Part shown: positions 1 to 42,065 of the stretch, in pieces
Layout of the letters: the number at the start of each line of letters is the position of its first letter
Position numbering within the stretch: the first letter of the stretch is position 1
Origin: Escherichia coli
GTDB lineage: Bacteria > Pseudomonadota > Gammaproteobacteria > Enterobacterales > Enterobacteriaceae
Length of the DNA stretch: 42,065 nucleotides
Direction: 5' to 3' (one strand)
NCBI RefSeq assembly: GCF_003334255.1
Contig: NZ_QOWU01000050.1
Notes under the pieces: model-generated
What the model was told of the DNA's origin: nothing
Database searches by the model: none
The model's input: the letters and a program-made list of their open reading frames with translations, nothing else
Program-made: the position numbers and the translations under genes

Positions 1-98
1 AGTTATCGTGAGAGTAATTCATCGGCACGTTAAATCATATCAGGCGTAATACCACAACCCTTAAGTTAGCGCTTATGGGTTTCGGCCCCGGTTCTCTT

Positions 99-725
99 TT
101 ATTTCTGCTTCGTTAACGTGTCATAACTGGTCATCAAATTACGATAATCAGGAATGTGGTTAGAGAACAACGTCGCCAGTCCTTCAATATCATTACGCCA
201 GTCGCGATGCAGCTCGCACGCCACGCCGAACCATGTCATCAATTGCGCACCAGCTTGCGACAAGCGATCCCATGCCGAATGCCGGGTAATTTCATTAAAG
301 GTCCCTGACGCGTCAGTCACGACAAAGACGTCAAACCCTTCTTCAATGGCTGAAAGCGCCGGGAATGCCACGCAAACTTCGGTTACCACACCGGCAATAA
401 TTAACTGTTTTTTACCTGTCGCTTTGACAGCTTTTACAAAATCTTCGTTATCCCAGGCGTTAATATTTCCCGGGCGAGCAATGTAAGGTGTATCGGGGAA
501 TTGTGCTTTCAGTTCTGGAACTAATGGGCCGTTAGGACCGGTTTCAAAACTGGTGGTAAGAATAGTTGGTAAGTTGAAATACTTAGCCAGGTCACCCAGC
601 GCCAGCACGTTATTTTTAAACTTATCGGGTTCGATATCCCGTACAAGGGAAAGTAAACCAGCCTGGTGATCAACAAGCAAAACGGCAGCATCATTTTTAT
701 CAAGACGAACATACGGTTTGGTCAT
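99..725 (-). CDS. ycaC: isochorismatase-family (cysteine) hydrolase YcaC
   Basis: Complete 208-aa ORF (MTKPYVRLDKNDAAVLLVDHQ...), isochorismatase-like fold signature with conserved Cys in ...VVTEVCVAFPA...; length and sequence agree with E. coli YcaC as I recall it. Confidence 0.9.
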   Translation of the reverse strand: MTKPYVRLDKNDAAVLLVDHQAGLLSLVRDIEPDKFKNNVLALGDLAKYFNLPTILTTSFETGPNGPLVPELKAQFPDTPYIARPGNINAWDNEDFVKAVKATGKKQLIIAGVVTEVCVAFPALSAIEEGFDVFVVTDASGTFNEITRHSAWDRLSQAGAQLMTWFGVACELHRDWRNDIEGLATLFSNHIPDYRNLMTSYDTLTKQK

Positions 726-753
726 CCTCTTCTCCTTTCGAGAGTCAGTGGTA

Positions 754-773
754 CGTCTGAAATCGATCAGACG
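754..773. promoter_or_regulatory. 20-bp palindrome CGTCTGA-N6-TCAGACG about 30 bp upstream of the ycaC start, candidate operator
   Basis: Read directly: cgtctgaaatcgatcagacg with perfect 7-bp inverted arms, in the ycaC/ycaD divergent intergenic region. Confidence 0.3.
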
Positions 774-1038
774 CGATGCATTGCTCTGAAAGCATAGACG
801 GGAAATATGAGTTTGCTGTGACCATGAAATTTTTCGACTGAACGAAGCGTATGAAATTTGTGTTAGTTCAATAAAAACAATCAGATGAGACTAATCATCT
901 CTTCAGCATTAGCGTTATGAATGAGTAATATAAATCGATAATACCGCCGCTGGGATATCGCGTATTTTCACCCATTGACAATGTTTTTGGCGGTGGCATG
1001 ATGCGCATGAAATTTGAACTTCCTCACGGTTTTAATTC

Positions 1039-2187
1039 ATGTCCACGTATACCCAGCCTGTCATGCTTTTGCTGTCTGGCCTGCTTTTGTTGACTCTGGC
1101 GATTGCGGTGTTAAATACACTCGTGCCGCTTTGGCTCGCCCAGGAACACATGTCCACATGGCAGGTAGGCGTTGTCAGCTCATCCTATTTTACCGGCAAC
1201 CTTGTCGGTACATTGCTGACAGGGTATGTCATTAAGCGCATTGGCTTTAACCGCAGCTATTATCTGGCCTCCTTCATTTTTGCCGCTGGCTGTGCCGGCC
1301 TTGGCCTGATGATTGGATTCTGGAGCTGGTTGGCTTGGCGTTTTGTCGCGGGCGTCGGCTGTGCCATGATTTGGGTGGTTGTTGAGAGCGCGCTGATGTG
1401 CAGTGGGACGTCACGTAACCGTGGGCGTTTGCTTGCTGCGTATATGATGGTTTATTACGTGGGAACGTTTTTAGGCCAGTTACTGGTCAGCAAAGTTTCA
1501 ACCGAGCTGATGTCCGTATTGCCGTGGGTTACAGGTTTGACGTTGGCAGGGATCTTACCGCTGTTGTTTACGCGTGTGCTGAATCAGCAGGCTGAAAACC
1601 ATGATTCGACGTCAATTACGTCAATGCTAAAACTCCGTCAGGCGCGGCTTGGCGTGAATGGCTGCATTATCTCAGGAATCGTTCTGGGATCTCTATATGG
1701 CCTGATGCCGCTGTACCTCAATCACAAAGGGGTGAGCAATGCCAGCATTGGTTTCTGGATGGCGGTACTGGTCAGTGCGGGTATCCTTGGACAATGGCCG
1801 ATTGGACGTCTGGCGGATAAGTTTGGTCGACTGCTGGTGTTGCGTGTTCAGGTCTTTGTCGTCATTCTCGGCAGTATCGCGATGCTTAGCCAGGCGGCGA
1901 TGGCCCCAGCGTTATTCATCCTCGGTGCCGCTGGCTTTACGCTATATCCGGTGGCGATGGCATGGGCTTGCGAGAAAGTTGAACATCATCAACTGGTGGC
2001 GATGAACCAGGCCTTACTGTTGAGCTATACTGTGGGAAGTCTGCTTGGCCCGTCATTTACCGCTATGCTAATGCAGAATTTCTCCGATAATTTATTGTTT
2101 ATCATGATCGCCAGCGTATCGTTTATCTATTTGCTGATGCTGCTGCGCAACGCCGGTCATACGCCGAAACCCGTTGCTCACGTGTAA
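1039..2187 (+). CDS. ycaD: MFS-family transporter YcaD
   Basis: Complete 382-aa ORF, highly hydrophobic multi-helix protein ([24 protein letters not shown]...), matches YcaD length and sequence as recalled. Confidence 0.9.
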
Positions 2188-2196
2188 ATGAATTCA

Positions 2197-2239
2197 AGCA
2201 GAGTGTGAACTTACTGTTTCACACTCTGCTTTTTTGTTT
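2197..2239 (+). terminator. intrinsic terminator downstream of ycaD
   Basis: 12-bp perfect stem agcagagtgtga / tcacactctgct with a 10-nt loop, followed by ttttttgttt, starting 10 nt after the ycaD stop. Confidence 0.8.
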
Positions 2240-2396
2240 CTTCTATCTGACTTGCTTTATTCCAAATTTTATTCGTTTAAAAATAAAATGTGCAGCAGGT
2301 TATAATTTTGCATTTCGCTATTTCCGCACTTCTTATTTGCCGCGCATAATCCCTCGTTTTACAGATGCCCCTTTAATTTTGGCGAAGGATTTGTCT

Positions 2397-3827
2397 ATGG
2401 CTGGGAATGTTCAGGAAAAACAGTTGCGATGGTACAACATTGCGCTGATGTCTTTTATCACTGTCTGGGGTTTTGGCAACGTTGTTAATAACTATGCCAA
2501 CCAGGGGCTGGTGGTTGTTTTTTCATGGGTGTTTATCTTTGCACTCTATTTCACACCTTATGCGCTAATTGTTGGTCAGTTAGGCTCGACCTTCAAAGAT
2601 GGGAAGGGCGGGGTCAGTACCTGGATTAAACACACGATGGGACCCGGACTGGCTTATCTCGCCGCGTGGACCTACTGGGTGGTGCATATTCCCTATCTGG
2701 CACAAAAACCCCAGGCAATTCTGATTGCGCTCGGTTGGGCGATGAAAGGCGACGGTTCGCTAATCAAAGAATATTCAGTCGTAGCGTTACAGGGGTTAAC
2801 GCTGGTGCTGTTTATCTTCTTTATGTGGGTTGCTTCACGCGGTATGAAATCGCTGAAAATCGTCGGTTCTGTGGCAGGGATTGCTATGTTTGTTATGTCG
2901 CTCCTGTATGTGGCGATGGCGGTAACCGCGCCTGCAATTACTGAAGTGCATATTGCGACCACAAACATTACCTGGGAAACGTTCATTCCTCATATCGACT
3001 TTACCTACATTACCACTATTTCAATGCTGGTTTTCGCGGTTGGCGGAGCAGAGAAGATTTCTCCTTACGTTAATCAAACGCGCAACCCAGGAAAAGAATT
3101 TCCAAAAGGGATGTTATGCCTGGCGGTGATGGTTGCGGTTTGTGCCATTCTGGGCTCGCTGGCGATGGGGATGATGTTTGATTCGCGTAATATCCCGGAT
3201 GACTTAATGACCAACGGTCAGTATTACGCCTTTCAGAAGCTGGGCGAGTATTACAACATGGGTAATACTTTAATGGTGATTTACGCCATTGCGAATACCC
3301 TGGGACAAGTAGCGGCGCTGGTATTCTCGATTGATGCCCCGCTTAAAGTGCTATTAGGTGATGCTGACAGCAAATATATTCCAGCCAGTTTATGTCGTAC
3401 CAACGCTTCTGGTACGCCCGTTAATGGCTATTTTCTGACCCTGGTACTGGTGGCGATTCTGATTATGCTGCCGACTCTCGGCATTGGTGATATGAACAAT
3501 CTCTATAAATGGCTGTTGAACCTTAATTCGGTAGTGATGCCGCTGCGTTATTTATGGGTATTTGTTGCATTTATTGCAGTCGTTCGCTTGGCGCAGAAAT
3601 ATAAACCAGAATATGTCTTTATTCGTAATAAGCCTCTGGCAATGACCGTCGGGATTTGGTGTTTTGCCTTTACCGCCTTTGCCTGTTTGACGGGGATCTT
3701 CCCGAAAATGGAAGCCTTCACTGCAGAGTGGACCTTCCAGTTGGCGCTGAATGTTGCAACGCCGTTTGTGCTGGTAGGATTAGGACTGATATTCCCGCTG
3801 CTGGCGCGTAAAGCGAATAGTAAATAA
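2397..3827 (+). CDS. ycaM: APC-superfamily amino acid/polyamine transporter YcaM
   Basis: 476-aa polytopic membrane protein starting MAGNVQEKQLRWYNIALMSF; ATG at 2397 preceded by an aagga Shine-Dalgarno. The ORF-track start at 2205 lies inside the ycaD terminator hairpin and is rejected. Confidence 0.85.
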   Translation: MAGNVQEKQLRWYNIALMSFITVWGFGNVVNNYANQGLVVVFSWVFIFALYFTPYALIVGQLGSTFKDGKGGVSTWIKHTMGPGLAYLAAWTYWVVHIPYLAQKPQAILIALGWAMKGDGSLIKEYSVVALQGLTLVLFIFFMWVASRGMKSLKIVGSVAGIAMFVMSLLYVAMAVTAPAITEVHIATTNITWETFIPHIDFTYITTISMLVFAVGGAEKISPYVNQTRNPGKEFPKGMLCLAVMVAVCAILGSLAMGMMFDSRNIPDDLMTNGQYYAFQKLGEYYNMGNTLMVIYAIANTLGQVAALVFSIDAPLKVLLGDADSKYIPASLCRTNASGTPVNGYFLTLVLVAILIMLPTLGIGDMNNLYKWLLNLNSVVMPLRYLWVFVAFIAVVRLAQKYKPEYVFIRNKPLAMTVGIWCFAFTAFACLTGIFPKMEAFTAEWTFQLALNVATPFVLVGLGLIFPLLARKANSK

Positions 3828-4736
3828 TTATTGTGGTCGGTGACGCTGACTCTGGCAGATCTGACCCGTTTTTACATAATCGAGAAATGCGCGCAAGCCG
3901 CAGGACATATACTGGCGGTTTGGATAATAGATCTGGAAGCCTGGACGCTCTGTGCTCCAGTCTTCCAGTACACATTCTAAACGACCAGTATCAAGGTACT
4001 CCTTGATCTGTTCATAGAGCAGATACCCGATACCAGCACCCATCAAAACGGCCTCCAGTTCAGCATCAACATCATCCAGAATGATATTTCCTGCGACAGC
4101 AATTTCCAGCTCCTTTGCAAATTGCCAGTGGAAAGGTTTGCCGCTGGGATAACGAAAAACAACACATTGATGATTAAGCAGATCATGAGGATGGCGGGGT
4201 TTGCCATATCTTGCAAAGTACTCTGGCGTTGCTGCTACACATAATTTCACTGGCGGGCCGATCGCCACGCTGATCATATCTTTTTCGACGATGCAACTAA
4301 GTCGAACGCCAGCGTCAAAGCCCTGTTGGACGATATCGACAAGAGAGTCGTCAGTTGTGAGCTCGACTTTAATATCAGGATATTCACGTGTGAAACCAAC
4401 CAGTAAAGACATTAAAAATATACGTGCAGCTACCCGGGCGGCATTGATTTTGAGCGTTCCTGTCGGTGTCAGACGAAAATCATTCATCTCATCTAACATG
4501 ATCTGAATTTCGTCGAAAGCTGGGCGCAATCGTTCATAGAGATTAGAACCCGCTTCCGTTAACGATACGCTTCGGGTTGTCCGATTGAATAAGCGAATTT
4601 TAAGACGTTGTTCCAGTGTTTTAATACTATGGCTAATGGCGGACGAGGATAAGCCTAACTCATCGCCCGCTGCACGAAAGCTTTGATTACGGGCCACGGC
4701 AAAGAAAGTGGCAAAGTCAGACATATTCATCCGCAT
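3828..4736 (-). CDS. ycaN: LysR-family transcriptional regulator YcaN
   Basis: 302-aa ORF with N-terminal LysR-type HTH (FATFFAVARNQSFRAAGDELGLSSSAISHSIKTLEQRL) and a C-terminal substrate-binding domain; convergent and directly abutting the ycaM stop. Confidence 0.9.
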   Translation of the reverse strand: MRMNMSDFATFFAVARNQSFRAAGDELGLSSSAISHSIKTLEQRLKIRLFNRTTRSVSLTEAGSNLYERLRPAFDEIQIMLDEMNDFRLTPTGTLKINAARVAARIFLMSLLVGFTREYPDIKVELTTDDSLVDIVQQGFDAGVRLSCIVEKDMISVAIGPPVKLCVAATPEYFARYGKPRHPHDLLNHQCVVFRYPSGKPFHWQFAKELEIAVAGNIILDDVDAELEAVLMGAGIGYLLYEQIKEYLDTGRLECVLEDWSTERPGFQIYYPNRQYMSCGLRAFLDYVKTGQICQSQRHRPQ

Positions 4737-4759
4737 TAGTGAAAATCCTTCATTAACTC

Positions 4760-4785
4760 ATCCTGAATCATCACGTTTACAGGAT
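4760..4785. promoter_or_regulatory. inverted repeat ATCCTG-N14-CAGGAT in the ycaN/ycaK divergent intergenic region, candidate LysR-type operator
   Basis: Read directly; located between the divergent ycaN (start 4736) and ycaK (start 4836) start codons. Confidence 0.3.
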
Positions 4786-4835
4786 TATGCCGCCTGCGTA
4801 AAGTGCGCTCCAGAACTTAACGTGGAGGTAAAATT

Positions 4836-5426
4836 ATGCAGTCTGAACGTATTTATTTGGTATGGGCCCATCCTCGTCATGATTCATTGACCGCACATAT
4901 TGCTGATGCGATCCATCAGCGGGCAATGGAGCGGAAAATACAGGTGACGGAACTCGATTTATATCGGCGTAATTTCAACCCAGTGATGACGCCGGAAGAT
5001 GAACCAGACTGGAAGAATATGGATAAACGTTATTCTCCAGAGGTTCATCAGCTTTATTCAGAGCTGCTTGAACATGACACGTTAGTGGTGGTTTTTCCTC
5101 TCTGGTGGTACAGCTTCCCGGCAATGCTAAAAGGATATATTGACAGAGTATGGAATAATGGGCTGGCTTATGGAGATGGGCACAAATTACCATTCAATAA
5201 AGTTCGTTGGGTGGCGCTGGTTGGAGGAGACAAAGAATCATTTGTCCAGATGGGCTGGGAAAAAAATATAAGCGATTATTTAAAAAATATGTGCAGTTAT
5301 CTTGGTATTGAAGATGCCGATGTCACTTTCTTGTGTAATACAGTGGTATTCGATGGGGAAGAACTTCACGCGAGCTATTATCAGTCGTTATTATCTCAGG
5401 TACGGGATATGGTAGATGCACTATAA
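4836..5426 (+). CDS. ycaK: flavodoxin-like NAD(P)H oxidoreductase-family protein YcaK (KefF/KefG/MdaB-like)
   Basis: 196-aa ORF (MQSERIYLVWAHPRHDSLTAH...) with the N-terminal motif typical of NAD(P)H dehydrogenase (quinone)-like proteins; matches YcaK. Confidence 0.9.
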   Translation: MQSERIYLVWAHPRHDSLTAHIADAIHQRAMERKIQVTELDLYRRNFNPVMTPEDEPDWKNMDKRYSPEVHQLYSELLEHDTLVVVFPLWWYSFPAMLKGYIDRVWNNGLAYGDGHKLPFNKVRWVALVGGDKESFVQMGWEKNISDYLKNMCSYLGIEDADVTFLCNTVVFDGEELHASYYQSLLSQVRDMVDAL

Positions 5427-5465
5427 GATGTGTTAAAAACGCTGTAGCAGAATGAAGCGCGGAAT

Positions 5466-5498
5466 AAAAAAGCGGCAACTCAATAAAGTTGCCGCTTT
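5466..5498. terminator. bidirectional intrinsic terminator shared by convergent ycaK and pflA
   Basis: Perfect 10-bp stem agcggcaact / agttgccgct with loop caataa, flanked by aaaaa on one side and ttt on the other. Confidence 0.75.
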
Positions 5499-5507
5499 AC
5501 GGGGAAA

Positions 5508-6248
5508 TTAGAACATTACCTTATGACCGTACTGCTCAAGAATGCCTTTCACGCGTTCCATGGTCTCTTTCTTCGGTGGTTTAACACCGTCGAGTTTGTA
5601 CTCTTCACCCATTGCCACCCATTTGTGTTTGCCCAGCTCGTGGTAGGGGAGAAGCTCGATTTTCTCAACGTTGCCCATATCACGGGTAAATTCACCGAGG
5701 CGATGCGCTGAATCGTCATCGTCAGACCAGCCTGGGACAACAACGTAGCGGATCCACACCTTCACATTTTTGTTCGCCAGATATTTAGCGAACTCCAGCG
5801 TGCGGTGGTTGGAAACTCCAACCAGATTTTGGTGGATCTCGTCGTTCATCTGTTTGAGATCGAGCATTACCAGGTCGGTTACTTCCAGCAGTTCATCAAT
5901 CACCGGATCGTAACGACGAACAAAACCGTTGGTGTCCAGACAGGTATGAATGCCTTCTTTTTTGCAGGCGCGGAACCAGTCACGAACAAACTCAGCTTGC
6001 AGGATTGCTTCACCGCCGGATGCGGTAACGCCGCCGCCGGAAGCGTTCATAAAGTGGCGATAGGTCACCACTTCCTTCATCAAATCTTCAACGGTAACTT
6101 CTTTACCGCCATGCGTGTCCCAGGTGTCGCGGTTATGACAATACAGGCAGCGCATCAGGCAGCCCTGGAAAAAGGTGATAAAGCGAATACCTGGGCCGTC
6201 TACGGTTCCACAGGATTCAAAGGAGTGAATGCGACCAATAACTGACAT
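5508..6248 (-). CDS. pflA: pyruvate formate-lyase activating enzyme (radical SAM)
   Basis: 246-aa ORF starting [20 protein letters not shown] with the CX3CX2C radical-SAM cluster motif ([10 protein letters not shown]); ATG at 6248 has a ggaga Shine-Dalgarno. The 9-codon upstream extension in the ORF track is rejected. Confidence 0.93.
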
Positions 6249-6371
6249 TGCGGTGTTTCTCCAGATGTGGCCCATCTGAGGCCGTGTTGGTGCGCAGCTC
6301 GAAGGCTACGTCGAGTCTGTTTTGGCAGTCACCTTAAAGTATAGATAGCTGACAAAAAAGGCTCTCGCGCT

Positions 6372-6400
6372 AAAAAAGGCCCCACTTTCGTGGAGCCTTT
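6372..6400 (-). terminator. intrinsic terminator downstream of pflB
   Basis: On the minus strand ggctccac-gaaa-gtggggcc followed by tttttt, about 40 nt after the pflB stop. Confidence 0.7.
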
Positions 6401-6439
6401 ATTGTACGCTTTTTACTGTACGATTTCAGTCAAATCTAA

Positions 6440-8722
<2,283 letters not shown>

Positions 8723-8776
8723 GTAACACCTACCTTCTTAAGTGGATTTTTTATTTACTGCGTACTTCGACAACCA

Positions 8777-9634
8777 TTAATGGTGGTCGTTTTCACGCAG
8801 GTAAATGACCCAGTATGTCAACCCAACCAACAAACCACCACCGATAATGTTGCCGATCGTAACCGGAATCAGGTTATCAGTGATGAAATTCATCACGGTC
8901 AGGTGAGAAAAATTTTCCGGTGCAGAACCGACTGCGGTCCAAAATTCCGGGGATGCGAAGTCGCGGATTACAATACCCATCGGGATCATAAACATGTTTG
9001 CGATACTGTGCTCAAAACCGCTGGCAACAAACATCGCGACCGGCAGCACCATAATGAACGCTTTGTCCATCAGGCTGCGGCCAGAATAACTCATCCATAC
9101 TGCCAGACATACCATCAGGTTTGCCAGGATACCAAGACAGACGGCCTCAATAAAAGTATGGTGCACTTTGTGGTCGGCGGTTTGTAGGACGTTTAGTCCC
9201 CATTGACCATTTGCGGTCATATACTCGCCGGAAAGCCACATTAAAAGTACAAACAGCAGTGCGCCGACCAGGTTGCCAAAATAGACATTTAGCCAGTTTT
9301 TCGCCAACTGACCCCAGGTGATGCGCCCACTCGCCTTAGCAACAACAATCAACACGGTGGAAGTAAAGAGATCGGCTCCGCAGACAACACAAAGAATCAG
9401 CCCCAGAGAGAAGCAAATGCCGCCAACCAGTTTTGCCATGCCGAAGGGCATTGTGCCTGTGCCAGTGGTTGCTGTGATATAGAAGACGAATGCGATTGAG
9501 ATGAAAACACCGGCGGTAATCGCCAGATAGAAAGTCTTAAGCGGATGTTTCGTTGCTTTATAGACACCCGCCTCTTCGGCCACTTTGGCCATTGCAGCAG
9601 GAAGTAAAAGATCAAAAGGGTTGTCAGCTTTCAC
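8777..9634 (-). CDS. focA: formate channel FocA (formate/nitrite transporter family)
   Basis: 285-aa membrane protein; I place the start at the GTG at 9634-9632 (translation MKADNPFDLLLPAAMAKVAEEAG...), preceded by an aagagagag Shine-Dalgarno. A GTG start for focA is established; the longer TTG-initiated ORF to 9808 is rejected. Confidence 0.85.
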   Translation of the reverse strand: MKADNPFDLLLPAAMAKVAEEAGVYKATKHPLKTFYLAITAGVFISIAFVFYITATTGTGTMPFGMAKLVGGICFSLGLILCVVCGADLFTSTVLIVVAKASGRITWGQLAKNWLNVYFGNLVGALLFVLLMWLSGEYMTANGQWGLNVLQTADHKVHHTFIEAVCLGILANLMVCLAVWMSYSGRSLMDKAFIMVLPVAMFVASGFEHSIANMFMIPMGIVIRDFASPEFWTAVGSAPENFSHLTVMNFITDNLIPVTIGNIIGGGLLVGLTYWVIYLRENDHH

Positions 9635-9694
9635 ACTAACTCTCTCTTTATTAAGTCGGCGACGAGATACTAACAAAGCATTATAGATGAGAAA

Positions 9695-9708
9695 TTGATA
9701 TAGATCAT
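9695..9708. promoter_or_regulatory. FNR-like site TTGAT-ATAG-ATCAT in the focA-pfl control region
   Basis: 9/10 match to the FNR consensus TTGAT-N4-ATCAA, centred about 67 bp upstream of the focA GTG; the pfl operon is known to be FNR-activated from promoters upstream of focA. Confidence 0.5.
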
Positions 9709-10039
9709 ATCTCGCCTGGCTTATAGGCCCGTAACTCGCATGGTTTTTATGCAAATACGGAGTAAATATTTGATTATCCAAATAAAAATAAATTTTAAAA
9801 ATTAACAAATGAGTTGAATTTTTTCCGCATCCTCCGCTAAAACAGTTAATTAAAAGGGAGCATCAGGCGAATAAAGTAACAATATCGATCGTATTTATTA
9901 AATACAAATTACCGATATTTAACCTTATAATTACAATTATTTTATTAATGCAAATATATGTAAAGCGGGGCATTAAAAAAACGCCCCGTAATATAACTCA
10001 GACTAATCATTAAGCCTACATTGCGTAGGCTATTTGATT

Positions 10040-11800
10040 TTATTTTGCCCAGAATGCTGCTTTGGCGCGCTGCAGCTTTTCGTAGGCCTTCAACAACGAC
10101 TGATGTGCAGCAAACGCGTGCAGATCGCTATCTACCGGTTGCAGGCCGTAAAACGCCGCTTCGCCGCTCATTGCCGCACTGGCGGCTTCTACGGCATCTG
10201 CGCCGTACATGCGAACAAACGCATTCAGATATTGCAGCGGCTGGCGATCTTCTTCCTGTGCCAGTAATAACAACGTTTGCAGGCAGCGATAATAGTTGGC
10301 GCGTTCCGGACTAAATACTGATGAGTTAAACTCCATCGTCCATTCGGTCCAGACCAGAGCCTGTTCCAGATCGCCACCAGCCAGCGCCAGCATGGCTTTT
10401 AATTCACCGATACGCAGGGTGTACCAACCGTTATCCGACCCGGTCGCCAGACCCAACAGCTCACGCACGCGGGTAAAGTCATCAAAACCTTCTTCATCCA
10501 GTTGCTCGATGAGGTTCAGGTAATCTTCTTTTTCCCACTCGCTGCCTGGTAGCGAAAGAATCGTTTCACGTAAATGGCTGCCCATACTGTTATTCGCGAG
10601 CCACAGATCTTCAGCCGGATAAATATCGGACATGCCAGGCACGATAATACGGCAAGCATAAACGCCCAGATGCTCGTAATCGGCAATATAAACTTCTTTA
10701 TCTTCTTTGTTGAAGATAGCCATCAGTGTGGCGAACTCTTCTTCCGTGGTGCCGGAGAAATTCCAGTCCACAAACGGATAATCGGCATCCTGCTTGAACA
10801 GGTCCCAGGAGATTAAACCGCTGGAATCGATAAAGTGCGTTTCGAGGTTGGTATGTTCAGCGACTTCTTCATCATCGAAGGTTGGCGGAGTAAACACATC
10901 CAAATCTTTCAGGCCACGACCTTGCAGCAGCTCGGTCACGGTACGTTCCAGTGCTACGCCAAAATCAGGATGCGCACCGAAAGAGGCAAAGCAGGTACCG
11001 TTAGCAGGATTGAACAGTACCACGCAAATCACCGGATACTGGCCGCCAAGCGAACCGTCATAAGCGAAGATTGGGAAACCCTCCGCTTCCAGCGTTTCGA
11101 TGGCTTCAACTACTGCTGGGTAACGCGCCAGCACGTCTGCCGGGATCTCTGGCAGGCTGATGCTTTCAGCAATAATGCGGTTTTTCACGTAGCGTTCGAA
11201 AACTTCAGACAATCCCTGAACGCGTGCTTCGTTGCGGGTATTACCTGCGGACATACCGTTGGAGACGTACAGGTTACCAATGATATTCATCGGAATATAA
11301 ACGGTCTGATTGTCGGACTGACGCGTAAACGGCAGGCCGCAAATACCACGATCTTCGTTACCGGATTGTAGGTCAATCAGCATGCTGCCGGTCAGTTCAT
11401 TCTCCGGATCATAAAACGCGCGCAGACGGTCATCGAGCAGCCCTTCTGGCACATCGTCATTTTCGGTCAGTGGGAACCATTTTTCGTTGGGATAATGCAC
11501 GAACGGACCGTTGGCGATGGTTTCGCCCAGCCAGAAGTCCGCAAAAAAGTAGTTGGTTGAGAGACGCTCGAAATATTCACCGAGTGCAGAAGCCAGCGCC
11601 GCTTTCTTGGTTGCGCCTTTACCGTTGGTAAAACACAGTGCGCACTCTTTGTCGCGAATATGTACAGACCAGACGTTAGGCACGGGATTCAGCCAGGAGG
11701 CCTCTTCAATCTGAAAGCCGAGGTCTGAAAGTTTTTGCTGGAAGCGAGCGATGGAATCTTCCAGAGCGGCATCTTTGCCGGGGATAAATGTTTGCGTCAT
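10040..11800 (-). CDS. ycaO: YcaO-domain protein (ATP-dependent amide-activating family; ribosomal S12 methylthiolation accessory factor in E. coli)
   Basis: 586-aa ORF starting MTQTFIPGKDAALEDSIARFQQKL; matches YcaO. The TTG-initiated 11-codon extension in the ORF track is rejected. Confidence 0.9.
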   Translation of the reverse strand: MTQTFIPGKDAALEDSIARFQQKLSDLGFQIEEASWLNPVPNVWSVHIRDKECALCFTNGKGATKKAALASALGEYFERLSTNYFFADFWLGETIANGPFVHYPNEKWFPLTENDDVPEGLLDDRLRAFYDPENELTGSMLIDLQSGNEDRGICGLPFTRQSDNQTVYIPMNIIGNLYVSNGMSAGNTRNEARVQGLSEVFERYVKNRIIAESISLPEIPADVLARYPAVVEAIETLEAEGFPIFAYDGSLGGQYPVICVVLFNPANGTCFASFGAHPDFGVALERTVTELLQGRGLKDLDVFTPPTFDDEEVAEHTNLETHFIDSSGLISWDLFKQDADYPFVDWNFSGTTEEEFATLMAIFNKEDKEVYIADYEHLGVYACRIIVPGMSDIYPAEDLWLANNSMGSHLRETILSLPGSEWEKEDYLNLIEQLDEEGFDDFTRVRELLGLATGSDNGWYTLRIGELKAMLALAGGDLEQALVWTEWTMEFNSSVFSPERANYYRCLQTLLLLAQEEDRQPLQYLNAFVRMYGADAVEAASAAMSGEAAFYGLQPVDSDLHAFAAHQSLLKAYEKLQRAKAAFWAK

Positions 11801-11929
11801 GAAAATCACTTTAGTCGTACGGAAAGCGCGCAATAATACGGGTTTTATCTCAAAGGCGCTATCACCGCCGCCATGCCGATGAACTGTTGACTATGCTTTT
11901 AGCGGATAAACCACGTTAAGAGCATAAAA

Positions 11930-12622
11930 ATGAAGGCGTTCGATCTCCACCGTATGGCATTTGATAAAGTGCCTTTTGATTTCCTTGGCGAAGTTGCACT
12001 ACGTAGTCTTTATACCTTTGTACTGGTCTTTTTGTTCCTCAAAATGACCGGAAGACGCGGTGTGCGGCAGATGTCGCTGTTTGAAGTTTTAATCATTCTG
12101 ACGCTGGGATCAGCGGCGGGAGATGTGGCGTTTTATGATGATGTGCCGATGGTCCCGGTACTTATCGTCTTTATTACTCTGGCGTTGTTATACCGCCTGG
12201 TAATGTGGTTGATGGCGCACAGTGAAAAACTGGAAGATCTTCTGGAAGGCAAGCCAGTTGTCATTATTGAAGATGGCGAGCTGGCCTGGTCGAAACTCAA
12301 TAACTCCAACATGACGGAATTTGAGTTCTTTATGGAGCTACGATTGCGTGGCGTGGAGCAGCTGGGGCAGGTACGTCTGGCGATTCTCGAAACCAACGGG
12401 CAAATCAGTGTCTATTTCTTTGAAGATGACAAGGTGAAACCGGGTTTACTTATTTTACCCAGTGATTGTACGCAGCGTTACAAAGTGGTGCCGGAGTCGG
12501 CGGACTATGCCTGTATTCGTTGTAGTGAAATCATTCATATGAAAGCGGGGGAAAAACAATTATGTCCGCGCTGTGCAAATCCAGAATGGACGAAGGCAAG
12601 TCGGGCAAAACGGGTGACCTGA
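11930..12622 (+). CDS. ycaP: DUF421-family inner membrane protein YcaP
   Basis: 230-aa ORF with N-terminal transmembrane helices and a C-terminal soluble domain containing CxxC...CxxC (CIRCSE...CPRC); divergent from ycaO. Confidence 0.85.
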   Translation: MKAFDLHRMAFDKVPFDFLGEVALRSLYTFVLVFLFLKMTGRRGVRQMSLFEVLIILTLGSAAGDVAFYDDVPMVPVLIVFITLALLYRLVMWLMAHSEKLEDLLEGKPVVIIEDGELAWSKLNNSNMTEFEFFMELRLRGVEQLGQVRLAILETNGQISVYFFEDDKVKPGLLILPSDCTQRYKVVPESADYACIRCSEIIHMKAGEKQLCPRCANPEWTKASRAKRVT

Positions 12623-12668
12623 CAGTAAAAACATCGGCTTTTTGCTAATAATCCGAGAGATTCTTTTG

Positions 12669-12684
12669 TGTGATGCAAGCCACA
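12669..12684. promoter_or_regulatory. CRP-like site TGTGA-N6-CCACA upstream of serC
   Basis: 9/10 match to the CRP consensus TGTGA-N6-TCACA, about 140 bp upstream of the serC ATG; serC-aroA is reported to be CRP- and Lrp-regulated. Confidence 0.4.
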
Positions 12685-12820
12685 TTTTTGCCCTCAACGG
12701 TTTTACTCATTGCGATGTGTGTCACTGAATGATAAAACCGATAGCCACAGGAATAATGTATTACCTGTGGTCGCAATCGATTGACCGCGGGTTAATAGCA
12801 ACGCAACGTGGTGAGGGGAA

Positions 12821-13909
12821 ATGGCTCAAATCTTCAATTTTAGTTCTGGTCCGGCAATGCTACCGGCAGAGGTGCTTAAACAGGCTCAACAGGAACTGCG
12901 CGACTGGAACGGTCTTGGTACGTCGGTGATGGAAGTGAGTCACCGTGGCAAAGAGTTCATTCAGGTTGCAGAGGAAGCCGAGAAGGATTTTCGCGATCTT
13001 CTTAATGTCCCCTCCAACTACAAGGTATTATTCTGCCATGGCGGTGGTCGCGGTCAGTTTGCTGCGGTACCGCTGAATATTCTCGGTGATAAAACCACCG
13101 CAGATTATGTTGATGCCGGTTACTGGGCGGCAAGTGCCATTAAAGAAGCGAAAAAATACTGCACGCCTAATGTCTTTGACGCCAAAGTGACTGTTGATGG
13201 TCTGCGCGCGGTTAAGCCAATGCGTGAATGGCAACTCTCTGATAATGCGGCTTATATGCATTACTGCCCGAATGAAACCATCGACGGTATCGCCATCGAC
13301 GAGACGCCAGACTTCGGCAAAGATGTGGTGGTCGCCGCCGACTTCTCTTCAACCATTCTTTCCCGTCCGATTGACGTCAGCCGTTATGGTGTAATTTACG
13401 CTGGCGCGCAGAAAAATATCGGCCCGGCTGGCCTGACAATCGTCATCGTTCGTGAAGATTTGCTGGGCAAAGCGAATATCGCGTGTCCGTCGATTCTGGA
13501 TTATTCCATCCTCAACGATAACGGCTCCATGTTTAACACGCCGCCGACATTTGCCTGGTATCTATCTGGTCTGGTCTTTAAATGGCTGAAAGCGAACGGC
13601 GGTGTAGCTGAAATGGATAAAATCAATCAGCAAAAAGCAGAACTGCTATATGGGGTGATTGATAACAGCGATTTCTACCGCAATGACGTGGCGAAAGCTA
13701 ACCGTTCGCGGATGAACGTGCCGTTCCAGTTGGCGGACAGTGCGCTTGACAAATTGTTCCTTGAAGAGTCTTTTGCTGCTGGCCTTCATGCACTGAAAGG
13801 TCACCGTGTGGTCGGCGGAATGCGCGCGTCTATTTATAACGCCATGCCGCTGGAAGGCGTTAAAGCGCTGACAGACTTCATGGTTGAGTTCGAACGCCGT
13901 CACGGCTAA
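12821..13909 (+). CDS. serC: phosphoserine aminotransferase
   Basis: 362-aa ORF ([26 protein letters not shown]...), class-V aminotransferase with PLP-lysine context [12 protein letters not shown]; strong Shine-Dalgarno gaggg. Confidence 0.97.
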
Positions 13910-13928
13910 TGCCGAAATTTTGCTTAAT

Positions 13929-13957
13929 CCCCACAGCCAGCCTGTGGGGTTTTTATT
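13929..13957 (+). terminator. intercistronic terminator-like hairpin between serC and aroA (attenuator)
   Basis: ccccacag-ccagc-ctgtgggg followed by tttttatttct, 20 nt after the serC stop and before the aroA start; serC-aroA is a known mixed-function operon. Confidence 0.6.
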
Positions 13958-13979
13958 TCTGTTGTAGAGAGTTGAGTTC

Positions 13980-15263
13980 ATGGAATCCCTGACGTTACAA
14001 CCCATCGCTCGTGTCGATGGCACTATTAATCTGCCCGGTTCCAAGAGCGTTTCTAACCGCGCTTTATTGCTGGCGGCATTAGCACACGGCAAAACAGTAT
14101 TAACCAATCTGCTGGATAGCGATGACGTGCGCCATATGCTGAATGCATTAACAGCGTTAGGGGTAAGCTATACGCTTTCAGCCGATCGTACGCGTTGCGA
14201 AATTATCGGTAACGGCGGTCCATTACACGCAGAAGGTGCCCTGGAGTTGTTCCTCGGTAACGCCGGAACGGCAATGCGTCCGCTGGCGGCAGCTCTTTGT
14301 CTGGGTAGCAATGATATTGTGCTGACCGGTGAGCCGCGTATGAAAGAACGCCCGATTGGTCATCTGGTGGATGCTCTGCGCCTGGGCGGGGCGAAGATCA
14401 CTTACCTGGAACAAGAAAATTATCCGCCGTTGCGTTTACAGGGCGGCTTTACCGGCGGCAACGTTGACGTTGATGGCTCCGTTTCCAGCCAATTCCTCAC
14501 CGCACTGTTAATGACTGCGCCTCTTGCGCCGGAAGATACGGTGATTCGTATTAAAGGCGATCTGGTTTCTAAACCTTATATCGACATCACACTCAATCTG
14601 ATGAAGACGTTTGGTGTTGAAATTGAAAATCAGCACTATCAACAATTTGTCGTAAAAGGCGGGCAGTCTTATCAGTCTCCGGGTACTTATTTGGTCGAAG
14701 GCGATGCATCTTCGGCTTCTTACTTTCTGGCAGCAGCAGCAATCAAAGGCGGCACTGTAAAAGTGACCGGTATTGGACGTAACAGTATGCAGGGTGATAT
14801 TCGCTTTGCTGATGTGCTGGAAAAAATGGGCGCGACCATTTGCTGGGGCGATGATTATATTTCCTGCACGCGTGGTGAACTGAACGCTATTGATATGGAT
14901 ATGAACCATATTCCCGATGCGGCGATGACCATTGCCACGGCGGCGTTATTTGCAAAAGGCACCACCACGCTGCGCAATATCTATAACTGGCGTGTTAAAG
15001 AAACCGATCGCCTGTTTGCGATGGCAACAGAACTGCGTAAAGTCGGTGCGGAAGTAGAAGAGGGGCACGATTACATTCGTATCACTCCACCGGAAAAACT
15101 GAACTTTGCCGAGATCGCGACATACAATGATCACCGGATGGCGATGTGTTTCTCGCTGGTGGCGTTGTCAGATACACCAGTGACGATTCTTGATCCCAAA
15201 TGCACGGCCAAAACATTTCCGGATTATTTCGAGCAGCTGGCGCGGATTAGCCAGGCAGCCTGA
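13980..15263 (+). CDS. aroA: 3-phosphoshikimate 1-carboxyvinyltransferase (EPSP synthase)
   Basis: 427-aa ORF with the class I EPSPS motif [13 protein letters not shown]. Confidence 0.97.
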
Positions 15264-15302
15264 ATGAACAACGGGCAATAAATAGCCAAATCTTTCTTTA
15301 TC

Positions 15303-15333
15303 AAAACGTCGGCACATTGTCGGCGTTTTTTTT
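15303..15333 (+). terminator. intrinsic terminator downstream of aroA
   Basis: aaaacgucggc-acauu-gucggcguuuu stem (two G-U wobbles) followed by a run of 8 T. Confidence 0.55.
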
Positions 15334-15431
15334 CGGACCTTGTGAGTCATTTTGATTAATGGTAGCGTCGCTTGTCAATGTAAGTTGTTGATACATAATA
15401 TTTATATATGATTAATCAACGGATGATTCAC

Positions 15432-16196
15432 ATGAAGAATACTAAATTACTGCTGGCGATTGCGACCTCTGCAGCATTACTGACAGGGTGTCAAAATACC
15501 CACGGTATTGATACCAATATGGCTATCAGCTCCGGTTTAAATGCCTATAAAGCAGCAACATTAAGCGATGCCGATGCAAAAGCGATTGCCAATCAGGGCT
15601 GTGCCGAAATGGACAGCGGCAATCAAGTCGCAAGTAAATCCAGCAAGTACGGTAAACGTCTGGCAAAAATCGCCAAAGCATTGGGTAACAATATTAATGG
15701 CACGCCGGTCAACTATAAGGTTTATATGACCAGCGACGTCAACGCATGGGCGATGGCGAACGGCTGTGTTCGTGTCTACAGTGGCCTGATGGACATGATG
15801 AATGACAACGAAATTGAAGGCGTTCTGGGCCATGAACTGGGCCACGTCGCGTTGGGTCACTCGCTGGCTGAAATGAAAGCTTCTTATGCGATCGTTGCCG
15901 CACGCGATGCCATTTCAGCTACCAGCGGTGTGGCTTCCCAGCTTTCCCGCTCACAATTAGGTGATATCGCAGAAGGCGCTATCAATGCTAAATACTCCCG
16001 TGATAAAGAGTCCGAAGCAGATGATTTCTCCTTTGATCTGTTGAAGAAACGTGGCATCAGCACCCAGGGGCTGGTTGGCAGCTTTGAAAAACTGGCTAGC
16101 CTGGATGGCGGTCGCACCCAGTCCATGTTTGACTCTCACCCACCATCAACAGAGCGTGCGCAACACATCCGTGATCGTATCGCCTCTGGTAAGTAA
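15432..16196 (+). CDS. ycaL: M48-family zinc metalloprotease lipoprotein YcaL
   Basis: 254-aa ORF starting MKNTKLLLAIATSAALLTGC (lipoprotein signal with lipobox LTGC) and HExxH zinc motif (GHELGHVALGH). Confidence 0.85.
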   Translation: MKNTKLLLAIATSAALLTGCQNTHGIDTNMAISSGLNAYKAATLSDADAKAIANQGCAEMDSGNQVASKSSKYGKRLAKIAKALGNNINGTPVNYKVYMTSDVNAWAMANGCVRVYSGLMDMMNDNEIEGVLGHELGHVALGHSLAEMKASYAIVAARDAISATSGVASQLSRSQLGDIAEGAINAKYSRDKESEADDFSFDLLKKRGISTQGLVGSFEKLASLDGGRTQSMFDSHPPSTERAQHIRDRIASGK

Positions 16197-16294
16197 ATCA
16201 TTGTCATCTTTCGGGCTGGTCTTCTGCCAGCCCGCTATAATTGCGCAATAAATCCCCATCTGAATACAGACAAAACTGGTTTTTGCACACAACG

Positions 16295-16324
16295 TTAACG
16301 ATTTGTGGCGTCGGCGCGTATAAT
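16295..16324 (+). promoter_or_regulatory. candidate sigma70 promoter upstream of cmk (-35 TTAACG, 18-bp spacer, -10 TATAAT, GC-rich discriminator)
   Basis: Consensus -10 hexamer tataat at 16319-16324 followed by gcgcgcgg; -35-like ttaacg at 16295-16300. Confidence 0.45.
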
Positions 16325-16368
16325 GCGCGCGGTTATGTTAACGGTACGCCTGTTTTAAGGAGATAAAG

Positions 16369-17052
16369 ATGACGGCAATTGCCCCGGTTATTACCATTGA
16401 TGGCCCAAGCGGTGCAGGGAAAGGCACCTTGTGTAAGGCTATGGCGGAAGCGTTGCAATGGCATCTGCTGGACTCGGGTGCAATTTATCGCGTACTGGCA
16501 CTGGCGGCTTTACATCACCATGTTGATGTTGCATCGGAAGATGCGCTGGTGCCGCTGGCATCCCATCTGGATGTACGTTTTGTGTCGACCAATGGCAATC
16601 TGGAAGTGATCCTCGAAGGGGAAGATGTCAGCGGCGAAATTCGTACTCAGGAAGTGGCGAATGCAGCTTCACAAGTCGCGGCATTCCCACGCGTTCGTGA
16701 AGCATTATTGCGTCGCCAACGCGCGTTTCGCGAATTACCAGGCCTGATTGCCGATGGCCGCGACATGGGAACGGTGGTATTCCCTGATGCGCCAGTGAAA
16801 ATTTTCCTTGACGCCTCCTCGGAAGAACGTGCGCATCGCCGCATGCTACAGTTGCAGGAGAAGGGCTTTAGTGTTAACTTTGAGCGCCTTTTGGCCGAGA
16901 TCAAAGAACGCGACGACCGCGATCGTAACCGAGCGGTAGCGCCACTGGTTCCGGCAGCCGATGCTTTAGTGTTGGATTCCACCACCTTAAGCATTGAGCA
17001 AGTGATTGAAAAAGCGCTACAATACGCGCGCCAGAAATTGGCTCTCGCATAA
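16369..17052 (+). CDS. cmk: cytidylate kinase
   Basis: 227-aa ORF with P-loop GPSGAGKGT; aaggag Shine-Dalgarno. Confidence 0.95.
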
Positions 17053-17162
17053 GCGACCGAATTTGCAGTACCCCCGTTGCAATGGAATGACAGCGGGTAT
17101 GTTAAACAACCCCATCCGGCATGGAGCCAGGTGGACGTTAAATATAAACCTGAAGATTAAAC

Positions 17163-18836
17163 ATGACTGAATCTTTTGCTCAACTCTTTGAAGAGTCCTT
17201 AAAAGAAATCGAAACCCGCCCGGGTTCTATCGTTCGTGGCGTTGTTGTTGCTATCGACAAAGACGTAGTACTGGTTGACGCTGGTCTGAAATCTGAGTCC
17301 GCCATCCCGGCTGAGCAGTTCAAAAACGCCCAGGGCGAGCTGGAAATCCAGGTAGGTGACGAAGTTGACGTTGCTCTGGACGCAGTAGAAGACGGCTTCG
17401 GTGAAACTCTGCTGTCCCGTGAGAAAGCTAAACGTCACGAAGCCTGGATCACGCTGGAAAAAGCTTACGAAGATGCTGAAACTGTTACCGGTGTTATCAA
17501 CGGCAAAGTTAAGGGCGGCTTCACTGTTGAGCTGAACGGTATTCGTGCGTTCCTGCCAGGTTCTCTGGTAGACGTTCGTCCGGTGCGTGACACTCTGCAC
17601 CTGGAAGGCAAAGAGCTTGAATTTAAAGTAATCAAGCTGGATCAGAAGCGCAACAACGTTGTTGTTTCTCGTCGTGCCGTTATCGAATCCGAAAACAGCG
17701 CAGAGCGCGATCAGCTGCTGGAAAACCTGCAGGAAGGCATGGAAGTTAAAGGTATCGTTAAGAACCTCACTGACTACGGTGCATTCGTTGATCTGGGCGG
17801 CGTTGACGGCCTGCTGCACATCACTGACATGGCCTGGAAACGCGTTAAGCATCCGAGCGAAATCGTCAACGTGGGCGACGAAATCACTGTTAAAGTGCTG
17901 AAGTTCGACCGCGAACGTACCCGTGTATCCCTGGGCCTGAAACAGCTGGGCGAAGATCCGTGGGTAGCTATCGCTAAACGTTATCCGGAAGGTACCAAAC
18001 TGACTGGTCGCGTGACCAACCTGACCGACTACGGCTGCTTCGTTGAAATCGAAGAAGGCGTTGAAGGCCTGGTACACGTTTCCGAAATGGATTGGACCAA
18101 CAAAAACATCCACCCGTCCAAAGTTGTTAACGTTGGCGATGTAGTGGAAGTTATGGTTCTGGATATCGACGAAGAACGTCGTCGTATCTCCCTGGGTCTG
18201 AAACAGTGCAAAGCTAACCCGTGGCAGCAGTTCGCGGAAACCCACAACAAGGGCGACCGTGTTGAAGGTAAAATCAAGTCTATCACTGACTTCGGTATCT
18301 TCATCGGCCTGGACGGCGGCATCGACGGCCTGGTTCACCTGTCTGACATCTCCTGGAACGTTGCAGGCGAAGAAGCAGTTCGTGAATACAAAAAAGGCGA
18401 CGAAATCGCTGCAGTTGTTCTGCAGGTTGACGCAGAACGTGAACGTATCTCCCTGGGCGTTAAACAGCTCGCAGAAGATCCGTTCAACAACTGGGTTGCT
18501 CTGAACAAGAAAGGCGCTATCGTAACCGGTAAAGTAACTGCAGTTGACGCTAAAGGCGCAACCGTAGAACTGGCTGACGGCGTTGAAGGTTACCTGCGTG
18601 CTTCTGAAGCATCCCGTGACCGCGTTGAAGACGCTACCCTGGTTCTGAGCGTTGGCGACGAAGTTGAAGCTAAATTCACCGGCGTTGATCGTAAAAACCG
18701 CGCAATCAGCCTGTCTGTTCGTGCGAAAGACGAAGCTGACGAGAAAGATGCAATCGCAACTGTTAACAAACAGGAAGATGCAAACTTCTCCAACAACGCA
18801 ATGGCTGAAGCTTTCAAAGCAGCTAAAGGCGAGTAA
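17163..18836 (+). CDS. rpsA: 30S ribosomal protein S1
   Basis: 557-aa ORF, six tandem S1 (OB-fold) repeats visible as recurring DYGAFV/DFGIFI...GLLHI/GLVH motifs; strongly biased codon usage. Confidence 0.98.
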
Positions 18837-18844
18837 TTCTCTGA

Positions 18845-18876
18845 CTCTTCGGGATTTTTATTCCGAAGTTTGTTGA
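18845..18876 (+). terminator. intrinsic terminator downstream of rpsA
   Basis: cttcgg ... ccgaag stem followed by tttgttgagttt, 10 nt after the rpsA stop. Confidence 0.55.
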
Positions 18877-18882
18877 GTTTAC

Positions 18883-18911
18883 TTGACAGATTGCAGGTTT
18901 CGTCCTGTAAT
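18883..18911 (+). promoter_or_regulatory. sigma70 promoter for ihfB (-35 TTGACA, 17-bp spacer, -10 TGTAAT)
   Basis: Consensus -35 ttgaca at 18883-18888, exactly 17 bp, then tgtaat at 18906-18911, about 85 bp upstream of the ihfB ATG. Confidence 0.65.
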
Positions 18912-18995
18912 CAAGCACTAAGGGCGGCTACGGCCGCCCTTAATCAATGCAGCAACAGCAGCCGCTTAATTTGCCTTTAAGGAACCGGAGGAATC

Positions 18996-19280
18996 ATGAC
19001 CAAGTCAGAATTGATAGAAAGACTTGCCACCCAGCAATCGCACATTCCCGCCAAGACGGTTGAAGATGCAGTAAAAGAGATGCTGGAGCATATGGCCTCG
19101 ACTCTTGCGCAGGGCGAGCGTATTGAAATCCGCGGTTTCGGCAGTTTCTCTTTGCACTACCGCGCACCACGTACCGGACGTAATCCGAAGACTGGCGATA
19201 AAGTAGAACTGGAAGGAAAATACGTTCCTCACTTTAAACCTGGTAAAGAACTGCGCGATCGCGCCAATATTTACGGTTAA
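18996..19280 (+). CDS. ihfB: integration host factor subunit beta
   Basis: 94-aa ORF ([34 protein letters not shown]...), HU/IHF family; ggagg Shine-Dalgarno. Confidence 0.97.
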
Positions 19281-19306
19281 GTTTTTTACTCAAACTTGAA
19301 CGAGAG

Positions 19307-19330
19307 AAAAGCACCTGTCGGGTGCTTTTT
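19307..19330 (+). terminator. intrinsic terminator downstream of ihfB
   Basis: aagcacc-tgtc-gggtgctt hairpin followed by tttttt. Confidence 0.7.
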
Positions 19331-19487
19331 TCATTTCTCTAATCTGGAACTGGAAGCTGCCTCGCAGAGTTTTGAACAGTTTTCACCCTTTCGTTAAATT
19401 CTTCTGAATATGCCTCGGGGAACGCAAAATTCCCACCAGACAACCGCTCAACAAAGTTGCACACTTTCCATAAACAGGGAGGGGTGC

Positions 19488-21752
19488 ATGAAAATAACGA
19501 CAGTCGGTGTATGCATAATTAGCGGAATTTTTCCGTTGCTGATTTTGCCCCAATTGCCTGGGACATTAACCCTTGCGTTTCTGACTCTCTTCGCCTGCGT
19601 ACTGGCATTTATCCCTGTTAAAACCGTCCGTTATATCGCGCTGACGTTGCTGTTTTTCGTTTGGGGCATATTATCAGCAAAGCAAATTTTGTGGGCAGGA
19701 GAAACCTTAACTGGCGCGACGCAGGATGCAATTGTTGAGATCACTGCAACTGACGGCATGACCACTCATTACGGTCAAATTACTCATCTACAAGGTCGAC
19801 GTATATTCCCTGCGTCAGGTCTCGTGATGTATGGCGAATATCTTCCGCAAGCGGTTTGTGCTGGACAACAATGGTCAATGAAACTCAAAGTTCGTGCAGT
19901 TCATGGCCAACTTAATGATGGCGGCTTTGATAGCCAGCGTTATGCCATTGCCCAGCATCAGCCGCTCACCGGCCGTTTTCTGCAGGCAAGTGTCATTGAA
20001 CCGAATTGTAGCCTGCGTGCACAGTATCTGGCGTCACTACAAACAACGCTGCAACCCTATCCGTGGAATGCGGTTATTCTTGGTTTAGGTATGGGGGAAC
20101 GGTTATCCGTCCCCAAAGAAATCAAAAATATCATGCGCGATACTGGAACGGCGCATTTAATGGCGATATCGGGATTGCACATCGCTTTTGCGGCGTTGCT
20201 GGCTGCCGGACTCATTCGCAGTGGACAAATTTTTCTGCCTGGGCGCTGGATCCACTGGCAAATACCATTAATTGGCGGAATCTGCTGTGCTGCTTTTTAT
20301 GCCTGGTTGACGGGAATGCAACCTCCTGCATTGCGTACCATGGTGGCGCTTGCTACGTGGGGAATGCTTAAGTTAAGTGGGCGACAGTGGAGTGGCTGGG
20401 ATGTATGGATATGTTGTCTGGCGGCAATTTTGCTGATGGATCCTGTTGCCATTCTCTCGCAAAGTTTATGGCTCTCTGCCGCTGCGGTCGCGGCATTGAT
20501 ATTTTGGTATCAGTGGTTTCCCTGTCCTGAGTGGCAACTGCCGCCGGTATTGCGTGCAGTTGTTTCCCTCATCCATCTGCAACTGGGAATCACACTTCTG
20601 CTTATGCCCGTGCAAATCGTCATATTTCATGGCATTAGTCTGACCTCGTTTATTGCAAATCTATTAGCAATTCCCTTGGTGACATTTATCACGGTTCCGT
20701 TGATCCTCGCCGCGATGGTTGTGCATTTAAGCGGGCCGTTAATCCTGGAGCAAGGGTTATGGTTTCTTGCCGACCGGTCTTTGGCTTTACTTTTCTGGGG
20801 GTTAAAGAGTTTGCCGGAAGGGTGGATCAACATTGCTGAATGTTGGCAATGGCTATCATTTTCCCCATGGTTCTTACTGGTGGTATGGCGATTAAACGCC
20901 TGGCGAACGTTGCCAGCAATGTGTGTGGCTGGAGGCTTGCTGATGTGCTGGCCGCTGTGGCAAAAACCTCGACCTGACGAGTGGCAGCTGTACATGCTTG
21001 ATGTCGGGCAAGGGCTGGCAATGGTGATAGCCAGAAACGGCAAAGCGATTCTCTATGACACAGGACTGGCCTGGCCTGAAGGGGATAGTGGGCAACAACT
21101 GATTATCCCCTGGCTCCACTGGCATAATCTTGAACCGGAAGGCGTTATTCTGAGCCATGAACATCTGGATCACCGGGGAGGGCTGGATTCAATATTGCAT
21201 ATATGGCCGATGTTATGGATCAGAAGTCCGTTAAACTGGGAACATCATCAGCCCTGTGTGCGTGGCGAAGCGTGGCAATGGCAAGGATTGCGTTTCAGCG
21301 CGCACTGGCCTTTACAAGGTAGCAACGATAAAGGAAATAACCATTCCTGTGTGGTTAAGGTTGATGACGGGACGAATAGCATTCTTCTAACCGGTGATAT
21401 TGAAGCCCCAGCTGAACAAAAGATGCTAAGCCGTTACTGGCAGCAAGTGCAGGCAACATTGCTTCAGGTACCTCACCATGGCAGTAATACCTCATCATCG
21501 TTGCCATTAATTCAGCGAGTGAATGGAAAAGTGGCACTCGCATCGGCATCGCGCTATAACGCATGGCGACTGCCCTCTAACAAAGTTAAGCATCGCTATC
21601 AACTGCAAGGATATCAATGGATTGATACTCCACATCAAGGTCAAACAACGGTCAATTTTTCAGCGCAAGGCTGGCGGATTAGCAGCCTCAGGGAGCAAAT
21701 TTTACCTCGTTGGTATCATCAGTGGTTTGGCGTGCCAGTGGATAACGGGTAG
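19488..21752 (+). CDS. ycaI: ComEC/Rec2-family inner-membrane DNA-uptake channel homologue
   Basis: 754-aa polytopic membrane protein starting MKITTVGVCIISGIF with a C-terminal metallo-beta-lactamase-like domain (SHEHLDHRGG); gggagggg Shine-Dalgarno. The upstream in-frame ATG at 19410 is rejected. Confidence 0.85.
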   Translation: MKITTVGVCIISGIFPLLILPQLPGTLTLAFLTLFACVLAFIPVKTVRYIALTLLFFVWGILSAKQILWAGETLTGATQDAIVEITATDGMTTHYGQITHLQGRRIFPASGLVMYGEYLPQAVCAGQQWSMKLKVRAVHGQLNDGGFDSQRYAIAQHQPLTGRFLQASVIEPNCSLRAQYLASLQTTLQPYPWNAVILGLGMGERLSVPKEIKNIMRDTGTAHLMAISGLHIAFAALLAAGLIRSGQIFLPGRWIHWQIPLIGGICCAAFYAWLTGMQPPALRTMVALATWGMLKLSGRQWSGWDVWICCLAAILLMDPVAILSQSLWLSAAAVAALIFWYQWFPCPEWQLPPVLRAVVSLIHLQLGITLLLMPVQIVIFHGISLTSFIANLLAIPLVTFITVPLILAAMVVHLSGPLILEQGLWFLADRSLALLFWGLKSLPEGWINIAECWQWLSFSPWFLLVVWRLNAWRTLPAMCVAGGLLMCWPLWQKPRPDEWQLYMLDVGQGLAMVIARNGKAILYDTGLAWPEGDSGQQLIIPWLHWHNLEPEGVILSHEHLDHRGGLDSILHIWPMLWIRSPLNWEHHQPCVRGEAWQWQGLRFSAHWPLQGSNDKGNNHSCVVKVDDGTNSILLTGDIEAPAEQKMLSRYWQQVQATLLQVPHHGSNTSSSLPLIQRVNGKVALASASRYNAWRLPSNKVKHRYQLQGYQWIDTPHQGQTTVNFSAQGWRISSLREQILPRWYHQWFGVPVDNG

Positions 21753-21788
21753 AATATGCGGCTATTTCAACAAATGCTGGTTTTTTGA

Positions 21789-23537
21789 ATGCATAACGAC
21801 AAAGATCTCTCTACGTGGCAGACGTTCCGCCGACTGTGGCCAACCATTGCGCCTTTTAAAGCGGGTCTGATCGTGGCGGGCGTAGCGTTAATCCTCAACG
21901 CAGCCAGCGATACCTTCATGTTATCGCTCCTTAAGCCACTTCTTGATGATGGCTTTGGTAAAACAGATCGCTCCGTGCTGGTGTGGATGCCGCTGGTGGT
22001 GATCGGGCTGATGATTTTACGTGGTATCACCAGCTATGTCTCCAGCTACTGTATCTCCTGGGTATCAGGAAAGGTGGTAATGACCATGCGTCGCCGCCTG
22101 TTTGGTCACATGATGGGAATGCCGGTTTCATTTTTTGACAAACAGTCAACGGGGACGCTGTTGTCACGTATCACCTACGATTCCGAACAGGTTGCTTCTT
22201 CTTCTTCCGGCGCACTGATAACGGTTGTGCGTGAAGGTGCGTCAATCATCGGCCTGTTCATCATGATGTTCTATTACAGTTGGCAACTGTCGATCATTTT
22301 GATTGTGCTGGCACCGATTGTTTCGATTGCGATTCGCGTTGTATCGAAGCGTTTTCGCAACATCAGTAAAAACATGCAGAACACCATGGGACAGGTGACC
22401 ACCAGCGCTGAACAAATGCTGAAAGGCCATAAAGAAGTATTGATTTTCGGTGGTCAGGAAGTGGAAACGAAACGCTTCGATAAAGTCAGCAACCGAATGC
22501 GTCTTCAGGGGATGAAAATGGTTTCAGCCTCTTCCATCTCTGATCCGATCATTCAGCTGATCGCCTCTTTGGCGCTGGCGTTTGTTCTGTATGCGGCGAG
22601 CTTCCCAAGTGTCATGGATAGCCTGACTGCCGGTACGATTACCGTTGTTTTCTCTTCAATGATTGCACTGATGCGTCCGCTGAAATCGCTGACCAACGTT
22701 AACGCCCAGTTCCAGCGCGGTATGGCGGCTTGTCAGACGCTGTTTACCATTCTGGACAGTGAGCAGGAGAAAGACGAAGGTAAGCGCGTGATCGAGCGTG
22801 CGACTGGCGACGTGGAATTCCGCAATGTCACCTTTACTTATCCGGGACGTGACGTACCAGCATTGCGTAACATCAACCTGAAAATTCCGGCAGGGAAGAC
22901 GGTTGCTCTGGTTGGACGCTCTGGTTCGGGTAAATCAACCATCGCCAGCCTGATCACGCGTTTTTACGATATTGATGAAGGCGAAATCCTGATGGATGGT
23001 CACGATCTGCGCGAGTATACACTGGCGTCGTTACGTAACCAGGTTGCTCTGGTGTCGCAGAATGTCCATCTGTTTAACGATACGGTTGCTAACAACATTG
23101 CTTACGCACGGACTGAACAGTACAGCCGTGAGCAAATTGAAGAAGCGGCGCGTATGGCCTACGCCATGGACTTCATCAATAAGATGGATAACGGTCTCGA
23201 TACAGTGATTGGTGAAAACGGCGTGCTGCTCTCTGGCGGTCAGCGTCAGCGTATTGCTATCGCTCGAGCCTTGTTGCGTGATAGCCCGATTCTGATTCTG
23301 GACGAAGCTACCTCGGCTCTGGATACCGAATCCGAACGTGCGATTCAGGCGGCACTGGATGAGTTGCAGAAAAACCGTACCTCTCTGGTGATTGCCCACC
23401 GCTTGTCTACCATTGAAAAGGCAGACGAAATCGTGGTCGTCGAGGATGGTGTCATTGTGGAACGCGGTACGCATAACGATTTGCTTGAGCACCGTGGCGT
23501 TTACGCGCAACTTCACAAAATGCAGTTTGGCCAATGA
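21789..23537 (+). CDS. msbA: lipid A / LPS-core ABC exporter (flippase) MsbA
   Basis: 582-aa ORF with an N-terminal 6-TM domain and a C-terminal ABC ATPase: Walker [10 protein letters not shown], signature LSGGQRQR, Walker B ILILDEAT. Confidence 0.97.
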
Positions 23538-24520
23538 TCGAAAAAATCTGGTCTGGTGAATCCCCTTTGTGGCGGCTATTGCTGCCACTCTCCTGGTTGT
23601 ATGGCCTGGTGAGTGGCGCGATCCGTCTTTGCTATAAACTAAAACTGAAGCGCGCCTGGCGTGCCCCCGTACCGGTTGTCGTGGTTGGTAATCTCACCGC
23701 AGGCGGCAACGGAAAAACCCCGGTCGTTGTCTGGCTGGTGGAACAGTTGCAACAGCGCGGTATTCGCGTGGGGGTCGTATCGCGGGGATATGGTGGTAAG
23801 GCTGAATCTTATCCGCTGTTATTGTCGGCAGATACCACAACAGCACAGGCGGGTGATGAACCTGTGTTGATTTATCAACGCACTGATGCGCCTGTTGCGG
23901 TTTCTCCCGTTCGTTCTGATGCGGTAAAAGCCATTCTGGCGCAACACCCTGATGTGCAGATCATCGTAACCGACGACGGTTTACAGCATTACCGTCTGGC
24001 GCGTGATGTGGAAATTGTCGTTATTGATGGTGTGCGTCGCTTTGGCAATGGCTGGTGGTTGCCGGCGGGGCCAATGCGTGAGCGAGCGGGGCGCTTAAAG
24101 TCGGTTGATGCGGTAATCGTCAACGGCGGTGTCCCCCGCAGCGGTGAAATCCCCATGCATCTGCTGCCGGGTCAGGCGGTGAATTTACGTACCGGTACGC
24201 GTTGTGACGTTGCTCAGCTTGAACATGTGGTGGCGATGGCAGGGATTGGGCATCCGCCGCGCTTTTTTGCCACGCTGAAGATGTGCGGCGTACAACCGGA
24301 AAAATGTGTACCGCTGGCCGATCATCAGTCTTTGAACCATGCGGATGTCAGCGCGTTGGTAAGCACCGGGCAAACGCTGGTAATGACTGAAAAAGATGCG
24401 GTGAAATGCCGGGCCTTTGCAGAAGAAAATTGGTGGTATTTGCCCGTTGACGCACAGCTTTCAGGTGATGAACCAGCGAAACTGCTTGCGCAACTAACCT
24501 CGCTGGCTTCTGGCAACTAG
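23534..24520 (+). CDS. lpxK: tetraacyldisaccharide 4'-kinase
   Basis: 328-aa ORF with P-loop [12 protein letters not shown]; start overlaps the msbA stop (ATGA). Confidence 0.95.
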
Positions 24521-24556
24521 TTACGCCGCGGCAGCGTTCGATTGATGGAGTCATGA

Positions 24557-25789
24557 ATGTCGCTGCCGCACCTCTCCCTTGCTGATGCGCGTAATCTTCA
24601 CCTTGCCGCGCAAGGCCTGTTAAACAAACCCCGCCGTCGAGCGTCGTTGGAGGATATTCCGGCAACGATCTCCCGCATGTCCTTGTTGCAAATCGATACC
24701 ATCAATATTGTTGCCCGTAGTCCATATCTGGTGCTTTTCAGTCGTCTGGGAAATTATCCTGCCCAGTGGCTGGATGAGTCTCTGGCGCGTGGCGAATTAA
24801 TGGAATACTGGGCGCATGAAGCCTGCTTTATGCCGCGTAGCGACTTTCGTCTTATTCGCCACCGCATGCTGGCACCTGAAAAAATGGGCTGGAAATACAA
24901 AGACGCCTGGATGCAGGAACATGAGGCGGAAATTGCACAGTTAATTCAGCATATTCATGATAAGGGGCCGGTACGTTCAGCCGATTTTGAGCATCCTCGT
25001 AAAGGTGCAAGCGGCTGGTGGGAATGGAAGCCGCATAAACGGCATCTGGAAGGTTTATTTACTGCCGGAAAGGTGATGGTGATTGAACGGCGCAACTTCC
25101 AGCGCGTTTATGATTTAACCCACCGTGTCATGCCTGACTGGGATGATGAGCGCGATCTCGTTTCGCAAACAGAAGCAGAAATCATCATGCTGGATAACAG
25201 TGCGCGTAGCCTGGGAATATTCCGCGAACAGTGGCTGGCAGATTACTATCGGCTGAAACGTCCGGCACTGGCGGCGTGGCGCGAAGCGAGGGCTGAACAG
25301 CAGCAAATCATTGCTGTGCATGTTGAAAAATTGGGCAATCTTTGGCTGCATGCTGATTTGCTGCCGCTACTCGAGCGTGCGCTGGCCGGAAAGCTCACTG
25401 CAACGCACAGCGCGGTACTTTCGCCTTTTGATCCTGTTGTCTGGGATCGCAAACGCGCAGAGCAGCTTTTTGATTTTAGCTACCGGCTGGAGTGCTATAC
25501 CCCAGCGCCGAAACGCCAGTATGGCTATTTTGTTCTGCCATTATTACATCGTGGGCAATTAGTTGGGCGAATGGATGCCAAAATGCATCGCCAGACAGGC
25601 ATCCTTGAAGTTATCTCTCTGTGGTTACAGGAAGGTATTAAACCAACGACAACGCTGCAAAAAGGGCTACGTCAGGCGATTACTGATTTCGCTAACTGGC
25701 AGCAGGCAACGCGGGTGACATTAGGATGCTGCCCGCAAGGCCTCTTTACTGATTGCCGCACCGGCTGGGAAATAGACCCCGTCGCGTAA
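24557..25789 (+). CDS. ycaQ: winged-helix DNA glycosylase-family protein YcaQ (reported interstrand-crosslink glycosylase)
   Basis: 410-aa ORF, matches YcaQ by sequence as recalled and by position downstream of lpxK. Confidence 0.85.
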   Translation: MSLPHLSLADARNLHLAAQGLLNKPRRRASLEDIPATISRMSLLQIDTINIVARSPYLVLFSRLGNYPAQWLDESLARGELMEYWAHEACFMPRSDFRLIRHRMLAPEKMGWKYKDAWMQEHEAEIAQLIQHIHDKGPVRSADFEHPRKGASGWWEWKPHKRHLEGLFTAGKVMVIERRNFQRVYDLTHRVMPDWDDERDLVSQTEAEIIMLDNSARSLGIFREQWLADYYRLKRPALAAWREARAEQQQIIAVHVEKLGNLWLHADLLPLLERALAGKLTATHSAVLSPFDPVVWDRKRAEQLFDFSYRLECYTPAPKRQYGYFVLPLLHRGQLVGRMDAKMHRQTGILEVISLWLQEGIKPTTTLQKGLRQAITDFANWQQATRVTLGCCPQGLFTDCRTGWEIDPVA

Positions 25790-25840
25790 ATGATTATGAT
25801 AAGATTTATGCATTCATAACCCGATCCATCTGGAGGAACT

Positions 25841-26766
<926 letters not shown>

Positions 26767-26919
26767 TTTCACTTCACGACACTCCAGACAATTTTGGGAG
26801 GAGTGTCGTACCGTTACGATTTTCCTCAATTTTTCTTTTCAACAATTGATCTCATTCAGGTGACATCTTTTATATTGGCGCTCATTATGAAAGCAGTAGC
26901 TTTTATGAGGGTAATCTGA

Positions 26920-27813
26920 ATGGAACAGCTGCGTGCCGAATTAAGCCATTTACTGGGCGAAAAACTCAGTCGTATTGAGTGCGTCAATGAAAAAGCGGAT
27001 ACGGCGTTGTGGGCTTTGTATGACAGCCAGGGAAACCCAATGCCGTTAATGGCAAGAAGCTTTAGTACGCCCGGAAAAGCCCGACAGCTGGCATGGAAAA
27101 CCACCATGCTGGCAAGAAGTGGGACTGTCCGTATGCCGACTATTTATGGTGTGATGACGCATGAAGAACACCCCGGCCCCGATGTCCTGCTACTGGAGCG
27201 GATGCGTGGTGTTTCGGTGGAAGCACCAGCCCGAACACCAGAACGCTGGGAACAGCTCAAAGACCAAATCGTTGAAGCCTTACTGGCCTGGCACCGTCAG
27301 GACAGTCGCGGTTGCGTCGGCGCGGTCGACAATACTCAGGAAAATTTCTGGCCCTCATGGTACCGGCAACATGTTGAAGTGCTATGGACCACGCTCAATC
27401 AGTTCAATAACACCGGTCTAACGATGCAGGATAAGCGGATCCTGTTCCGCACTCGCGAATGTCTCCCGGCATTATTTGAAGGCTTTAACGACAATTGTGT
27501 GCTGATTCACGGTAACTTCTGTTTACGCAGCATGTTGAAAGATTCGCGCAGCGATCAGTTACTGGCGATGGTCGGGCCGGGACTAATGCTTTGGGCACCG
27601 CGAGAATACGAACTGTTCCGACTAATGGATAATTCTCTGGCGGAAGATTTGCTCTGGAGTTACCTGCAACGCGCGCCAGTGGCGGAGTCGTTCATCTGGC
27701 GGCGTTGGTTGTATGTGTTATGGGATGAAGTTGCGCAACTGGTTAATACCGGACGATTTAGTCGGCGCAACTTCGATCTGGCATCAAAATCACTCTTGCC
27801 GTGGCTCGCCTGA
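26920..27813 (+). CDS. ycbJ: kinase/phosphotransferase-like protein YcbJ (function unknown)
   Basis: 297-aa ORF matching YcbJ by sequence as recalled and by position; 3' end overlaps convergent elyC by 24 bp. Confidence 0.8.
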   Translation: MEQLRAELSHLLGEKLSRIECVNEKADTALWALYDSQGNPMPLMARSFSTPGKARQLAWKTTMLARSGTVRMPTIYGVMTHEEHPGPDVLLLERMRGVSVEAPARTPERWEQLKDQIVEALLAWHRQDSRGCVGAVDNTQENFWPSWYRQHVEVLWTTLNQFNNTGLTMQDKRILFRTRECLPALFEGFNDNCVLIHGNFCLRSMLKDSRSDQLLAMVGPGLMLWAPREYELFRLMDNSLAEDLLWSYLQRAPVAESFIWRRWLYVLWDEVAQLVNTGRFSRRNFDLASKSLLPWLA

Positions 27814-28569
27814 CGAACCTTTTAGCCACTGCCAGATACGGCCAAGCGTTTCATAGCCAACACGATCGCTATGCATCAACCAGACCGGAGAAGGGATTGC
27901 CCGTTCCCACGGGTTAAGCGGCGAGTCGATGGCCAACTGATTCGCCGGGGCTGGTAGCGGATTTAACCCTTCCTGCTGAAAAAAGATCATCGCCCGCGGC
28001 AGATGTGATGCGGAGGTCACCAGCAGGAAAGGGGCGTCACCAATCGCCTGTTTCACTGCCGCAGCTTCTTCTTCGGTATCTTTTGGCAAATCCAGGGTGA
28101 TAATTTGCTCGCGCGGCACGCCCAGCGATTGCGCAACTCTGGCACCTACTTCCGCTGTACTCACCGTATTGGTTTTTGCTACGCCTCCCGTGAAGATCAG
28201 TTTTGATCCAGGATTTTCGCGCCATAAGCGAATACCTTCATTCAGGCGTGGCAGACTGTTATTGATTAAATTAGAGCTCGGTGCCCACTGCGGGTTCCAG
28301 GTATAACCACCTCCGAGCACCACGATATAGTCCACTTTTTGCGAATTATTCCATGTCGGATAGGTGCTTTCGATGGGACGCAGCAGGCGGTCGGCTACCG
28401 GTTGCAAACTCAATAACAAGAGCGCCAGCCACCCAATGCTAATAAAAATCTTCCCGGTTTTTTGAAAACGGCTAAACCACAGCAGCGCCAGGCCAGCGCC
28501 AATAATCAACAACATTAGCGGAAGTGGCAGCAACATATTGCCAATCACTTTTTTCAGTGTAAAAAGCAT
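27790..28569 (-). CDS. elyC: envelope biogenesis factor ElyC (DUF218)
   Basis: 259-aa ORF with N-terminal transmembrane segments (MLFTLKKVIGNMLLPLPLMLLIIGAGLALLWF...) and a DUF218 domain. Confidence 0.85.
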   Translation of the reverse strand: MLFTLKKVIGNMLLPLPLMLLIIGAGLALLWFSRFQKTGKIFISIGWLALLLLSLQPVADRLLRPIESTYPTWNNSQKVDYIVVLGGGYTWNPQWAPSSNLINNSLPRLNEGIRLWRENPGSKLIFTGGVAKTNTVSTAEVGARVAQSLGVPREQIITLDLPKDTEEEAAAVKQAIGDAPFLLVTSASHLPRAMIFFQQEGLNPLPAPANQLAIDSPLNPWERAIPSPVWLMHSDRVGYETLGRIWQWLKGSSGEPRQE

Positions 28570-28704
28570 CCTTTCTGGTTCCTTTTTTAACCATATAGCA
28601 AGGGATCGCCAGCGATATTACACCAGACGGGTTCATTCTCGCCGTGGCTGTGACAAAATAGCGTCTTTATCAGAAAACGTCTTAGCCAACCGGTGGAGAA
28701 AGCA

Positions 28705-29490
28705 ATGCAGGATCGCAATTTTGATGATATTGCGGAAAAGTTTTCCCGTAACATTTACGGCACCACCAAAGGGCAGCTTCGACAGGCTATTCTGTGGCAG
28801 GATCTCGATCGCGTGCTGGCGGAAATGGGCCCGCAAAAACTGCGTGTGCTGGATGCTGGCGGTGGAGAAGGGCAGACCGCAATCAAAATGGCCGAGTGTG
28901 GGCATCAGGTCATTTTATGCGATCTTTCTGCGCAGATGATCGACCGCGCAAAACAGGCGGCAGAAGCAAAAGGTGTGAGCGACAACATGCAATTTATACA
29001 TTGCGCCGCTCAGGATGTTGCTTCGCATTTGGAAACGCCCGTTGATCTGATATTGTTCCATGCGGTGCTCGAGTGGGTGGCCGATCCCCGCAGTGTATTG
29101 CAGACCCTGTGGTCAGTGTTGCGTCCAGGCGGCGTGTTGTCGTTAATGTTCTACAATGCGCATGGTTTGTTGATGCATAACATGGTCGCCGGGAATTTTG
29201 ATTACGTGCAGGCGGGAATGCCGAAAAAGAAAAAACGGACGCTTTCGCCAGATTATCCACGCGACCCGGCGCAGGTTTATCTGTGGCTGGAAGAAGCTGG
29301 TTGGCAAATTATGGGTAAGACAGGCGTTCGCGTGTTTCATGATTATCTGCGCGAGAAACACCAGCAGCGCGACTGCTATGAAGCATTACTTGAATTAGAA
29401 ACGCGTTATTGCCGTCAGGAACCGTATATTACCCTGGGGCGTTATATTCATGTCACCGCGCGCAAACCGCAGAGCAAGGATAAAGTATGA
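28705..29490 (+). CDS. cmoM: SAM-dependent tRNA methyltransferase CmoM (formerly SmtA)
   Basis: 261-aa ORF starting [13 protein letters not shown] with SAM-binding motif VLDAGGGEG; ggag Shine-Dalgarno. The GTG-initiated 4-codon extension in the ORF track is rejected. Confidence 0.85.
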
Positions 29491-30809
29491 GTGAATTTTC
29501 CCAGACAGTCCCCGAACTGGTTGCCTGGGCCAGAAAAAATGACTTCTCCATCTCGCTGCCGGTAGACCGACTCTCTTTTCTGCTGGCGGTTGCCACGCTG
29601 AACGGCGAGCGTCTGGATGGTGAGATGAGTGAAGGCGAGCTGGTGGATGCATTCCGCCATGTGAGTGATGCGTTTGAGCAAACCAGCGAAACCATCGGCG
29701 TGCGCGCCAATAACGCGATCAACGACATGGTGCGTCAACGTCTGCTGAACCGCTTTACCAGCGAGCAGGCGGAAGGGAACGCAATTTACCGTCTGACGCC
29801 GCTCGGCATCGGCATTACTGACTACTACATCCGTCAGCGCGAGTTTTCTACGCTGCGTCTTTCTATGCAGTTGTCGATTGTGGCGGGTGAGCTCAAACGC
29901 GCAGCAGATGCCGCCGAAGAGGGCGGTGATGAATTTCACTGGCACCGTAATGTCTATGCGCCACTGAAATATTCGGTAGCAGAAATTTTCGACAGTATCG
30001 ACCTGACGCAACGTCTGATGGACGAACAGCAGCAGCAGGTGAAGGACGATATCGCCCAGTTGCTGAACAAAGACTGGCGGGCGGCGATTTCCAGCTGTGA
30101 ATTGTTGCTTTCGGAAACTTCCGGAACGCTGCGTGAATTGCAGGATACGCTGGAAGCGGCAGGCGACAAATTGCAGGCTAATCTGTTGCGCATTCAGGAT
30201 GCGACGATGACCCATGACGATCTGCATTTCGTCGATCGTCTGGTGTTCGATCTGCAGAGCAAACTCGATCGTATTATCAGTTGGGGCCAGCAATCCATCG
30301 ACTTGTGGATTGGCTACGACCGCCACGTACACAAATTTATTCGTACCGCGATCGATATGGATAAAAACCGCGTCTTTGCTCAGCGGTTACGTCAGTCGGT
30401 ACAAACCTATTTTGATGAGCCGTGGGCGCTAACTTATGCCAATGCCGATCGTCTGCTGGATATGCGTGACGAAGAGATGGCACTGCGCGATGAAGAAGTG
30501 ACTGGGGAACTTCCTGAGGATCTGGAATACGAAGAGTTTAACGAGATCCGCGAACAGCTGGCGGCGATCATCGAAGAACAACTTGCCGTGTACAAAACCA
30601 GACAAGTGCCGCTGGATCTTGGTCTGGTGGTACGCGAATATCTGTCACAGTATCCGCGTGCACGTCACTTTGACGTTGCGCGTATTGTTATTGATCAGGC
30701 GGTACGTCTTGGCGTAGCGCAAGCAGATTTCACCGGACTGCCAGCGAAATGGCAGCCGATTAATGATTACGGAGCCAAGGTACAGGCGCATGTCATCGAC
30801 AAATATTGA
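29487..30809 (+). CDS. mukF: condensin kleisin subunit MukF
   Basis: 440-aa ORF ([40 protein letters not shown]...); start overlaps the cmoM stop (ATGA). Confidence 0.95.
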
Positions 30810-31494
30810 ACAAGTGATGCCGGTTAAGCTGGCGCAGGCGCTGGCGAATCCGTTATTTCCGGCGCTGGACAGCGCCTTACGTTCAGGCCGCCATATTGGC
30901 CTCGACGAACTGGATAATCATGCATTCCTGATGGATTTTCAGGAATATCTGGAAGAGTTTTACGCGCGTTATAACGTTGAGCTTATTCGCGCACCGGAAG
31001 GGTTCTTCTATTTACGCCCACGTTCCACCACTCTTATCCCGCGTTCCGTCTTGTCGGAACTGGATATGATGGTCGGGAAAATCCTCTGTTATCTCTATCT
31101 CAGCCCGGAACGGCTGGCGAATGAGGGGATTTTCACCCAGCAGGAACTGTACGACGAACTGCTCACCCTGGCCGATGAAGCAAAACTGCTGAAACTGGTG
31201 AACAACCGTTCAACCGGTTCAGACGTTGACCGTCAGAAGTTGCAGGAGAAAGTACGTTCTTCGCTCAACCGTCTGCGTCGTTTAGGCATGGTGTGGTTTA
31301 TGGGCCACGACAGCAGCAAGTTTCGCATTACCGAATCGGTGTTCCGCTTCGGAGCCGATGTGCGTGCTGGCGACGATCCCCGTGAAGCACAGCGTCGCCT
31401 GATTCGTGATGGCGAAGCAATGCCGATTGAAAATCATCTGCAACTCAACGATGAAACCGAAGAGAATCAGCCAGATAGCGGAGAGGAAGAATAA
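30790..31494 (+). CDS. mukE: condensin subunit MukE
   Basis: 234-aa ORF from the ATG at 30790 ([16 protein letters not shown]...), overlapping mukF by 20 nt; alternative in-frame starts at 30763 and 30817 cannot be excluded from sequence alone. Confidence 0.8.
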
Positions 31495-34400
31495 TGATTG
31501 AACGCGGTAAATTTCGCTCACTGACGCTGATTAACTGGAACGGCTTTTTTGCCCGAACTTTTGACCTTGACGAGCTGGTCACGACGCTTTCTGGCGGTAA
31601 CGGGGCGGGTAAATCCACCACCATGGCGGCGTTCGTTACGGCGCTGATCCCCGACCTGACCCTGCTGCATTTCCGTAACACTACGGAAGCCGGGGCCACC
31701 AGCGGTTCGCGCGATAAAGGTCTGCACGGTAAGCTGAAAGCGGGTGTCTGTTATTCGATGCTCGACACCATTAACTCGCGCCACCAGCGCGTGGTGGTCG
31801 GTGTGCGTCTGCAACAGGTTGCCGGACGCGATCGTAAAGTGGATATCAAACCATTTGCCATTCAGGGACTGCCGATGTCGGTGCAGCCGACACAGCTGGT
31901 GACCGAAACCCTGAACGAACGCCAGGCGCGCGTGCTGCCGCTTAACGAGCTGAAAGACAAGCTCGAGGCGATGGAAGGCGTGCAGTTTAAACAGTTCAAC
32001 TCCATTACCGATTACCACTCGCTGATGTTCGATCTGGGCATCATCGCGCGTCGTCTGCGCTCCGCATCTGACCGTAGCAAATTCTATCGTCTGATCGAAG
32101 CTTCGCTGTATGGCGGGATCTCCAGTGCCATTACCCGTTCTCTGCGCGACTACCTGTTGCCGGAAAACAGCGGCGTGCGTAAAGCGTTCCAGGACATGGA
32201 AGCGGCGCTGCGTGAAAACCGCATGACGCTGGAAGCGATTCGTGTCACCCAGTCGGACCGTGACCTGTTTAAGCATCTGATCAGCGAAGCTACCAACTAC
32301 GTGGCGGCGGACTACATGCGTCACGCCAACGAGCGCCGTGTCCATCTCGACAAAGCCCTGGAGTTTCGTCGCGAGTTACATACTTCGCGTCAGCAACTGG
32401 CGGCTGAGCAGTACAAACACGTCGATATGGCGCGTGAGCTGGCAGAGCACAACGGTGCCGAAGGCGATCTGGAAGCGGATTATCAGGCGGCCAGCGATCA
32501 CCTGAACCTGGTGCAAACCGCACTGCGTCAGCAGGAGAAGATCGAACGCTACGAAGCGGATCTCGATGAGCTGCAGATCCGTCTGGAAGAGCAAAACGAA
32601 GTGGTGGCAGAAGCCATCGAACGCCAGGAAGAGAACGAGGCTCGCGCGGAAGCTGCCGAACTGGAAGTGGACGAGCTGAAAAGCCAGCTTGCTGACTACC
32701 AGCAGGCGCTGGACGTCCAGCAAACGCGCGCGATCCAGTATAACCAGGCGATTGCTGCGCTTAATCGCGCCAAAGAACTGTGCCATCTGCCGGACTTAAC
32801 CGCCGACAGCGCCGCCGAATGGCTGGAAACCTTCCAGGCGAAAGAGCTGGAAGCGACTGAAAAAATGCTCTCTCTTGAGCAGAAAATGAGCATGGCGCAA
32901 ACCGCGCACAGCCAGTTTGAGCAGGCTTATCAGCTGGTGGTGGCAATCAACGGCCCGCTGGCGCGTAACGAGGCGTGGGATGTCGCTCGCGAACTATTGC
33001 GCGAAGGGGTCGATCAGCGTCACCTGGCAGAGCAGGTTCAACCGTTGCGGATGCGCTTAAGTGAACTGGAACAGCGTCTGCGCGAGCAGCAAGAAGCCGA
33101 ACGCCTGCTGGCAGACTTCTGCAAACGTCAGGGCAAGAATTTTGATATTGATGAACTGGAAGCTCTGCATCAGGAGCTGGAAGCGCGCATTGCCTCTCTT
33201 TCCGATAGCGTGTCTAACGCCCGTGAAGAGCGCATGGCACTGCGCCAGGAACAGGAACAGCTGCAGTCTCGCATTCAGAGTTTGATGCAGCGTGCGCCGG
33301 TTTGGCTGGCAGCGCAAAACAGTCTCAACCAGTTGAGCGAACAGTGCGGCGAAGAGTTTACCTCCAGCCAGGACGTCACCGAATATCTGCAACAGTTGCT
33401 GGAGCGTGAGCGAGAGGCGATTGTTGAACGCGATGAAGTGGGCGCGCGCAAAAACGCCGTCGATGAAGAGATCGAACGTTTAAGCCAGCCTGGCGGCTCT
33501 GAAGATCAGCGTCTGAACGCGCTGGCGGAGCGTTTTGGTGGTGTGCTGCTGTCAGAAATTTATGACGACGTTAGCCTGGAAGATGCGCCGTACTTCTCAG
33601 CGCTGTATGGCCCGTCACGCCACGCCATCGTGGTGCCAGATCTGTCACAGGTAACTGAACACCTGGAAGGCTTGACCGATTGCCCGGAAGATCTCTATCT
33701 GATCGAAGGAGATCCGCAGTCATTCGATGACAGCGTGTTCAGCGTTGATGAGCTGGAAAAAGCGGTAGTGGTGAAAATCGCCGATCGTCAGTGGCGTTAT
33801 TCACGTTTCCCGGAAGTGCCGCTGTTTGGTCGTGCTGCGCGTGAAAGCCGTATTGAAAGCCTCCATGCCGAGCGTGAAGTGCTTTCCGAACGCTTCGCCA
33901 CGCTCTCCTTTGATGTACAGAAAACTCAGCGTCTGCATCAGGCGTTCAGCCGCTTTATCGGCAGTCATCTGGCGGTTGCGTTTGAGTCTGACCCGGAAGC
34001 AGAAATCCGTCAACTGAACAGCCGTCGCGTCGAACTGGAGCGGGCGTTGAGTAATCATGAAAATGATAACCAGCAGCAGCGTATTCAGTTTGAGCAGGCG
34101 AAAGAAGGCGTTACGGCGCTGAACCGCATTCTGCCGCGTCTCAACCTGTTGGCTGATGACAGCCTGGCGGATCGCGTCGATGAAATCCGCGAACGTCTGG
34201 ATGAAGCCCAGGAAGCCGCGCGTTTTGTTCAGCAGTTTGGCAATCAACTGGCGAAACTGGAACCGATCGTTTCGGTATTGCAGAGCGACCCGGAACAGTT
34301 CGAACAGCTAAAAGAAGATTACGCGTACTCTCAGCAGATGCAGCGCGATGCCCGTCAGCAGGCGTTTGCCCTGACGGAAGTGGTGCAGCGTCGTGCGCAC

Positions 34401-35954
34401 TTTAGCTATTCTGACTCGGCAGAAATGCTGAGCGGTAATAGCGATCTCAACGAAAAGCTGCGTGAACGTCTGGAACAGGCGGAAGCGGAGCGTACTCGCG
34501 CTCGTGAAGCGTTGCGTGGTCACGCAGCGCAGTTGAGTCAGTACAACCAGGTGCTGGCTTCGCTGAAAAGTTCTTACGACACCAAAAAAGAGCTACTCAA
34601 CGATCTGCAACGTGAATTGCAGGATATCGGCGTGCGCGCCGATAGCGGGGCAGAAGAGCGGGCGCGAATTCGCCGTGACGAGCTGCATGCGCAACTGAGT
34701 AATAACCGGTCCCGCCGCAACCAGCTGGAAAAAGCACTGACTTTCTGCGAAGCGGAGATGGACAATCTGACCCGCAAACTGCGCAAGCTGGAGCGGGATT
34801 ACTTTGAGATGCGCGAGCAGGTAGTGACCGCCAAAGCGGGCTGGTGTGCAGTGATGCGCATGGTGAAAGATAACGGCGTTGAACGGCGCTTACACCGTCG
34901 CGAGCTGGCTTATCTCTCCGCTGATGATTTGCGCTCTATGTCGGATAAGGCATTGGGTGCGCTGCGTCTGGCGGTGGCGGATAACGAACATCTGCGCGAC
35001 GTGCTGCGCATGTCGGAAGATCCAAAACGTCCGGAACGTAAAATTCAGTTCTTCGTGGCGGTTTATCAGCATCTGCGTGAACGTATTCGTCAGGATATTA
35101 TTCGTACCGATGATCCGGTGGAAGCCATCGAGCAGATGGAAATCGAACTTAGCCGACTGACCGAGGAGTTAACCTCCCGCGAACAGAAACTGGCGATCAG
35201 TTCCCGCAGCGTGGCGAACATCATTCGCAAAACCATTCAGCGCGAGCAGAACCGTATCCGTATGCTCAACCAGGGGTTGCAGAACGTATCGTTTGGTCAG
35301 GTGAACAGCGTACGTCTGAACGTGAACGTGCGTGAAACGCACGCCATGCTGCTGGATGTGCTCTCTGAACAGCACGAGCAGCATCAGGATCTGTTTAACA
35401 GCAACCGTCTGACCTTCTCGGAAGCGCTGGCGAAATTGTATCAGCGTCTTAATCCGCAGATTGATATGGGGCAGCGCACGCCGCAGACCATTGGCGAAGA
35501 ACTGCTGGATTACCGCAACTATCTGGAAATGGAAGTTGAGGTTAATCGTGGTTCCGATGGCTGGTTGCGCGCAGAGTCTGGTGCATTGTCGACCGGTGAG
35601 GCGATTGGTACCGGTATGTCGATTCTGGTGATGGTGGTACAAAGCTGGGAAGATGAATCTCGCCGCCTGCGCGGTAAAGATATCTCTCCTTGCCGCCTGC
35701 TGTTCCTCGATGAAGCAGCGCGACTGGATGCTCGTTCTATCGCCACGCTGTTTGAATTGTGTGAACGTTTGCAAATGCAGCTCATCATCGCAGCGCCGGA
35801 AAATATCAGCCCGGAGAAAGGCACCACCTATAAACTGGTGCGTAAAGTCTTCCAGAATACCGAACACGTTCACGTCGTCGGCCTGCGAGGATTTGCGCCG
35901 CAACTCCCTGAAACGCTTCCAGGAAGTGACGAAGCGCCTTCTCAGGCGAGTTAA
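31494..35954 (+). CDS. mukB: SMC-like condensin ATPase MukB
   Basis: 1486-aa ORF with N-terminal Walker [10 protein letters not shown], long coiled-coil arms and a C-terminal ATPase half; ATG shares one nucleotide with the mukE TAA. Confidence 0.97.
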
Positions 35955-35958
35955 AATT

Positions 35959-35988
35959 AAGGCGGCAGCAATGCCGCCTTTTCTTTTT
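35959..35988 (+). terminator. intrinsic terminator downstream of mukB
   Basis: aaggcggc-agcaat-gccgcctt hairpin followed by ttctttttcc, 5 nt after the mukB stop. Confidence 0.8.
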
Positions 35989-36214
35989 CCGAAAACTCCG
36001 TTTCTGCACTAAAAAAGTGGCACATTACGGCGCGCTTTTCTTTAAACTTCTTTACATTAGGTTATGTAAAAACGTATCGGCGTTTATATACTGAAGATAA
36101 GCCTGATGAGTAACAGGCTTGCTCGTCATACTTTCGTGAGTATTGGCGTTGTACAGGCAAGTCGTAAAATAACAGCCTGGCTATTCAGAGTATGATAAAA
36201 ACAGGGGGCAAGGG

Positions 36215-38062
36215 ATGTTGCTTAATATGATGTGTGGTCGTCGGCTGTCGGCAATCAGTTTGTGCCTGGCCGTAACATTCGCTCCACTGTTCAATGCGCA
36301 GGCCGATGAGCCTGAAGTAATCCCTGGCGACAGCCCGGTGGCTGTCAGTGAACAGGGCGAGGCACTGCCGCAGGCGCAAGCCACGGCAATATTGGCGGGG
36401 ATCCAGCCATTGCCTGAAGGTGCGGCAGAAAAAGCCCGCACGCAAATCGAATCTCAATTACCCGCAGGTTACAAGCCGGTTTATCTTAACCAGCTTCAAC
36501 TGTTGTATGCCGCACGCGATATGCAACCCATGTGGGAAAACCGTGATGCTGTTAAAGCCTTCCAGCAACAGCTGGCAGAGGTGGCGATTGCCGGTTTCCA
36601 GCCGCAGTTTAATAAATGGGTAGAGTTACTGACCGATCCTGGTGTTAACGGGATGGCACGCGACGTAGTGCTCTCTGATGCGATGATGGGCTATCTCCAT
36701 TTCATTGCAAATATTCCGGTCAAAGGCACTCGCTGGCTATATAGCAGTAAACCTTATGCACTTGCAACGCCGCCGCTCTCGGTGATTAACCAATGGCAGC
36801 TGGCGCTGGATAAAGGTCAATTGCCTACGTTTGTTGCAGGACTGGCACCGCAGCATCCGCAATATGCGGCGATGCATGAATCGTTACTGGCCTTACTCAG
36901 TGACACCAAACCGTGGCCCCAACTGACCGGCAAAGCAACGTTGCGCCCAGGGCAGTGGAGTAACGACGTACCGGCGTTGCGCGAAATATTGCAACGCACA
37001 GGCATGTTGGACGGGGGGCCGAAAATTACTCTACCTGGCGATGACACGCCAACTGACGCGGTAGTCAGCCCATCCGCTGTTACTGTTGAAACAGCAGAAA
37101 CTAAGCCGATGGACAAGCAAATGACGTCTCGTAGTAAACCTGCGCCTGCCGTTCGTGCCGCCTACGATAATGAACTGGTGGAAGCCGTTAAACGTTTTCA
37201 GGCATGGCAAGGATTGGGGGCAGATGGTGCTATTGGCCCGGCAACACGTGACTGGTTAAACGTAACGCCCGCCCAGCGTGCTGGCGTGTTGGCTCTCAAC
37301 ATCCAGCGATTGCGCTTGCTGCCAACAGAGCTTTCTACCGGGATCATGGTTAACATTCCGGCCTATTCGCTGGTCTACTATCAGAACGGCAATCAGGTGC
37401 TGGATTCGCGAGTCATTGTCGGTCGCCCCGATCGCAAAACGCCGATGATGAGCAGTGCCCTTAACAACGTAGTGGTAAACCCGCCGTGGAACGTACCTCC
37501 AACTCTGGCACGCAAAGATATTCTGCCAAAAGTGCGCAACGATCCGGGATATCTCGAAAGCCATGGCTATACGGTGATGCGCGGCTGGAACAGCAGAGAA
37601 GCGATTGACCCATGGCAGGTTGACTGGTCTACAATCACGGCCTCGAATTTACCGTTCCGCTTCCAGCAGGCTCCAGGCCCACGGAACTCGCTGGGGCGCT
37701 ATAAATTCAATATGCCGAGTTCAGAGGCCATTTATTTGCATGACACGCCGAACCACAATCTGTTCAAGCGTGATACACGCGCATTGAGCTCAGGCTGTGT
37801 ACGAGTGAATAAAGCTTCCGATCTGGCGAATATGCTGTTGCAGGATGCAGGCTGGAATGACAAACGTATTTCTGATGCGCTGAAGCAGGGTGATACACGT
37901 TACGTCAATATTCGGCAGTCGATTCCGGTGAATCTCTACTACCTGACGGCCTTTGTTGGTGCAGATGGTCGTACCCAGTATCGTACAGATATTTACAATT
38001 ATGATCTGCCTGCGCGATCCAGCTCGCAAATCGTATCGAAAGCGGAACAATTAATCAGGTAA
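36215..38062 (+). CDS. ldtD: L,D-transpeptidase LdtD (YcbB)
   Basis: 615-aa ORF with signal peptide, peptidoglycan-binding domain and YkuD catalytic motif HDTPNHNLF...SSGCVRV. Confidence 0.9.
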
Positions 38063-38242
38063 ATGAAGTAGTTCGGGGAAATCAGTTGTCGTAATAATTA
38101 GCATGATTGGGGGCGATTCTCTGCAGCCCCCGTCACTGCTGGGGTTGAGTCATCTTGACGTCTGCTTTACGGGCGGTTAAGGTGCCTCTTGTGCGCCAGA
38201 AGTGCATATAAACGATAACATTGACCTGTAGACTTGATTATC

Positions 38243-38791
38243 ATGGACAAATTCGACGCTAATCGCCGCAAATTGCTGGCGCTTGGTGGCGTTGCACTCG
38301 GTGCCGCCATCCTGCCGACCCCTGCGTTTGCAACACTCTCTACCCCACGCCCGCGCATTTTGACACTCAATAATCTTCATACCGGAGAGTCAATCAAAGC
38401 GGAGTTTTTCGATGGCAGAGGCTATATTCAGGAAGAATTGGCAAAACTTAACCATTTTTTCCGCGATTACCGCGCGAACAAAATAAAGTCCATCGACCCA
38501 GGATTATTCGACCAGTTGTATCGCCTGCAAGGGTTGTTAGGCACGCGCAAACCGGTGCAACTCATTTCCGGTTATCGTTCTATTGATACCAACAATGAAC
38601 TACGCGCCCGCAGCCGTGGAGTAGCGAAGAAAAGCTATCACACTAAAGGCCAGGCGATGGATTTCCATATTGAAGGTATCGCGTTAAGCAATATTCGCAA
38701 AGCCGCGTTATCTATGCGCGCAGGTGGTGTAGGATATTACCCACGTAGTAACTTTGTGCATATTGATACCGGGCCAGCACGGCACTGGTAG
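38243..38791 (+). CDS. mepK: murein L,D-endopeptidase MepK (YcbK), Tat-exported
   Basis: 182-aa ORF starting MDKFDANRRKLLALGGVALGAAILPTPAFA (twin-arginine signal), peptidase M15-like domain. Confidence 0.85.
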   Translation: MDKFDANRRKLLALGGVALGAAILPTPAFATLSTPRPRILTLNNLHTGESIKAEFFDGRGYIQEELAKLNHFFRDYRANKIKSIDPGLFDQLYRLQGLLGTRKPVQLISGYRSIDTNNELRARSRGVAKKSYHTKGQAMDFHIEGIALSNIRKAALSMRAGGVGYYPRSNFVHIDTGPARHW

Positions 38792-38817
38792 TAATTGCTT
38801 AACGAAACAGGGGCAGT

Positions 38818-39465
38818 ATGAACTATCGTATTATTCCGGTCACCGCATTCTCCCAGAACTGTTCATTAATCTGGTGTGAACAAACCCGTCAGGCCGCACT
38901 GGTCGATCCTGGCGGCGATGCGGAAAAAATCAAACAGGAAGTTGATGACAGCGGCCTGACACTGATGCAGATCCTGCTGACGCATGGTCATCTGGACCAC
39001 GTTGGCGCAGCGGCGGAACTGGCGCAACATTACGGCGTGCCGGTTTTCGGCCCGGAAAAAGAAGATGAGTTCTGGCTGCAAGGCTTGCCTGCGCAAAGTC
39101 GTATGTTTGGTCTGGAAGAGTGCCAGCCGCTGACGCCAGATCGTTGGCTGAACGAAGGCGATACCATCAGCATAGGGAATGTGACTTTACAGGTGTTACA
39201 TTGCCCTGGGCATACGCCGGGTCATGTCGTGTTTTTTGATGATCGGGCAAAGCTGCTGATTTCTGGCGATGTTATTTTCAAAGGCGGAGTAGGGCGCAGT
39301 GACTTCCCGCGTGGCGATCATAATCAACTGATTTCTTCAATCAAAGATAAATTGCTGCCACTGGGGGATGACGTGATATTTATTCCGGGTCACGGACCAT
39401 TATCCACACTTGGTTATGAACGCCTGCATAATCCCTTCCTGCAAGACGAAATGCCCGTCTGGTAA
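38818..39465 (+). CDS. gloC: metallo-beta-lactamase-fold hydroxyacylglutathione hydrolase GloC (YcbL)
   Basis: 215-aa ORF with MBL motif [10 protein letters not shown]. Confidence 0.9.
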
Positions 39466-39478
39466 GGCACATAAAAAA

Positions 39479-39503
39479 GCCCGCTTTTAATGCGGGCCTG
39501 GAT
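39479..39503. terminator. hairpin gcccgc-ttttaat-gcgggc; with flanking A/T runs it reads as an intrinsic terminator on the minus strand (aspC transcript) and as a hairpin after gloC on the plus strand
   Basis: Perfect 6-bp GC stem; a tttttt tract follows the stem on the minus strand, an aaaaaa tract precedes it on the plus strand. Confidence 0.55.
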
Positions 39504-39528
39504 TTCTGGCAAAGTGCGCTTTGTTTAT

Positions 39529-39626
39529 GCCGGATGCGGCACGAGCGCCTTATCCGGCCTACAAAATCGTGCAAATTCAAAATATTGCAGGGGACGCGTA
39601 GGCCTGATAAGCGTAGCGCATCAGGC
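39529..39626. repeat. BIME: two inverted REP (repetitive extragenic palindromic) units
   Basis: gccggatgcggcacgagcgccttatccggcctac (39529-39562) and inverted copy gtaggcctgataagcgtagcgcatcaggc (39598-39626) match the REP consensus family as I recall it; located between convergent gloC and aspC. Confidence 0.75.
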
Positions 39627-39650
39627 AATGTTGCGTTTGTCATCAGTCTC

Positions 39651-39682
39651 AGCCCGCTTTTCAGCGGGCTTCATTGTTTTTA
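39651..39682. terminator. hairpin agcccgc-ttttca-gcgggct followed by tcattgttttt (plus-strand sense), immediately beyond the aspC stop
   Basis: Perfect 7-bp stem; T-tract on the plus strand only, so it may terminate read-through from gloC or stabilise the aspC 3' end. Confidence 0.45.
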
Positions 39683-39686
39683 ATGC

Positions 39687-40877
39687 TTACAGCACTGCCA
39701 CAATCGCTTCGCACAGCGGAGCCATGTTATCTGGTGTCATCCCGGCCACATTTACGCGACCAGAAGCAACCGCATATACGCCAAACTCTTCGCGCAGACG
39801 CAGCACTTGTTCTTTTGTCAGGCCACTGAAGGAGAACATGCCGTTCTGTTTGATGATAAAGCTGAAGTCGCGGTTTGCGCCTTTTTCCTGCAGCGTATTG
39901 ACGAACAACTGACGCATACGCTGAATACGCTGGCGCATATCAGTCAGCTCTTGTTCCCAAATCGCACGTAACGCATCGTTGCTCAGGATGGTGGCAACAA
40001 CAGAAGCGCCGTGTGCTGGTGGGTTAGAGTAGTTAGCGCGAATCGCCGCTTTCATTTGGCTGAATGCGCGATCAACGGTTTCACTGTCGGCAGCAACCAG
40101 AGTACAAGCGCCAACACGCTCGTTGTACAGGCCAAAGTTTTTAGAGTAGGAACTGGCAACAATCAGCTCTTTATGCATAGCCGCGAAAGCGCGCAGTCCT
40201 TCAGCATCTTCTTCCAGACCACGGGCAAAACCCTGGTAAGCGAAGTCAAACAGCGGTAACCAGCCTTTCTCAACGGAGAGTTGTGCCAGTGTTTGCCATT
40301 GTTCCAGCGTAGGGTCGATACCGGTTGGGTTATGGCAGCAGCCATGGAACAGCACTACGTCGCCAGCCTGAGCTTCATTCAGGCTGTTAATCAGTGCATC
40401 GAAGTCAAGAGTGTGATTTTCCGCATCATAATAAGCGTATTCACGAACTTCCAGACCTGCAGAGTTAAAGACGCTCTTATGGTTCGGCCAGCTTGGGTTG
40501 CTCACCCACACACGCTTAACGCTGGTATTTTTTGCCAAGAAATCGGCAGCCACGCGTAGTGCGCCAGTGCCCCCCGGAGTCTGTGCCGTGCGAGCACGTT
40601 TGTCATTGATCAGGGCGCTACCTTTACCAAACAGCAGTTCCTGAGTGCAGCGACCAAATTCAGGGATGCCGTCAATGCCGAGGTAATTTTTGGTGGTTTC
40701 ATTTTCGAGCAGATACTGTTCAGCCTTTTTCACGCTGGTCAGTACCGGGGTTTTGCCCGTCTCATCTTTATAGACACCAATCCCGAGGTTAATTTTGCCG
40801 GGACGTTCATCGGCACGAAACAGATCGGCCAGGCCCAGAATCGGGTCGGCAGGAGCGGCGGTAATGTTCTCAAACAT
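39687..40877 (-). CDS. aspC: aspartate aminotransferase
   Basis: 396-aa ORF ([46 protein letters not shown]...), PLP-lysine context [14 protein letters not shown]. Confidence 0.97.
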
Positions 40878-41005
40878 GACGAGGTTCCATTATGGTTACA
40901 GAAGGGAAGTCCGCTATCAGGGTAACGGGAGATTTACAAAATTCCAACTATTACTGATGAAAACTCAGGCTGTTTTTGCAAGACGTGAGATTGCTCTGGA
41001 AGGTA

Positions 41006-41037
41006 TAAAAAAAACAGGACCAAAGTCCTGTTTTTTC
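41006..41037 (-). terminator. intrinsic terminator downstream of ompF
   Basis: On the minus strand aaaaaacaggac-tttg-gtcctgtttttttt, 25 nt after the ompF stop. Confidence 0.85.
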
Positions 41038-41061
41038 GGCATTTAACAAAGAGGTGTGCTA

Positions 41062-41988
41062 TTAGAACTGGTAAACGATACCCACAGCAACGGTGTCGTC
41101 TGAACCTACGCCCAGTTTGTTGTCAGAATCGATCTGGTTGATGATGTAGTCAACATAGGTGGACATGTTTTTGTTGAAGTAGTAGGTTGCGCCCACTTCA
41201 AAGTAGTTCACCAGATCAACATCACCGATATCTTCTACGTCTTTCGCTTTAGATTTGGTGTAAGCGATGGACGGACGCAGACCGAAATCGAACTGGTATT
41301 GCGCAACTAACAGAACGTCTTGCGTTTTGTTGGCGAAGCCGCTGGTGTTTGTAAATTTATTAGTGATCGGCGTAGCGTTACGGGTTTCACCGTAGTTCGC
41401 TGCCAGGTAGATGTTGTTCGCGTCGTACTTCAGACCAGTAGCCCACTGTTCAGCTTTTTTACCGTTGCCAAGAGGTTGAGCTTCTTGCAGGTTGGTACGG
41501 TCAGCTGCACCATAAGCACCAACGATACCAAAGCCTTCGTATTCGTAGCTGATAGAACCGCCAACACCGTCGCCGTTAGAGCGGCGTGCAGTGTCACGCT
41601 CGTTTTTACCCAGGTACTGAACAGCGAAGTTCAGGCCATCAACCAGACCAAAGAAGTTGGAGTTACGATAGGTAGCAACGCCGCCAACACGACCAACGAA
41701 GAAGTCATCGCTGTATGCAGTATCACCACCAAATTCTGGCAGCATATCGGTGTAACCCAGTGCATCATAAACCACACCGTAGTTACGGCCGTAATCGAAA
41801 GAACCAATGTCAGCGTATTTAAGACCCGCGAATGCCAGACGCGTTTTGTTACCAGTTTGAGCGTCAGCGCCTTCAGAGTTGTTACCCTGGAAGTTATATT
41901 CCCACTGACCATAACCGGTCAGATCGGAATTGATTTGTGTTTCCCCTTTAAAACCAAGACGGGCATAAGTTTTGTCGCCGTTTCCGCC
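41062..41988 (-). pseudogene. ompF: outer membrane porin OmpF, 3' portion only (precursor codons 55-362); 5' end replaced by IS1
   Basis: Minus-strand translation reads [33 protein letters not shown]...[13 protein letters not shown], matching OmpF from mature residue 33 to the C-terminus. Upstream of 41988 the frame runs into IS1 sequence and hits the insB stop codon at 42004-42006; no signal peptide or start codon is present. Confidence 0.85.
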
Positions 41989-42065
41989 GGTAATGACTCC
42001 AACTTATTGATAGTGTTTTATGTTCAGATAATGCCCGATGACTTTGTCATGCAGCTCCACCGATT
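41989..42065 (-). mobile_element. insB: IS1 right end (terminal inverted repeat plus last 20 codons of insB), element continues beyond the window
   Basis: ggtaatgactccaacttattgatagtgttttatgttcagataatgcccgatgactttgtcatgcagctccaccgatt is the reverse complement of the IS1 right terminus as I recall it. Minus-strand translation gives ...SVELHDKVIGHYLNIKHYQ-stop, the InsB C-terminus, followed by the terminal repeat GGTAATGACTCC. Confidence 0.85.

Follow-up and report, generated by a model that had tools for sequence, protein, structure and literature searches.

Classical examples of a LysR-type regulator with a divergently transcribed target are IlvY-ilvC, CynR-cynTSX, AaeR-aaeXAB and PunR-punC. 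In the quinone and diamide stress modules of Firmicutes, a reductase or dioxygenase gene is under the control of a regulator of the HxlR/DUF24 family, to which YodB and CatR, sensors of quinones and diamide, belong. The ycaN-ycaK pair of Escherichia coli shares with the classical LysR pairs the domains of its regulator (HTH_1 plus LysR_substrate), a target that diverges across a spacer of about 100 bp, and a palindromic T-N11-A motif near -65 of the target that overlaps the regulator's own leader; unlike in those pairs, the regulation of ycaK by YcaN is a prediction from sequence comparison. With the Firmicute modules it shares the placement of a YcaK-family gene divergently from a dedicated small regulator, since distant YcaK homologs face a member of the HxlR family (PF01638, E-value 2.5e-36) at 36 loci of Paenibacillaceae and related bacteria. 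However, the E. coli regulator is of the LysR type, and the Firmicute homologs are only 38-46% identical to YcaK. The reading that we favor, at a probability of roughly 60%, is that ycaN and ycaK are a self-contained module of two genes, sensor and effector, and that the three genes found beside them, ycaC, ycaD and ycaM, are unrelated neighbors.

Gene organization between dmsC and pflA

The window, that is, the whole stretch of 42,065 nucleotides analyzed here, contains at positions 99-5426 the E. coli ycaC-ycaD-ycaM-ycaN-ycaK segment, located between dmsC and pflA, with the genes on the strands -, +, +, - and + in that order (Table 1). The segment is 100% identical to that of E. coli FORC 064, for which RefSeq gives the same genes at the same coordinates. 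Our ORF calls and this RefSeq annotation both place the five ORFs exactly where the initial annotation had put them, and the ORF positions confirm its 99-bp ycaN/ycaK intergenic fragment at 4737-4835; ycaN, which it had described as the center of the block, is the fourth gene of five. On the dmsC side, this strain carries the end of an IS421-family element: bases 1-82 match IS421 transposase regions elsewhere, most E. coli genomes align only from base 77, and the FORC 064 annotation has such an element at the same position. It lies outside the ycaN-ycaK module. A permissive Rfam scan of positions 1-6500 returned two sub-threshold chance matches only.

The terminator and promoter scans, together with the gene orientations, divide the five genes into five separate transcription units, as a terminator follows ycaD, and a promoter-like site precedes each of ycaD, ycaM and ycaK. 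Of 5,426 complete E. coli genomes, 100% contain ycaC and ycaD, 80% contain ycaM, and 61% contain ycaN and ycaK. Orientations, separate promoters and terminator, and unequal presence speak against a single operon or functional cluster of all five genes, and none of the ycaN-ycaK loci outside E. coli has the five together. Neither ycaC nor ycaM ever accompanies the pair at the nine non-E. coli loci, and ycaC has no counterpart at the Salmonella locus either. The proposed block of five is not supported, its units having differing presence/absence patterns, and neither is the idea that the YcaM transporter shares the ligand of YcaN, since ycaM is missing from every non-E. coli ycaN-ycaK locus and the predicted YcaN box occurs nowhere else in the window.

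Of the three neighbors, YcaC scores 403 bits against the NCBIfam equivalog NF041461 (cut-off 310), is identical to the protein of PDB entry 1YAC (E-value 1e-137), and has been described as a cysteine hydrolase without an assigned substrate (PMC4519933). YcaD scores 728 bits against PRK03633 (cut-off 361); its gene adjoins ycaN only in Shimwellia and Pseudocitrobacter, and its terminator is also the left edge of the ycaM-ycaN-ycaK deletion allele, as seen in the junction alignment. The mechanically called ycaM ORF reaches back to a GTG at 2205. Its product carries PF13520 and PF00324, which place it in the APC superfamily, and scores below the cut-offs of the named equivalogs YjeM (161 bits versus 400) and GadC (102 versus 640); judged by these scores, YcaM would fall outside both equivalogs and outside the glutamate/GABA antiporter group. 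Its nearest relatives beyond Escherichia and Salmonella are Firmicute genes. A search of the 270-500 bp leaders of these homologs for a riboswitch or T-box gave no Rfam family at threshold, and the DNA upstream of them shows no similarity to the E. coli sequence.

Table 1. Features of the ycaC-ycaK segment and its edges (positions in the window)
Feature	Position	Strand	Basis
IS421-family (IS4-like) element end, between dmsC and ycaC	1..76	.	Match start at base 77; FORC 064 annotation
ycaC, isochorismatase-family cysteine hydrolase, own transcription unit	99..725	-	NF041461; PDB 1YAC
ycaD promoter-like site, TTGACA-16-CATGAT, TG upstream	975..1002	+	Consensus scan only
ycaD, MFS transporter, core gene	1039..2187	+	PRK03633
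ycaD intrinsic terminator, 14-bp stem then T run	2196..2231	+	Terminator scan
ycaM-ycaN-ycaK deletion allele, missing segment	2238..5465	.	Junction in 1,047 genomes
ycaM promoter-like site, TTAAAA-18-TATAAT	2277..2306	+	Consensus scan only
ycaM, APC-family permease, GadC/YjeM-like group, accessory gene	2397..3827	+	NCBIfam; PF13520/PF00324
ycaN, LysR-type regulator	3828..4736	-	PF00126, PF03466
ycaN-ycaK deletion allele, missing segment	3941..5451	.	Junction in 1,022 genomes
Predicted YcaN recognition site, 19-bp imperfect palindrome TAGTGAAAATCCTTCATTA	4737..4755	.	Ten-genus alignment; matrix scan
Conserved stretch between box and -35 (CATCnnnAAT ...)	4758..4781	.	Ungapped alignment
ycaK sigma-70-like promoter, TTTACA (4776-4781), 17-nt spacer, TAAAGT (4799-4804)	4776..4804	+	Consensus scan
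Candidate ycaN -10 hexamer, CATAAT	4784..4789	-	-10-like hexamer at this column in 8 of 10 genera
ycaK Shine-Dalgarno sequence, GGAGG	4824-4828	+	
ycaK, Flavodoxin_2-family, NAD(P)H:quinone-oxidoreductase-like	4836..5426	+	PRK09739; AlphaFold2 model
Hairpin terminator between convergent ycaK and pflA	5469..5498	-	Terminator scan, minus strand only

The YcaN and YcaK proteins

With an N-terminal HTH_1 domain (PF00126), a C-terminal LysR_substrate domain (PF03466) and about 300 residues, YcaN is a member of the LysR family. Among the matches listed, both domains are found in the YcaN cluster and in all full-length orthologs, and YcaN itself has 53 LysR-family NCBIfam matches over its full length. 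It falls below every cut-off of the named equivalogs YafC, AaeR, TtdR, DsdC and GcvA, the best match, YafC, reaching 155.7 bits where 470 are needed, and is therefore not an ortholog of any characterized regulator. The annotated ycaN start codon is backed by the ortholog alignment. At the other end, the ycaN stop codon abuts that of ycaM, the terminator scan found no terminator between the two genes, and ycaM-ycaN has been given as a convergent excludon (PMC12288877). We found no invariant cysteine among YcaN orthologs, so thiol-based sensing of electrophiles is not indicated.

YcaK belongs to the family PRK09739 (NAD(P)H oxidoreductase), scoring 354 bits where the cut-off is 162; all its orthologs carry PF02525 and PF03358, and its sequence matches in PDB are quinone reductases. 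Like the Flavodoxin_2 (PF02525) quinone oxidoreductases, it has an N-terminal HPRxxSLT loop and an FPxWW...PAxLKGxxDRV segment. The AlphaFold2 model of YcaK (pLDDT 86, pTM 0.86) has an NQO1/NQO2-type quinone reductase fold: Foldseek matched it with probability 1.00 to 4R81 (TM 0.85) and NQO2 (TM 0.83), and TM scores of 0.77-0.86 were obtained over NQO1, NQO2, the Methanothermobacter NQO (4R81), Smu.1420 and KefF. In contrast, YcaK is only 17-24% identical to the solved Flavodoxin_2 structures, and its group has an invariant DEPDW segment of its own. These likenesses point to an NAD(P)H oxidoreductase that depends on a flavin and has the NQO1/NQO2/KefF (Flavodoxin_2) fold; its likeliest role would be to reduce an exogenous quinone, nitroaromatic or similar electrophile by two electrons. 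In screening strains, ycaK has been handled as a candidate nitroreductase gene and deleted, as one of seven such genes in E. coli strain 7NT (PMC8215503); a literature search for enzymatic data on YcaK found none.

Conservation of the pair and of its control region

A comparison of genome context, which the initial annotation had proposed, shows ycaN divergent from a Flavodoxin_2 gene across a spacer of 97-101 bp in ten genera (Escherichia, Pseudocitrobacter, Shimwellia, Limnobaculum, Rahnella, Hafnia, Serratia, Leminorella, Pantoea and one Pseudomonas) and in at least seven different neighborhoods, the flanking genes being unrelated except in two syntenic Enterobacteriaceae. In E. coli the two genes are lost jointly, about 39% of the genomes being without the pair, and two fixed deletion alleles explain the losses of ycaM, ycaN and ycaK. 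The ycaN-ycaK allele keeps a 3' remnant of ycaN, 113 nt long by the alignment breakpoint and given as a 111-nt pseudogene in RefSeq. At or just beyond the right edge of both alleles lies a hairpin, which was called on the pflA strand and may also serve ycaK. The O157:H7 strain TB21-1 is among the genomes without the pair, and no remnants of ycaN or ycaK were found in the Salmonella ycaM-pflA gap. A scan of species-representative genomes with YcaK returned no Escherichia locus, which could be explained if the representative genome has one of the deletion alleles.

The alignment of the spacers from the ten genera is ungapped over about 95 columns. Its 68-nt core is 66-93% identical to E. coli across Enterobacterales; the four-fold-degenerate sites of the two genes are saturated, with an identity to E. 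coli of only 19-41%. The predicted YcaN box, with the T-N11-A core TGA-N7-TCA, directly adjoins the ATG of ycaN, overlapping the Shine-Dalgarno sequence of that gene, and its TGA and TCA arms are invariant in the ten genera. The overlap of the box center with the Shine-Dalgarno sequence may explain part of the conservation of the box, but not the invariant arms. A matrix built from eight genera, leaving out E. coli and Pseudocitrobacter, ranks this site first on both strands of the 42-kb window, with 26 bits against 16 for the next. The ycaK promoter was found by the consensus scan independently of the alignment, where the TT and CA of its -35 hexamer and the TAA and T of its -10 hexamer are invariant, and seven of the nine other genera have both hexamers exactly as in E. 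coli (100% identity). The predicted transcription start at about 4811 centers the box at about -65, a figure that depends on this prediction, and so gives the pair the T-N11-A site near -65 of a divergent target that is typical of the LysR family. The conserved stretch that follows the box, up to the -35 hexamer, has an invariant T4761 and AA4766-4767 and a nearly invariant T4768; we infer that a LysR tetramer may have its activation site in this region. The CATAAT hexamer might, more tentatively, be the -10 of a ycaN promoter, for which no conserved -35 was found in the ten-genus alignment. A YcaN paralog in Cedecea (53% identical) retains both the box and the -10 hexamer in the corresponding columns, and faces a different, NADP-binding-like protein rather than YcaK.

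We propose that YcaN binds the box at 4740-4752, about 65 bp upstream of the predicted ycaK start, and would repress ycaN from there, as expected from the position of the box in the ycaN 5' leader, over the ribosome-binding site. With a small-molecule co-inducer bound, YcaN would be expected to contact a second site beside the -35 hexamer and to activate the sigma-70 promoter of ycaK, TTTACA-17-TAAAGT. The suggestion of the initial annotation that YcaN and ycaK are a regulator/effector pair is supported by the conserved divergent arrangement and spacer in ten genera, the joint loss, and the box and promoter; its further suggestion of quinone or electrophile detoxification fits the YcaK fold and the HxlR-type regulators beside the distant Firmicute homologs.

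Published data, alternative readings and implications

YcaN is one of seven regulators covered by two published studies. Their authors conclude that it acts on neighboring y-genes, of which they name ycaC and ycaD, and list its role as unknown (PMC8464067, PMC9068703); by the comparative evidence presented here, the conserved target would instead be ycaK. In glucose M9, ChIP-exo of YcaN-8myc gave six sites (cspE, ynjB, yobF, ung, rho and yihQ), all of them weak (signal/noise 1.1-4.5), and no site at the ycaN/ycaK locus (PMC8464067 Dataset S4). Some of these sites recur in the lists of other factors, so the experiment may simply have failed. The strong peak close to ycaC in this dataset belongs to YcjW rather than to YcaN (PMC8464067). 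RNA-seq of a ycaN knockout reported 702 changed genes, with ycaC down and ycaD and focA up, and formate use was impaired; ycaK is not mentioned in the text among the changes (PMC9068703).

The knockout study thus reads YcaN as a local regulator of its whole neighborhood (ycaC, ycaD, focA and perhaps ycaM), a view close to the block idea. The expression changes and the formate phenotype agree with it, as does the adjacency of ycaD and ycaN in Shimwellia and Pseudocitrobacter. We nevertheless consider it unlikely. No counterpart of the box lies upstream of ycaC, ycaD, ycaM or focA, the best matches at ycaC-ycaD, at ycaD-ycaM and upstream of focA reaching 5-7 bits versus 26; ycaC and ycaM are absent from nine of the nine non-E. 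coli loci; the presence/absence patterns of the genes differ within E. coli; ChIP-exo placed no YcaN site there; and 702 changed genes in late-exponential cultures make indirect or cassette effects likely. Neither the published ChIP-exo nor the text of the RNA-seq report ties YcaN to ycaK, which would also suit a YcaN that controls only itself or distant genes, since some LysR regulators act on remote targets; the adjacency would then be conserved with a spacer kept only for two promoters. This, too, is improbable, because promoter hexamers alone leave unexplained the invariant LysR-type T-N11-A palindrome at about -65 and the run of 40 nt from the box to the -35 hexamer that is almost fully conserved, and ycaN and ycaK are gained and lost together.

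A different role for YcaK is suggested by KefF and KefG, which are ancillary subunits of KefC and KefB. YcaK has weak similarity to both (59 and 50.5 bits, respectively), its PDB matches include the KefF part of 3EYW, a KefC-KefF fusion structure, and transporter genes flank the pair in E. coli, so YcaK might serve a membrane transporter, perhaps YcaM or YcaD, as a regulatory or ancillary subunit rather than act as a detoxifying enzyme. However, these scores are far under the thresholds for KefF (210) and KefG (240); ycaK is transcribed alone, from a promoter of its own; the genera share no transporter family next to the pair, and none of the loci examined has a kef-like neighbor; and the best fold matches are free-standing quinone reductases. 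Together, these points make a transporter subunit very improbable.

Beyond the two-gene module itself, we regard it as possible, if rather doubtful, that ycaN-ycaK is a portable cassette of sensor, fixed control region of about 100 bp and reductase, moved or patchily retained across Enterobacterales and into Pseudomonas, and answering one niche-limited exogenous quinone-like or nitroaromatic compound. If so, this would explain why two old deletion alleles segregate and 39% of E. coli genomes lack the pair, and the re-use in Cedecea with a different oxidoreductase would make the control region a modular "plug-in" promoter and operator. As proposed here, YcaN-ycaK is an ordinary LysR-plus-target system, now directly testable, and involves no new principle. 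For YcaN, for which published screens named ycaC and ycaD, there is now a precise and cheap hypothesis consisting of a 19-bp site, a promoter and one target gene. The strains that lack the pair, about two in five E. coli genomes, are natural knockouts and lend themselves to phenotype comparison. What is gained is modest: two y-genes receive an annotation, and the known bacterial defenses against quinones and electrophiles a small addition.

Genes of the dmsC-pflA segment in E. coli

The left end of the window corresponds to the E. coli chromosome from dmsC to pflA, and it is identical (100%) to E. coli FORC 064 over bases 1-6300, where RefSeq annotates exactly the five genes that we recovered as six-frame ORFs (see the table below). 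The RefSeq start of ycaM at 2397 is consistent with the lengths of its homologues (472-487 aa). YcaC (NCBIfam equivalog, 403 bits), YcaD (728 bits) and YcaK (PRK09739 NAD(P)H oxidoreductase, 354 bits) all have NCBIfam matches, and PDB entry 1YAC is the YcaC protein itself; for YcaM and YcaN, all matches to named NCBIfam equivalogs were below the cut-offs. The gene content and coordinates in the initial annotation, including the ycaN-ycaK spacer at 4737-4835, are thus correct by all of these measures. Between dmsC and ycaC, the window begins inside an IS421-family (IS4-like) element, the end of which occupies bases 1-76; the insertion occurs in some strains only, and most E. coli genomes are without it. 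The GC content at third codon positions is 0.41-0.45 in ycaC, ycaN and ycaK, 0.53 in ycaM, and 0.58-0.61 in ycaD, pflA and pflB. Upstream of ycaC (window ~726-800) there is a fairly strong published ChIP-exo peak of YcjW with a signal/noise of 47.8, assigned to ycaC (PMC8464067, Dataset S4) and unrelated to YcaN.

Genes and predicted signals in the ycaC-pflA segment (window coordinates)
Feature	Position	Strand	Basis or remark
ycaC	99-725	-	six-frame ORFs
ycaD promoter-like site	975-1002		sequence scan
ycaD	1039-2187	+	six-frame ORFs
ycaD strong terminator	2196-2231		sequence scan
ycaM promoter-like site	2277-2306		sequence scan
ycaM	2397-3827	+	six-frame ORFs; mechanical ORF reaches back to GTG 2205
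ycaN	3828-4736	-	six-frame ORFs
Candidate ycaN -10 hexamer CATAAT	4784-4789	-	recurs in 8/10 genera
ycaK	4836-5426	+	six-frame ORFs
Hairpin terminator between ycaK and pflA	5469-5498	called on pflA strand	sequence scan

From ycaC to ycaK the gene orientations are -,+,+,-,+, and ycaK has a predicted promoter of its own. The stop codons of ycaM and ycaN adjoin at 3827|3828 and we found no terminator between the two genes on either strand, consistent with their listing as convergent overlapping transcripts, or an 'excludon' (PMC12288877), so that transcription of ycaM could interfere with ycaN; the C-terminal ycaN tag of the published ChIP-exo experiment would disturb this junction.

A query spanning ycaC to pflA was matched by all 5,426 complete E. 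coli genomes; 4,358 of them (80%) carry ycaM and 3,317 (61%) carry the ycaN-ycaK segment, counts that come from a clinically biased genome set and are not population frequencies. Two fixed deletion alleles segregate in the species, each with a single junction (loci L002 and L003), and ycaN and ycaK are lost together in both. The first, found in 1,022 complete genomes, lacks 3941-5451 and keeps 113 nt of the ycaN 3' end as judged from the alignment breakpoint (a 111-nt pseudogene in RefSeq). The second, found in 1,047, lacks 2238-5465, and thus also ycaM, with the ycaD terminator fused to that of pflA. Both loci examined keep ycaC, ycaD and pflA. A contiguous ycaD-pflA junction is absent from the O157:H7 strain TB21-1 and likewise from cattle strain 140, which carries the first allele. 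About 40 nt at the ycaN-ycaK deletion junction have no high-identity match to the full allele, and resemble a diverged 3' end of ycaK. The separate transcription units and the differing presence of the genes among E. coli genomes do not support their initial description as a block of five.

The ycaN-ycaK pair in other genera

Scanning one genome per species, we identified only two close orthologs of YcaK, in Limnobaculum and Rahnella, each divergent from a YcaN ortholog (74% and 69% identical, respectively) across ~100 bp in unrelated neighborhoods. Starting from YcaN homologs, we found seven further species (Pseudocitrobacter, Hafnia, Shimwellia, Serratia, Leminorella, Pantoea and a Pseudomonas), in each of which the encoding contig harbors a Flavodoxin_2 gene divergent from ycaN across 97-101 bp. 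Outside the E. coli loci, no YcaC or YcaM homolog was found within ~5 kb of the pair. Hence the pairing of YcaN with ycaK proposed in the initial annotation is well supported by its recurrence in ten genera with a ~100-bp spacer, and sequence comparison gives it a defined predicted operator and promoter; ycaC and ycaM do not accompany the pair, and the suggested link of the ycaM transporter to it finds no support.

In Shimwellia and Pseudocitrobacter the pair lies between pflA and ycaD, the same chromosomal position as in E. coli, without ycaM and ycaC. Salmonella has the order dmsABC-ycaD-ycaM-pflA; ycaC is absent from this locus, and no remnants of ycaN or ycaK were found there. These arrangements indicate that genes have been gained and lost repeatedly in the ycaD-pflA gap and that, as judged from gene order, ycaN with ycaK is the sole constant association. 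In Pseudocitrobacter corydidari, an extra LysR regulator and a choloylglycine-hydrolase-family gene are located between ycaK and pflA (L084, 2217-4278). In Salmonella enterica, a SopD-family effector gene is inserted between pflA and pflB (L095, 9939-10898), which is further evidence for the dms-pfl region as a gene-insertion hotspot.

The Salmonella ycaM is 82.5% identical and occupies the same ycaD-pflA position. Among the best 120 YcaM matches, the nearest relatives outside Escherichia and Salmonella are from Paenibacillus, Brevibacillus and Clostridium (63-71% identical), and no other Proteobacteria are found. Together, these results (loci L092-L095) suggest that this APC permease gene was acquired in an old transfer from Firmicutes, before the split of Escherichia and Salmonella. 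A 2025 paper has linked ycaM to colistin killing.

Control region between ycaN and ycaK

The ten spacers could be aligned ungapped over ~95 columns. The following are invariant or nearly so: the start codon of ycaN; a perfect dyad of TGA (4740-4742) and TCA (4750-4752) that has the LysR-type T-N11-A geometry and sits inside the 19-bp imperfect palindrome TAGTGAAAATCCTTCATTA (4737-4755); T4761 and AAT (4766-4768); TT..CA of TTTACA (4776-4781); and TAA..T of TAAAGT (4799-4804). The last two hexamers are 17 nt apart, and a blind scan called a sigma-70-like promoter there. The transcription start predicted near 4811 puts the center of the palindrome at about -65, where LysR recognition sites usually lie. 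The box overlaps the Shine-Dalgarno sequence of ycaN, but it is the arms of the dyad, rather than the Shine-Dalgarno sequence itself, that are invariant. CATAAT may be part of the ycaN promoter, as its recurrence hints.

Within Enterobacterales, identity over the 68-nt core of the spacer is 66-93%, and in seven of nine genera both promoter hexamers match those of E. coli at 100%. As the identity to E. coli at four-fold-degenerate sites of the two genes is no more than 19-41%, this conservation does not come from recent common ancestry, and the comparison shows that the predicted box and promoter are under selection. When a weight matrix of the box was built from eight genera, omitting E. coli and Pseudocitrobacter, 4737-4755 scored highest (26 bits) of all positions on both strands of the 42-kb window; the runner-up, inside pflB, reached 16 bits, and no score upstream of ycaC, ycaD, ycaM or focA was above 7 bits.

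In Cedecea neteri (L091, 4880-5015 and 3914-4891), a 53%-identical YcaN paralog retains the TGA-N7-TCA box, again adjoining the ATG, and the -10 hexamer TAAAGT in an unchanged column of the alignment. The gene divergent from it encodes a protein of 325 aa that matches an NADP-binding Rossmann family (PF03435) only weakly, and by its sequence this appears to be the same control region in use with a different effector.

Likely roles of YcaN and YcaK

The AlphaFold2 model of YcaK, built with 14 homologs (pLDDT 86), has the fold of 4R81 (TM 0.85) and NQO2 (TM 0.83), and its orthologs share the segments HPRxxSLT, DEPDW and FPxWW...PAxLKGxxDRV. We found no kinetic data for YcaK in the literature; ycaK has been deleted from prodrug-screening strains as a candidate nitroreductase. 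In 36 Paenibacillaceae and related loci (L009-L083), a distant YcaK homolog (38-46% identical) is divergent from a regulator of ~124 aa of the HxlR family (PF01638, E 2.5e-36). This family includes quinone and diamide sensors, and such neighbors fit an inducible detoxification role for YcaK. We propose that YcaN would occupy the T-N11-A box and shut down its own leader, that binding of a small molecule by YcaN would activate the ycaK promoter, and that YcaK would then use NAD(P)H to reduce an electrophile of the quinone-like or nitroaromatic type. Since no invariant cysteine was found in YcaN orthologs, sensing by ligand binding appears more likely than thiol modification.

The main evidence against the YcaN-ycaK model comes from two published data sets, which neither support nor firmly contradict it. 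In a ycaN knockout, 702 genes changed, with ycaC down and ycaD and focA up; ycaK was not reported, and the authors described the role of YcaN as 'unknown', with ycaC and ycaD as predicted targets (PMC9068703). ChIP-exo of YcaN gave six peaks with a signal/noise of 1.1-4.5, none of them at the ycaN-ycaK locus (PMC8464067). Two of these six positions recur in the lists of other factors, so the experiment probably failed to capture specific binding. YcaN-ycaK is a further example of a type of system that is very well known.

Follow-up and report, generated by a model that had tools for sequence, protein, structure and literature searches.

Where does translation of focA begin, and which elements of the DNA upstream control it? 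The locus sets the amount of the formate channel relative to pyruvate formate-lyase in fermentation, and changes in the spacer in front of focA have been selected in the mouse gut (PMC5094792). We analysed a stretch of 42,065 nucleotides of Escherichia coli DNA (henceforth the window), in which the following features frame the question.

8777–9634, minus strand: focA coding sequence, 285 codons plus stop, for a formate channel of the FNT family; the RefSeq CDS in two E. coli records
9632–9634, minus strand: GTG initiation codon of focA, opening V/M-K-A-D-N-P-F and matching the RefSeq CDS
9635–10039, minus strand: AT-rich ycaO-focA intergenic control region, 405 bp, GC 0.309 against 0.505 for the whole window

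Positions 8468–10268 are, base for base, positions 953300–955100 of E. coli MG1655 (NC_000913.3; subtracting 944832 from an NC_000913.3 coordinate gives the window coordinate). A 1.4-kb query around the focA start, under which lie ycaO, focA and pflB, matched 5426 of 5426 complete E. coli genomes at 95–100% identity. The end of ycaO is at 10040 and the start of pflB at 8722. FocA residues 1–285 are 100% identical to crystallised E. coli FocA (PDB 3KCU), and the PF01226 domain is present in its relatives. The preliminary description of this DNA spoke of a strongly AT-rich intergenic region of 405 bp; both the length and the composition were borne out by measurement, the GC fraction falling as low as 0.29 in 200-bp windows of the spacer, and published H-NS ChIP-chip intervals overlie the spacer when mapped onto the window.

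The stretch does not differ from the focA-pflB (pfl) regulatory region of E. coli K-12, and the published K-12 coordinates of the FNR 14-mer, the ArcA site, three transcription starts and the GTG all match. We have little doubt that we are looking at the native regulatory DNA of the E. coli focA-pflB operon together with its translation start. Coordinates, conservation and the agreement with published ChIP, transcription start and toeprint data are given below as observed. Each element flagged in the preliminary description had already been mapped at exactly this locus, so that the description was correct but ordinary; what is new here is comparative only, namely how widely a non-AUG start is kept, the contrast between half-sites and spacer in the FNR box, and the synonymous constraint in codons 1–8.

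The GTG start codon of focA

The frame of focA is open upstream of the GTG as far as a TGA at 9865, with in-frame TTGs at 9808, 9781, 9754 and 9676, and further in-frame starts follow downstream (ATG at 9592, codon 15, and GTG at 9583); judged by the sequence only, the start could therefore lie at any of several codons. For comparison we used 80 of the 588 FocA relatives in our genome scan, all of them close relatives, whose loci were located with six search patterns; one of these was the N-terminal peptide itself, which introduces some sample bias into the counts that follow. The start codon was GTG in 79 of 79 Enterobacteriaceae species (fetched with FocA as query), and the 16 bases AGAGAGAGTTAGTGTG were invariant in all of them.

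Translation could in principle start further upstream, at one of the four in-frame TTGs. The mechanically defined open reading frame does begin at 9808 (343 amino acids), and FocA calls of 325–398 residues exist in databases. The comparison nevertheless leaves this reading with next to no chance of being right. In 20 of the 79 species an in-frame stop lies 5–13 codons before the GTG with no ATG, GTG or TTG between, making the GTG the earliest start available there, and the FNR box stands 74, 75 or 76 nt away from the GTG depending on the species, a variation of 1–2 nt by which any upstream frame is broken. The conservation upstream has no codon periodicity, and the proximal transcription starts at 9671 and 9661 are located downstream of all the candidate TTGs.

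The opposite possibility, that ribosomes bypass the GTG and use the in-frame ATG at 9592 (Met15) to make a FocA of 271 residues, has in its favour a canonical start codon and the 271-residue calls made by some annotation pipelines in public databases (P0053, P0061 and P0075). We consider it very improbable. Residues 2–14 are kept as protein while the third positions of codons 9–14 vary, the alignment of a Vibrio FocA in the PDB begins at residue 3–4, and no SD-like sequence precedes 9592. Outside the Enterobacteriaceae, GTG was found in Edwardsiella, Yersinia ruckeri and one Erwiniaceae genome, and TTG in Serratia, whose FocA has Thr instead of Met15 and still keeps the N-terminal peptide behind the TTG. 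The downstream ATG is thereby excluded as a general start, and the conserved feature is the non-AUG codon.

With stops upstream in 20 of 79 species, no Met15 in Serratia and transcription starting past the upstream TTGs, the conserved N-terminus leaves no room for a start elsewhere. The earlier proposal that the GTG at 9634 is the only start fitting MKADNPF... thus holds, in line with the RefSeq annotation. The focA GUG was, reportedly, identified by mutagenesis. Experiments in a 2025 30S-seq preprint also speak against Met15: 30S subunits gave a toeprint in the region of the focA start only with initiator tRNA (tRNAi), and mutation of the SD next to the focA start abolished 30S binding and focA-lacZ expression.

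In public protein collections, near-identical focA genes carry FocA calls of 398, 325, 353, 359 and 271 residues (P0001, P0008, P0009, P0012, P0053, P0061 and P0075), one cluster of 398-residue proteins having 4963 members. Automatic gene callers often overlook the focA GTG. The practical use of the comparison is as an annotation check, the GTG-initiated FocA of 285 residues being the correct form by comparative evidence.

The FNR site and the proximal promoters

Three overlapping or adjacent elements lie just upstream of the GTG.

9695–9708, unstranded: FNR binding site TTGATATAGATCAT, centre 9701.5, at -40.5 from the 9661 start
9671–9685, minus strand: overlapping second promoter, start 9671 (-37; preprint legend), putative -10 TATAAT at 9680–9685
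9661–9672, minus strand: core of the proximal FNR-dependent promoter, start 9661 (-27 from the GTG; preprint legend), putative -10 TAGTAT at 9667–9672

The 14-mer had been pointed out as an FNR-like site with a 9/10 match to the consensus, and the score against TTGAT-N4-ATCAA is indeed 9/10. As a bare motif it does not stand out: across the whole window, matches with at most one mismatch numbered 3 against 1.8 expected, which is no enrichment, and the reality of the site rests on its position, its conservation and published ChIP data. One might accordingly read the 14-mer as a functionless chance match in AT-rich DNA, the window-wide count being like that of the shuffles. Within the 405-bp spacer, however, only 3.9% of dinucleotide shuffles produce a match. 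The site moreover coincides exactly with published data: Myers 2013 (PMC3688515) names focA-pflB as directly FNR-activated, counts two sites of which the top one is at -40.5, and places a ChIP-seq peak at 953741, and Table S6 of the same work lists the exact 14-mer TTGATATAGATCAT at 953750 (U00096.2), which is 9695 in the window. Together with that site, the FNR ChIP-seq peaks at 953741 and 953746 fall at 9686–9695.

The pattern of conservation also argues against chance. Among the 79 species the ATGAT half-site is invariant, the other half is ATCAA in 76 and GTCAA, one base off, in the remaining 3, and the 4 bp between them occur in six forms; this combination of conserved half-sites and variable spacer extends over 83 genomes, the site being kept in four more distant genera outside the Enterobacteriaceae. 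Given in addition its position at -40.5 of a mapped start, a chance match is hardly conceivable, and the published ChIP-seq and expression data effectively refute it. We thus retain the 14-mer as the FNR site of focA, identical to the Myers Table S6 site. The comparison with mapped promoters that the preliminary description had proposed gave agreement for the FNR site, the transcription starts and the ArcA site, which all fall on published coordinates.

The stretch 9661–9672 was invariant in 76 upstream sequences, as was TATAAT at 9680–9685, and from their spacing TAGTAT and TATAAT would be the two proximal -10 elements. The promoter that starts at 9671 is presumably P6A. A σ70 ChIP peak that increases anaerobically maps at about 9640. 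The two overlapping promoters start transcription at 9671 and 9661, and under anoxia FNR binds TTGATATAGATCAT 40.5 bp upstream of the latter, the geometry of a class II activator in direct contact with RNA polymerase.

In these respects focA resembles the class II FNR promoters of dmsA, narG and yfiD, where the site lies near -41.5: the inverted repeat is at -40.5 of a mapped start, and anaerobic σ70 recruitment and FNR-dependent activation are common to both. Simple class II promoters differ in organisation, since the focA region is compound: another promoter overlaps the first, with its start 10 bp further upstream, a distal one is present in addition, and ArcA and probably IHF input would be needed. 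A consensus promoter scan recovered only an unrelated TTTACA/AATAAT pair at 9964–9936, missing the real activator-dependent promoters.

The distal part of the spacer

Further upstream the spacer holds four more elements.

9763–9775, minus strand: IHF core-like AATCAAATATTTA, a perfect match to WATCAANNNNTTR, which contains TTGAT at 9770–9774
9831–9835, minus strand: upstream SD-like GGAGG within the ‘focA-213’ 30S binding site (30S-seq preprint)
9894–9947, minus strand: ArcA-P site of four direct repeats (953949–954002 in U00096.2; Park 2013 supplement)
9982–9995, minus strand: distal promoter, start 9982 (348-nt leader, -348; preprint TSS 954814 in NC_000913.3), putative -10 TATATT at 9990–9995

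A second TTGAT in the spacer had been described as an FNR half-site at 9769–9773. The pentamer is present, at 9770–9774, and its sequence context suggests that it is better read as part of an IHF core than as an FNR half-site. An A/T tract, TTTAAAATTTATTTTTATTT, precedes AATCAAATATTTA, and AATCAA-N4-TTA is found at the same distance in 55 of the 79 species with a variable N4. IHF is reported to be required for pfl (Sirko 1993). Judged by its match, the segment 9763–9775 would be the IHF element of pfl, and would probably bend the DNA that joins the distal to the proximal part of the region. No IHF ChIP-chip interval is given between 945214 and 956981 in Table S4 of Myers 2013 (PMC3688515).

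The competing interpretation of this TTGAT is a remnant of a second FNR site. Table 1 of Myers 2013 (PMC3688515) counts two FNR sites for focA-pflB, and the ATCAA pentamer is conserved. The partner half, however, is ATTTG, which brings the mismatches to five in total, the centre of the 14-mer would lie at about -115 from the 9661 start, not an activating position, and Myers Table S6 gives the 9695 site alone; the perfect fit to WATCAANNNNTTR, the A/T tract upstream and the conserved TTA arm with its variable N4 likewise favour IHF. We therefore hold a second FNR site to be improbable and keep the IHF-type reading. No other FNR 14-mer with fewer than 3 mismatches was found in the spacer, and none at -41.5 of the 9982 start.

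The ArcA site sequence given by Park 2013, TAATAAAATAATTGTAATTATAAGG..., is identical in the window and lies under the ChIP peak at 953965; ArcA-P binds these four repeats at 9894–9947. The invariant AGTTAATTAA at 9844–9853 was at first taken as the ArcA box, a place that belongs to the published ChIP-seq site at 9894–9947 instead. Park 2013 also lists a second, weak ArcA ChIP peak, ‘focA1’, inside focA at window position 9491 (about 953546 in U00096.2), with no predicted site.

Transcription also starts at the distal promoter, at 9982, with TATATT at 9990–9995 as its likely -10. The distal promoter block is conserved across species, and an anaerobically increased σ70 peak maps onto the window at about 9977. 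Within the operon, the preprint table places pflB starts at 9093 (within focA) and 8757 (in the focA-pflB spacer), and these further starts fit the multi-promoter description. The view of focA-pflB as an operon under anaerobic control from several promoters is accordingly sustained by the starts at 9982, 9671 and 9661, the FNR and ArcA sites and the additional pflB starts.

Two hairpins follow the ycaO stop on the minus strand (9966–10031), AGCCTAC-GCAAT-GTAGGCT at 10031–10013 and CGGGGC-N11-GCCCCG at 9988–9966, and the distal focA start at 9982 falls within the second. An Rfam scan of 8600–10200 (E ≤ 1) gave nothing beyond a sub-threshold DapZ match over these ycaO terminator hairpins (9958–10034), which scored 25 bits (gathering score 56) and was treated as a chance hit. 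In one complete E. coli genome, KFu015 (L087), a 768-bp IS1 is inserted in the ycaO-focA spacer with a 9-bp target duplication of 9972–9964, between the distal start and the ArcA site. IS insertions upstream of focA have been described as adaptive in the mouse gut (PMC5094792).

The GGAGG at 9831–9835 is of another kind, as it acts on translation. In the 2025 30S-seq preprint the site carries a 30S-seq signal and a toeprint that is independent of tRNAi, and its mutation lowered expression about 10-fold. It matches the upstream ribosome binding sites (uRBS) of that study in lying about 200 nt upstream of a weak translation initiation region, in binding 30S without initiator tRNA and in raising expression about 10-fold. 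At focA only the long transcript from the distal promoter carries this motif, and the two proximal leaders, of 27 and 37 nt, do not. Its conservation among enterobacterial lineages is incomplete: a G-rich SD-like motif 200–209 nt upstream was found in most but not all species, being absent, for example, from some Klebsiella/Raoultella and Kluyvera. On the long transcript this 30S-binding GGAGG would partly offset inefficient initiation at the focA start.

Two almost invariant blocks, at 9841–9857 and 9806–9822 on the minus strand, flank the variable upstream SD. Their sequences are CCATTTTAATTAAC, which contains AGTTAATTAA (plus strand, 9844–9853), and AAAAAATTCAACTC, both outside the published ArcA ChIP-seq site. 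An ATG abutting the GGAGG opens an 11-codon reading frame, MRKKFNSFVNF* (9795–9830, minus strand), which is not conserved because the ATG is ATT in one E. coli strain (L003) and is absent in other species.

Strength and conservation of the translation initiation region

Immediately around the GTG two features bear on how efficiently focA is initiated.

9640–9646, minus strand: weak SD-like GAGAGAG, best duplex with the 16S 3' end (anti-SD) about -4.9 kcal/mol
9631–9636, minus strand: out-of-frame GUG with UGA directly after it, sharing bases with the true start (gtGTGa); read from the sequence, with the decoy GUG at -2

The purine-rich Shine-Dalgarno mentioned in the preliminary description exists, as GAGAGAG, the only SD-like sequence before the GTG, but at about -4.9 kcal/mol it is a poor one. 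The out-of-frame GUG and its stop lie in AGTTAGTGTG, which is invariant across the 79 species, and the GUG-UGA start-stop at focA is described in the supplement of the 30S-seq preprint. A separate study counts focA among annotated gtGTG genes and assigns it no SD as long as 4 nt (PMC9841429). As an annotated gtGTG start, focA is like the gtGTG and AUGUG ambiguous initiation sites described there, and differs from them in that its upstream GUG directly precedes UGA, so that out-of-frame initiation yields no peptide. An RNA structure that would mask the start was sought in the 27-nt leader with the first codons, whose fold is, if anything, less stable than that of shuffled sequence (z = +1.38); a hairpin hiding the start codon was discarded on this value.

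Translation of focA thus begins with the GTG at 9634, preceded by a poor SD, and this SD together with the overlapping out-of-frame GUG-UGA would make initiation inefficient. The authors of the 30S-seq preprint likewise consider focA initiation probably inefficient. The further suggestion that the weak start keeps FocA low relative to PflB is plausible, being consistent with their comment and with the retention of a non-AUG codon across the Enterobacterales. Differential decay of the focA-pflB transcript is documented as an additional cause of the FocA:PflB ratio, and pflB-specific transcripts contribute as well.

The beginning of the gene is also constrained beyond what the protein demands. 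In 75 sequences, third-position entropy is lower in codons 1–8 than in every other 8-codon stretch of focA, 0.05 bits against a mean of 0.99 (sd 0.28), so that the constraint acts on the nucleotides. One could go further and regard the start region as a selected translational throttle that fixes the FocA:PflB ratio independently of transcription, in which the GUG-UGA decoy could divert a set fraction of the initiating ribosomes. Three observations invite the idea: a non-AUG codon (GTG; TTG in Serratia) kept across at least four Enterobacterales families, the decoy in all Enterobacteriaceae genomes sampled, and codons 1–8 almost without synonymous change as the most constrained stretch of focA. 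We offer it tentatively and think it rather doubtful as a whole; the features are published singly, and any role of their joint conservation in fitness would be hypothetical.

The second strongest island of synonymous conservation in focA covers codons 268–281 (8792–8836), with an entropy of about 0.23–0.3 bits against the same mean. The pflB-proximal start at 8757 follows 35–80 bp downstream, and the island may serve within the coding sequence as a promoter, an activator element or an element of RNA processing.

Follow-up and report, generated by a model that had tools for sequence, protein, structure and literature searches.

The 5' stem-loop of ompA slows RNase E-dependent mRNA decay. At sigma-70 promoters with CRP sites at class-I-like upstream positions, a site near -71.5 usually activates transcription. 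Inside operons, partial terminators such as that between dapA and bamC, described in the SMRT-Cappable-seq paper (Yan et al. 2018, PMC6131387), combine a G+C-rich stem and a U-tract in sense orientation between cotranscribed genes, and read-through feeds the downstream gene. Here, we compare the region around serC of Escherichia coli with these systems. In our reading, to which we give a probability of about 0.9, serC and aroA are controlled by three unrelated and ordinary elements, namely a CRP site, a promoter with its leader and a leaky terminator, and the short core that two hairpins on either side of serC have in common is meaningless.

The serC-aroA locus

The stretch of DNA analysed (42,065 nt; the window) is collinear with K-12 MG1655 944,833-986,897, from dmsC to ompF, and a coordinate in NC_000913.3 equals the window position plus 944,832 (offset verified). 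The 2-kb region around serC shows 100% identity to E. coli chromosomes, is found in all complete E. coli genomes (5426 of 5426) and is annotated as ycaP-serC-aroA. The coding sequence of serC, for phosphoserine/phosphohydroxythreonine aminotransferase, lies at 12821-13909 on the plus strand according to both its open reading frame and the annotation. After a spacer of 70 nt it is followed on the same strand by the annotated coding sequence of aroA (13980-15263), which is probably expressed through terminator read-through. In the 4 kb around serC, MG1655 and the window differ at 16 positions, every one of them within coding sequence, and therefore both intergenic regions are identical to those of K-12.

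For comparison, the serC locus was taken from 80 Enterobacteriaceae species, and 81 sequences were examined in the case of the terminator. An earlier note on this DNA had pointed out three elements around serC, a CRP-like site and an inverted repeat upstream and a terminator-like hairpin downstream, and a check of the sequence confirmed their positions to the base.

Termination between serC and aroA

The spacer contains, on the plus strand, a stem-loop at 13929-13949 that consists of CCCCACAG (13929-13936), the loop CCAGC and CTGTGGGG (13942-13949; RNA CUGUGGGG), with a stem of 8 bp, 6 of them G-C, and a loop of 5 nt. The T-tract TTTTTATTT (13950-13958; RNA UUUUUAUUU) is located directly 3' of the stem on the same strand. 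The structure begins 19 nt 3' of the serC stop codon and was the top match of a terminator scan. The hairpin folds with -14.1 kcal/mol (z = -3.6), and it is the hairpin itself that stands out, while an 81-nt fold of the whole spacer is like that of shuffled sequences (z = -0.83). On the opposite strand no U-tract follows the stem, and therefore the terminator is unidirectional.

Each of the 81 Enterobacteriaceae sequences carries the hairpin and its T-tract, at a distance of 17-24 nt from the serC stop codon. The element is also found in 5426 of 5426 E. coli genomes, where the median is one copy per genome. In the alignment of 76 distinct sequences, 98% of the stem cells are paired, two-sided changes occur in 4 of the 8 pairs (41 cells), and the T positions of the U-tract are at least 90% conserved. 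The observed pairing and covariation were reached by none of 500 shuffles, and pairing was 37-58% in slid registers. At the fifth pair of the stem, 51 sequences have G-C and 22 have A-U, indicating that selection keeps the structure and not the sequence CACAG.

A 3' end within this structure is found in a published full-length transcript dataset. The SMRT-Cappable-seq data (PMC6131387) include a transcript that covers only b0907 and extends over 957,578-958,786, corresponding to window 12746-13954, so that the last nucleotide of the serC-only RNA is the fifth U past the stem. In the supplements of Adams 2021, the 3'-UTR valve paper, Conway 2014 and TERMITe, 3' ends of serC were not found. The downstream element is a genuine Rho-independent terminator, in which all the sequence-level features of such a terminator are combined with a 3' end mapped in vivo. 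The hairpin at 13929-13957, which had been called terminator-like, is thus borne out by a structure conserved in 81 of 81 sequences, by covariation and by the published RNA end at 13954. In the Enterobacteriaceae sequences, no conserved upstream alternative that might act as an anti-terminator was seen, and the 19-24 nt that separate the stem from the stop codon are free to vary. Judged from this sequence comparison, the terminator looks constitutive rather than regulated.

The same hairpin might instead serve mainly as an RNA-stability or processing element, blocking an exonuclease or marking a processing site, and have little to do with stopping the polymerase. A stable 3' hairpin does protect the mRNA upstream of it, and steady-state 3' ends alone do not tell whether the polymerase terminated or the RNA was trimmed back to a hairpin. 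However, a pure stability element has no need of the U-tract that directly follows this hairpin with its T positions conserved at 90% or more, the RNA end 5 nt past the stem in the U-run is the canonical position of intrinsic termination, and SMRT-Cappable-seq captures primary 5'-triphosphate transcripts. We consider it very improbable that stability or processing is the main role, although the two roles are not mutually exclusive.

Termination at this site is partial. The aroA gene is cotranscribed with serC, and both mRNAs respond alike to GcvB. A promoter scan found no promoter-like site in the 70-nt spacer, and the sole start assigned to aroA by Kim et al. 2012 is a weak one of 5 reads inside serC. 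Since aroA is cotranscribed in spite of a real terminator, the terminator must be leaky. Part of the transcripts would stop near 13954 and the remainder would read through into aroA, so that one promoter would yield more serC than aroA message. Man, Pease and Winkler reportedly described this terminator in 1997 and put the share of serC transcripts ending there at 80-90%, and Duncan and Coggins are said to have described its structure in 1986. The leaky terminator is probably how aroA is expressed below serC, with the fraction terminated taken from the literature of 1994-1997. The proposal that aroA is attenuated relative to serC can therefore be kept as far as a partial stop is concerned, while the extent of the attenuation is inferred. 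If the terminator is partial, destruction of the stem by changing CTGTGGGG to CTCACGGG should lift aroA mRNA to the level of serC.

In all these respects the serC-aroA terminator resembles the dapA-bamC class: it has the same G+C-rich stem, U-tract and sense orientation between cotranscribed genes, its RNA ends within the U-run, and the downstream gene would be fed by read-through. Nothing sets it apart from that class.

CRP site and promoter upstream of serC

The core of the CRP-cAMP site, TGTGATGCAAGCCACA (12669-12684), is made up of TGTGA (12669-12673), the spacer TGCAAG and CCACA (12680-12684), and its centre lies 70.5 bp 5' of the transcription start and 144.5 bp 5' of the serC ATG. It matches the consensus TGTGA-N6-TCACA at 9 of 10 positions, with one mismatch. 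The pattern TGTGA-N7-CACA occurs once in the 42-kb window against an expected 0.47, a count that is not significant alone, and the site is accepted as real because of its conservation and the ChIP data, not because of the motif count.

A match is found at the same place in 73 of the 80 Enterobacteriaceae loci. Among these 73, TGTGA, C13 and C15 are invariant and A16 is kept in 72, while every position of the spacer varies freely; three Cedecea-type loci carry the perfect consensus. Relative to the equivalent of the start site, the centre is located at -70.5 in 67 loci and at -71.5 in 6. In enteroaggregative E. coli 042, a CRP ChIP-seq peak has this same 16-mer as its assigned motif, at -144.5 from the start codon, and the motif is flagged there as known to RegulonDB. 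This peak is among the weakest in the table, and the gene-name columns of its row look shifted. The paper on strain 042 includes serC in its count of regulatory regions of MG1655 to which RegulonDB assigns CRP as a regulatory factor, and genomic SELEX recovered serC among the known CRP targets. RegulonDB also lists serC and aroA as targets of Lrp. Taken together, TGTGA-N6-CCACA is a CRP site by motif, conservation, phasing and occupancy, and its description as CRP-like has been substantiated by the conserved half-sites, the fixed phase, the ChIP-seq motif and the SELEX result.

The site is like those at class-I-like positions upstream of sigma-70 promoters in its core, in its footprint of a dimeric site and in its centre at -70.5/-71.5. 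Unlike the activation usually exerted from near -71.5, the effect of CRP at serC was reportedly negative in the work of Lim et al. in 1994 and Man et al. in 1997, and the latter are said to have regarded the repression as probably indirect. Antagonism with Lrp is a possible mechanism. We infer the direction of the CRP effect from this literature of 1994-1997. In the mechanism proposed here, cAMP would modulate, through the CRP site at -70.5, a promoter that also depends on Lrp.

The start of serC transcription has been mapped in two published datasets, which agree within 1 nt (12746/12747). The supplement of Kim et al. 2012 gives a start at 956,802 (U00096.2) with a 74-nt 5' UTR and 92 reads, and its upstream 51-mer, ending in ...GATAGCCA, places the start at window 12747, and SMRT-Cappable-seq (Yan et al. 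2018, PMC6131387) gives 957,578 (NC_000913.3), or window 12746. We use 12747 on the plus strand, the A of CCACAGG, which leaves a leader of 74 nt. An extended -10 element, TG-A-TAAAAC (TGATAAAAC; 12730-12738, plus strand), fits this start and ends 8 nt 5' of it; TG(A/G)TAAAAC is found in 80 of 80 loci. The hexamer TTGCGA (12710-12715, plus strand), 17 bp from the -10, is the probable -35 element, as suggested by the start site and by the presence of TTGCGR/TTGCAG at the 17-bp spacing in 73 of 80 loci. From a promoter of the form TTGCGA-17 bp-TGATAAAAC, transcription of serC would thus begin at A12747, within CCACAGG.

A consensus scan had proposed another promoter, ATGATA-17-AATAAT (12729-12757), which would place the inverted repeat described below around the -10. 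This candidate was rejected on the +1 at 12746/12747 in both datasets, and it is also disfavoured by conservation, the conserved hexamers being those that fit the mapped start.

The repeat across the transcription start

A perfect 7-bp palindrome, CCACAGG (12745-12751)-N12-CCTGTGG (12764-12770), spans 12745-12770, or -2 to +24. Counted from +1 at 12747, the left arm covers -2 to +5 and the right arm +18 to +24. The former falls within the conserved start region CGATAKCCACAGG, where 52 of 80 loci have CCACAG, and the latter belongs to another structure. The 74-nt leader is predicted to fold into a stem-loop (12759-12797, plus strand) whose core helix pairs CCUGUGGUC (12764-12772) with GACCGCGGG (12783-12791), with CCTGTGG in its 5' strand; the fold reaches -18.0 kcal/mol (z = -4.1). 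One arm is thus the region where transcription starts, and the other is the 5' strand of the leader hairpin. They complement each other by accident, and their standing side by side as an inverted repeat is due to chance.

The variation of the two arms agrees with this. At this position the right arm CCTGTGG is found only in the window sequence (1 of 80 loci). Within E. coli, the ST131 type has the left arm CCACTGG (A12749T), which breaks the palindrome; strains N96 and E1 have the right arm CCCGCGG, and in E1 the left arm is also changed, to CGACAGG. The L002 lineage has the right arm CCTGCGG, and E. albertii differs again. In none of these variants (ST131, N96, E1, L002 and E. albertii) was a compensating change found in the other arm. 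The two half-sites are not conserved together in related genomes, as those of an operator palindrome should be. The claim that the upstream repeat is conserved therefore fails, with a right arm confined to the window sequence among 80 loci and arms that vary within E. coli uncompensated.

The leader hairpin itself is lineage-specific. Within Escherichia, 95.5% of its cells are paired and the changes are mostly one-sided. In L002, three substitutions spread over both strands retain all nine core pairs, but the covariation in seven Escherichia sequences is not separable from shuffles, 242 of 500 of which scored as high. Hairpins that are not homologous to it occupy the same leader position in Salmonella, Citrobacter, Raoultella, Kluyvera (including Kluyvera georgiana) and others, and 47 of 80 loci have a short leader of 36-39 nt without a hairpin. 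Like the ompA mRNA, the serC leader thus carries a stable hairpin near its 5' end in several genera. It differs from the ompA case in that it begins at +13 and not at +1, is missing in 47 of 80 loci and is non-homologous between genera, and its role in stability is hypothetical.

A function of the repeat in E. coli may be imagined in two forms, as a lineage-specific operator at +1 to +24, for example the target of the cAMP-dependent repressor postulated in 1997, or as an RNA hairpin at the 5' end, in competition with the leader stem-loop. As a perfect 7-bp palindrome the repeat lies across the transcription start, where operators are classically found, and the region contains three mutually complementary segments, CCACAGG, CCTGTGG and CCGCGGG. 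The upstream region is single-copy (median of one per genome over 5426 E. coli genomes), and a 60-nt stretch here is identical in 3751 of the 4877 matching genomes among the 5426 searched. The 22-nt 5'-terminal hairpin ACAGG...CCUGU has a fold of -5.2 kcal/mol (z = -2.4) when taken alone and could form transiently during transcription. However, only 5 of the 7 bases of the left arm are in the transcript, and in the predicted fold of the full leader the arm-arm helix forms with a probability of 0.003 and the leader hairpin with one of about 0.997. All observed variants break the palindrome and none is compensated, and the left arm is conserved in genera without any right arm. A function of the repeat in either form is hence very unlikely.

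A narrower version limited to K-12-type E. coli, in which CCACAGG (at the start), CCTGTGG (+18) and CCGCGGG (+39) form an alternative-structure switch or the palindrome forms a +1 to +24 operator, seems to us a shade less likely still. If it were true, the switch, specific to this lineage, could adjust the stability of serC mRNA or the access of the sRNA GcvB, and the operator could be the target of the repressor suggested in 1997.

The core shared by the two hairpins

The chance origin of the upstream repeat leaves its likeness to the terminator, with which it shares CCACAG/CTGTGG. The window contains 20 copies of CCACAG against 17.8 expected, and 6 of CCACAGG against 3.7 expected. It has 66 perfect inverted repeats (arms of at least 7 nt, loops of 3-20 nt). 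These form 149 pairs whose members are no more than 1.5 kb apart, and a common 6-mer core is found in 3 of the pairs, compared with 0.9 expected from the window-wide rate; the pair at serC is one of the 3, and the other two are plainly unrelated sequences.

A coincidence of this kind is rare a priori, and it would be non-trivial if the post hoc choice of the pair were ignored.

A single DNA- or RNA-binding or processing factor that recognizes these arms and brackets serC had also been considered. Both palindromes are perfect and carry the same 6-nt core 1.2 kb apart, and shuffling of the upstream spacer recreated an inverted repeat sharing the 6-mer in only 15 of 20,000 cases, a frequency that applies to a pair picked post hoc from 42 kb. 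Against a common motif, the window has no excess of the 6-mer, and two other neighbouring repeat pairs share a 6-mer as well. The two elements also do not change together: in 36 loci the left arm CCACAG is retained upstream while the terminator lacks CACAG, its core having become CGCAG/CTGCG, CACGG/CCGTG, CGCG/CGCG or CGAAG/CTTCG, and only K-12-type E. coli has the right arm upstream. Each element is single-copy per genome, and this, with a 6-mer at the expected frequency, is not the pattern of a dispersed repeat family (REP/BIME-like). No Rfam family was found at threshold, and the best match under permissive settings was a chance one to ClpQY_promoter, which reached 16.7 bits where the gathering score is 42. 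Given this lack of co-variation, a common motif is close to refuted and is the least probable of all the explanations considered.

The CCACAG core common to both hairpins is a coincidence with no function of its own. The earlier note had left two possibilities for the shared arm, and the coincidental one stands, while a common binding or processing motif does not, as the elements do not co-vary. Joint conservation of both palindromes across enterobacteria is not seen, with the terminator in 81 of 81 sequences and the upstream right arm in 1 of 80 loci. The two observations on which the note had staked its proposal come apart in the same way: termination at 13929-13957 is seen, and conservation of the upstream repeat is absent.

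Conclusions

The functional parts of this locus were already known from the literature of 1986-1997 and from RegulonDB. What is added here is only confirmation by comparison of 80 Enterobacteriaceae species, in which the terminator is kept as a structure and the CRP element keeps the phasing of a dimer site. The analysis also gives reason for caution, in that chance yields short palindrome cores common to neighbouring hairpins at this genome scale.

The serC-aroA operon couples the synthesis of serine and vitamin B6 with that of aromatic amino acids. In this operon, the leaky terminator would allow unequal amounts of the enzymes to be made from one promoter, and CRP and Lrp would link that promoter to the carbon and amino acid status of the cell.

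Length classes of the serC leader

Across the serC loci of 80 Enterobacteriaceae species, the leader (equivalent to 12747–12820 of the window, the 74 nt between the transcription start and the serC CDS) falls into discrete length classes. The short class (36–39 nt; 47 of 80 loci) is without a hairpin, in the middle class (54–90 nt; 30 of 80) a CA-rich stretch comes after a stem-loop located at about +12 to +50, and the remaining 3 of 80 leaders are 186–187 nt long. The stem-loops of the 30 middle-class leaders are non-homologous and each is genus-specific, and the hairpin of the longer leader classes looks like a module that has been replaced recurrently. The CA-rich stretch on the 3' side of the stem-loop in the 54–90-nt class reads AACAAYRCAAC. 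Pairing of GcvB with the serC 5' UTR has been reported in the literature, and this stretch is a candidate for that pairing.

In L050 (Raoultella terrigena) and in L053 and L060, two loci titled Enterobacter sp., the serC leader carries an insertion of about 130 nt, located downstream of the promoter and ahead of the start codon.

Surroundings of the leader and copies of the region

The block CAGC-AAAAT-TCGGTTTT, located within 12623–12668 just past the ycaP stop, is kept in many genera and adjoins the CRP site (12669–12684) on its upstream side. It may belong to the Lrp-binding region or be a 3' element of ycaP.

Concerning CRP, in the serC row of the ChIP-seq supplementary table of PMC12360894 the MG1655-gene and description columns read "focA / formate transporter", while the label serC stands on a row 3.2 kb downstream of the true serC row (EAEC 042 positions 1,068,899 and 1,072,066 are the rows concerned). 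The gene-label columns appear to be shifted, and the gene labels are therefore unreliable unless motif and offset are checked.

Within serC, Kim et al. (2012) reported a weak transcription start with 5 reads at U00096.2 957,335 (13280 in the window), which they assigned to aroA, giving that gene a leader of 700 nt. The signal may come from a minor promoter inside serC or may be noise.

The ycaP-serC-aroA region is also present on 5 records labelled as plasmid. One of them, the 88-kb NZ_CP134387.1 (E. coli TUM11352), carries it at 94.7% identity with serC annotated as two separate aminotransferase CDS, as would be expected if the contig were mis-assigned or if this were a second, disrupted copy.

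Shared 6-mers and natural alleles of the upstream repeat

By the criterion applied to the serC pair (the upstream repeat and the terminator hairpin at 13929–13949, both with the core CCACAG), two further neighbouring inverted-repeat pairs in the window have a 6-mer core in common. One lies inside pflB (7272–7302 and 8632–8660), and the other combines a REP-like palindrome between gloC and aspC (39602–39626; GGCCTGATAAGCGTAGCGCATCAGGC) with a repeat inside aspC (40364–40386). Both pairs serve as controls for the frequency of 6-mer coincidences like that of the serC pair.

The arms of the upstream repeat (12745–12751 and 12764–12770) vary naturally among the other E. coli sequences compared (L082–L086). 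ST131-type strains carry A12749T, which is +3 of the serC transcript, and strains N96 and E1 have CCCGCGG in place of CCTGTGG, together with partly matching changes at 12784–12788. These natural alleles of the upstream repeat are ready material for experiments.

Follow-up and report, generated by a model that had tools for sequence, protein, structure and literature searches.

The element that spans the start of rpsA in the window, i.e., the whole 42,065-nucleotide stretch of Escherichia coli DNA that was analysed, is with a probability of about 94% the E. coli rpsA translation initiation region, the autoregulatory leader of ribosomal protein S1, in its K-12 sequence. Its start codon has no usable Shine-Dalgarno (SD) pairing and is preceded by just a vestigial GAAG. 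The leader displays two stable, covarying hairpins (H1 and H2) with GGA apical loops, separated from each other and from a weak, predicted third hairpin (H3) by AU-rich linkers. The initial annotation had recognised here the unusual initiation region of rpsA, with a structured leader autoregulated by S1. This reading holds: the fold and the covariation of H1 and H2 are documented below, and the autoregulation is established in the literature.

The leader lies on the plus strand, as do all features described here. It corresponds to the 110-nucleotide spacer (17053-17162) between the stop codon of cmk (gene 16369-17052, TAA at 17050-17052) and the ATG of rpsA. The rpsA coding sequence (17163-18836) specifies the 557 residues of protein S1, and is followed by ihfB (18996-19280). 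The identities of cmk, rpsA, and ihfB are all backed by NCBIfam equivalog models; in the case of S1, residues 1-557 align end to end with positions 1-556 of profile NF004951, with a score of 1186.8 bits. The RefSeq annotation reports identical genes and an identical rpsA start, and the gene calls of the initial annotation are thus correct. Around the spacer, a segment of 401 nucleotides shows 100% identity to E. coli chromosomes, being found in 5426 of 5426 complete genomes. Furthermore, the 152 nucleotides from 17030 to 17181 match exactly, as a substring, a sequence of K-12 MG1655 given in a published supplement, which makes this the same E. coli locus as that of the classic experiments. A promoter scan yielded one consensus-like site (TTGAGC-18-TACAAT, 16994-17023), no more than in shuffled sequences. 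Together with the neighbouring cmk and ihfB, the SD-less start and the leader with its three hairpins confirm that the locus has been read correctly, and provide a useful check of its annotation.

The ATG of rpsA (17163-17165) opens the 557-residue reading frame. The 25 nucleotides on its 5' side (UUAAAUAUAAACCUGAAGAUUAAAC) form at best a duplex of -1.0 kcal/mol with the 3' end of the 16S rRNA (ACCUCCUUA), which ranks last among the 31 annotated genes of the neighbourhood. With a longer 16S tail, the value for rpsA becomes -2.4 kcal/mol, the pairing being located outside the CCUCC core. The statement that no GGAGG-like element precedes the rpsA ATG is therefore borne out; the upstream string quoted in its support as 20 nucleotides is in fact 17 nucleotides long. 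No canonical SD is found in the leader at a spacing of 5-9 nucleotides from the AUG. What stands of the original “no SD” is the absence of a canonical one, and the better wording mentions the vestigial SD-like GAAG located 7 nucleotides before the AUG (17152-17155), identified from the sequence, the anti-SD pairing scan, and published mutations. The contrast with the neighbouring genes is real, since cmk possesses an AAGGAG with a 5-nucleotide spacer (-9.2 kcal/mol) and ihfB a GGAGG with a 4-nucleotide spacer (-9.5 kcal/mol). SD-poor starts are, however, not rare locally: duplexes weaker than -3.5 kcal/mol are found in 9 of 31 neighbouring genes, and a poor SD taken alone is hence not improbable. 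The highest anti-SD complementarity of the whole leader is that of AGGUGG (17129-17134, -7.2 kcal/mol), which is buried inside the H2 stem; AUGGAG, located in the H2 loop, comes next (-5.6 kcal/mol). Located 28 and 36 nucleotides from the AUG, respectively, both are too far away to serve as a canonical SD.

Conservation across species goes beyond this local picture. One genome per species was scanned with a degenerate pattern covering codons 1-11 of S1, which gave 120 loci. The rpsA start is SD-poor in all 120 species, with a median of -1.0 kcal/mol and a best value of -5.6 kcal/mol, whereas the medians in the same loci are -9.3 kcal/mol for ihfB and -8.35 kcal/mol for cmk. In paired comparisons, the start of rpsA is weaker than that of ihfB in 58 of 63 cases and weaker than that of cmk in 69 of 70. 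As ihfB and cmk are SD-strong in the very loci where rpsA is SD-poor, the absence of an SD is a property of the gene and not of the genome. Its conservation, rather than the local lack alone, is the part that exceeds chance. A GAAGA motif occurs at most 20 nucleotides from the start in 63 of the 84 loci of the leader type.

In silico folding of 17053-17180 recovers the three hairpins of the published model. The same three are obtained with 17072-17186, in the MFE as well as in the centroid structures, with pair probabilities of at least 0.76. H1 (17073-17097) is supported by fold and covariation and closes on the loop AUGGAA (L1, 17082-17087), whose GGA occupies 17084-17086; its pair probabilities range from 0.78 to 1.0 and its free energy, in isolation, is -10.8 kcal/mol. 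It is followed by the linker ss1 (17098-17111, UAUGUUAAACAACC), AU-rich by composition (71% A+U). H2 (17112-17134), likewise supported by fold and covariation, has pair probabilities of 0.95-1.0, a free energy of -10.3 kcal/mol, and the loop AUGGA (L2, 17121-17125) with its GGA at 17123-17125. The second linker, ss2 (17135-17151, ACGUUAAAUAUAAACCU), is AU-rich as well (76% A+U), and its length varies between species in the alignment. Both E. coli loops thus read AUGGA (17082-17086 and 17121-17125), 39 nucleotides apart. H3 (17152-17176), which is predicted by the fold, would pair GAAGAUU with AAUCUUU and hold the AUG in a loop of 11 nucleotides. It is weak (only -2.1 kcal/mol, pair probabilities 0.76-0.98), and the AUG is unpaired with a probability of 0.86-0.99. 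The GAAG sits in the predicted H3 stem, the 3' arm of which consists of rpsA codons 3-5. With thermodynamic z-scores of just -1.3 (17053-17180) and -1.8 (17072-17186), stability is weak evidence on its own, and the structure claim rests on covariation between species.

This covariation was assessed on a MAFFT alignment of 85 leaders, i.e., 84 distinct sequences plus that of the window, originating from Enterobacterales, Vibrionales, Pasteurellales, Aeromonadales, Orbales, and some Alteromonadales. These leaders share an invariant AACCCC and a near-invariant GGACGUU motif. When the three-hairpin model is applied to them, 88% of the cells are paired, versus 77% in shuffles and 36-55% with slid partners. 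Compensatory changes are observed at 11 of 21 pairs, and the covariation score reaches 0.398 versus 0.178 in shuffles, none of the 500 shuffles attaining 0.398. A model-fitted alignment, which by its nature leans towards the structure, gives 12 of 21 compensatory pairs and 92% pairing. All 7 tested pairs of H1 display compensatory changes, with 76.9% (MAFFT) or 88.7% (model-fitted) of pairing. In H2, they are found at 4-5 of 7 pairs, with CG/UA/GC/AU exchanges at the inner ones, and the lower stem is paired in 98.8% of cases across the leaders. H3 is pairable at about 90% across species without any compensatory change, both of its arms being conserved and its 3' arm having been partly fixed by the search pattern; as a consequence of this conservation, H3 neither gains nor loses support from covariation. 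At codon 4, UCU is used in 83 of the 84 loci of the leader type versus 20 of 36 others, a suggestive bias, although phylogeny confounds it. All 85 leaders have the GGA in L1, and 74 of 85 have it in L2. RNAalifold, run on the plain MAFFT alignment, recovers only H2, and H1 and H3 were scored via the explicit structure and the model-fitted alignment. An extension of H2 seen in the MFE structure, pairing ss1 with ss2, was dropped, as it is paired at 65.6% versus 63.8% in shuffles. This lack of conservation agrees with single-stranded linkers. The three innermost pairs of this extension (AAC 17105-17107 with GUU 17137-17139) are conserved in sequence, with no compensatory change.

A covariance model built from the same alignment has a single match in the window, at 17063-17186, with 120 bits. 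It scores at least 60 bits in Enterobacterales, Vibrionales, Pasteurellales, Aeromonadales, Orbales, and some Alteromonadales, versus at most 21 bits in beta-proteobacteria, Granulosicoccus, Woeseiaceae, and Pseudomonadales. This split agrees with the narrow distribution of the leader within the gammaproteobacteria described by Fu 2013 (PMC3616713). Scanning the whole window with Rfam 15 at gathering thresholds matches no family to the leader, and at E values up to 10 the region 16900-17300 returns chance hits only (Ysr209, CRISPR-DR36). This outcome says nothing about the leader being new to science.

The leader is indeed already known, and the literature describes it point by point, which supports the initial interpretation. 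The E. coli S1 autoregulatory leader of Boni 2001 (PMID 11483525), Skorski 2006 (PMID 16923895), and Fu 2013 is the same locus with the same sequence. No difference from it was detected, so that the present element is that leader itself and not a relative. The two share the lack of a canonical SD, the GAAG, H1 and H2, the GG of L1 and L2, and the AU-rich ss1 and ss2, and the predicted H3 with the AUG inside corresponds to the published third helix. According to Fu 2013, the S1-interacting RNA of the rpsA 5' UTR comprises the helices H1-H3, with a conserved GG in L1 and L2, described as important, and a variable yet nearly always AU-rich ss2; S1 makes contact with the H3 loop and with the single-stranded AU-rich segments. 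The construct used by Scharff 2011 contained positions -91 to -1 of rpsA plus the first 21 nucleotides of the coding sequence. Its 5' limit falls on 17072, immediately before the first base of H1. On the basis of this construct and of the covariance model match, the translation initiation region published as functional (-91 to about +21) extends over 17072-17186. The leader had initially been placed at 17053-17180; it does lie there, its functional part starting near 17072 rather than at 17053. In the same study, an SD was created through an A-to-G substitution at -10, a position equivalent to 17153, where GAAG has its first A. Conversion of GAAG to GGAG is reported to abolish the autogenous control of rpsA (Aseev 2015). 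More generally, the literature reports that this exact leader is repressed by excess free S1, competing with 30S-bound S1, and that a canonical SD abolishes the repression. For this sequence, published work includes toeprinting as well as rpsA'-'lacZ assays in the presence and absence of excess S1.

On the basis of these published data, the leader would function as follows. S1 bound to the ribosome would capture the AU-rich single strands offered by the fold, thereby recruiting the 30S subunit without any SD/anti-SD pairing, and the AUG exposed in the H3 loop would then be placed on the 30S subunit, resulting in very efficient initiation. When S1 exceeds the demand of the ribosomes, free S1 would bind the same AU-rich regions and block the 30S subunit, shutting off its own synthesis. 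Owing to its weakness, GAAG would leave the 30S complex sufficiently labile to be outcompeted by free S1. The rpsA leader is a textbook case of efficient, SD-independent and S1-dependent initiation with autogenous control by competition, and in E. coli it holds nothing new.

Three other explanations of the start region have to be weighed against this S1-based mechanism. As SD-less starts commonly signal wrong start calls, a mis-assigned rpsA start, the true one possessing a normal SD, was considered, and no support for it was found. An upstream start is ruled out by the in-frame TAA at 17139-17141, after which the ATG at 17163 is the first in-frame start. The alignment with the S1 equivalog profile begins at residue 1, RefSeq has the same start, and ATG-(A/T)CN-GAA-TCN-TTY is kept in 120 species, in contrast to the diverging sequence immediately 5' of it. 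Mis-assignment is therefore almost certainly wrong. A discontinuous SD has a little more in its favour: the GGAs of the H1 and H2 loops would pair with the 16S 3' end, brought near the AUG by the fold. The pervasive loop GGAs (85 of 85 leaders in L1, 74 of 85 in L2), the ability of the L2 AUGGAG to pair with the anti-SD at -5.6 kcal/mol, and the importance reported for the L1 and L2 GGs are in line with it. Against this, the title of Skorski 2006, which addressed the question, contains the words “lacks a Shine-Dalgarno element”, and the translation of rpsA is described as SD-independent. Furthermore, the two loops are located 37 and 76 nucleotides from the AUG, and 11 of 85 leaders have no GGA in L2. 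The defects caused by GGA-to-CCU changes are reportedly not rescued by specialised ribosomes carrying the complementary anti-SD. Pairing of this kind is considered very improbable.

A more substantial proposal is that of “unfoldedness”, in which an unstructured start region suffices and no specific upstream fold is needed. The weakness of the predicted H3 and the unpaired AUG in its 11-nucleotide loop fit this proposal, as does the report that mutations adding structure at the rpsA start lower expression to as little as 11.9% (Scharff 2011). It leaves unexplained, however, the covarying H1 and H2, the AACCCC and GGACGUU motifs 30-90 nucleotides upstream, and the S1-specific autoregulation, and the published accounts of H1/H2 deletion are opposite to full activity with autoregulation retained. 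As a self-sufficient explanation it is unlikely, and it is best seen as an ingredient of the S1 capture and competition mechanism rather than an alternative to it.

Among other known systems, rplY (encoding L25) and fis form together with rpsA a set of rare, efficient SD-poor E. coli mRNAs (Aseev 2015). Like rpsA, they are reported to be highly translated, with AU-rich enhancers and an SD-like element that is weak (GAGA in the case of rplY), and rplY likewise loses its autogenous control once a canonical GGAGG is installed. Unlike rpsA, rplY and fis have other folds and another repressor (L25), with no three-hairpin architecture. The rpsO/S15 pseudoknot and the L20, S4, and S8 operators are, as the rpsA leader, 5'-leader structures allowing self-repression by the free ribosomal protein. 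These classical operators, however, either trap the ribosome or imitate a particular site of the rRNA, in contrast to the rpsA leader, and S1, unlike their repressors, displays no strict sequence specificity and is reported to compete with 30S-bound S1 on AU-rich strands. In cyanobacteria, the rpsA-upstream RNA motif is also a conserved structure upstream of rpsA, which according to Fu 2013 does not resemble the RNA of E. coli.

The conserved loop GGAs matter for expression in a way that neither S1 competition nor SD pairing explains, and a side lead concerns the global carbon-storage regulator CsrA, which is described as recognising AUGGA/ANGGA when displayed in apical loops. This motif is matched by the E. 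coli loops and by the consensus of the clade (CAAGGAUGA for L1, CAGGAUGC or UAGGAUAC for L2). ANGGA is found in L1 in 81 of 85 leaders, and in L2 in 20 of 85. A CsrA CLIP-seq peak in the rpsA 5' UTR (peak_95, MG1655 961861-962013; Potts 2017, Supplementary Data 1) corresponds to 17030-17181, with a logFC of 1.65 and a padj of 4e-14. Its read maximum maps to 17125/17126, inside the H2 loop. In the same data set, the rpsA mRNA is flagged as co-purifying with His-CsrA.

The two AUGGA loops may accordingly be CsrA-binding sites, CsrA being a second trans-acting factor alongside S1 and not replacing it. This reading, in favour of which the two apical loops, the CLIP maximum on H2, the mRNA co-purification, and the conservation of ANGGA in L1 can be cited, is possible but on balance doubtful. 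The changes reported for rpsA in a csrA mutant by Potts 2017 are all non-significant, be it ribosome footprints (-0.29), RNA (-0.25), translation efficiency (-0.04), or half-life (8.45 vs 8.04 min). Further CsrA CLIP peaks occur in the rpsA coding sequence, one of them without any GGA, so that an abundance-driven background is possible. ANGGA is restricted to a minority of the L2 loops, and 11 of the 85 L2 loops are devoid of GGA altogether. In the literature searched, no paper discussing an interaction between CsrA and the rpsA leader, and no directed binding assay, was found. The S1 feedback could buffer an effect of CsrA on rpsA. Still more tentatively, the GGAs of the H1 and H2 loops would be putative sites through which CsrA tunes the synthesis of S1, or through which the abundant rpsA leader titrates CsrA, S1 autoregulation masking the outcome in either case. 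A physiological role of CsrA at this leader is, overall, held to be rather improbable.

In typical CsrA targets, a GGA overlaps the SD and expression is altered in csr mutants, unlike in the rpsA leader, where the GGAs lie 37-79 nucleotides upstream of an SD-less start and no change of expression was measured. The CsrA-regulated 5' UTRs of sopD2 and glgC, like the rpsA leader, carry GGA motifs in apical loops. In the rpsA leader, in vivo crosslinking of CsrA is centred on one of the two AUGGA loops, and this maximum on the H2 loop, the sole forward-looking element of the locus, could explain the requirement for the loop GGAs.

The rpsA gene, encoding ribosomal protein S1, appears to be served by promoters lying within the upstream cmk gene. 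According to the CLIP-seq annotation, an rpsA 5' UTR begins 278 nt before the ATG, at MG1655 position 961717 (window 16885), which falls within cmk, and a consensus-like promoter (TTGAGC-18-TACAAT) is found at 16994-17023; together, these two elements lead to this reading. Directly after rpsA, a weak terminator-like hairpin (18847-18868, CTTCGGGATTTTTATTCCGAAG) is followed by TTTGTTG; a hairpin of such weakness would fit with transcription continuing from rpsA into ihfB. A further terminator-like hairpin, whose 13-bp stem leads into a T-run, is located after ihfB (19304-19332).

In the three-hairpin model of the rpsA leader, the apical loops of the first two hairpins both display the sequence AUGGA, at 17082-17086 and 17121-17125, matching the CsrA motif. 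The E. coli CsrA CLIP-seq study of Potts 2017 documents a peak (peak_95) that corresponds to window 17030-17181, with its maximum at 17125/17126, inside the loop of the second hairpin (H2, 17112-17134). In the same study, rpsA expression does not change significantly in the csrA mutant, and the main text makes no mention of rpsA.

The dinucleotide CC at 17110-17111, immediately 5' of H2 and part of the AACCCC motif conserved in all 85 aligned gammaproteobacterial leaders, is invariant but left unpaired by this model. It may be a candidate for a tertiary contact, for example with a loop GG, a contact that is beyond the reach of covariation because every position is invariant. Further out, AAC (17105-17107) and GUU (17137-17139) provide three conserved pairs that could extend H2, and no compensatory changes between these two segments are seen in the rpsA leader alignment.

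The rpsA coding region also harbors, on the minus strand, a 379-residue antisense ORF with a GTG start (17199-18338). This ORF is most probably a side effect of how strongly codon usage is biased in rpsA. Downstream, the longest ORF of ycaI (ComEC family) begins at 19410 and spans 780 residues. The RefSeq start of this gene is positioned 77 nt downstream, at 19487 (locus coordinate 22588), where a strong Shine-Dalgarno sequence, GGGAGG (-11.6 kcal/mol), is found.

When the cmk-rpsA junction (16900-17300) was used as a query against E. coli genomes, 5 of the 5433 matches were on plasmid-labelled records, and some genomes possess two copies of the junction. Both kinds of match could reflect mis-labelled replicons or duplications.

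The sole Rfam match at gathering level in the window is the ES036 (CssrF) sRNA, at 39563-39605 on the plus strand (53 bits), located in the gloC-aspC intergenic spacer. REP-like palindromes (gccggatgcgg..., gcgtaggcctgataagcg...) flank and overlap this match, which may be repeat-associated instead of representing an sRNA gene.

What the first reader, a model, noticed from the sequence alone, without database searches (positions are those of the whole stretch)
18883..18941. Near-consensus ihfB promoter followed immediately by a 9-bp GC-rich hairpin at the predicted 5' end of the mRNA
TTGACA-17 bp-TGTAAT is a near-perfect sigma70 promoter. A perfect hairpin aagggcggc-tacg-gccgccctt (18920-18941) begins within a few nucleotides of the predicted transcription start. 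A stable 5'-terminal stem-loop is a classic mRNA-stabilising element (protection from 5'-end-dependent RNase E attack) and could also serve as a protein binding site.
Basis: seen in the sequence. Interest (0 to 1): 0.35.

Follow-up and report, generated by a model that had tools for sequence, protein, structure and literature searches.

The report
Shared hairpin between rpsA and ihfB
The E. coli ihfB promoter starts transcription on the first base of a strong RNA hairpin that also ends the upstream rpsA (ribosomal protein S1) mRNA, so one old terminator-type stem-loop caps the 3' end of one message and the 5' end of the next; the parts are known kinds and the promoter is already catalogued.

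Summary
The window is E. coli cmk-rpsA-ihfB-ycaI. TTGACA (18883-88), a 17-nt spacer and TGTAAT (18906-11) are followed by a perfect 9-bp hairpin with a UACG loop (18920-41; 10 bp with T18919/A18942; about -19 to -21 kcal/mol).

Three published 5'-end maps place the ihfB start at 18919 or 18920, so the transcript has no unpaired 5' nucleotide. This is the catalogued sigma38/sigma70 promoter ihfBp.

Term-seq and full-length SMRT-Cappable-seq put the 3' end of rpsA transcripts at 18945, four nt past the stem. About 60-70% end there and the rest read through into ihfB.

In 76 gamma-proteobacterial rpsA-ihfB spacers the hairpin is nearly universal and covaries. It carries a T-tract in Vibrio and Aeromonas, and it predates the promoter, which occurs only in Enterobacteriaceae at fixed spacing.

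Best reading: a leaky, U-tract-poor rpsA terminator or 3'-end stem-loop, reused as a flush 5' stem-loop on ihfB mRNA. That should block RppH/RNase E 5'-end-dependent decay. Stabilisation is inferred, with only indirect support from a Salmonella UTR-swap experiment. Modest interest: a new member of known kinds.

The parts
17163..18836 (+). rpsA (ribosomal protein S1) coding sequence. Its transcripts end at the hairpin described below.
   Evidence: ORF list; RefSeq annotation.
18847..18868 (+). First terminator-like hairpin after the rpsA stop codon, followed by TTTGTTGAGTTT. No mapped 3' end lies here. It sits just upstream of the -35.
   Evidence: Terminator scan; fold -11 kcal/mol; no Term-seq or SMRT 3' end at the corresponding coordinates; its sequence is not conserved between genera.
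18883..18888 (+). -35 hexamer TTGACA of ihfBp.
   Evidence: Sequence; invariant in 12 Enterobacteriaceae genera; RpoS-holoenzyme SELEX peak at window 18879; ihfBp was one of two of 169 sigma38 promoters with a detectable -35.
18906..18911 (+). -10 hexamer TGTAAT, preceded by C at 18905. It lacks the A at -11. The alternative register TAATCA (18908-13) fits the mapped start better but needs a 19-nt spacer.
   Evidence: Sequence; CCTGTAATC is conserved in Enterobacteriaceae; not called by the consensus scan.
18919..18920 (+). Transcription start of monocistronic ihfB mRNA.
   Evidence: Cappable-seq U00096.2 962,975 = window 18920; Kim 2012 962,974 = 18919; SMRT-Cappable-seq NC_000913.3 963,751 = 18919; coordinate offsets.
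18920..18941 (+). GC-rich hairpin: 9-bp stem with a UACG tetraloop, 10 bp with 18919/18942. It is the 5'-terminal stem-loop of ihfB mRNA and the 3'-terminal stem-loop of rpsA mRNA.
   Evidence: Folds; covariation; presence in 68-70 of 76 rpsA-ihfB spacers.
18945..18945 (+). Major RNA 3' end of rpsA transcripts, 4 nt after the stem.
   Evidence: Term-seq 963,777: read counts 9925 and 5221 in two growth conditions, Rho score 1.34 (not significant), intrinsic-terminator score 14.4. SMRT-Cappable-seq transcripts 961,720-to-963,777 and 961,861-to-963,777.
18967..18967 (+). Second triphosphorylated 5' end, seen in Cappable-seq only and unexplained.
   Evidence: U00096.2 963,022, RRS 111.7, enrichment 7.62.
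18987..18991 (+). Shine-Dalgarno sequence GGAGG of ihfB.
   Evidence: Sequence; ACCGGAGG is conserved.
18996..19280 (+). ihfB coding sequence (IHF beta subunit).
19304..19332 (+). ihfB intrinsic terminator: hairpin plus T-tract.
   Evidence: Scan; fold; Term-seq 964,165 and SMRT 964,164.

Best explanation
The hairpin at 18920-18941 is an RNA element shared by two co-directional transcripts.

Role 1 (shown): rpsA transcripts end just after it, at 18945. About 60-70% stop there and the rest continue into ihfB. It therefore behaves as a leaky, Rho-independent, U-tract-poor terminator and/or 3'-exonuclease barrier for rpsA mRNA.

Role 2 (start shown, effect inferred): in Enterobacteriaceae the sigma38/sigma70 promoter ihfBp (TTGACA-17-TGTAAT) lies immediately upstream. 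RNA polymerase starts on the first base of the stem, at 18919/18920, so monocistronic ihfB mRNA begins with a flush stem-loop of about -20 kcal/mol and no unpaired 5' nucleotide. This should prevent RppH from converting the 5' triphosphate and should prevent 5'-end sensing by RNase E, which would slow 5'-end-dependent decay of ihfB mRNA.

History (inferred from comparison): the hairpin is the ancestral rpsA terminator. It still carries a T-tract in Vibrio and Aeromonas, lost it in Enterobacterales, and was later reused as a 5' cap structure when the promoter arose upstream of it.
For: Transcription start at the stem base:
- Cappable-seq 962,975 (U00096.2) = window 18920, RRS 364.9, log2 enrichment 7.64, so the end is triphosphorylated.
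- Kim 2012 gives 962,974 = 18919, 71 reads, 77-nt 5' UTR.
- SMRT-Cappable-seq gives 963,751-to-964,164, covering b0912 only.

The rpsA 3' end:
- Term-seq 963,777 = window 18945, with Rho score 1.34 ('No') and intrinsic-terminator score 14.4.
- SMRT-Cappable-seq, from TSS 961,720: 109 reads end at 963,777, 67 pass through and 9 end within 50 bp. From TSS 961,861: 38 end there and 15 pass through.

Structure:
- -18.8 to -20.9 kcal/mol, matched by 0 of 200 shuffles. The loop is C(UACG)G.
- Orthologues carry UUCG, GUAA or GAAA loops.

Conservation:
- 68 of 76 rpsA-ihfB spacers have an ungapped hairpin matched by at most 1 of 100 shuffles.
- In 15 alignable hairpins, 90% of cells are paired, 6 of 10 pairs change on both sides, and 0 of 500 shuffles reach the covariation score.
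- 7-8 of 8 T follow the stem in Vibrio, Aeromonas and Rosenbergiella, against 1-5 in other Enterobacterales.

The promoter module:
- TTGACA-17-CTGTAATC-8 nt-hairpin has no indel in Escherichia, Salmonella, Enterobacter, Cronobacter, Citrobacter, Kluyvera and others. The flanks on both sides are full of indels.
- The promoter is absent in Yersinia, Hafnia, Pantoea, Erwinia, Pectobacterium and others, which keep the hairpin.

Mechanism:
- RppH and RNase E need at least 2 unpaired 5' nucleotides, and a 5' stem-loop blocks RppH (PMC8833179).
- In Salmonella at 7 h, the ihfA coding region with ihfB UTRs had a half-life of 3.38 min, against 2.19 min for native ihfA. The ihfB coding region with ihfA UTRs had 2.64 min, against 4.93 min for native ihfB (PMC8942017).
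- Salmonella has the identical promoter-hairpin module (L082).
Against: - No experiment removes or moves this hairpin, so the stabilising effect is inferred.
- The Salmonella swap also exchanges the 3' UTR, the promoter, the chromosomal position and the co-transcription context.
- ihfB mRNA half-life is ordinary: about 3.5 min in E. coli and 3.5-4.9 min in Salmonella. That is far from the ompA class.
- The U-tract is poor (UUAAUCAA, 3 U of 8). The 3' end lies only 4 nt after the stem (6 nt after the last G-C pair), so it could come from exonucleolytic trimming of longer RNAs rather than from termination.
- The fixed promoter-to-hairpin spacing could reflect separate constraints on the two elements.
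- The -10 hexamer is imperfect (no A at -11) and lies 8-9 nt from the start, so the exact register is unsettled.
Confidence: 0.7

Rival explanations
1. The hairpin is only the rpsA terminator or 3'-end stem-loop. Its position at the ihfB start is a by-product of a promoter arising in a short spacer, and it has no meaningful effect on ihfB mRNA stability.
For: The hairpin predates the promoter and occurs without it in most Enterobacterales and beyond. It marks the rpsA 3' end. ihfB mRNA half-life is ordinary, about 3.5-5 min.
Against: There are no indels between the -10 and the stem across 12 genera, although the 8-nt discriminator varies in sequence and both flanks carry many indels. The ihfB UTRs transfer stability in Salmonella. 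RppH and RNase E have known requirements for unpaired 5' nucleotides.
Confidence: 0.2
2. The hairpin acts as a promoter-proximal attenuator of ihfBp. A fraction of polymerases that start at 18919/20 terminate at about +26, giving a hairpin RNA of about 27 nt and limiting ihfB expression. The 3' end lies 51 nt upstream of the ORF, as listed by Adams et al.
For: Term-seq lists 963,777 among 3' ends in 5' UTRs, with intrinsic-terminator score 14.4. ihfBp 5' tags equal those of the main rpsA promoter in short-read Cappable-seq (364.9 against 318.6), but are about 10-fold fewer in long-read SMRT-Cappable-seq (32 against 337).
Against: The long-read method and its size selection disfavour the 414-nt ihfB mRNA, so the ratio difference is not decisive. 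The long reads show that transcripts ending at 963,777 start at rpsA promoters. No dataset examined here shows a 27-nt RNA. The U-tract is poor.
Confidence: 0.1
3. The inverted repeat works at the DNA level, as a protein-binding site or cruciform, for example in IHF autoregulation of ihfBp.
For: An IHF core-like site, AATCAAGCACTAA (1 mismatch), overlaps the -10 and the start. IHF autoregulation of ihfB is reported in the literature, as cited in PMC8942017.
Against: The IHF-like site lies beside the repeat, not in it, and such matches occur about once per kb by chance. The stem sequence changes completely between families while pairing is kept, and the loops are RNA tetraloop classes (UNCG, GNRA). 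That pattern points to selection on RNA structure.
Confidence: 0.03
4. The 5' end at 18919/20 is a processing site in the rpsA-ihfB co-transcript, not a transcription start.
For: Read-through rpsA-ihfB transcripts exist, and nucleases often cut next to stable stems.
Against: Cappable-seq enrichment of 2^7.6 over the control marks a triphosphorylated end. A conserved -35/-10 sits at the right distance. RpoS holoenzyme binds there in vitro. The promoter is catalogued as ihfBp.
Confidence: 0.02

Closest known systems
ihfBp, the ihfB-specific promoter of E. coli (RegulonDB/EcoCyc; Aviv et al. 1994 and Weglenska et al. 1996, as cited in PMC8942017)
   Same: It is the same promoter. It is sigma38-associated, carries an unusual -35, lies downstream of rpsA, and ihfB is also co-transcribed with rpsA.
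   Different: Nothing differs for the promoter itself. I found no paper in the searchable library that notes that its start coincides with the base of a hairpin, or that the hairpin is the rpsA 3' end.
5'-terminal stem-loop mRNA stabilisers (ompA hp1, papA; Emory, Bouvet and Belasco 1992, listed in PMC3997798)
   Same: A stable stem-loop with at most 1 unpaired 5' nucleotide on a primary transcript, which is the geometry that blocks RppH and 5'-end-dependent RNase E attack.
   Different: Stabilisation has not been demonstrated here. ihfB half-life is only about 3.5-5 min. The stem-loop doubles as the 3' end of the upstream gene's mRNA.
Leaky intrinsic terminators or intercistronic attenuators between tandem genes
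   Same: A GC-rich hairpin with 3' ends mapped a few nt downstream, insensitive to Rho inhibition, with partial read-through into the next gene. Outgroup orthologues are canonical T-tract terminators.
   Different: The U-tract is degenerate (UUAAUCAA). The 3' end is closer to the stem than usual. A promoter fires into the terminator itself, so the downstream transcript starts with the terminator hairpin.
3'-end protective stem-loops, to which transcripts are trimmed back (Dar and Sorek 2018, PMC6061677)
   Same: A stable stem-loop without a U-tract that marks a mature 3' end.
   Different: Rho involvement is not supported here (Rho score 1.34, not significant).

Membership tests
sigma70-family promoter (ihfBp; sigma38/sigma70) | -35 hexamer close to TTGACA | tested here: met
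   6/6 at 18883-88; invariant across 12 Enterobacteriaceae genera.
sigma70-family promoter (ihfBp; sigma38/sigma70) | -10 hexamer close to TATAAT, with A at -11 and T at -7, 16-18 nt after the -35 | tested here: inconclusive
   TGTAAT is 5/6 with a 17-nt spacer but has G in place of the A at -11, and the scan did not call it. It lies 8-9 nt from the mapped start. The alternative register TAATCA has the A at -11 but needs a 19-nt spacer.
sigma70-family promoter (ihfBp; sigma38/sigma70) | Triphosphorylated 5' end mapped at the expected distance | tested here: met
   Published Cappable-seq, TSS-seq and SMRT-Cappable-seq tables give window 18919/18920.
sigma70-family promoter (ihfBp; sigma38/sigma70) | Holoenzyme binding | tested here: met
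   RpoS-holoenzyme genomic SELEX peak at window 18879 (PMC5493296). This is literature data, not tested de novo.
5'-terminal stem-loop mRNA stabiliser (ompA/papA type) | Stable stem-loop beginning within 0-1 nt of the 5' end | tested here: met
   Start at 18919/20, stem at 18919/20-18941/42, -18.8 to -20.9 kcal/mol.
5'-terminal stem-loop mRNA stabiliser (ompA/papA type) | Removing or displacing the stem-loop shortens mRNA half-life | not testable with these tools
   Only indirect evidence: the ihfB UTRs transfer stability in the Salmonella OrfSwap strain.
5'-terminal stem-loop mRNA stabiliser (ompA/papA type) | Protection acts through the RppH/RNase E 5'-end-dependent pathway | not testable with these tools
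   Inferred from the enzymes' requirement for at least 2 unpaired nucleotides (PMC8833179).
Intrinsic (Rho-independent) terminator | GC-rich hairpin | tested here: met
   9-10 bp stem with 7 G-C pairs.
Intrinsic (Rho-independent) terminator | U-rich tract of about 7-9 nt directly after the stem | tested here: not met
   UUAAUCAA, 3 U of 8. Aeromonas and Vibrio orthologues have 7-8 of 8.
Intrinsic (Rho-independent) terminator | RNA 3' ends mapped just downstream, insensitive to Rho inhibition | tested here: met
   3' end at 18945 in Term-seq and SMRT-Cappable-seq; Rho score 1.34, not significant.
Intrinsic (Rho-independent) terminator | Termination by purified RNA polymerase in vitro | not testable with these tools
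   No such data found.
Curated RNA families (Rfam 15) | Match at or above a family's gathering score | tested here: not met
   Best overlap was PhrS at 16.8 bits against a gathering score of 37.
REP/BIME-type repeated extragenic palindromes | Many copies per genome | tested here: not met
   The 281-nt query holding the hairpin has a median of 1 place per E. coli genome.

The most novel reading that the evidence does not exclude
The promoter-to-hairpin spacing is under selection. In the ancestor of Enterobacteriaceae a promoter was fixed at single-nucleotide register in front of the pre-existing rpsA terminator hairpin. One stem-loop thereby serves as the 3' cap of rpsA mRNA and the 5' cap of ihfB mRNA, and the two mRNAs overlap by exactly one hairpin. 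Polymerases starting at ihfBp must also pass this terminator at +26. That could make ihfB output sensitive to factors that tune termination, and could release an abundant triphosphorylated hairpin RNA of about 27 nt. 'Hairpin sharing' between tandem genes might be a general, unremarked design.
Probability: 0.25. Interest if true: 0.5.

Novelty: new member of a known kind. Interest (0 to 1): 0.3.

Why it matters
IHF is a major nucleoid protein. Its two subunits are made from separate genes embedded in translation-factor operons, and differential mRNA stability has been proposed to set the IhfB:IhfA ratio (PMC8942017). A flush 5' stem-loop on ihfB mRNA is a concrete, testable candidate for that stability determinant.

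The locus also shows how a terminator can lose its U-tract and allow read-through to the next gene. Later it can be reused as a 5' protective structure when an internal promoter arises next to it.

It warns annotators as well. The same 3' end was listed as a 'novel TTS' of rpsA in one study and as a '3' end in the ihfB 5' UTR' in another. The hairpin-plus-T-run directly after rpsA, which looks like the terminator, has no mapped 3' end.

Tried and rejected
- Rfam scan of 18600-19450 at E-value up to 10: only sub-threshold chance hits.
- Consensus promoter scan: did not call the promoter, because the scan requires A at position 2 of the -10. I therefore counted 11/12 matches myself.
- Searches for the original mapping papers (Aviv 1994; Weglenska 1996) and for Thomason 2015 and Kroger 2012: not held in the library.
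- Klebsiella TSS table in Kim 2012: the stored file was cut and held no ihfB entry.
- Dar and Sorek 2018: no supplement held.
- Literature search for a described 'terminator hairpin reused as 5' stem-loop': nothing relevant.
- REP-like repeat: rejected, single copy.
- RNase III site: rejected on my own knowledge, because a 10-bp stem is too short.
- Upstream ORF starting at ATG 18947: rejected, because the ATG is not conserved in Salmonella.
- IHF site within the hairpin: none. The only near-consensus core lies beside it and is weak evidence.

Full report
**Identity of the region.** The window is Escherichia coli. ORFs at 16369-17052, 17163-18836, 18996-19280 and 19410-21752 are cmk, rpsA, ihfB and ycaI. 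The 281 nt around the finding match all 5426 complete E. coli genomes at 99% identity or more, under the annotations rpsA and ihfB. In MG1655 (NC_000913.3) ihfB starts at 963,828. A window coordinate therefore equals the NC_000913.3 coordinate minus 944,832. It also equals the U00096.2 coordinate minus 944,055; Kim 2012 lists ihfB at 963,051-963,335 in that older version.

**The observation.** TTGACA (18883-88), a 17-nt spacer, TGTAAT (18906-11) and the perfect hairpin AAGGGCGGC-uacg-GCCGCCCUU (18920-41) are all present. T18919 and A18942 add a tenth pair.
- The hairpin folds at -18.8 kcal/mol (22 nt) or -20.9 kcal/mol (27 nt). No shuffle of 200 folded as well. It survives in folds of the whole spacer and of the 5' UTR.
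- The promoter is the only match of at least 11/12 to the sigma70 consensus on either strand of the 42-kb window, against 0.49 expected. Perfect hairpins of at least 9 bp occur at six places, against 1.3 expected.
- The -10 has G at its second position, where A at -11 is the most conserved promoter base, so the scan tool did not report it. The C just before the hexamer is a feature I know to favour sigma38.

**Where transcription starts.** Three independent published data sets agree.
- Cappable-seq lists a start at U00096.2 962,975 (window 18920) with relative read score 364.9. Its log2 enrichment of 7.64 over the uncapped control marks a triphosphorylated end.
- Kim et al. 2012 list the ihfB start at 962,974 (window 18919), with 71 reads and a 77-nt 5' UTR. 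The printed upstream sequence ends in ...CCTGTAATCAAGCACT.
- SMRT-Cappable-seq lists a full-length primary transcript 963,751-to-964,164 (window 18919-to-19332) covering only b0912.

The ihfB mRNA therefore begins on the first base of the stem, with no unpaired 5' nucleotide. The promoter is the catalogued ihfBp. It is described as sigma38-preferring and is one of only two of 169 sigma38 promoters with a detectable -35. RpoS holoenzyme binds in vitro at window 18879. The start lies 8-9 nt after TGTAAT, which is long. The register TAATCA (18908-13) would give the usual distance and the A at -11, but with a 19-nt spacer. I cannot settle the register.

Term-seq (Adams et al. 2021) lists a 3' end at 963,777 (window 18945), 4 nt after the stem, in two growth conditions (read counts 9925 and 5221). 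Its Rho score is 1.34, which is not significant. Its intrinsic-terminator score is 14.4, where 3 or more suggests intrinsic termination. The paper's text does not discuss it.

SMRT-Cappable-seq shows which transcripts end there. From the rpsA start at 961,720, 109 reads end at 963,777, 67 pass through and 9 end within 50 bp. From 961,861, 38 end there and 15 pass through. So about 60-70% of rpsA transcripts end at this hairpin, and the rest continue as rpsA-ihfB co-transcripts, which are also listed. The hairpin-plus-T-run directly after the rpsA stop codon (18847-68) looks like the terminator, but it has no listed 3' end.

**Comparative evidence.** I fetched 80 ihfB loci from gamma-proteobacteria, plus Salmonella, Cronobacter and Enterobacter.
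- Of 76 spacers with rpsA upstream, 68 hold an ungapped hairpin that at most 1 of 100 dinucleotide shuffles equals. Most of the remainder have bulged hairpins.
- The stem sequence differs completely between families: GGGCGGC, GGGTGGC, GAATGAGCAAC, GGATAACAC, GAGGGGGAA and others. Pairing is kept, and the loops are mostly UNCG or GNRA tetraloops.
- In 15 alignable hairpins, 90% of cells pair and 6 of 10 pairs change on both sides. None of 500 shuffles reaches the covariation score, and slid registers fall to 44-59% paired. The alignment and structure derive from these same sequences, which inflates the contrast somewhat.
- After the last G-C pair, Vibrio, Aeromonas and Rosenbergiella have 7-8 T of 8, which makes them canonical terminators. 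Other Enterobacterales have 1-5, and E. coli has 3.
- Outside Enterobacteriaceae the hairpin starts 0-16 nt after the rpsA stop and there is no TTGACA...TGTAAT.
- Within Enterobacteriaceae (Escherichia, Salmonella, Enterobacter, Cronobacter, Citrobacter, Kluyvera, Pseudocitrobacter, Pseudescherichia, Superficieibacter and two unnamed lineages) the block TTGACA-17-CTGTAATC-8 nt-hairpin has no indel and the stem is invariant. The 8-nt discriminator varies in sequence, and both flanks are riddled with indels.

The hairpin is therefore older than the promoter. Its position relative to the start has been held constant since the promoter appeared.

**Mechanism.**
- Shown: the start at the stem base, the rpsA 3' end after the stem, partial read-through, and conservation of an RNA-level structure.
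- Inferred: the hairpin is a leaky, Rho-independent terminator, or at least a 3'-exonuclease barrier, for rpsA. On ihfBp transcripts it acts as a 5' protective structure.

The second inference rests on established enzymology. RppH and RNase E need at least two unpaired 5' nucleotides, and a 5'-terminal stem-loop blocks RppH (PMC8833179; classic ompA and papA work is listed in PMC3997798).

Indirect in vivo support comes from Salmonella, which has the identical module (L082). When the ihfA and ihfB coding regions were exchanged, the message carrying the ihfB UTRs became more stable (3.38 against 2.19 min at 7 h). The ihfB coding region with ihfA UTRs became less stable (2.64 against 4.93 min) (PMC8942017). 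That experiment does not isolate the 5' hairpin. Absolute half-lives are ordinary, about 3.5 min in E. coli, so any effect is moderate.

**Rivals.**
- Terminator only, with an incidental 5' position: cannot be excluded (0.2).
- Promoter-proximal attenuator producing a 27-nt RNA. One oddity hints at this. ihfBp 5' tags equal those of the main rpsA promoter in short-read Cappable-seq (364.9 against 318.6), but are ten-fold fewer in long-read data (32 against 337). Size selection against a 414-nt mRNA explains this equally well (0.1).
- DNA-level or IHF-binding role: disfavoured by the covariation and the tetraloops. The only IHF-like core lies beside the repeat and is a match expected about once per kb.
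- Processing rather than initiation: contradicted by the cap enrichment.

**Comparison and novelty.** The promoter is already known. The 3' end appears in two supplementary tables under different labels. 5' stem-loop stabilisers and leaky terminators are textbook kinds. No Rfam family matches, and the element is single-copy, so it is not REP-like.

I found no paper in the searchable library that notes that one hairpin is both the rpsA 3' end and the ihfB 5' end, or that it was a terminator first. The key 1990s papers are not held, so I cannot exclude that they remarked on it. I rate it a new member of known kinds, of modest interest. It gives a concrete candidate for the ihfB mRNA stability determinant and a clear case of terminator reuse.

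Noticed in passing
window 18967: A second strong triphosphorylated 5' end in Cappable-seq (U00096.2 963,022; RRS 111.7; enrichment 7.62), 29 nt upstream of the ihfB ATG. I see no recognisable -10 or -35 upstream. It is absent from the Kim 2012 and SMRT-Cappable-seq lists.
   Followed up: partly
window 18847-18880: The hairpin CTTCGGGAT-tttt-ATTCCGAAG plus TTTGTTGAGTTT directly after the rpsA stop looks like the terminator, but has no mapped 3' end in Term-seq or SMRT-Cappable-seq. Each Enterobacteriaceae genus has a different hairpin at this place, or a short one, as in Pseudescherichia (alignment A2). Its role is unknown; it might be an insulator or an UP-element context for ihfBp.
   Followed up: partly
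window 18908-18921 and 18941-18947: The IHF core-like site AATCAAGCACTAA (1 mismatch to WATCAANNNNTTR) overlaps the -10 and the start. TAATCAA is repeated on both sides of the hairpin. This fits the reported IHF autoregulation, but such matches occur about once per kb by chance.
   Followed up: partly
L016, L021-L026, L030-L032, L041 (3-8 nt after the hairpin); L034-L039: Outside Enterobacteriaceae, many Enterobacterales share a conserved block CGGTAG(T)T(T/A)AG just after the hairpin. Photobacterium, Grimontia and Salinivibrio have TATACT there, which resembles a sigma38/sigma70 -10. This may be an older ihfB-proximal promoter or a processing site.
   Followed up: no
L003:440-500 (Enterobacter sp. 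Ag1): This locus lacks TTGACA-17-TGTAAT and instead has TTGTAT-17-TATAAA, ending 4 nt before the same hairpin (with a UUCG loop). The predicted start again falls at or inside the stem base. It may be an independent or diverged promoter in the same register.
   Followed up: no
window 18919-18945, compared with rpsA starts at window 16886-17060: The ratio of ihfBp to main rpsA promoter 5' ends is 1.15 in short-read Cappable-seq but 0.095 in long-read SMRT-Cappable-seq. The cause is either size selection, or many ihfBp-derived RNAs being short (terminated at +26) or hairpin-protected 5' decay fragments.
   Followed up: partly
L016, L020-L023, L025, L032 and other Enterobacterales outside Enterobacteriaceae: The hairpin begins 0-16 nt after the rpsA stop codon, within reach of a terminating ribosome. 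Termination or read-through into ihfB could therefore be coupled to rpsA translation in those species.
   Followed up: no
window 17199-18338 (- strand): A 379-aa ORF lies antisense to rpsA. It is most likely a by-product of strong codon bias in a highly expressed gene rather than a gene.
   Followed up: no
window 18947-19060: An ATG at 18947, right after the hairpin, opens a short out-of-frame upstream ORF that overlaps the ihfB start. It has no Shine-Dalgarno sequence, and the ATG is lost in Salmonella (A2), so it is probably not functional.
   Followed up: partly

Follow-up and report, generated by a model that had tools for sequence, protein, structure and literature searches.

In the current analysis of Escherichia coli DNA (the window is a stretch of 42,065 nucleotides), the gene ycaI is probably an orthologue of ComEC/Rec2 that works as a gene of low expression, sits in an ancestral gene order and leaves the following msbA gene to a promoter of its own. 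The analysis showed its family membership and domain layout, the conservation of its ligands and of the promoter sequence, the selection acting on it and its synteny. The gene is already annotated in E. coli and there is nothing new in its identity; RefSeq gives it identical coordinates under the name "ycaI: ComEC family protein", with msbA, lpxK, ycaQ, ycaR and kdsB after it. The gene and its ribosome binding site are as follows.

19488-21752, + strand: ycaI coding sequence, ComEC/Rec2 orthologue, 2265 nt, 754 aa, ATG start and TAG stop (from the list of open reading frames)
19477-19484, + strand: Shine-Dalgarno sequence GGGAGGGG of ycaI, strong, read from the sequence

The GGAGG of the Shine-Dalgarno sequence is invariant in the cross-genus alignment. 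A longer reading frame of 780 aa from an ATG at 19410 has been rejected as ycaI because its extension consists of non-conserved intergenic DNA; in strain EC32 that frame is broken by a deletion of one nucleotide between this ATG and the one at 19488.

The earlier note had described a member of the ComEC/Rec2 family of 754 residues with a C-terminal metallo-beta-lactamase (MBL) domain bearing the motif HEHLDH, and the HMM, Pfam and PDB matches all agree with this description. On the curated equivalog model TIGR00361 (ComEC_Rec2), whose cut-off is 190, YcaI scores 1129 bits; on NCBIfam PRK11539, whose cut-off is 969, it scores 1309 bits, over residues 1-754. The PDB entries 9vc9, 9vcb and 9vcf of Rec2/ComEC match residues ~105-747 with E-values of 1e-77 to 3.5e-74. 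The following domains have been assigned.

19488-19709, + strand: three N-terminal transmembrane helices, residues 1-74 (AF2 helices 3-18, 26-40 and 45-74, pLDDT >90)
19719-20000, + strand: periplasmic OB-fold domain (DUF4131), residues 78-171 (five AF2 beta strands)
20088-20888, + strand: Competence (channel) domain, PF03772, residues 201-467 (Pfam E 4.1e-53)
21000-21545, + strand: predicted metallo-beta-lactamase-fold nuclease domain, PF00753 Lactamase_B, residues 505-686 (Pfam E 3.5e-23)
21156-21173, + strand: motif II HEHLDH, residues 557-562 (read from the sequence)

The Pfam match to DUF4131 (PF13567, residues 27-157) is weak (E 5.6e-5), and the OB fold is assigned from this match and the AF2 strands, without comparison to a solved OB domain. 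The Competence domain is a transmembrane helical bundle in the confident AF2 model (mean pLDDT 92), and its residues H223, I227-S228-G229, H231 and R283 are invariant among 41 relatives. The same holds for D505, D524, H557, D561, H562, D637, H663 and H664 of the MBL domain (41 relatives), which has the full set of metal ligands of motifs I-V. The best Foldseek match of this domain is 9ic4, the beta-lactamase-like domain of ComEC (E 2.3e-14, TM 0.80). All the features of sequence and structure by which we compared YcaI with ComEC/Rec2 are present, as judged from the sequence and the predicted model, and its architecture is that of three domains.

YcaI shares this architecture and its length class with Rec2 of Haemophilus influenzae and ComEC of Vibrio cholerae (TIGR00361), but it is only about 30-33% identical to them, has HxHxDH as motif II and is not known to act in transformation in E. 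coli. The MBL domain superimposes on 9ic4 in the comparison with the ComEC proteins of Bacillus subtilis and Moorella/Neomoorella (9ic4, 30bt), although YcaI is distant from these in sequence (E 1.4e-20 to 30bt). [quoted passage not shown]

By homology, YcaI would be an inner-membrane protein in which three N-terminal helices are followed by a periplasmic OB fold, a polytopic channel and an MBL nuclease facing the periplasm. The OB fold would hold double-stranded DNA in the periplasm, the nuclease would degrade one strand and the remaining strand would pass through the channel to reach the cytoplasm; we infer both the nuclease activity and the DNA import for E. coli from the characterised homologues. 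The view of the earlier note that the physiological role of ycaI in E. coli is poorly defined holds; our literature search found no DNA-import phenotype of the gene. Homologues of competence genes are reportedly needed for the use of DNA as nutrient, a finding said to come from Palchevskiy and Finkel in 2006.

Motif II reads HxHxDH in most Enterobacterales, E. coli among them; every sampled member of the Pasteurellaceae and Vibrionaceae in which the motif was found has HxDxDH. Nuclease activity and a role in transformation are established for the C-terminal domains of ComEC of Moorella and B. subtilis; the motif II aspartates of the latter are D573 and D575, and the characterised enzymes prefer Mn2+ (PMC8579336). 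Nuclease activity has also been reported for full-length Neomoorella ComEC (bioRxiv 10.64898/2026.04.23.720307). As the biochemically characterised ComECs have HxDxDH, the catalytic and metal properties of YcaI are extrapolated. Going by the alignment of the motif, in which H559 takes the position of the first aspartate, the metal preference of YcaI may differ.

Downstream of ycaI, the junction with msbA comprises the following features.

21727-21755, + strand: predicted msbA promoter (msbAp), -35 TTGGCG at 21727-21732, 17-nt spacer, -10 TAGAAT at 21750-21755
21789-23537, + strand: msbA coding sequence, lipid A flippase, 582 aa (ORF, RefSeq)
23534-24520, + strand: lpxK coding sequence, tetraacyldisaccharide 4'-kinase, 328 aa (ORF, RefSeq)

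These coordinates bear out the placing of ycaI directly upstream of msbA-lpxK in the same orientation in a segment ending at 24520, the end of lpxK. The intergenic gap is 36 nt; the 37 bp given earlier are reached by counting from the final stop-codon base to the A of the msbA ATG. The msbA stop and the lpxK start overlap by 4 nt (ATGA; spacing -4 nt) and lpxK is separated from ycaQ by 36 nt, all on the same strand.

The predicted promoter is located at the 3' end of ycaI, in its last 26 nt, and the TAG stop codon (21750-21752) forms the first half of the -10 hexamer. This promoter is the sole sigma-70-like match of the + strand found by a consensus scan of 18800-24700. Its nucleotides are conserved as far from E. 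coli as Proteus and Photorhabdus, where the proteins are only about 40% identical, and a G(G)TA(G/C)AAT element is found at the comEC/msbA junction also in Vibrio, Shewanella, Pasteurellaceae and Idiomarina. Over the final 19 codons of ycaI the use of identical codons is 0.69-0.78, against a mean of 0.37 (sd 0.10) for the gene. PMC13287592 describes an intragenic msbAp, defined by Cappable-seq and essential for growth, of an "msbA-ycaQ operon"; synonymous recoding of the upstream gene damaged this promoter, lowered its output and prevented the region from being replaced. The promoter predicted at 21727-21755 is consistent with this published msbAp, and from it msbA would be driven, at a start site whose exact position we infer. 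With this promoter inside the 3' end of ycaI, the essential genes msbA and lpxK do not depend on ycaI transcription in this reading. The location of msbAp within the coding sequence of an upstream non-essential gene is like that of other intragenic essential promoters, such as the ribF-ispH promoter inside yaaY. Unlike the latter, msbAp has a -10 hexamer that includes the stop codon of the upstream gene, and a related -10 recurs where comEC meets msbA in several orders of Gammaproteobacteria; our literature search found no description of this overlap together with its conservation across orders.

A scan for terminators found none at the ycaI-msbA-lpxK-ycaQ junctions. Of the independent promoter and terminator that the earlier note had considered as separating ycaI from msbA, the promoter is thus supported, by its conserved sequence and by PMC13287592, and the terminator was not found. 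As there is no intervening terminator, ycaI transcripts can read through into msbA, and co-transcription of the two genes is possible. It could further be argued from the shared strand, the 36-nt gap and the missing terminator-like site that ycaI-msbA-lpxK-ycaQ is a single obligatory transcription unit in which msbA depends on the ycaI promoter, and the locus has been called an operon in PMC10328246 and PMC3001078. We regard such a dependence as extremely improbable in view of the conserved promoter sequence and the published msbAp, essential for growth and assigned to an operon beginning at msbA (PMC13287592). Strains with prophage, IS1 or antibiotic cassettes in ycaI are also viable, with the reservation that cassettes and prophages may themselves permit read-through.

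The order comEC-msbA-lpxK-(ycaQ)-kdsB on one strand has been identified in all sampled Enterobacterales, Pasteurellaceae (Haemophilus, Rodentibacter and Aggregatibacter), Vibrionaceae (including Vibrio and Aliivibrio), Colwellia, Shewanella and Idiomarina, so that it extends across Enterobacterales, Pasteurellaceae, Vibrionaceae and Alteromonadales. E. coli has the comEC-msbA-lpxK-kdsB order that is seen in the loci of Haemophilus and Vibrio, and the comEC-msbA gaps are 30-61 nt in Enterobacterales, Pasteurellaceae and Vibrionaceae. The adjacency of ycaI to msbA-lpxK is, from this distribution of gene order, an ancestral gammaproteobacterial synteny. Rec2/ComEC is the DNA-uptake channel in Pasteurellaceae and Vibrionaceae. 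Since the adjacency is common to these naturally competent families, it poses no puzzle peculiar to an organism that is not transformable.

A cluster of the form comEC-(exbB/exbD-like)-msbA-lpxK-kdsB spans Gamma- and some Betaproteobacteria. Its conservation over such very large distances could suggest that YcaI is kept for a task in the envelope or in lipid A/LPS other than DNA import, hence its clustering with msbA, lpxK and kdsB, and the HxHxDH specific to Enterobacterales may have come with a different substrate or metal. Natural plasmid transformation in E. coli does not require ycaI, and a ycaI nonsense mutant showed reduced chemical and ultrasound transformation and changes in some permeability read-outs (PMC12844161). 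The latter study concerns artificial competence, which need not use the ComEC pathway, and it states no mechanism for the envelope phenotypes. The same synteny occurs in families with a DNA-uptake Rec2/ComEC, the channel, OB-fold and nuclease residues of YcaI are all still conserved, the ycaI deletion has no noticeable growth phenotype, and an msbA promoter inside comEC explains the synteny more simply. We therefore consider a retention for such a task most unlikely. We also find it very doubtful that the cluster reflects a real coupling of DNA import to lipid A export beyond the locking of a promoter into a gene, or that YcaI with its HxHxDH has an envelope role in E. coli. If such a coupling were true, transcription or translation up to the comEC stop inside the msbA -10 could modulate msbA upon induction of competence genes.

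The reading of ycaI as a working gene is addressed by its selection and natural variation. The gene was found in all 5426 complete E. coli genomes, 5424 of which cover at least 80% of the query, and its exact length of 754 codons is kept as far as Klebsiella and Kosakonia (60-72% identity). Within E. coli its dN/dS is 0.173 and in comparison with E. albertii 0.078, values like those of the neighbouring ycaQ; the MBL (nuclease) domain has 0.07 and msbA 0.015-0.019. No other local gene has a dN as high as that of ycaI, which is about 7 times the msbA value. This high dN, together with viable natural strains in which ycaI is interrupted by prophage or IS1, and the many independent truncated or internally deleted alleles in the population, would fit a decaying gene left over from a competence system that has been lost, in which only the last few dozen nucleotides, bearing the msbA promoter and under extra nucleotide-level constraint, still matter. 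Laboratory insertions of antibiotic cassettes and deletions are likewise viable, and growth studies noted no obvious phenotype of the deletion. Such a decay is nevertheless very unlikely, as dN/dS values of 0.08-0.17 for the whole gene and 0.07 for the nuclease domain are far from neutrality, the length is kept across these genera, all catalytic ligands are invariant and the locus is retained nearly throughout the complete genomes. Being intact, part of the core genome and under purifying selection, ycaI is read as a working gene and not a relic.

Upstream of ycaI the following elements have been identified.

19304-19332, + strand: ihfB intrinsic terminator, 13-pair stem followed by a T run
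19348-19369, + strand: candidate CRP-S-like site TGGAA-N6-TCGCA (pattern at 19351-19366), the best CRP-like match in the ihfB-ycaI spacer, weak
19437-19465, + strand: putative sigma-70 promoter of ycaI, weak, CAGACA-17-CACACT

The core of the terminator, GCACCTG...GGGTGCTTTTTT, is kept across Enterobacteriaceae, and the terminators at ihfB have been described as effective in Salmonella (PMC8942017). Judged from its predicted stem and T run, this terminator insulates ycaI from rpsA-ihfB transcription, and ycaI probably has low expression from its own weak promoter downstream of it. Both hexamers and the spacing of the candidate promoter are among the few conserved blocks of the divergent ihfB-ycaI spacer, and it scores under the threshold of the sigma-70 consensus scan. 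Control of ycaI by Sxy through CRP-S has weak indications; Cameron and Redfield predicted CRP-S sites for the Enterobacteriaceae orthologues of competence genes including rec2 (PMC1635313). The CRP-S pattern with 2 mismatches occurs 27 times in the window against 30 expected, which is not above chance. In several genera one half-site of the TCGCA or TGCGA type occupies the corresponding position.

The earlier note had described ycaI as a ComEC/Rec2-like gene of 754 codons that contains a HEHLDH motif and is situated directly upstream of msbA and lpxK, and the open reading frame and the RefSeq coordinates confirm this observation as it was written. The features concerned are listed below.

19488-21752 (+), ycaI, 754 residues, ATG start and TAG stop
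21156-21173, HEHLDH motif, residues 557-562 of YcaI
21753-21788, gap of 36 nt between ycaI and msbA
21789-23537 (+), msbA, on the same strand as ycaI (RefSeq)
23534-24520 (+), lpxK, overlapping msbA by 4 nt

In RefSeq the genes rpsA, ihfB, ycaI (named "ComEC family protein"), msbA, lpxK, ycaQ, ycaR and kdsB follow one another on one strand. The region 19281-21800 is present in all 5426 of the 5426 complete E. coli genomes with an identity of 90-100%, which identifies the window as E. coli chromosome. The ATG at 19488 is preceded by a strong Shine-Dalgarno sequence (GGGAGGGG). An alternative start at 19410, corresponding to a 780-residue ORF in the mechanical ORF list, was rejected, as the extension is made up of non-conserved spacer and is broken by a 1-nt indel in EC32, the second E. 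coli strain compared. Mechanical ORF listing also returned two very long antisense 'shadow' ORFs, at 17199-18338 (-, 379 residues, opposite rpsA) and at 6449-8701 (+, 750 residues, opposite a 760-residue ORF at 6440-8722), both of which are most likely not genes. The gap between lpxK and ycaQ (24521-24556) is 36 nt long and equals that between ycaI and msbA, probably by coincidence. YcaQ, to which NCBIfam assigned no family, is named crosslink-repair DNA glycosylase in RefSeq.

Two curated equivalog models of NCBIfam recognise YcaI far above their cut-offs, TIGR00361 ComEC_Rec2 with 1129 bits (cut-off 190) and PRK11539 with 1309 bits (cut-off 969). The Pfam assignments comprise a Competence domain (residues 201-467, E-value 4e-53), a Lactamase_B domain (residues 505-686, E-value 3.5e-23) and a weak match to DUF4131 (residues 27-157, E-value 5.6e-5). 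In a sequence search of the PDB, the solved full-length Rec2/ComEC chains 9vc9, 9vcb and 9vcf match residues ~105-747 with E-values of 1e-77 to 3.5e-74. [quoted passage not shown] The top structural match in the PDB by Foldseek is the isolated β-lactamase-like domain of ComEC, 9ic4 (E-value 2.3e-14, TM 0.80), followed by other phosphodiesterases and nucleases of the metallo-β-lactamase (MBL) fold; the full-length Rec2/ComEC chains from the sequence search are absent from the Foldseek PDB matches, so that the structural comparison covers the MBL domain. Residues D505, D524, H557, D561, H562, D637, H663 and H664, which include positions of the metal-ligand motifs II, IV and V, are invariant in the 41 relatives (26-50% identical to YcaI). 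The interpretation offered in the earlier note is supported by these results, but the annotation of ycaI as a ComEC homologue is of long standing and this identity was already known.

The HEHLDH motif quoted in the earlier note is slightly atypical for ComEC. Motif II is H-x-D-x-D-H in the ComEC proteins of B. subtilis, Moorella, Neisseria and Vibrio, and both of its aspartates are required for Mn2+ binding and for activity in the characterised ComECs (PMC8579336). YcaI has H-E-H-L-D-H instead, which constitutes the one real difference from them. The HxHxDH form was observed in 118 of the 118 Enterobacteriaceae-level sequences of the retrieved sets in which the motif was found and also in the closest representatives at 50% identity, whereas 109 of the 149 more distant representatives have HxDxDH. 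Most Enterobacterales, with Rahnella and Edwardsiella as exceptions, and Orbaceae carry HxHxDH; all the sampled Pasteurellaceae and Vibrionaceae with the motif found carry HxDxDH. A histidine at the variant position is a canonical ligand of the MBL fold and hence nuclease activity of YcaI is to be expected from its sequence; the preferred metal may differ from that of the characterised ComECs. This clade-specific change is worth recording as a by-product of the analysis.

The neighbourhood of comEC was compared across bacteria by scanning one genome for each species with an alignment of diverse YcaI relatives; in the resulting 80 loci the neighbours known from E. coli were located by tblastn. 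All Enterobacterales loci that extend far enough downstream carry msbA, lpxK and kdsB after comEC on the same strand, with the exception of Gilliamella, where lpxK comes directly after comEC. The same order is found in Haemophilus, Rodentibacter, Aggregatibacter, Vibrio, Aliivibrio, Colwellia, Shewanella, Aliidiomarina and Pseudidiomarina. Between the stop codon of comEC and the start codon of msbA there are 34-41 nt in Enterobacterales other than Orbaceae, 126 nt in Orbaceae, 30-44 nt in Vibrionaceae and 48-61 nt in Pasteurellaceae. Most of the betaproteobacterial comEC loci have no msbA or lpxK nearby by tblastn. The recurrence of this order across several orders indicates that the adjacency is ancient, is common to families that include the classical naturally transformable Gram-negative models, and has nothing specific to E. 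coli.

A gene pair, one member ExbB/TolQ-like and the other ExbD/TolR-like, is tightly packed between comEC and msbA in Methylophaga, Kangiella, Methylotenera and a number of uncultured Gamma- and Betaproteobacteria (7927-9035 in locus L057 and 4103-5362 in locus L041; also in loci L060, L064, L066, L069 and L079). In L057 the exbB-like gene starts directly at the end of comEC, and the exbD-like gene shares sequence with the exbB-like gene on one side and with msbA on the other. A motor pair driven by the proton-motive force beside a DNA-import channel is suggestive, and its presence inside the cluster of other lineages deserves to be recorded.

The link between comEC and msbA finds a plain explanation in the following element at the end of ycaI.

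21727-21755 (+), predicted msbA promoter, σ70-like, TTGGCG-17-TAGAAT

This is the only σ70-like site detected on the + strand of 18800-24700 by a consensus scan, and the TAG stop codon of ycaI forms the first three bases of its -10 element TAGAAT. The promoter block is almost invariant in nucleotides from E. coli to Yersinia, Proteus and Photorhabdus, where the proteins are only ~40% identical. An element G(G)TA(G/C)AAT overlaps or adjoins the comEC stop codon in the loci of Vibrio, Aliivibrio, Shewanella, Pasteurellaceae and the Idiomarina group; with Enterobacterales included, it is present at the comEC/msbA junction of loci L005-L050 and L084. Where E. coli and 14 other Enterobacterales share a residue, the same codon is used at a fraction of 0.69-0.78 over the final 19 codons of ycaI, the mean for the whole gene being 0.37 (sd 0.10), so that this stretch is about twice as conserved at synonymous sites, which points to selection on the DNA sequence itself.

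The predicted site fits the published experiments on msbAp, the intragenic msbA promoter. The report on the 57-codon genome project lists msbAp among the promoters defined by Cappable-seq that overlap recoded codons, and describes less transcript from the recoded msbAp and a region unable to replace the parental copy (PMC13287592). The 57-codon design reportedly removes seven codons, listed by Ostrov et al. in 2016; by this list it alters, within the last 150 nt of ycaI, the codons AGC, AGC, AGG and TTA as well as the TAG stop (21750). In a BL21 derivative, simple replacement failed for a single UAG, the stop codon of ycaI.

We conclude that msbA-lpxK-ycaQ is served by an essential promoter of its own within ycaI. 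Among the observations that would refute it, the earlier note had named an independent promoter and terminator between ycaI and msbA; the promoter is predicted within the end of ycaI, and a search of the ycaI-msbA junction revealed no terminator-like structure. Databases and papers give ycaI-msbA-lpxK-ycaQ as an operon (PMC10328246, PMC3001078), as read-through from ycaI into msbA is possible. We infer that an essential promoter buried in the coding sequence of comEC is sufficient to explain why the two genes have not been separated, and how it is that, in several orders of Gammaproteobacteria, a DNA-uptake gene that is dispensable and evolves fast remains linked to essential genes of lipid A. 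The adjacency pointed out in the earlier note thus holds, but not its apparent oddness, as the arrangement is ancestral and is accounted for mechanistically by the embedded promoter. Since this promoter drives msbA-lpxK and has the ycaI stop within its -10, designs for knockout, recoding or CRISPRi of ycaI have to leave its final ~60-80 nt untouched. The overlap of promoter and stop codon and its deep conservation are likewise worth recording.

Selection on the genes of the cluster was assessed by the Nei-Gojobori method. As dS is saturated against Citrobacter and more distant genera, dN/dS was taken from the pairs E. coli/E. coli (the window and EC32) and E. coli/E. albertii only.

dN/dS of the cluster genes, against EC32 and against E. 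albertii
ycaI, 0.173 and 0.078
msbA, 0.019 and 0.015
lpxK, 0.070 and 0.048
ycaQ, 0.135 and 0.078

Within ycaI the MBL domain has a dN/dS of 0.07 and the channel domain 0.146. The gene is clearly under purifying selection, and its length is constant at exactly 754 codons across Enterobacteriaceae. It is also the fastest in absolute terms, with dN ~7 times that of msbA and an identity to Klebsiella of only 61-63%. One complete genome, that of E. coli 90-3040, has a prophage in the middle of ycaI (4205-5428 of its locus and downstream), with genes for a DNA cytosine methyltransferase and a Com-family regulator beyond the break, and E. coli HS30-1 has an IS1A near the 5' end (1630-2572 of its locus). 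The viability of both strains shows that insertions in ycaI can be tolerated with msbA still functional. Laboratory insertions and deletions of ycaI are viable with no phenotype noted, and the gene is dispensable. Many different ycaI alleles that are cut short or internally deleted occur in the protein clusters. A major lineage with a frameshifted ycaI, suspected from clusters P0041 (1934 members) and P0044 (514 members), was rejected, as these clusters are mixtures of partial and shortened sequences of many kinds.

By homology with the characterised ComECs (PMC8579336; bioRxiv 10.64898/2026.04.23.720307), the OB fold and the MBL nuclease of YcaI would face the periplasm, the nuclease would degrade one DNA strand and the other would reach the cytoplasm by way of the channel. 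In DH5α, a nonsense mutant of ycaI showed lower chemical and ultrasound transformation (PMC12844161), which concerns artificial competence. [quoted passage not shown] Homologues of competence genes were reportedly found by Finkel and Kolter in 2001 and by Palchevskiy and Finkel in 2006 to be needed for the use of DNA as nutrient and for stationary-phase fitness. The experiments proposed in the earlier note have been done in part; the role of these homologues in E. coli is an old question, and the ycaI locus does not make it newly testable.

The spacer between ihfB and ycaI contains the following elements.

19304-19332 (+), strong intrinsic terminator of ihfB, kept across genera
19351-19366 (+), CRP-S-like site TGGAA-N6-TCGCA (site region 19348-19369)
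19437-19465 (+), candidate ycaI promoter CAGACA-17-CACACT, just upstream of the ribosome-binding site

The strong terminator implies that ycaI needs a promoter of its own within the 155 nt before its start. A consensus scan of the spacer gave no promoter above threshold, and CAGACA-17-CACACT, which emerged only from the cross-genus alignment, where it is conserved, may act as a weak promoter. The pattern of CRP-S, the Sxy/CRP-dependent site of the competence regulon, taken with two mismatches, has 27 matches in the window where 30 would be expected by chance, and the CRP-S-like site is kept as no more than a weak lead on Sxy control of ycaI. One half-site of the CRP-S type recurs at the same relative position in other genera in the spacer alignment, and Cameron & Redfield report CRP-S motifs for Enterobacteriaceae orthologues of H. 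influenzae competence genes, rec2 included (PMC1635313). Control of ycaI by Sxy/CRP remains plausible. An Rfam scan assigned no RNA family to the ycaI locus; the only match in the window above the gathering score is the sRNA ES036 (CssrF) at 39563-39605 (+), with 53 bits and an E-value of 3e-8.

Follow-up and report, generated by a model that had tools for sequence, protein, structure and literature searches.

Convergent coding sequences that overlap at their 3' ends have been catalogued in Escherichia coli, where Lillo and Krakauer counted 58 such overlaps (PMC2174442). Most convergent overlapping genes have no rho-independent terminator, phase 123:321 makes up 33% of the convergent overlaps of at least 5 nt, and a model of stop codon mutation fits the convergent class (PMC2174442). 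Two other systems concern the transcription of such pairs. In convergent excludons (Lasa and Toledo-Arana; PMC12288877), opposite-strand neighbors have transcripts that necessarily overlap, and in programmed RNA polymerase collisions (Ju, Wang, and Liu; 10.1101/2022.10.23.513370), a convergent pair has closely apposed 3' ends. The ycbJ-elyC pair, which lies in the 42,065-nucleotide stretch of E. coli DNA analyzed here (the window), shares these arrangements. Like the pairs of Lillo and Krakauer, the two genes lie on opposite strands and overlap by a few codons at their 3' ends in phase 123:321, and their origin is compatible with loss of a stop codon followed by extension.

The overlap is already known and is not new: it follows from the RefSeq coordinates, it was described in a 2025 preprint (10.1101/2025.02.11.637708), and the pair is among the 165 convergent excludons of MG1655 reported by ExcludonFinder (NAR 2025, PMC12288877). 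The pair was called an excludon from its read coverage in 50% or more of 58 RNA-seq data sets for MG1655 (PMC12288877). A literature search under the older names ycbC and ycbJ returned only an unrelated Bacillus paper. The initial annotation called both proteins poorly characterized, which applies to YcbJ, for which no function has been shown experimentally, and does not apply to ElyC, the subject of several dedicated papers, with genetic phenotypes confirmed in a depletion strain.

Geometry of the overlap and identity of the genes

We confirmed from the open reading frame listing and by reading the sequence that ycbJ and elyC overlap tail to tail by 24 bp. RefSeq/PGAP places both gene ends at the same coordinates as the open reading frame listing. 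The features are as follows.

26920 to 27813, plus strand: ycbJ coding sequence, 297 amino acids, YcbJ family phosphotransferase with an APH fold (open reading frame, RefSeq, Pfam, and orthologue alignment)
27790 to 28569, minus strand: elyC (ycbC) coding sequence, 259 amino acids, envelope biogenesis factor with a DUF218 domain (open reading frame, RefSeq, Pfam, and alignment)
27790 to 27813, both strands: tail-to-tail coding sequence overlap, 24 bp, phase 123:321
27811 to 27813, plus strand: TGA stop of ycbJ, opposite the TCA codon for ElyC Ser253
27790 to 27792, minus strand: TGA stop of elyC (complement of tca), opposite the TCA codon for YcbJ Ser291

The plus strand of the overlap encodes YcbJ S291 to A297 and the stop codon, and the minus strand encodes ElyC S253 to E259 and the stop codon. 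Codon boundaries coincide in the two frames, with position 1 opposite position 3 and position 2 opposite position 2, as in phase 123:321. The overlap had been described as the last 8 codons of each gene, a count that is correct with the stop included, each gene having only 7 sense codons plus its stop there. Both strands carry sense codons over eighteen bases (six codons), and each stop lies inside the partner's open reading frame on the opposite strand, facing a TCA serine codon.

Both open reading frames behave as genuine genes. YcbJ matches Pfam PF01636 (APH) over residues 64 to 249 and ElyC matches PF02698 (DUF218) over residues 80 to 231, and full-length orthologues of both are present in 80 species. 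Per-site entropy at codon positions 1/2/3 follows the typical coding pattern in ycbJ outside the overlap (0.39/0.19/1.21) and in elyC (0.42/0.23/1.31), the third position having 5 to 6 times the entropy of the second in both frames. A check for an earlier-ending frame left both C termini standing. Since an open reading frame runs only to the first stop in its frame, and since both frames here are real genes, misannotation of either C terminus is impossible.

Conservation and variants of the overlap

Within E. coli, the 1.7-kb ycbJ-elyC stretch was found in all 5426 of 5426 complete genomes, with at least 80% of the stretch present in 5425, and the 84-nt junction was found at 90% identity or more in 5426 of 5426. 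Among the Enterobacteriaceae, 76 of 80 species loci have the overlap, which measures 24 bp in 67, 21 bp in 8, and 36 bp in 1; these species are phylogenetically related, so that the counts and the entropies are non-independent samples, and only six codons are compared. The overlap is thus common to orthologous pairs across species and is not a strain-specific error.

The variants are informative about how the two ends are tied together. In eight species, the ycbJ Leu292 codon is TTA or CTA, which creates a TAA or TAG stop in elyC one codon earlier. YcbJ residue 291 is nearly always Ser where the overlap is 24 bp but may be S, A, N, G, or E where the elyC stop comes one codon earlier. ElyC residue 253 is an invariant Ser in 71 aligned sequences, all of which have the ycbJ stop opposite. 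At one locus (L067), the ycbJ stop is lost and YcbJ is longer by 4 residues. In three Citrobacter species, a REP-like insertion parts the two genes and the overlap is lost; at these loci ElyC ends in KG-x-EH*, and both frames are intact at 87 to 92% identity.

A direct search for YcbJ homologues gave close relatives only (at least 86% identity) and no outgroups. Outgroups were instead obtained from a representative protein search and the contigs encoding the matches, which yielded three metagenomic contigs. A Plesiomonas-type contig (L084) has convergent ycbJ and elyC with a 30-nt spacer that contains a perfect 11-bp hairpin without U-tracts, a 33%-identical orthologue belongs to a convergent pair with a 107-nt spacer, and ycbJ also occurs in a third lineage that has no elyC. 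A strict scan of the outgroup spacers found no canonical terminators. Since distant relatives keep the same convergent pair with spacers of 30 or 107 nt, the overlap appears, on the basis of these sequences, to be the derived state. In the spacer-bearing outgroups, ElyC ends near KG and YcbJ ends at its usual place; this pattern, from a set of three outgroup contigs, fits an extension of elyC by loss or shift of its stop.

YcbJ constrains the shared sequence

We compared the two proteins over the shared 24 bp and found the constraint to be asymmetric. In the overlap, ycbJ codon positions 1/2/3 have entropies of 0.49/0.10/0.72, the periodicity of ycbJ and not that of elyC. The YcbJ tail has the motif L-x-P-W-L, whose L292, P294, and W295 do not vary even where orthologues lack the elyC overlap, and the structure model places a helix at residues 282 to 296 (pLDDT 89 to 94). 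In ElyC, invariance stops at L249-K250. Beyond this point the tail is variable in length, its residues have an amino acid entropy of 1.4 to 1.7 versus a protein mean of 0.51, it varies at the synonymous sites of ycbJ, and some lineages have a shorter tail or another in its place.

These observations show that the YcbJ C-terminal L-x-P-W-L, in a conserved terminal helix, dictates the shared sequence, and that each stop codon holds the partner's facing Ser codon fixed. The ElyC residues S-G-E-P-R-Q-E look, from their variation, like a dispensable passenger tail. This tail is probably disordered: in the structure model the last helix ends at 250 and residues 251 to 259 are coil, with pLDDT below 50 at 255 to 259, and as the model is also of low confidence over 212 to 241, the case for disorder rests mainly on sequence variation.

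Transcription of the pair and the excludon alternative

The initial annotation proposed that convergent transcription can produce antisense-mediated mutual interference. Because the coding sequences overlap, full-length mRNAs of the two genes are necessarily complementary for 24 nt or more, and antisense reads are present over both genes in total RNA-seq (PMC7373196 Table S1c, which gives single RPM values and labels the strand of ycbC wrongly). Sense and antisense values in the wild type are 36.4 and 5.4 RPM for ycbJ and 20.5 and 7.1 RPM for elyC. In the rnc-14 and rnc-38 mutants they are 32.7/2.0 and 15.9/4.3 for ycbJ and 11.0/5.9 and 16.7/6.7 for elyC, all of them single values at low expression (PMC7373196). 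Double-stranded RNA captured by p19 amounts to 8 to 19 RPM over the pair and is not enriched relative to neighboring genes (PMC7373196). Mutual interference between ycbJ and elyC is possible, but with no rise in the rnc mutants and no p19 enrichment, nothing in these data shows a mutual effect.

Plus-strand transcription falls about 7-fold around mid-ycbJ in a Rho-dependent manner, as measured in 800-nt windows (PMC7815308).

About 27287 (MG1655 972120), plus strand: peak of a Rho-dependent termination region internal to ycbJ (PMC7815308 supplementary file 2)

The drop at this region is bicyclomycin sensitive, with a Rho score of 5.47 and p = 5e-12 (PMC7815308). Its position was converted with an offset of +778 between genome versions, checked against ycbK, and is approximate given the 800-nt windows. 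Many ycbJ transcripts may therefore never reach the overlap. For elyC read-through on the minus strand, the PMC7815308 tables have no Rho-region entry. The read-through RNA is C-rich and G-poor over about 300 nt, a composition compatible with Rho sites but not diagnostic, and we give it little weight. The Adams 2021 supplementary tables list no 3' end for either gene, the Rho region being the sole entry, and the SMRT-Cappable-seq supplements have no entry for ycbJ or elyC.

The foremost alternative to an ordinary overlap is a selected convergent excludon, in which selection would preserve both the overlap and the lack of a terminator for reciprocal, mutually exclusive expression. The means would be transcriptional interference, cleavage of the mRNA duplex by RNase III, or both, and an envelope factor would thereby be tied to a putative kinase adjoining LPS genes. 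The pair belongs to the MG1655 "excludome," and excludon pairs as a class have higher synteny and fewer co-expressing single cells than other neighbors (PMC12288877); however, any co-expressed pair with overlapping coding sequences qualifies automatically, ExcludonFinder's convergent pairs could not be validated by p19 double-stranded RNA capture (PMC12288877), and we found no test specific to this pair in the literature. Antisense-to-sense ratios of 0.06 to 0.27 for ycbJ and 0.35 to 0.53 for elyC exceed the 0.01 to 0.04 of kdsB, smtA, and mukFE (PMC7373196), but the weakly expressed yaaX, yaaJ, and yaaH show similarly high ratios in the same table. That 76 of 80 species retain the overlap, and that even distant spacer-bearing relatives keep the convergent order, would suit a selected arrangement, yet the Citrobacter clade has lost the overlap, one ycbJ-bearing lineage has no elyC, and the overlap sequence evolves as YcbJ coding constraint alone predicts. 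Two rnc mutants without an increase in sense or antisense RNA, the lack of p19 enrichment, and the halting of much plus-strand transcription by Rho near mid-ycbJ also speak against it, and we judge a selected excludon unlikely.

A stronger form, in which the terminator-free overlap is a selected switch such that inducing one promoter (for example, at low temperature, where ElyC is needed) shuts off the partner, seems to us more doubtful again. Were it true, lipid-carrier and ECA homeostasis (ElyC) would be reciprocally linked to the uncharacterized kinase YcbJ, next to kdsB, lpxK, and msbA, and the near-universal retention in Enterobacteriaceae would reflect function and not inertia.

Terminators and inverted repeats

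That no terminator intervenes between the genes, as first noted, was upheld by a consensus scan, which found none in or beside the overlap and a total number of sites not above shuffled expectation. The nearest plus-strand candidate is a weak 6-bp hairpin at 28525 to 28543, and an Rfam search of 26700 to 28800 gave no match at E of 1 or less. Inverted repeats lie near the junction.

27794 to 27836, strand not assigned: imperfect inverted repeat with the ycbJ stop between its arms (27794-27806 and 27824-27836); rejected as a bidirectional hairpin
27727 to 27774, strand not assigned: perfect 10-bp inverted repeat GAAGTTGCGC/GCGCAACTTC, inside ycbJ, with no U-tract

On the minus strand, the perfect repeat follows the elyC stop at a distance of about 15 to 60 nt, with a fold z score of -2.6. 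It is present in the window and in one E. coli-group locus, is weak or absent in other genera, and is not conserved outside Escherichia.

A hidden bidirectional terminator would require the repeats 27794-27806/27824-27836 and 27776-27783/27830-37 to form a stem-loop in both nascent RNAs, positioning collisions or termination. Inverted repeats do exist around the overlap; on the elyC strand a hairpin with 13-nt arms is followed by GUGAUUUUGAU; nearly all sequences have TGATTT after the elyC stop; the Plesiomonas-type spacer has its perfect 11-bp hairpin; and positioned collisions require stem-loops (10.1101/2022.10.23.513370). However, the plus-strand segment folds no better than shuffled sequence (z = -1.2), the stem of 13 pairs has two mismatches and encloses a loop of 17 nt, and alignment column 49 is G in most species, breaking another pair. 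In 69 sequences, the share of paired cells equals shuffled expectation (69.2 versus 68.9%, and 80.4 versus 80.3%), and variable pairs break with no compensation. Trp-Leu codons of the two proteins account for the invariant core TGGCT, the TTT is antisense to the conserved YcbJ Lys290 codon AAA, and the consensus scan found no terminator. We therefore regard a bidirectional terminator as highly improbable.

A conserved RNA hairpin across the overlap was likewise rejected: neither of two candidate structures showed covariation in 69 sequences, and the complementarity comes from the Trp-Leu codons.

The last alternative, an annotation artefact in which one frame is unreal or ends earlier so that no true coding overlap exists, is effectively refuted by the unambiguous stop codons, the full-length conservation of both frames in 80 species with coding-type entropy, the Pfam domains in both proteins, the depletion-confirmed ElyC phenotypes, and the fact that the last residues are the most conserved segment of YcbJ, and no point in its support was found, YcbJ's want of an experimentally shown function notwithstanding.

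Origin and meaning of the overlap

We conclude that the overlap is probably an ancient and ordinary tail-to-tail overlap of the "extended stop" type and not a dedicated regulatory device. The ancestor would have had convergent ycbJ and elyC with a short spacer between them. In the core Enterobacteriaceae lineage, the spacer and the old elyC stop would then have been lost, and the elyC frame would have run antisense over the last ycbJ codons to its first in-frame stop, the TGA opposite the Ser291 TCA. Because no intrinsic terminator fits in the overlap, transcription of each gene would continue into its partner as low-level antisense RNA, a view with partial support. Such read-through would most likely be ended by Rho and occasionally by polymerase collision, and any mutual interference would be a weak by-product and not a selected function. 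Against an ordinary leftover, retention in about 95% of species could also reflect selection for the overlap. Neutral retention is hard to tell from selection here, because undoing the overlap takes an insertion or a rare TTA or CTA codon.

The importance of the overlap is mainly practical and concerns deletion strains. From the coordinates, the Keio ycbJ deletion should remove 27790-27792, exactly the elyC stop codon, and the Keio elyC deletion should remove 27811-27813, exactly the ycbJ stop codon. Each knockout should therefore alter the C terminus of the other protein. The ycbJ deletion has been reported to behave like the elyC deletion (10.1101/2025.02.11.637708), which fits loss of the elyC stop. 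Genome-wide phenotypes of ycbJ are thus untrustworthy without complementation. The natural "uncoupling" variants, for their part, say that the ElyC tail is dispensable.

Comparison with known systems

As an excludon, the pair departs from the classic cases, in which a long untranslated region covers the partner, whereas for ycbJ-elyC only overlap of the coding sequences has been demonstrated. The hallmark of an excludon is that its genes exclude each other's expression, by interference or by RNase III; of this the rnc and p19 data for this pair give no sign. Simultaneous transcription of the two genes should bring head-on polymerase collisions, but the mechanism of Ju, Wang, and Liu needs a stem-loop between the genes. 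The ycbJ-elyC pair has no conserved stem-loop, and collisions there would therefore not be positioned.

Closer parallels come from the same window and from the coding overlaps. The ycaM-ycaN pair (2397-3827, plus strand; 3828-4736, minus strand) is likewise convergent, has no spacer, and is on the ExcludonFinder list, differing in that its stops abut with a 0-nt spacer and its coding sequences do not overlap. With 58 pairs in E. coli and this 0-nt pair in the same window, an overlap of the ycbJ-elyC type is not rare; it is an ordinary feature that opens no new question of gene regulation. From the pairs of Lillo and Krakauer, ycbJ-elyC differs in nothing essential. Its 24 bp exceed the modal length of 4 bp, the family has conserved it unusually well, and the direction of constraint can be assigned. 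The locus is a small, clear example of constraint shared between overlapping frames: one dominates, the other is carried with it, and each stop codon holds the other in place.

Geometry of the ycbJ/elyC overlap

We compared the ORF list with the RefSeq annotation and with the bases themselves, and all three place the gene ends at the same positions (RefSeq ends are identical to the ORF list for both genes). The 3' overlap reported in the initial annotation is thereby borne out.

26920-27813, + strand: ycbJ, 297 aa (ORF list)
27790-28569, - strand: elyC, 259 aa (ORF list)
27790-27813, both strands: overlap, read directly as TCA CTC TTG CCG TGG CTC GCC TGA

The + strand of the overlap encodes the YcbJ end (S-L-L-P-W-L-A-stop), and the - strand encodes the ElyC end (S-G-E-P-R-Q-E-stop). 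The eight codons originally counted for each gene hold if the stop is included; sense codons number only seven per gene. The two frames have common codon boundaries, with position 1 opposite position 3 and position 2 opposite position 2, and each TGA stop lies antisense to a Ser TCA codon of the partner gene.

The window is chromosomal E. coli DNA. The 1.7-kb stretch around the overlap was matched at ≥95% identity in 5426 of 5426 complete E. coli genomes, and the window is collinear throughout with strain G6/7 (56 mismatches in 42,065 bases). Four gene pairs in the window are convergent, and their spacers measure 221, 81, 0, and -24 nt. The 0-nt pair is ycaM (2397-3827, +) and ycaN (3828-4736, -), whose stops abut; it is likewise in the ExcludonFinder list (PMC12288877).

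YcbJ dictates the shared sequence

We calculated per-site entropy over 70 loci without indels relative to E. coli in either gene, plus the window. The six sense codons in common gave 0.49/0.10/0.72 at positions 1/2/3 of the ycbJ frame. This is the pattern of ycbJ outside the overlap (0.39/0.19/1.21), somewhat damped at position 3, and the reverse of the elyC pattern (0.42/0.23/1.31). Variable sites are mostly synonymous third positions of ycbJ, which are first positions of elyC, and the ElyC tail therefore alternates E/K/Q, G/R, and Q/E/K, with amino acid entropies of 1.4-1.7 (mean over the protein, 0.51). The tail of YcbJ is constant (K-S-L-L-P-W-L-A). In protein alignments, YcbJ L292, P294, and W295 are invariant, including in three distant orthologues without the elyC overlap, while ElyC invariance ends at L249-K250, beyond which length and sequence vary (KGKH* in the Plesiomonas type, KG-x-EH* in insertion-bearing Citrobacter, SSGEPRQE* in E. 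coli). AlphaFold2 models built on these alignments predict a YcbJ C-terminal helix at 282-296 (pLDDT 89-94) and a last ElyC helix ending at 250, followed by coil at 251-259 (pLDDT <50 at 255-259); the ElyC model is supportive only, because residues 212-241 also have low confidence. Thus, it is YcbJ that dictates the shared sequence.

No conserved terminator at the overlap

The initial annotation saw no terminator between the genes, and our terminator scan agreed, giving no site in or beside the overlap; an Rfam search around it matched no family. Of three inverted repeats near the junction, two span the overlap, and we evaluated both as candidate structures in an alignment of 69 sequences. The share of paired cells matched shuffled expectation (69.2 versus 68.9% for one structure, 80.4 versus 80.3% for the other), there were no compensating changes, and variable pairs break the structures. 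The invariant core, TGGCT/AGCCA, consists of the Trp-Leu codons of both proteins on opposite strands. The + strand fold of the segment was not better than shuffles (z = -1.2). The - strand fold (z = -2.6) is due to a perfect 10-bp repeat inside ycbJ, just downstream of the - strand elyC stop, that lacks a U-tract and shows no conservation beyond Escherichia:

27727-27736 and 27765-27774: inverted repeat GAAGTTGCGC / GCGCAACTTC

Given pairing at the shuffled level, the lack of compensation, and the + strand z score, we rejected a conserved bidirectional terminator; a conserved terminator is absent at the overlap.

Natural variants and origin of the overlap

A scan with ElyC, using one genome per species, gave 80 Enterobacteriaceae loci from genera including Escherichia, Salmonella, Citrobacter, Klebsiella, Enterobacter, Kosakonia, Kluyvera, Buttiauxella, Cedecea, and Mangrovibacter. 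Both stops could be placed in each, and the overlap is ancient.

Table. Junction types among the 80 loci
24-bp overlap: 67/80; geometry as in E. coli
21-bp overlap: 8/80; elyC ends one codon sooner
36-bp overlap: 1/80 (locus L067); ycbJ stop lost, YcbJ longer by four residues
No overlap: 3/80, Citrobacter; spacers 58, 93, and 117 nt
24-bp junction with disrupted elyC: 1/80; E. albertii type strain

In the last case (Escherichia albertii NBRC 107761, L005:2771-2773), an in-frame TAG replaces the W91 TGG of other species, reflecting either a pseudogene or a sequencing error in the type-strain assembly; neither ycbJ nor the 24-bp junction is disrupted.

The eight 21-bp species have TTA or CTA at ycbJ Leu292, which places a TAA or TAG elyC stop on the other strand. 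These codons are synonymous in ycbJ and a stop in elyC, and thus one ElyC residue is lost. YcbJ residue 291 then varies (S, A, N, G, E); in 24-bp species it is nearly always Ser TCA, because it lies antisense to the elyC stop. The ycbJ stop, in turn, fixes its antisense ElyC residue 253 as an invariant Ser. In three Citrobacter, a 58-117-nt insertion that includes a REP-like palindrome (GCCTGATGGCGACGC...GCGTCTTATCAGGCCTAC) falls precisely at the boundary of ElyC codon 252 and the ycbJ stop:

L010:3266-3358, C. youngae
L016:3266-3323, C. werkmanii
L025:3266-3382, C. sp. wls619

The insertion separates the genes and gives ElyC a new short end (KG-x-EH*), with both ORFs intact. The ycbJ Ser codon freed in this way has shifted from TCA to TCG in C. 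youngae. Taken jointly, these variants show that both the ElyC tail and the overlap are dispensable.

The YcbJ family is narrow: a search of 1.84 billion representatives gave very few full-length relatives at less than 75% identity. A Plesiomonas-type contig (L084) has kdsB-ycbJ, a 30-nt spacer, and then a convergent DUF218 gene. In this spacer, a perfect 11-bp hairpin without U-tracts (GGAATAACCGC-cagcgca-GCGGTTATTCC, L084:2031-2059) spans the ycbJ stop, and may be a bidirectional stem-loop of a kind lost from core Enterobacteriaceae. A 33%-identical YcbJ orthologue has the same convergent pair with an AT-rich 107-nt spacer. On a metagenomic contig with a 44%-identical YcbJ (L082:3001-4787), lpxK-ycaR-kdsB-ycbJ is followed directly by cmoM-mukFEB; elyC is absent, and YcbJ is therefore independent of an adjacent ElyC. 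Since these outgroups are convergent with spacers or lack elyC, the convergent arrangement predates the overlap. With polarity read from these three contigs, the overlap is probably a derived state of core Enterobacteriaceae that would have arisen by spacer loss and elyC extension.

In the window, kdsB-ycbJ occupies 26020-27813, and ycbJ is invariably the next gene after kdsB of the msbA-lpxK-ycaQ-ycaR-kdsB cluster, distant relatives included. YcbJ is an uncharacterised APH-fold kinase whose distant orthologues weakly match Pfam Fructosamin_kin. Cluster and matches hint that YcbJ may be a sugar or envelope-precursor kinase.

Transcription across the junction

In wild-type cells (Huang et al. 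2020, Table S1c, PMC7373196), sense/antisense RPM were 36.4/5.4 for ycbJ and 20.5/7.1 for ycbC (elyC), compared with 106/1.7 and 91.6/2.4 for the neighbours kdsB and smtA. Both ycbJ and elyC thus have genuine but low antisense RNA, and antisense/sense ratios are similar in other weakly expressed genes of that table. Table S1c labels ycbC "+" and mukB "-", contradicting Table S1b and the genome, so its sense/antisense values for these two genes need care. Single values from rnc-14 and rnc-38 show no rise of ycbJ/elyC sense or antisense RNA, and p19-captured dsRNA over the pair (8-19 RPM, also single values) is not above that of neighbours (PMC7373196).

Adams et al. 2021 (supplementary file 2, PMC7815308) list a + strand Rho termination region inside ycbJ, with a peak at 972120 (Rho score 5.47, p = 5e-12). 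DirectRNA-seq coverage upstream/downstream is 135/18 without bicyclomycin, a drop of ~7-fold, and 192/140 with it. By our coordinate conversion from MG1655, the peak lies near 27287 (+), ~500 nt before the overlap; its position is approximate because windows are 800 nt. The drop reflects either premature termination of ycbJ or a stop of kdsB read-through. The supplementary files of that study covered here list no - strand Rho region or Term-seq 3' end for ycbJ/elyC. For ~300 nt, the elyC read-through RNA in ycbJ is rich in C and poor in G, a composition compatible with, not proof of, Rho loading.

Read-through transcripts would be ended by Rho or polymerase collision, and any mutual interference of the kind first proposed would be a by-product. 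A regulatory role through convergent transcription is possible, and has been proposed generically for all listed excludon pairs, including ycbJ-elyC (PMC12288877). Our literature search found no pair-specific support for mutual regulation, and several lines of evidence weigh against the overlap having a selected role.

The overlap matters for the interpretation of mutants. A standard Keio deletion of ycbJ would remove 27790-27792, the elyC stop, and one of elyC would remove 27811-27813, the ycbJ stop; therefore, either knockout should alter the other protein's C terminus. This fits a 2025 preprint in which deleting ycbJ inactivates elyC (10.1101/2025.02.11.637708). ElyC phenotypes were confirmed with a Para::elyC depletion strain (PMC3879167).

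Comparison with known convergent overlaps

The ycbJ/elyC overlap is already known and is an ordinary kind of feature. The same preprint describes the two genes as overlapping in opposite orientation, and ExcludonFinder (NAR 2025, PMC12288877) lists ycbJ-elyC as one of 165 convergent excludons detected in 50% or more of 58 MG1655 RNA-seq samples. Its overlapping-boundary criterion applies automatically here, because the coding sequences overlap, and its convergent excludons could not be validated by p19 data. Lillo and Krakauer (PMC2174442) counted 58 convergent CDS overlaps in E. coli, a known class in which only 20% of genes have a rho-independent terminator. Among convergent overlaps of at least 5 nt, 33% are in phase 123:321, and a stop-codon-mutation model fits the class.

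Follow-up and report, generated by a model that had tools for sequence, protein, structure and literature searches.

The smtA-mukF-mukE-mukB operon of Escherichia coli K-12 was described in 1996 (Yamanaka et al., as cited in PMC4255302 and PMC3871593), and its first gene, smtA, has since been renamed cmoM, its product being a tRNA cmo5U34 methyltransferase (PMC4737166). The other three genes encode the MukBEF complex, whose composition is B2:E4:F2 and not 1:1:1, which calls for twice as much MukE as MukF. An smtA-mukFEB operon has also been predicted, in a published study, for Vibrio fischeri. Closely packed co-directional genes are frequent in E. coli: 707 of 2,987 co-directional pairs (24%) lie within -8 to +6 nt of each other, the order of frequency being -4, then -1, then -8 (PMC10666635). 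Subunits of complexes are 4.5-fold overrepresented among genes with short overlaps, and distances from -8 to +10 nt are taken as predictive of termination-reinitiation (PMC10666635). Among five native E. coli pairs with a -4 overlap that were tested, four are coupled—three strictly and menDH at about 60%—and bioBF is the one pair without coupling (PMC6728339).

The window analyzed here is a 42,065-nt stretch of E. coli DNA that carries this operon. Over positions 28500-36100 it is 100% identical to E. coli chromosomes, and the RefSeq/PGAP coordinates match those of the four genes:

28705..29490, + strand: cmoM (smtA) coding sequence, 261 aa, tRNA cmo5U34 methyltransferase (PGAP; NCBIfam NF008264)
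29487..30809, + strand: mukF coding sequence, 440 aa, kleisin subunit (PGAP; NCBIfam NF003615)
30790..31494, + strand: mukE coding sequence, 234 aa, from the best-supported start
31494..35954, + strand: mukB coding sequence, 1486 aa, SMC-like ATPase (PGAP; NCBIfam NF003422)

All four products score above the cut-offs of their NCBIfam models (CmoM, equivalog NF008264, 502 bits vs 366; MukF, NF003615, 845 vs 407; MukE, equivalog match, 412 vs 250; MukB, NF003422, 2647 vs 699), and the 234-aa MukE is identical in sequence to PDB 3EUH. These scores and the PGAP names agree with the gene names in the original prediction, which were correct. The genes share one order and strand, with elyC upstream and ldtD downstream in the annotated identical chromosome, and the kleisin, MukE and MukB genes stand side by side in the F-E-B order of a MukBEF condensin locus. 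Set against the K-12 operon, the locus, genes, order and coordinates are the same, with no difference. The cmoM-mukFEB operon with these junctions is already known, and for a textbook operon we restate the annotated structure; what is added here is comparative detail on the drift of the junctions and on the mukE initiation region.

The four coding sequences are joined by three overlaps:

29487..29490, + strand: ATGA junction of cmoM and mukF, with the mukF ATG at 29487-89 and the cmoM TGA at 29488-90; overlap of 4 nt
30790..30809, + strand: mukF/mukE overlap of 20 nt, dual coding (MukF ..HVIDKY*, MukE MSSTNIE..), with the mukF TGA at 30807-30809
31492..31496, + strand: TAATG junction of mukE and mukB, with the mukE TAA at 31492-94 and the mukB ATG at 31494-96; 1 shared base

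These lengths bear out to the base the overlaps of 4 (ATGA), 20 and 1 (TAATG) nt first read from the sequence, and the further ATGA junctions named with them, at msbA/lpxK (23534-23537) and ycaR/kdsB (26020-26023), are likewise present. In the annotated part of the window, from pflB to ompF (from position 8500), overlaps occur at 5 of 21 co-directional junctions (24%). The 4- and 1-nt overlaps are the commonest co-directional types in E. coli, so that single junctions of this kind do not go beyond chance, and the finding, resting on such common junctions, is ordinary. The 20-nt overlap is a rarer kind and, to judge from the species comparison, no accident of one strain, because it is conserved at -20 in 79 of 79 Enterobacteriaceae species; Rahnella, Erwinia and Ca. 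Symbiodolus have it as well.

The comparison set comprised those 79 Enterobacteriaceae species together with Erwinia, Rahnella and the insect symbiont Ca. Symbiodolus. A genome-collection scan with a MukE alignment contributed its best 80 loci, all from Enterobacteriaceae, and wider MukBEF diversity was represented by 12 single-protein look-ups, many from metagenome contigs. Across 76 species the distance between cmoM and mukF takes the values -8, -4 and +3; the cmoM stop and its frame shift among three positions between species, yet the interval from -8 to +3 nt is never left, which suggests selection for proximity. The mukE/mukB junction is -1 in 62 cases, -4 in 15 and -8 in 3. The same junction layout is found in Rahnella, Erwinia and Symbiodolus, and the first two also share the synteny ycbJ-elyC-cmoM-mukFEB. 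More distantly, every MukBEF/MksBEF locus examined has the order kleisin, MukE, SMC-like ATPase, as here, and most of their junctions overlap by 1-32 nt or leave a gap of 0-1 nt. Several distant MukBEF lineages, however, have spacers of 34-138 nt and lack cmoM upstream, whereas the present locus combines tight packing with cmoM. As judged from these sequences, tight packing and cmoM linkage are features of a lineage, at least of the Enterobacterales. Overlap is dispensable for MukBEF, because distant loci carry the 34-138-nt spacers, and a tight overlap that is lineage-specific and not universal weakens the argument that it exists for the stoichiometry of the complex.

Two features flank the operon:

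28650..28668, + strand: conserved intergenic block GTGACAAAATAGCGTCTTT upstream of cmoM, its columns conserved to 95% or more when 76 distinct upstream regions from Enterobacteriaceae are aligned
35959..35990, + strand: intrinsic-terminator-like hairpin of 9 bp (6 G-C) with a T run, 5 nt past the mukB stop

The upstream block possibly belongs to the operon promoter as an extended -10 element, a reading that its conservation suggests; a strict consensus promoter scan gave no match upstream of cmoM and none within the operon. The operon promoter can be placed upstream of smtA because replacement of the promoter there by Para increased MukB 6.3-fold (PMC7163298). The hairpin probably marks the operon end, and a scan inside the operon found no strong internal terminator or promoter. 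The junctions leave no room for either, and the sequence is consistent with co-transcription.

Every gene of the operon has a Shine-Dalgarno (SD)-like motif before its start. For cmoM this is CGGUGGAGA, 5 nt before the ATG (dG -6.4); those of mukF and mukB lie within the preceding gene:

29476..29480, + strand: AAGGA, SD-like motif for mukF, within the final cmoM codons; dG -5.2
31480..31489, + strand: purine tract GGAGAGGAAG, SD-like for mukB, within the acidic C-terminal mukE codons; dG -6.6

The motifs of mukF, mukE and mukB range in dG from -5.2 to -6.6, so that they rank within roughly the best 10% of the region's ATG trinucleotides, and they are conserved: before mukF an AAGGA or AAGGA-like purine motif is kept in place across 76 species (rarely CAGGA, as in Erwinia), and GGAGG/GAGGA-type motifs occupy the mukB SD position across species. 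Such motifs bear on the possibility that the overlaps reflect genome compaction only, each cistron initiating independently at its own SD with upstream translation having no measurable effect. Structure prediction gives an unusually open initiation region for mukB (unpaired probability 0.68 vs an operon mean of 0.38), and the genes' own SD motifs together with this open region would allow independent initiation; the long spacers of distant MukBEF loci and the uncoupled bioBF, one of the five tested -4 pairs, point in the same direction. So does genetic evidence from cmoM: a strain carrying the cmoM::kan replacement is able to grow in LB at 37 °C (PMC4737166). Muk function is required for growth in LB at 37 °C. 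From the Keio design, ribosomes should presumably not reach the ATGA junction in the cmoM::kan strain. The viability of this strain at 37 °C and the SD motifs hint against strict dependence on upstream translation. Weighing against fully independent initiation are the four of five tested -4 pairs that are coupled, one of them partially, the confinement of the cmoM stop to three positions close to mukF, and the predicted structure of the initiation region at 30790, which is comparatively inaccessible (0.29 vs an operon average of 0.38). Such lower predicted accessibility would suit a start that is assisted by ribosomes arriving from upstream. The RNA fold at the mukF/mukE junction is itself only marginally more stable than those of shuffled sequences (z = -1.8), too little to claim a structured element, in a region so invariant that it carries no covariation signal to assess, and an Rfam search of the operon gave no match. 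Taken with its evidence on both sides, independent initiation throughout seems to us unlikely, with a real minority chance of being right.

The reading that we prefer, and hold to be probable, is a single-mRNA cmoM-mukFEB operon with SD-bearing overlapping starts and partial coupling. Searches of the accessible literature found no work on coupling or start mapping in the mukF/mukE operon and nothing useful on polar effects, and the case for coupling is a general one made by analogy, on which translational coupling in cmoM-mukFEB is plausible and probably not obligatory. The coupled E. coli pairs hyfHI, astDB, ydbH/ynbE and menDH have the same -4 or -1 overlap types and intragenic SD motifs as cmoM/mukF and mukE/mukB, and both of these junctions (-4 and -1) fall within the -8 to +10 range for termination-reinitiation. 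The products of mukE and mukB are moreover subunits of one complex, like the pairs held to be coupled by termination-reinitiation (PMC10666635), whereas the products of cmoM and mukF have no known interaction. The mukF/mukE junction differs: measured from 30790 its distance of -20 falls outside the predictive range. On the preferred reading, a single mRNA would run from a promoter upstream of cmoM to the hairpin just past mukB, and each downstream start, placed where the preceding gene ends or shortly before, would be served by its own moderate SD-like motif in the upstream coding sequence. At cmoM/mukF and mukE/mukB, terminating ribosomes would most likely aid the next start by termination-reinitiation and unfolding, with direct SD-dependent initiation probably adding to reinitiation; at mukF/mukE the main start would be the ATG at 30790, served by the conserved region at 30765-30794. 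Coupling along cmoM-mukFEB would then be partial and not obligatory. Reinitiation at 1:1 would by itself be insufficient, because MukE is needed at double the amount of MukF.

The choice of the mukE start rests on two further features, which lie on either side of the mukF stop:

30765..30794, + strand: mukE translation-initiation region, in mukF codons 427-436, with GGAG at 30771-30774, AAGG at 30777-30780 and ATG at 30790; SD dG -5.8
30817..30819, + strand: second in-frame ATG (MukE Met10), 7 nt past the mukF stop; ATG in 79 of 79 species; no SD, dG -0.2

In-frame ATGs are present at 30763, 30790 and 30817, as the original prediction had listed, and the second of these, which it had held as provisional, is now strongly supported as the start of a 234-aa MukE by synonymous constraint, an invariant ATG and the N-termini of homologues. 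Synonymous diversity in the initiation region is 0.024 against a mukF mean of 0.40, the lowest of 433 eight-codon windows (75 species), and nowhere in mukF are synonymous sites more constrained than in the 25 nt before 30790. The core of the region, AAGGT.CAGGC.CATGTCATCGA, recurs in Rahnella, Erwinia and Ca. Symbiodolus. ATG is found at 30790 in 79 of 79 species: the mukF His codon that carries it is CAT and never CAC, and the CAT and GTC codons of mukF that preserve ATG-TCA never change. On the protein side, the NCBIfam MukE profile begins at residue 3-4 of the 234-aa form, and homologues whose starts are unambiguous have an N-terminal tail of the same length as this form. Experimental start mapping for mukE was looked for in the retapamulin and TRAINSPOTTER start-site literature, and none was found.

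Public annotation of MukE is divided: the 234-aa version appears on at least 1000 contigs, the 225-aa version on 516 and the 243-aa version on 28. One might suppose a single MukE start, either at 30817 (225 aa) or at 30763 (243 aa), the 20-nt overlap being an annotation artefact. Besides these annotations, the 225-aa form is the one used in two crystal structures (3RPU and 7V8P). The start at 30763 is rejected: it is ACG in 26 of 79 species, lacks an SD (dG -1.8) and would extend the N-terminus beyond that of any homologue. Initiation only at 30817 would leave unexplained both the synonymous conservation of 30765-30789, which lies 28-52 nt upstream and beyond a ribosome footprint, and the invariant CAT and GTC codons that preserve ATG-TCA, and it is at odds with the homologues in which an in-frame stop closely precedes the start and the tail is as long as that of the 234-aa form. 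We consider a single alternative start of either kind very improbable.

Although 30817 is a poor candidate for the only start, it is possibly an additional one giving a 225-aa MukE. Two functional mukE starts would then flank the mukF stop, one at 30790 that is SD-dependent (234 aa) and one at 30817 that lacks an SD and is used through forward termination-reinitiation (225 aa), so as to raise MukE above MukF. The distance of +7 nt from the mukF stop fits the -8 to +10 reinitiation range, the 30817 site is predicted to be open (unpaired probability 0.59), and the complex requires E and F at 2:1. Both ATGs are invariant in the 79 Enterobacteriaceae, and the proteins of Erwinia, Rahnella, Serratia, Pantoea and Photorhabdus retain the two Mets although the adjacent residues 8-9 vary; the 225-aa MukE of 3RPU and 7V8P folds and forms complexes. 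Recoded genomes are also suggestive: Syn61 keeps forbidden codons in essential mukE, where codons 2-3 are here TCA TCG, and strains without tRNAs for TCA and TCG live, so the downstream start may suffice. Set against these points, 30817 has no SD (dG -0.2), its conserved Met may be structural, and Met10 is missing from Pasteurellaceae-type and Symbiodolus homologues (H. ducreyi, L082 and Symbiodolus), so the arrangement would not be general. We regard a pair of functional starts as doubtful, if less so than a single alternative one. If it were true, a two-start device in Enterobacterales would help to set MukE:MukF at 2:1 and would explain how recoded strains unable to read codons 2-3 (TCA TCG) make essential MukE. 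The choice of start bears on genome recoding in any case, as mukE codons 2-3 stayed unrecoded in Syn61, and since the final ~15 codons of mukF hold the mukE ribosome-binding region, synonymous edits there would not be neutral.

The place of cmoM as first gene had been called a long-standing curiosity. The linkage is real, conserved across Enterobacterales and long known; it is old, and it has no demonstrated functional tie to MukBEF. A decoding link between CmoM and mukE, in which tRNA-Ser1, a CmoM substrate, reads UCA and UCG at mukE codons 2-3, was set aside as coincidence, because dual coding with mukF already determines the bases of codons 2-3. In most species mukE codon 3 is TTG (Leu).

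The region spanning cmoM, mukF, mukE and mukB (28500-36100) matches several complete E. coli chromosomes at 100% identity, and all 5,426 of 5,426 complete E. coli genomes have it at ≥95% identity. Gene coordinates follow RefSeq for one of these identical chromosomes (offset 8,499 bases), and a sequence scan supplied the hairpin listed with them.

The cmoM-mukFEB operon and its neighbours (RefSeq annotation unless stated)
upstream of cmoM, - (other strand), elyC
28705-29490, +, cmoM
29487-30809, +, mukF
30790-31494, +, mukE
31494-35954, +, mukB
35959-35990, 9-bp G+C-rich hairpin and T run beginning 5 nt after the mukB stop (sequence scan)
downstream of mukB, ldtD

All four products (4/4) score above the curated NCBIfam equivalog cut-offs, and a chain of PDB 3EUH is identical to the MukE encoded here. 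According to two reviews (PMC4255302; PMC3871593), Yamanaka et al. (1996) described the smtA-mukF-mukE-mukB operon. Its first gene is called unrelated in these reviews, and SmtA was identified in 2015 as the cmo5U methyltransferase CmoM (PMC4737166). Co-transcription of smtA/cmoM with the muk genes is supported by the 6.3-fold increase in MukB seen when Para takes the place of the promoter upstream of smtA (PMC7163298), and our sequence scan found no strong consensus promoter or terminator within the operon. The operon has an ordinary architecture that was known before.

The original prediction, that overlapping stop and start codons couple translation along the operon, was exact in every coordinate, as both the sequence and the junction table bear out. 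The cmoM/mukF junction is an ATGA at 29487-29490, the 20-nt mukF/mukE overlap runs from the mukE ATG at 30790 to the mukF TGA at 30807-30809, and mukE/mukB share a TAATG at 31492-31496. The ATGA junctions of msbA/lpxK (23534-23537) and ycaR/kdsB (26020-26023) and all three in-frame mukE ATGs (30763, 30790 and 30817) are likewise present. The interpretation placed on these junctions is reasonable, but it is unproven and goes somewhat too far. Among co-directional genes in E. coli, -4 is the most frequent distance, ahead of -1 and -8, and distances of -8 to +6 account for 707 of 2,987 co-directional pairs, or 24% (PMC10666635). In the annotated part of the window (pflB to ompF, from 8500), 5 of 21 co-directional junctions overlap, again 24%; hence, three overlaps in one operon represent a recurrent pattern and no anomaly. 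Only the 20-nt mukF/mukE overlap is of a rarer type. Nearby, the convergent genes ycbJ (+, ending at 27813) and elyC (-, ending at 27790) share 24 nt at their 3' ends (27790-27813).

We scanned species-representative genomes and located the four genes by tblastn in each of the best 80 loci, all from Enterobacteriaceae. Among the loci listed, the mukF/mukE distance is -20 in 79 of 79, mukE/mukB is -1 in 62, -4 in 15 and -8 in 3, and cmoM/mukF is -8 in 36, -4 in 10 and +3 in 30 (negative values are overlaps in nt, positive values spacers). The frame and position of the cmoM stop differ by genus, always within a few bases of the mukF ATG, and AAGGA or a close purine variant is kept throughout these loci 6 nt 5' of that ATG; therefore, conservation at this junction concerns the ribosome-binding site of mukF and how near the stop lies, rather than the C-terminus of CmoM. 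For cmoM/mukF, mukF/mukE and mukE/mukB, respectively, the distances are -4, -20 and -4 in Rahnella, -8, -20 and 0 in Erwinia billingiae, and -8 (as called, for a cmoM-like gene), -20 and -7 in the insect symbiont Ca. Symbiodolus; all three loci have the core AAGGT.CAGGC.CATGTCATCGA around the mukE start. In the Ca. Symbiodolus clandestinus locus (L085, 4195-4214) the mukF start is called at a CTG (4207). The true start seems to be an in-frame ATG 9 nt further 5', and the overlap with the cmoM-like gene would then be 17 nt rather than 8.

The useful outcome is a well-supported choice of mukE start. The ambiguity is a real annotation inconsistency, since all three versions of the protein are publicly annotated: the 243-aa form on 28 contigs, the 225-aa form on 516 and the 234-aa UniProt form on at least 1000. 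We rejected 30763 (243 aa), which is ACG in 26 of the 79 species among the loci listed, lacks a Shine-Dalgarno-like (SD) motif (dG -1.8) and would give an N-terminus longer than that of every homologue.

Support for 30790 (234 aa) is strong. All 79 of the 79 species among the loci listed have this ATG, which spans the mukF codons CAT-GTC, where the synonym CAC, which would destroy it, occurs in 0 of 75 aligned genes. The minimum of mukF synonymous diversity among 433 eight-codon windows falls at codons 427-436 (30765-30794; 0.024 vs a gene mean of 0.40), within which codons 427-433 (GAT TAC GGA GCC AAG GTA CAG) are fully invariant in the 75 aligned genes. This constrained stretch lies just 5' of 30790, where the second reading frame makes no demand, and the simplest reading is that it would be the mukE ribosome-binding region, with GGAG and AAGG (dG -5.8). 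Within the overlap, 4 of 5 mukF synonymous sites are frozen, and two of the three synonymous alternatives to the GTC codon would interrupt the mukE frame with a stop. Homologues with unambiguous starts (the divergent locus L082, H. ducreyi 3EUK and Symbiodolus) have N-terminal tails matching the 234-aa length, and the NCBIfam MukE profile starts at residue 3-4 of this form.

There is a slight and testable chance that 30817 acts as an additional mukE start, so that a second start would flank the mukF stop. This ATG encodes Met10, which is invariant in 79 of 79 species among the loci listed and also kept in Erwinia, Pantoea, Rahnella, Serratia and Photorhabdus proteins, with residues 8-9 variable. 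It has no SD (dG -0.2), is located in a predicted open region, and lies 7 nt past the mukF stop, within the -8 to +10 reinitiation range of PMC10666635. A 2026 recoding study reports that Syn61 still has forbidden codons in the essential mukE because gene coordinates changed (PMC13287592). Codons 2-3 of the 234-aa form are TCA TCG (30793-30798), the two serine codons that recoding took out of Syn61, and we infer that these are the left-over codons; if so, the survival of strains without the matching tRNAs hints that a start further downstream can provide enough MukE. Both codons are decoded by tRNA-Ser1, itself a CmoM substrate (PMC4737166), which is probably a coincidence.

Beyond Enterobacterales, we looked up twelve divergent MukE representatives, in which the F-E-B gene order is constant and the packing variable.

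Junction distances in divergent loci (mukF/mukE; mukE/mukB)
L087: -8; -4
L088: -32; -11
L089 (Psittacicella): +1; -8
L090: -4; -4
L093: spacer of 52 nt; -17
L082: spacer of 34 nt, confirmed by an in-frame stop just 5' of mukE
L084: spacer of 85 nt, confirmed by an in-frame stop just 5' of mukE
L091 (798-2303) and L092 (2546-4108): spacer at either junction, 56-138 nt; long acidic MukE tail

Because packing varies in this way, overlap is common yet no requirement for making MukBEF. At L082, cmoM is absent upstream and the upstream neighbour is divergently transcribed; in Vibrio fischeri a smtA-mukFEB operon is predicted (PMC3948606). Some MukE homologues (P0141, P0143, P0144, P0147 and P0150; 46-58% identical) end in a C-terminal tail of about 150-340 residues that is of low complexity and extremely acidic, whereas the E. 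coli tail is acidic but short, and its codons double as the mukB SD.

Of five native -4 pairs tested in E. coli, four showed translational coupling, strict in three and ~60% in the other (PMC6728339), and distances of -8 to +10 nt are treated as predictive of reinitiation, with complex subunits 4.5-fold enriched at short gene distances (PMC10666635). A spacer of even ~20 nt abolishes coupling. In favor of coupling, cmoM/mukF and mukE/mukB stay in the short-distance range across ~80 species among the loci listed, despite drift of the stops, and predicted folding leaves the 30790 site less open than the operon as a whole (0.29 vs an average of 0.38). Against strict coupling, every downstream start has a conserved SD-like motif of its own, the mukB initiation site is predicted to be very open (0.68), distant lineages have long spacers, and the B2:E4:F2 make-up of the complex requires production of more MukE than MukF. 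Also against it, the Keio cmoM::kan strain was grown in LB at 37 °C (PMC4737166), even though cells deficient in Muk no longer form colonies above 30 °C. In the Keio design, presumably just the final 21 nt of cmoM remain, so that no ribosome reads into the cmoM/mukF junction. The literature searched contained no report of translational coupling in this operon. Partial coupling atop SD-driven initiation would be the most likely mechanism.

Across 76 Enterobacteriaceae upstream regions, the elyC-cmoM spacer contains two blocks conserved at ≥95%, 28617-28640 and 28650-28668. The latter (GTGACAAAATAGCGTCTTT) resembles an extended -10 element and may mark the promoter; a strict promoter scan did not call it. 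The cmoM ORF is open to a GTG four codons 5' of the annotated ATG at 28705 (28693-28707). Only the ATG has an SD (dG -6.4 vs +0.2). In Klebsiella, Raoultella, Kluyvera and related genera (loci L017, L022, L025 and others), a GTG stands where the E. coli cmoM start aligns.

Elsewhere in the window, the sole Rfam match is the sRNA ES036 (CssrF) at 39563-39605 (+) in the gloC-aspC spacer, which scores 53 bits (gathering score 37.6). Long ORFs of 244-750 aa that are absent from the RefSeq annotation lie antisense to pflB, mukF and mukB (6449-8701, +; 29448-30332, -; 31518-32345, -; 35169-35903, -) and probably only mirror the sense genes without coding for protein.
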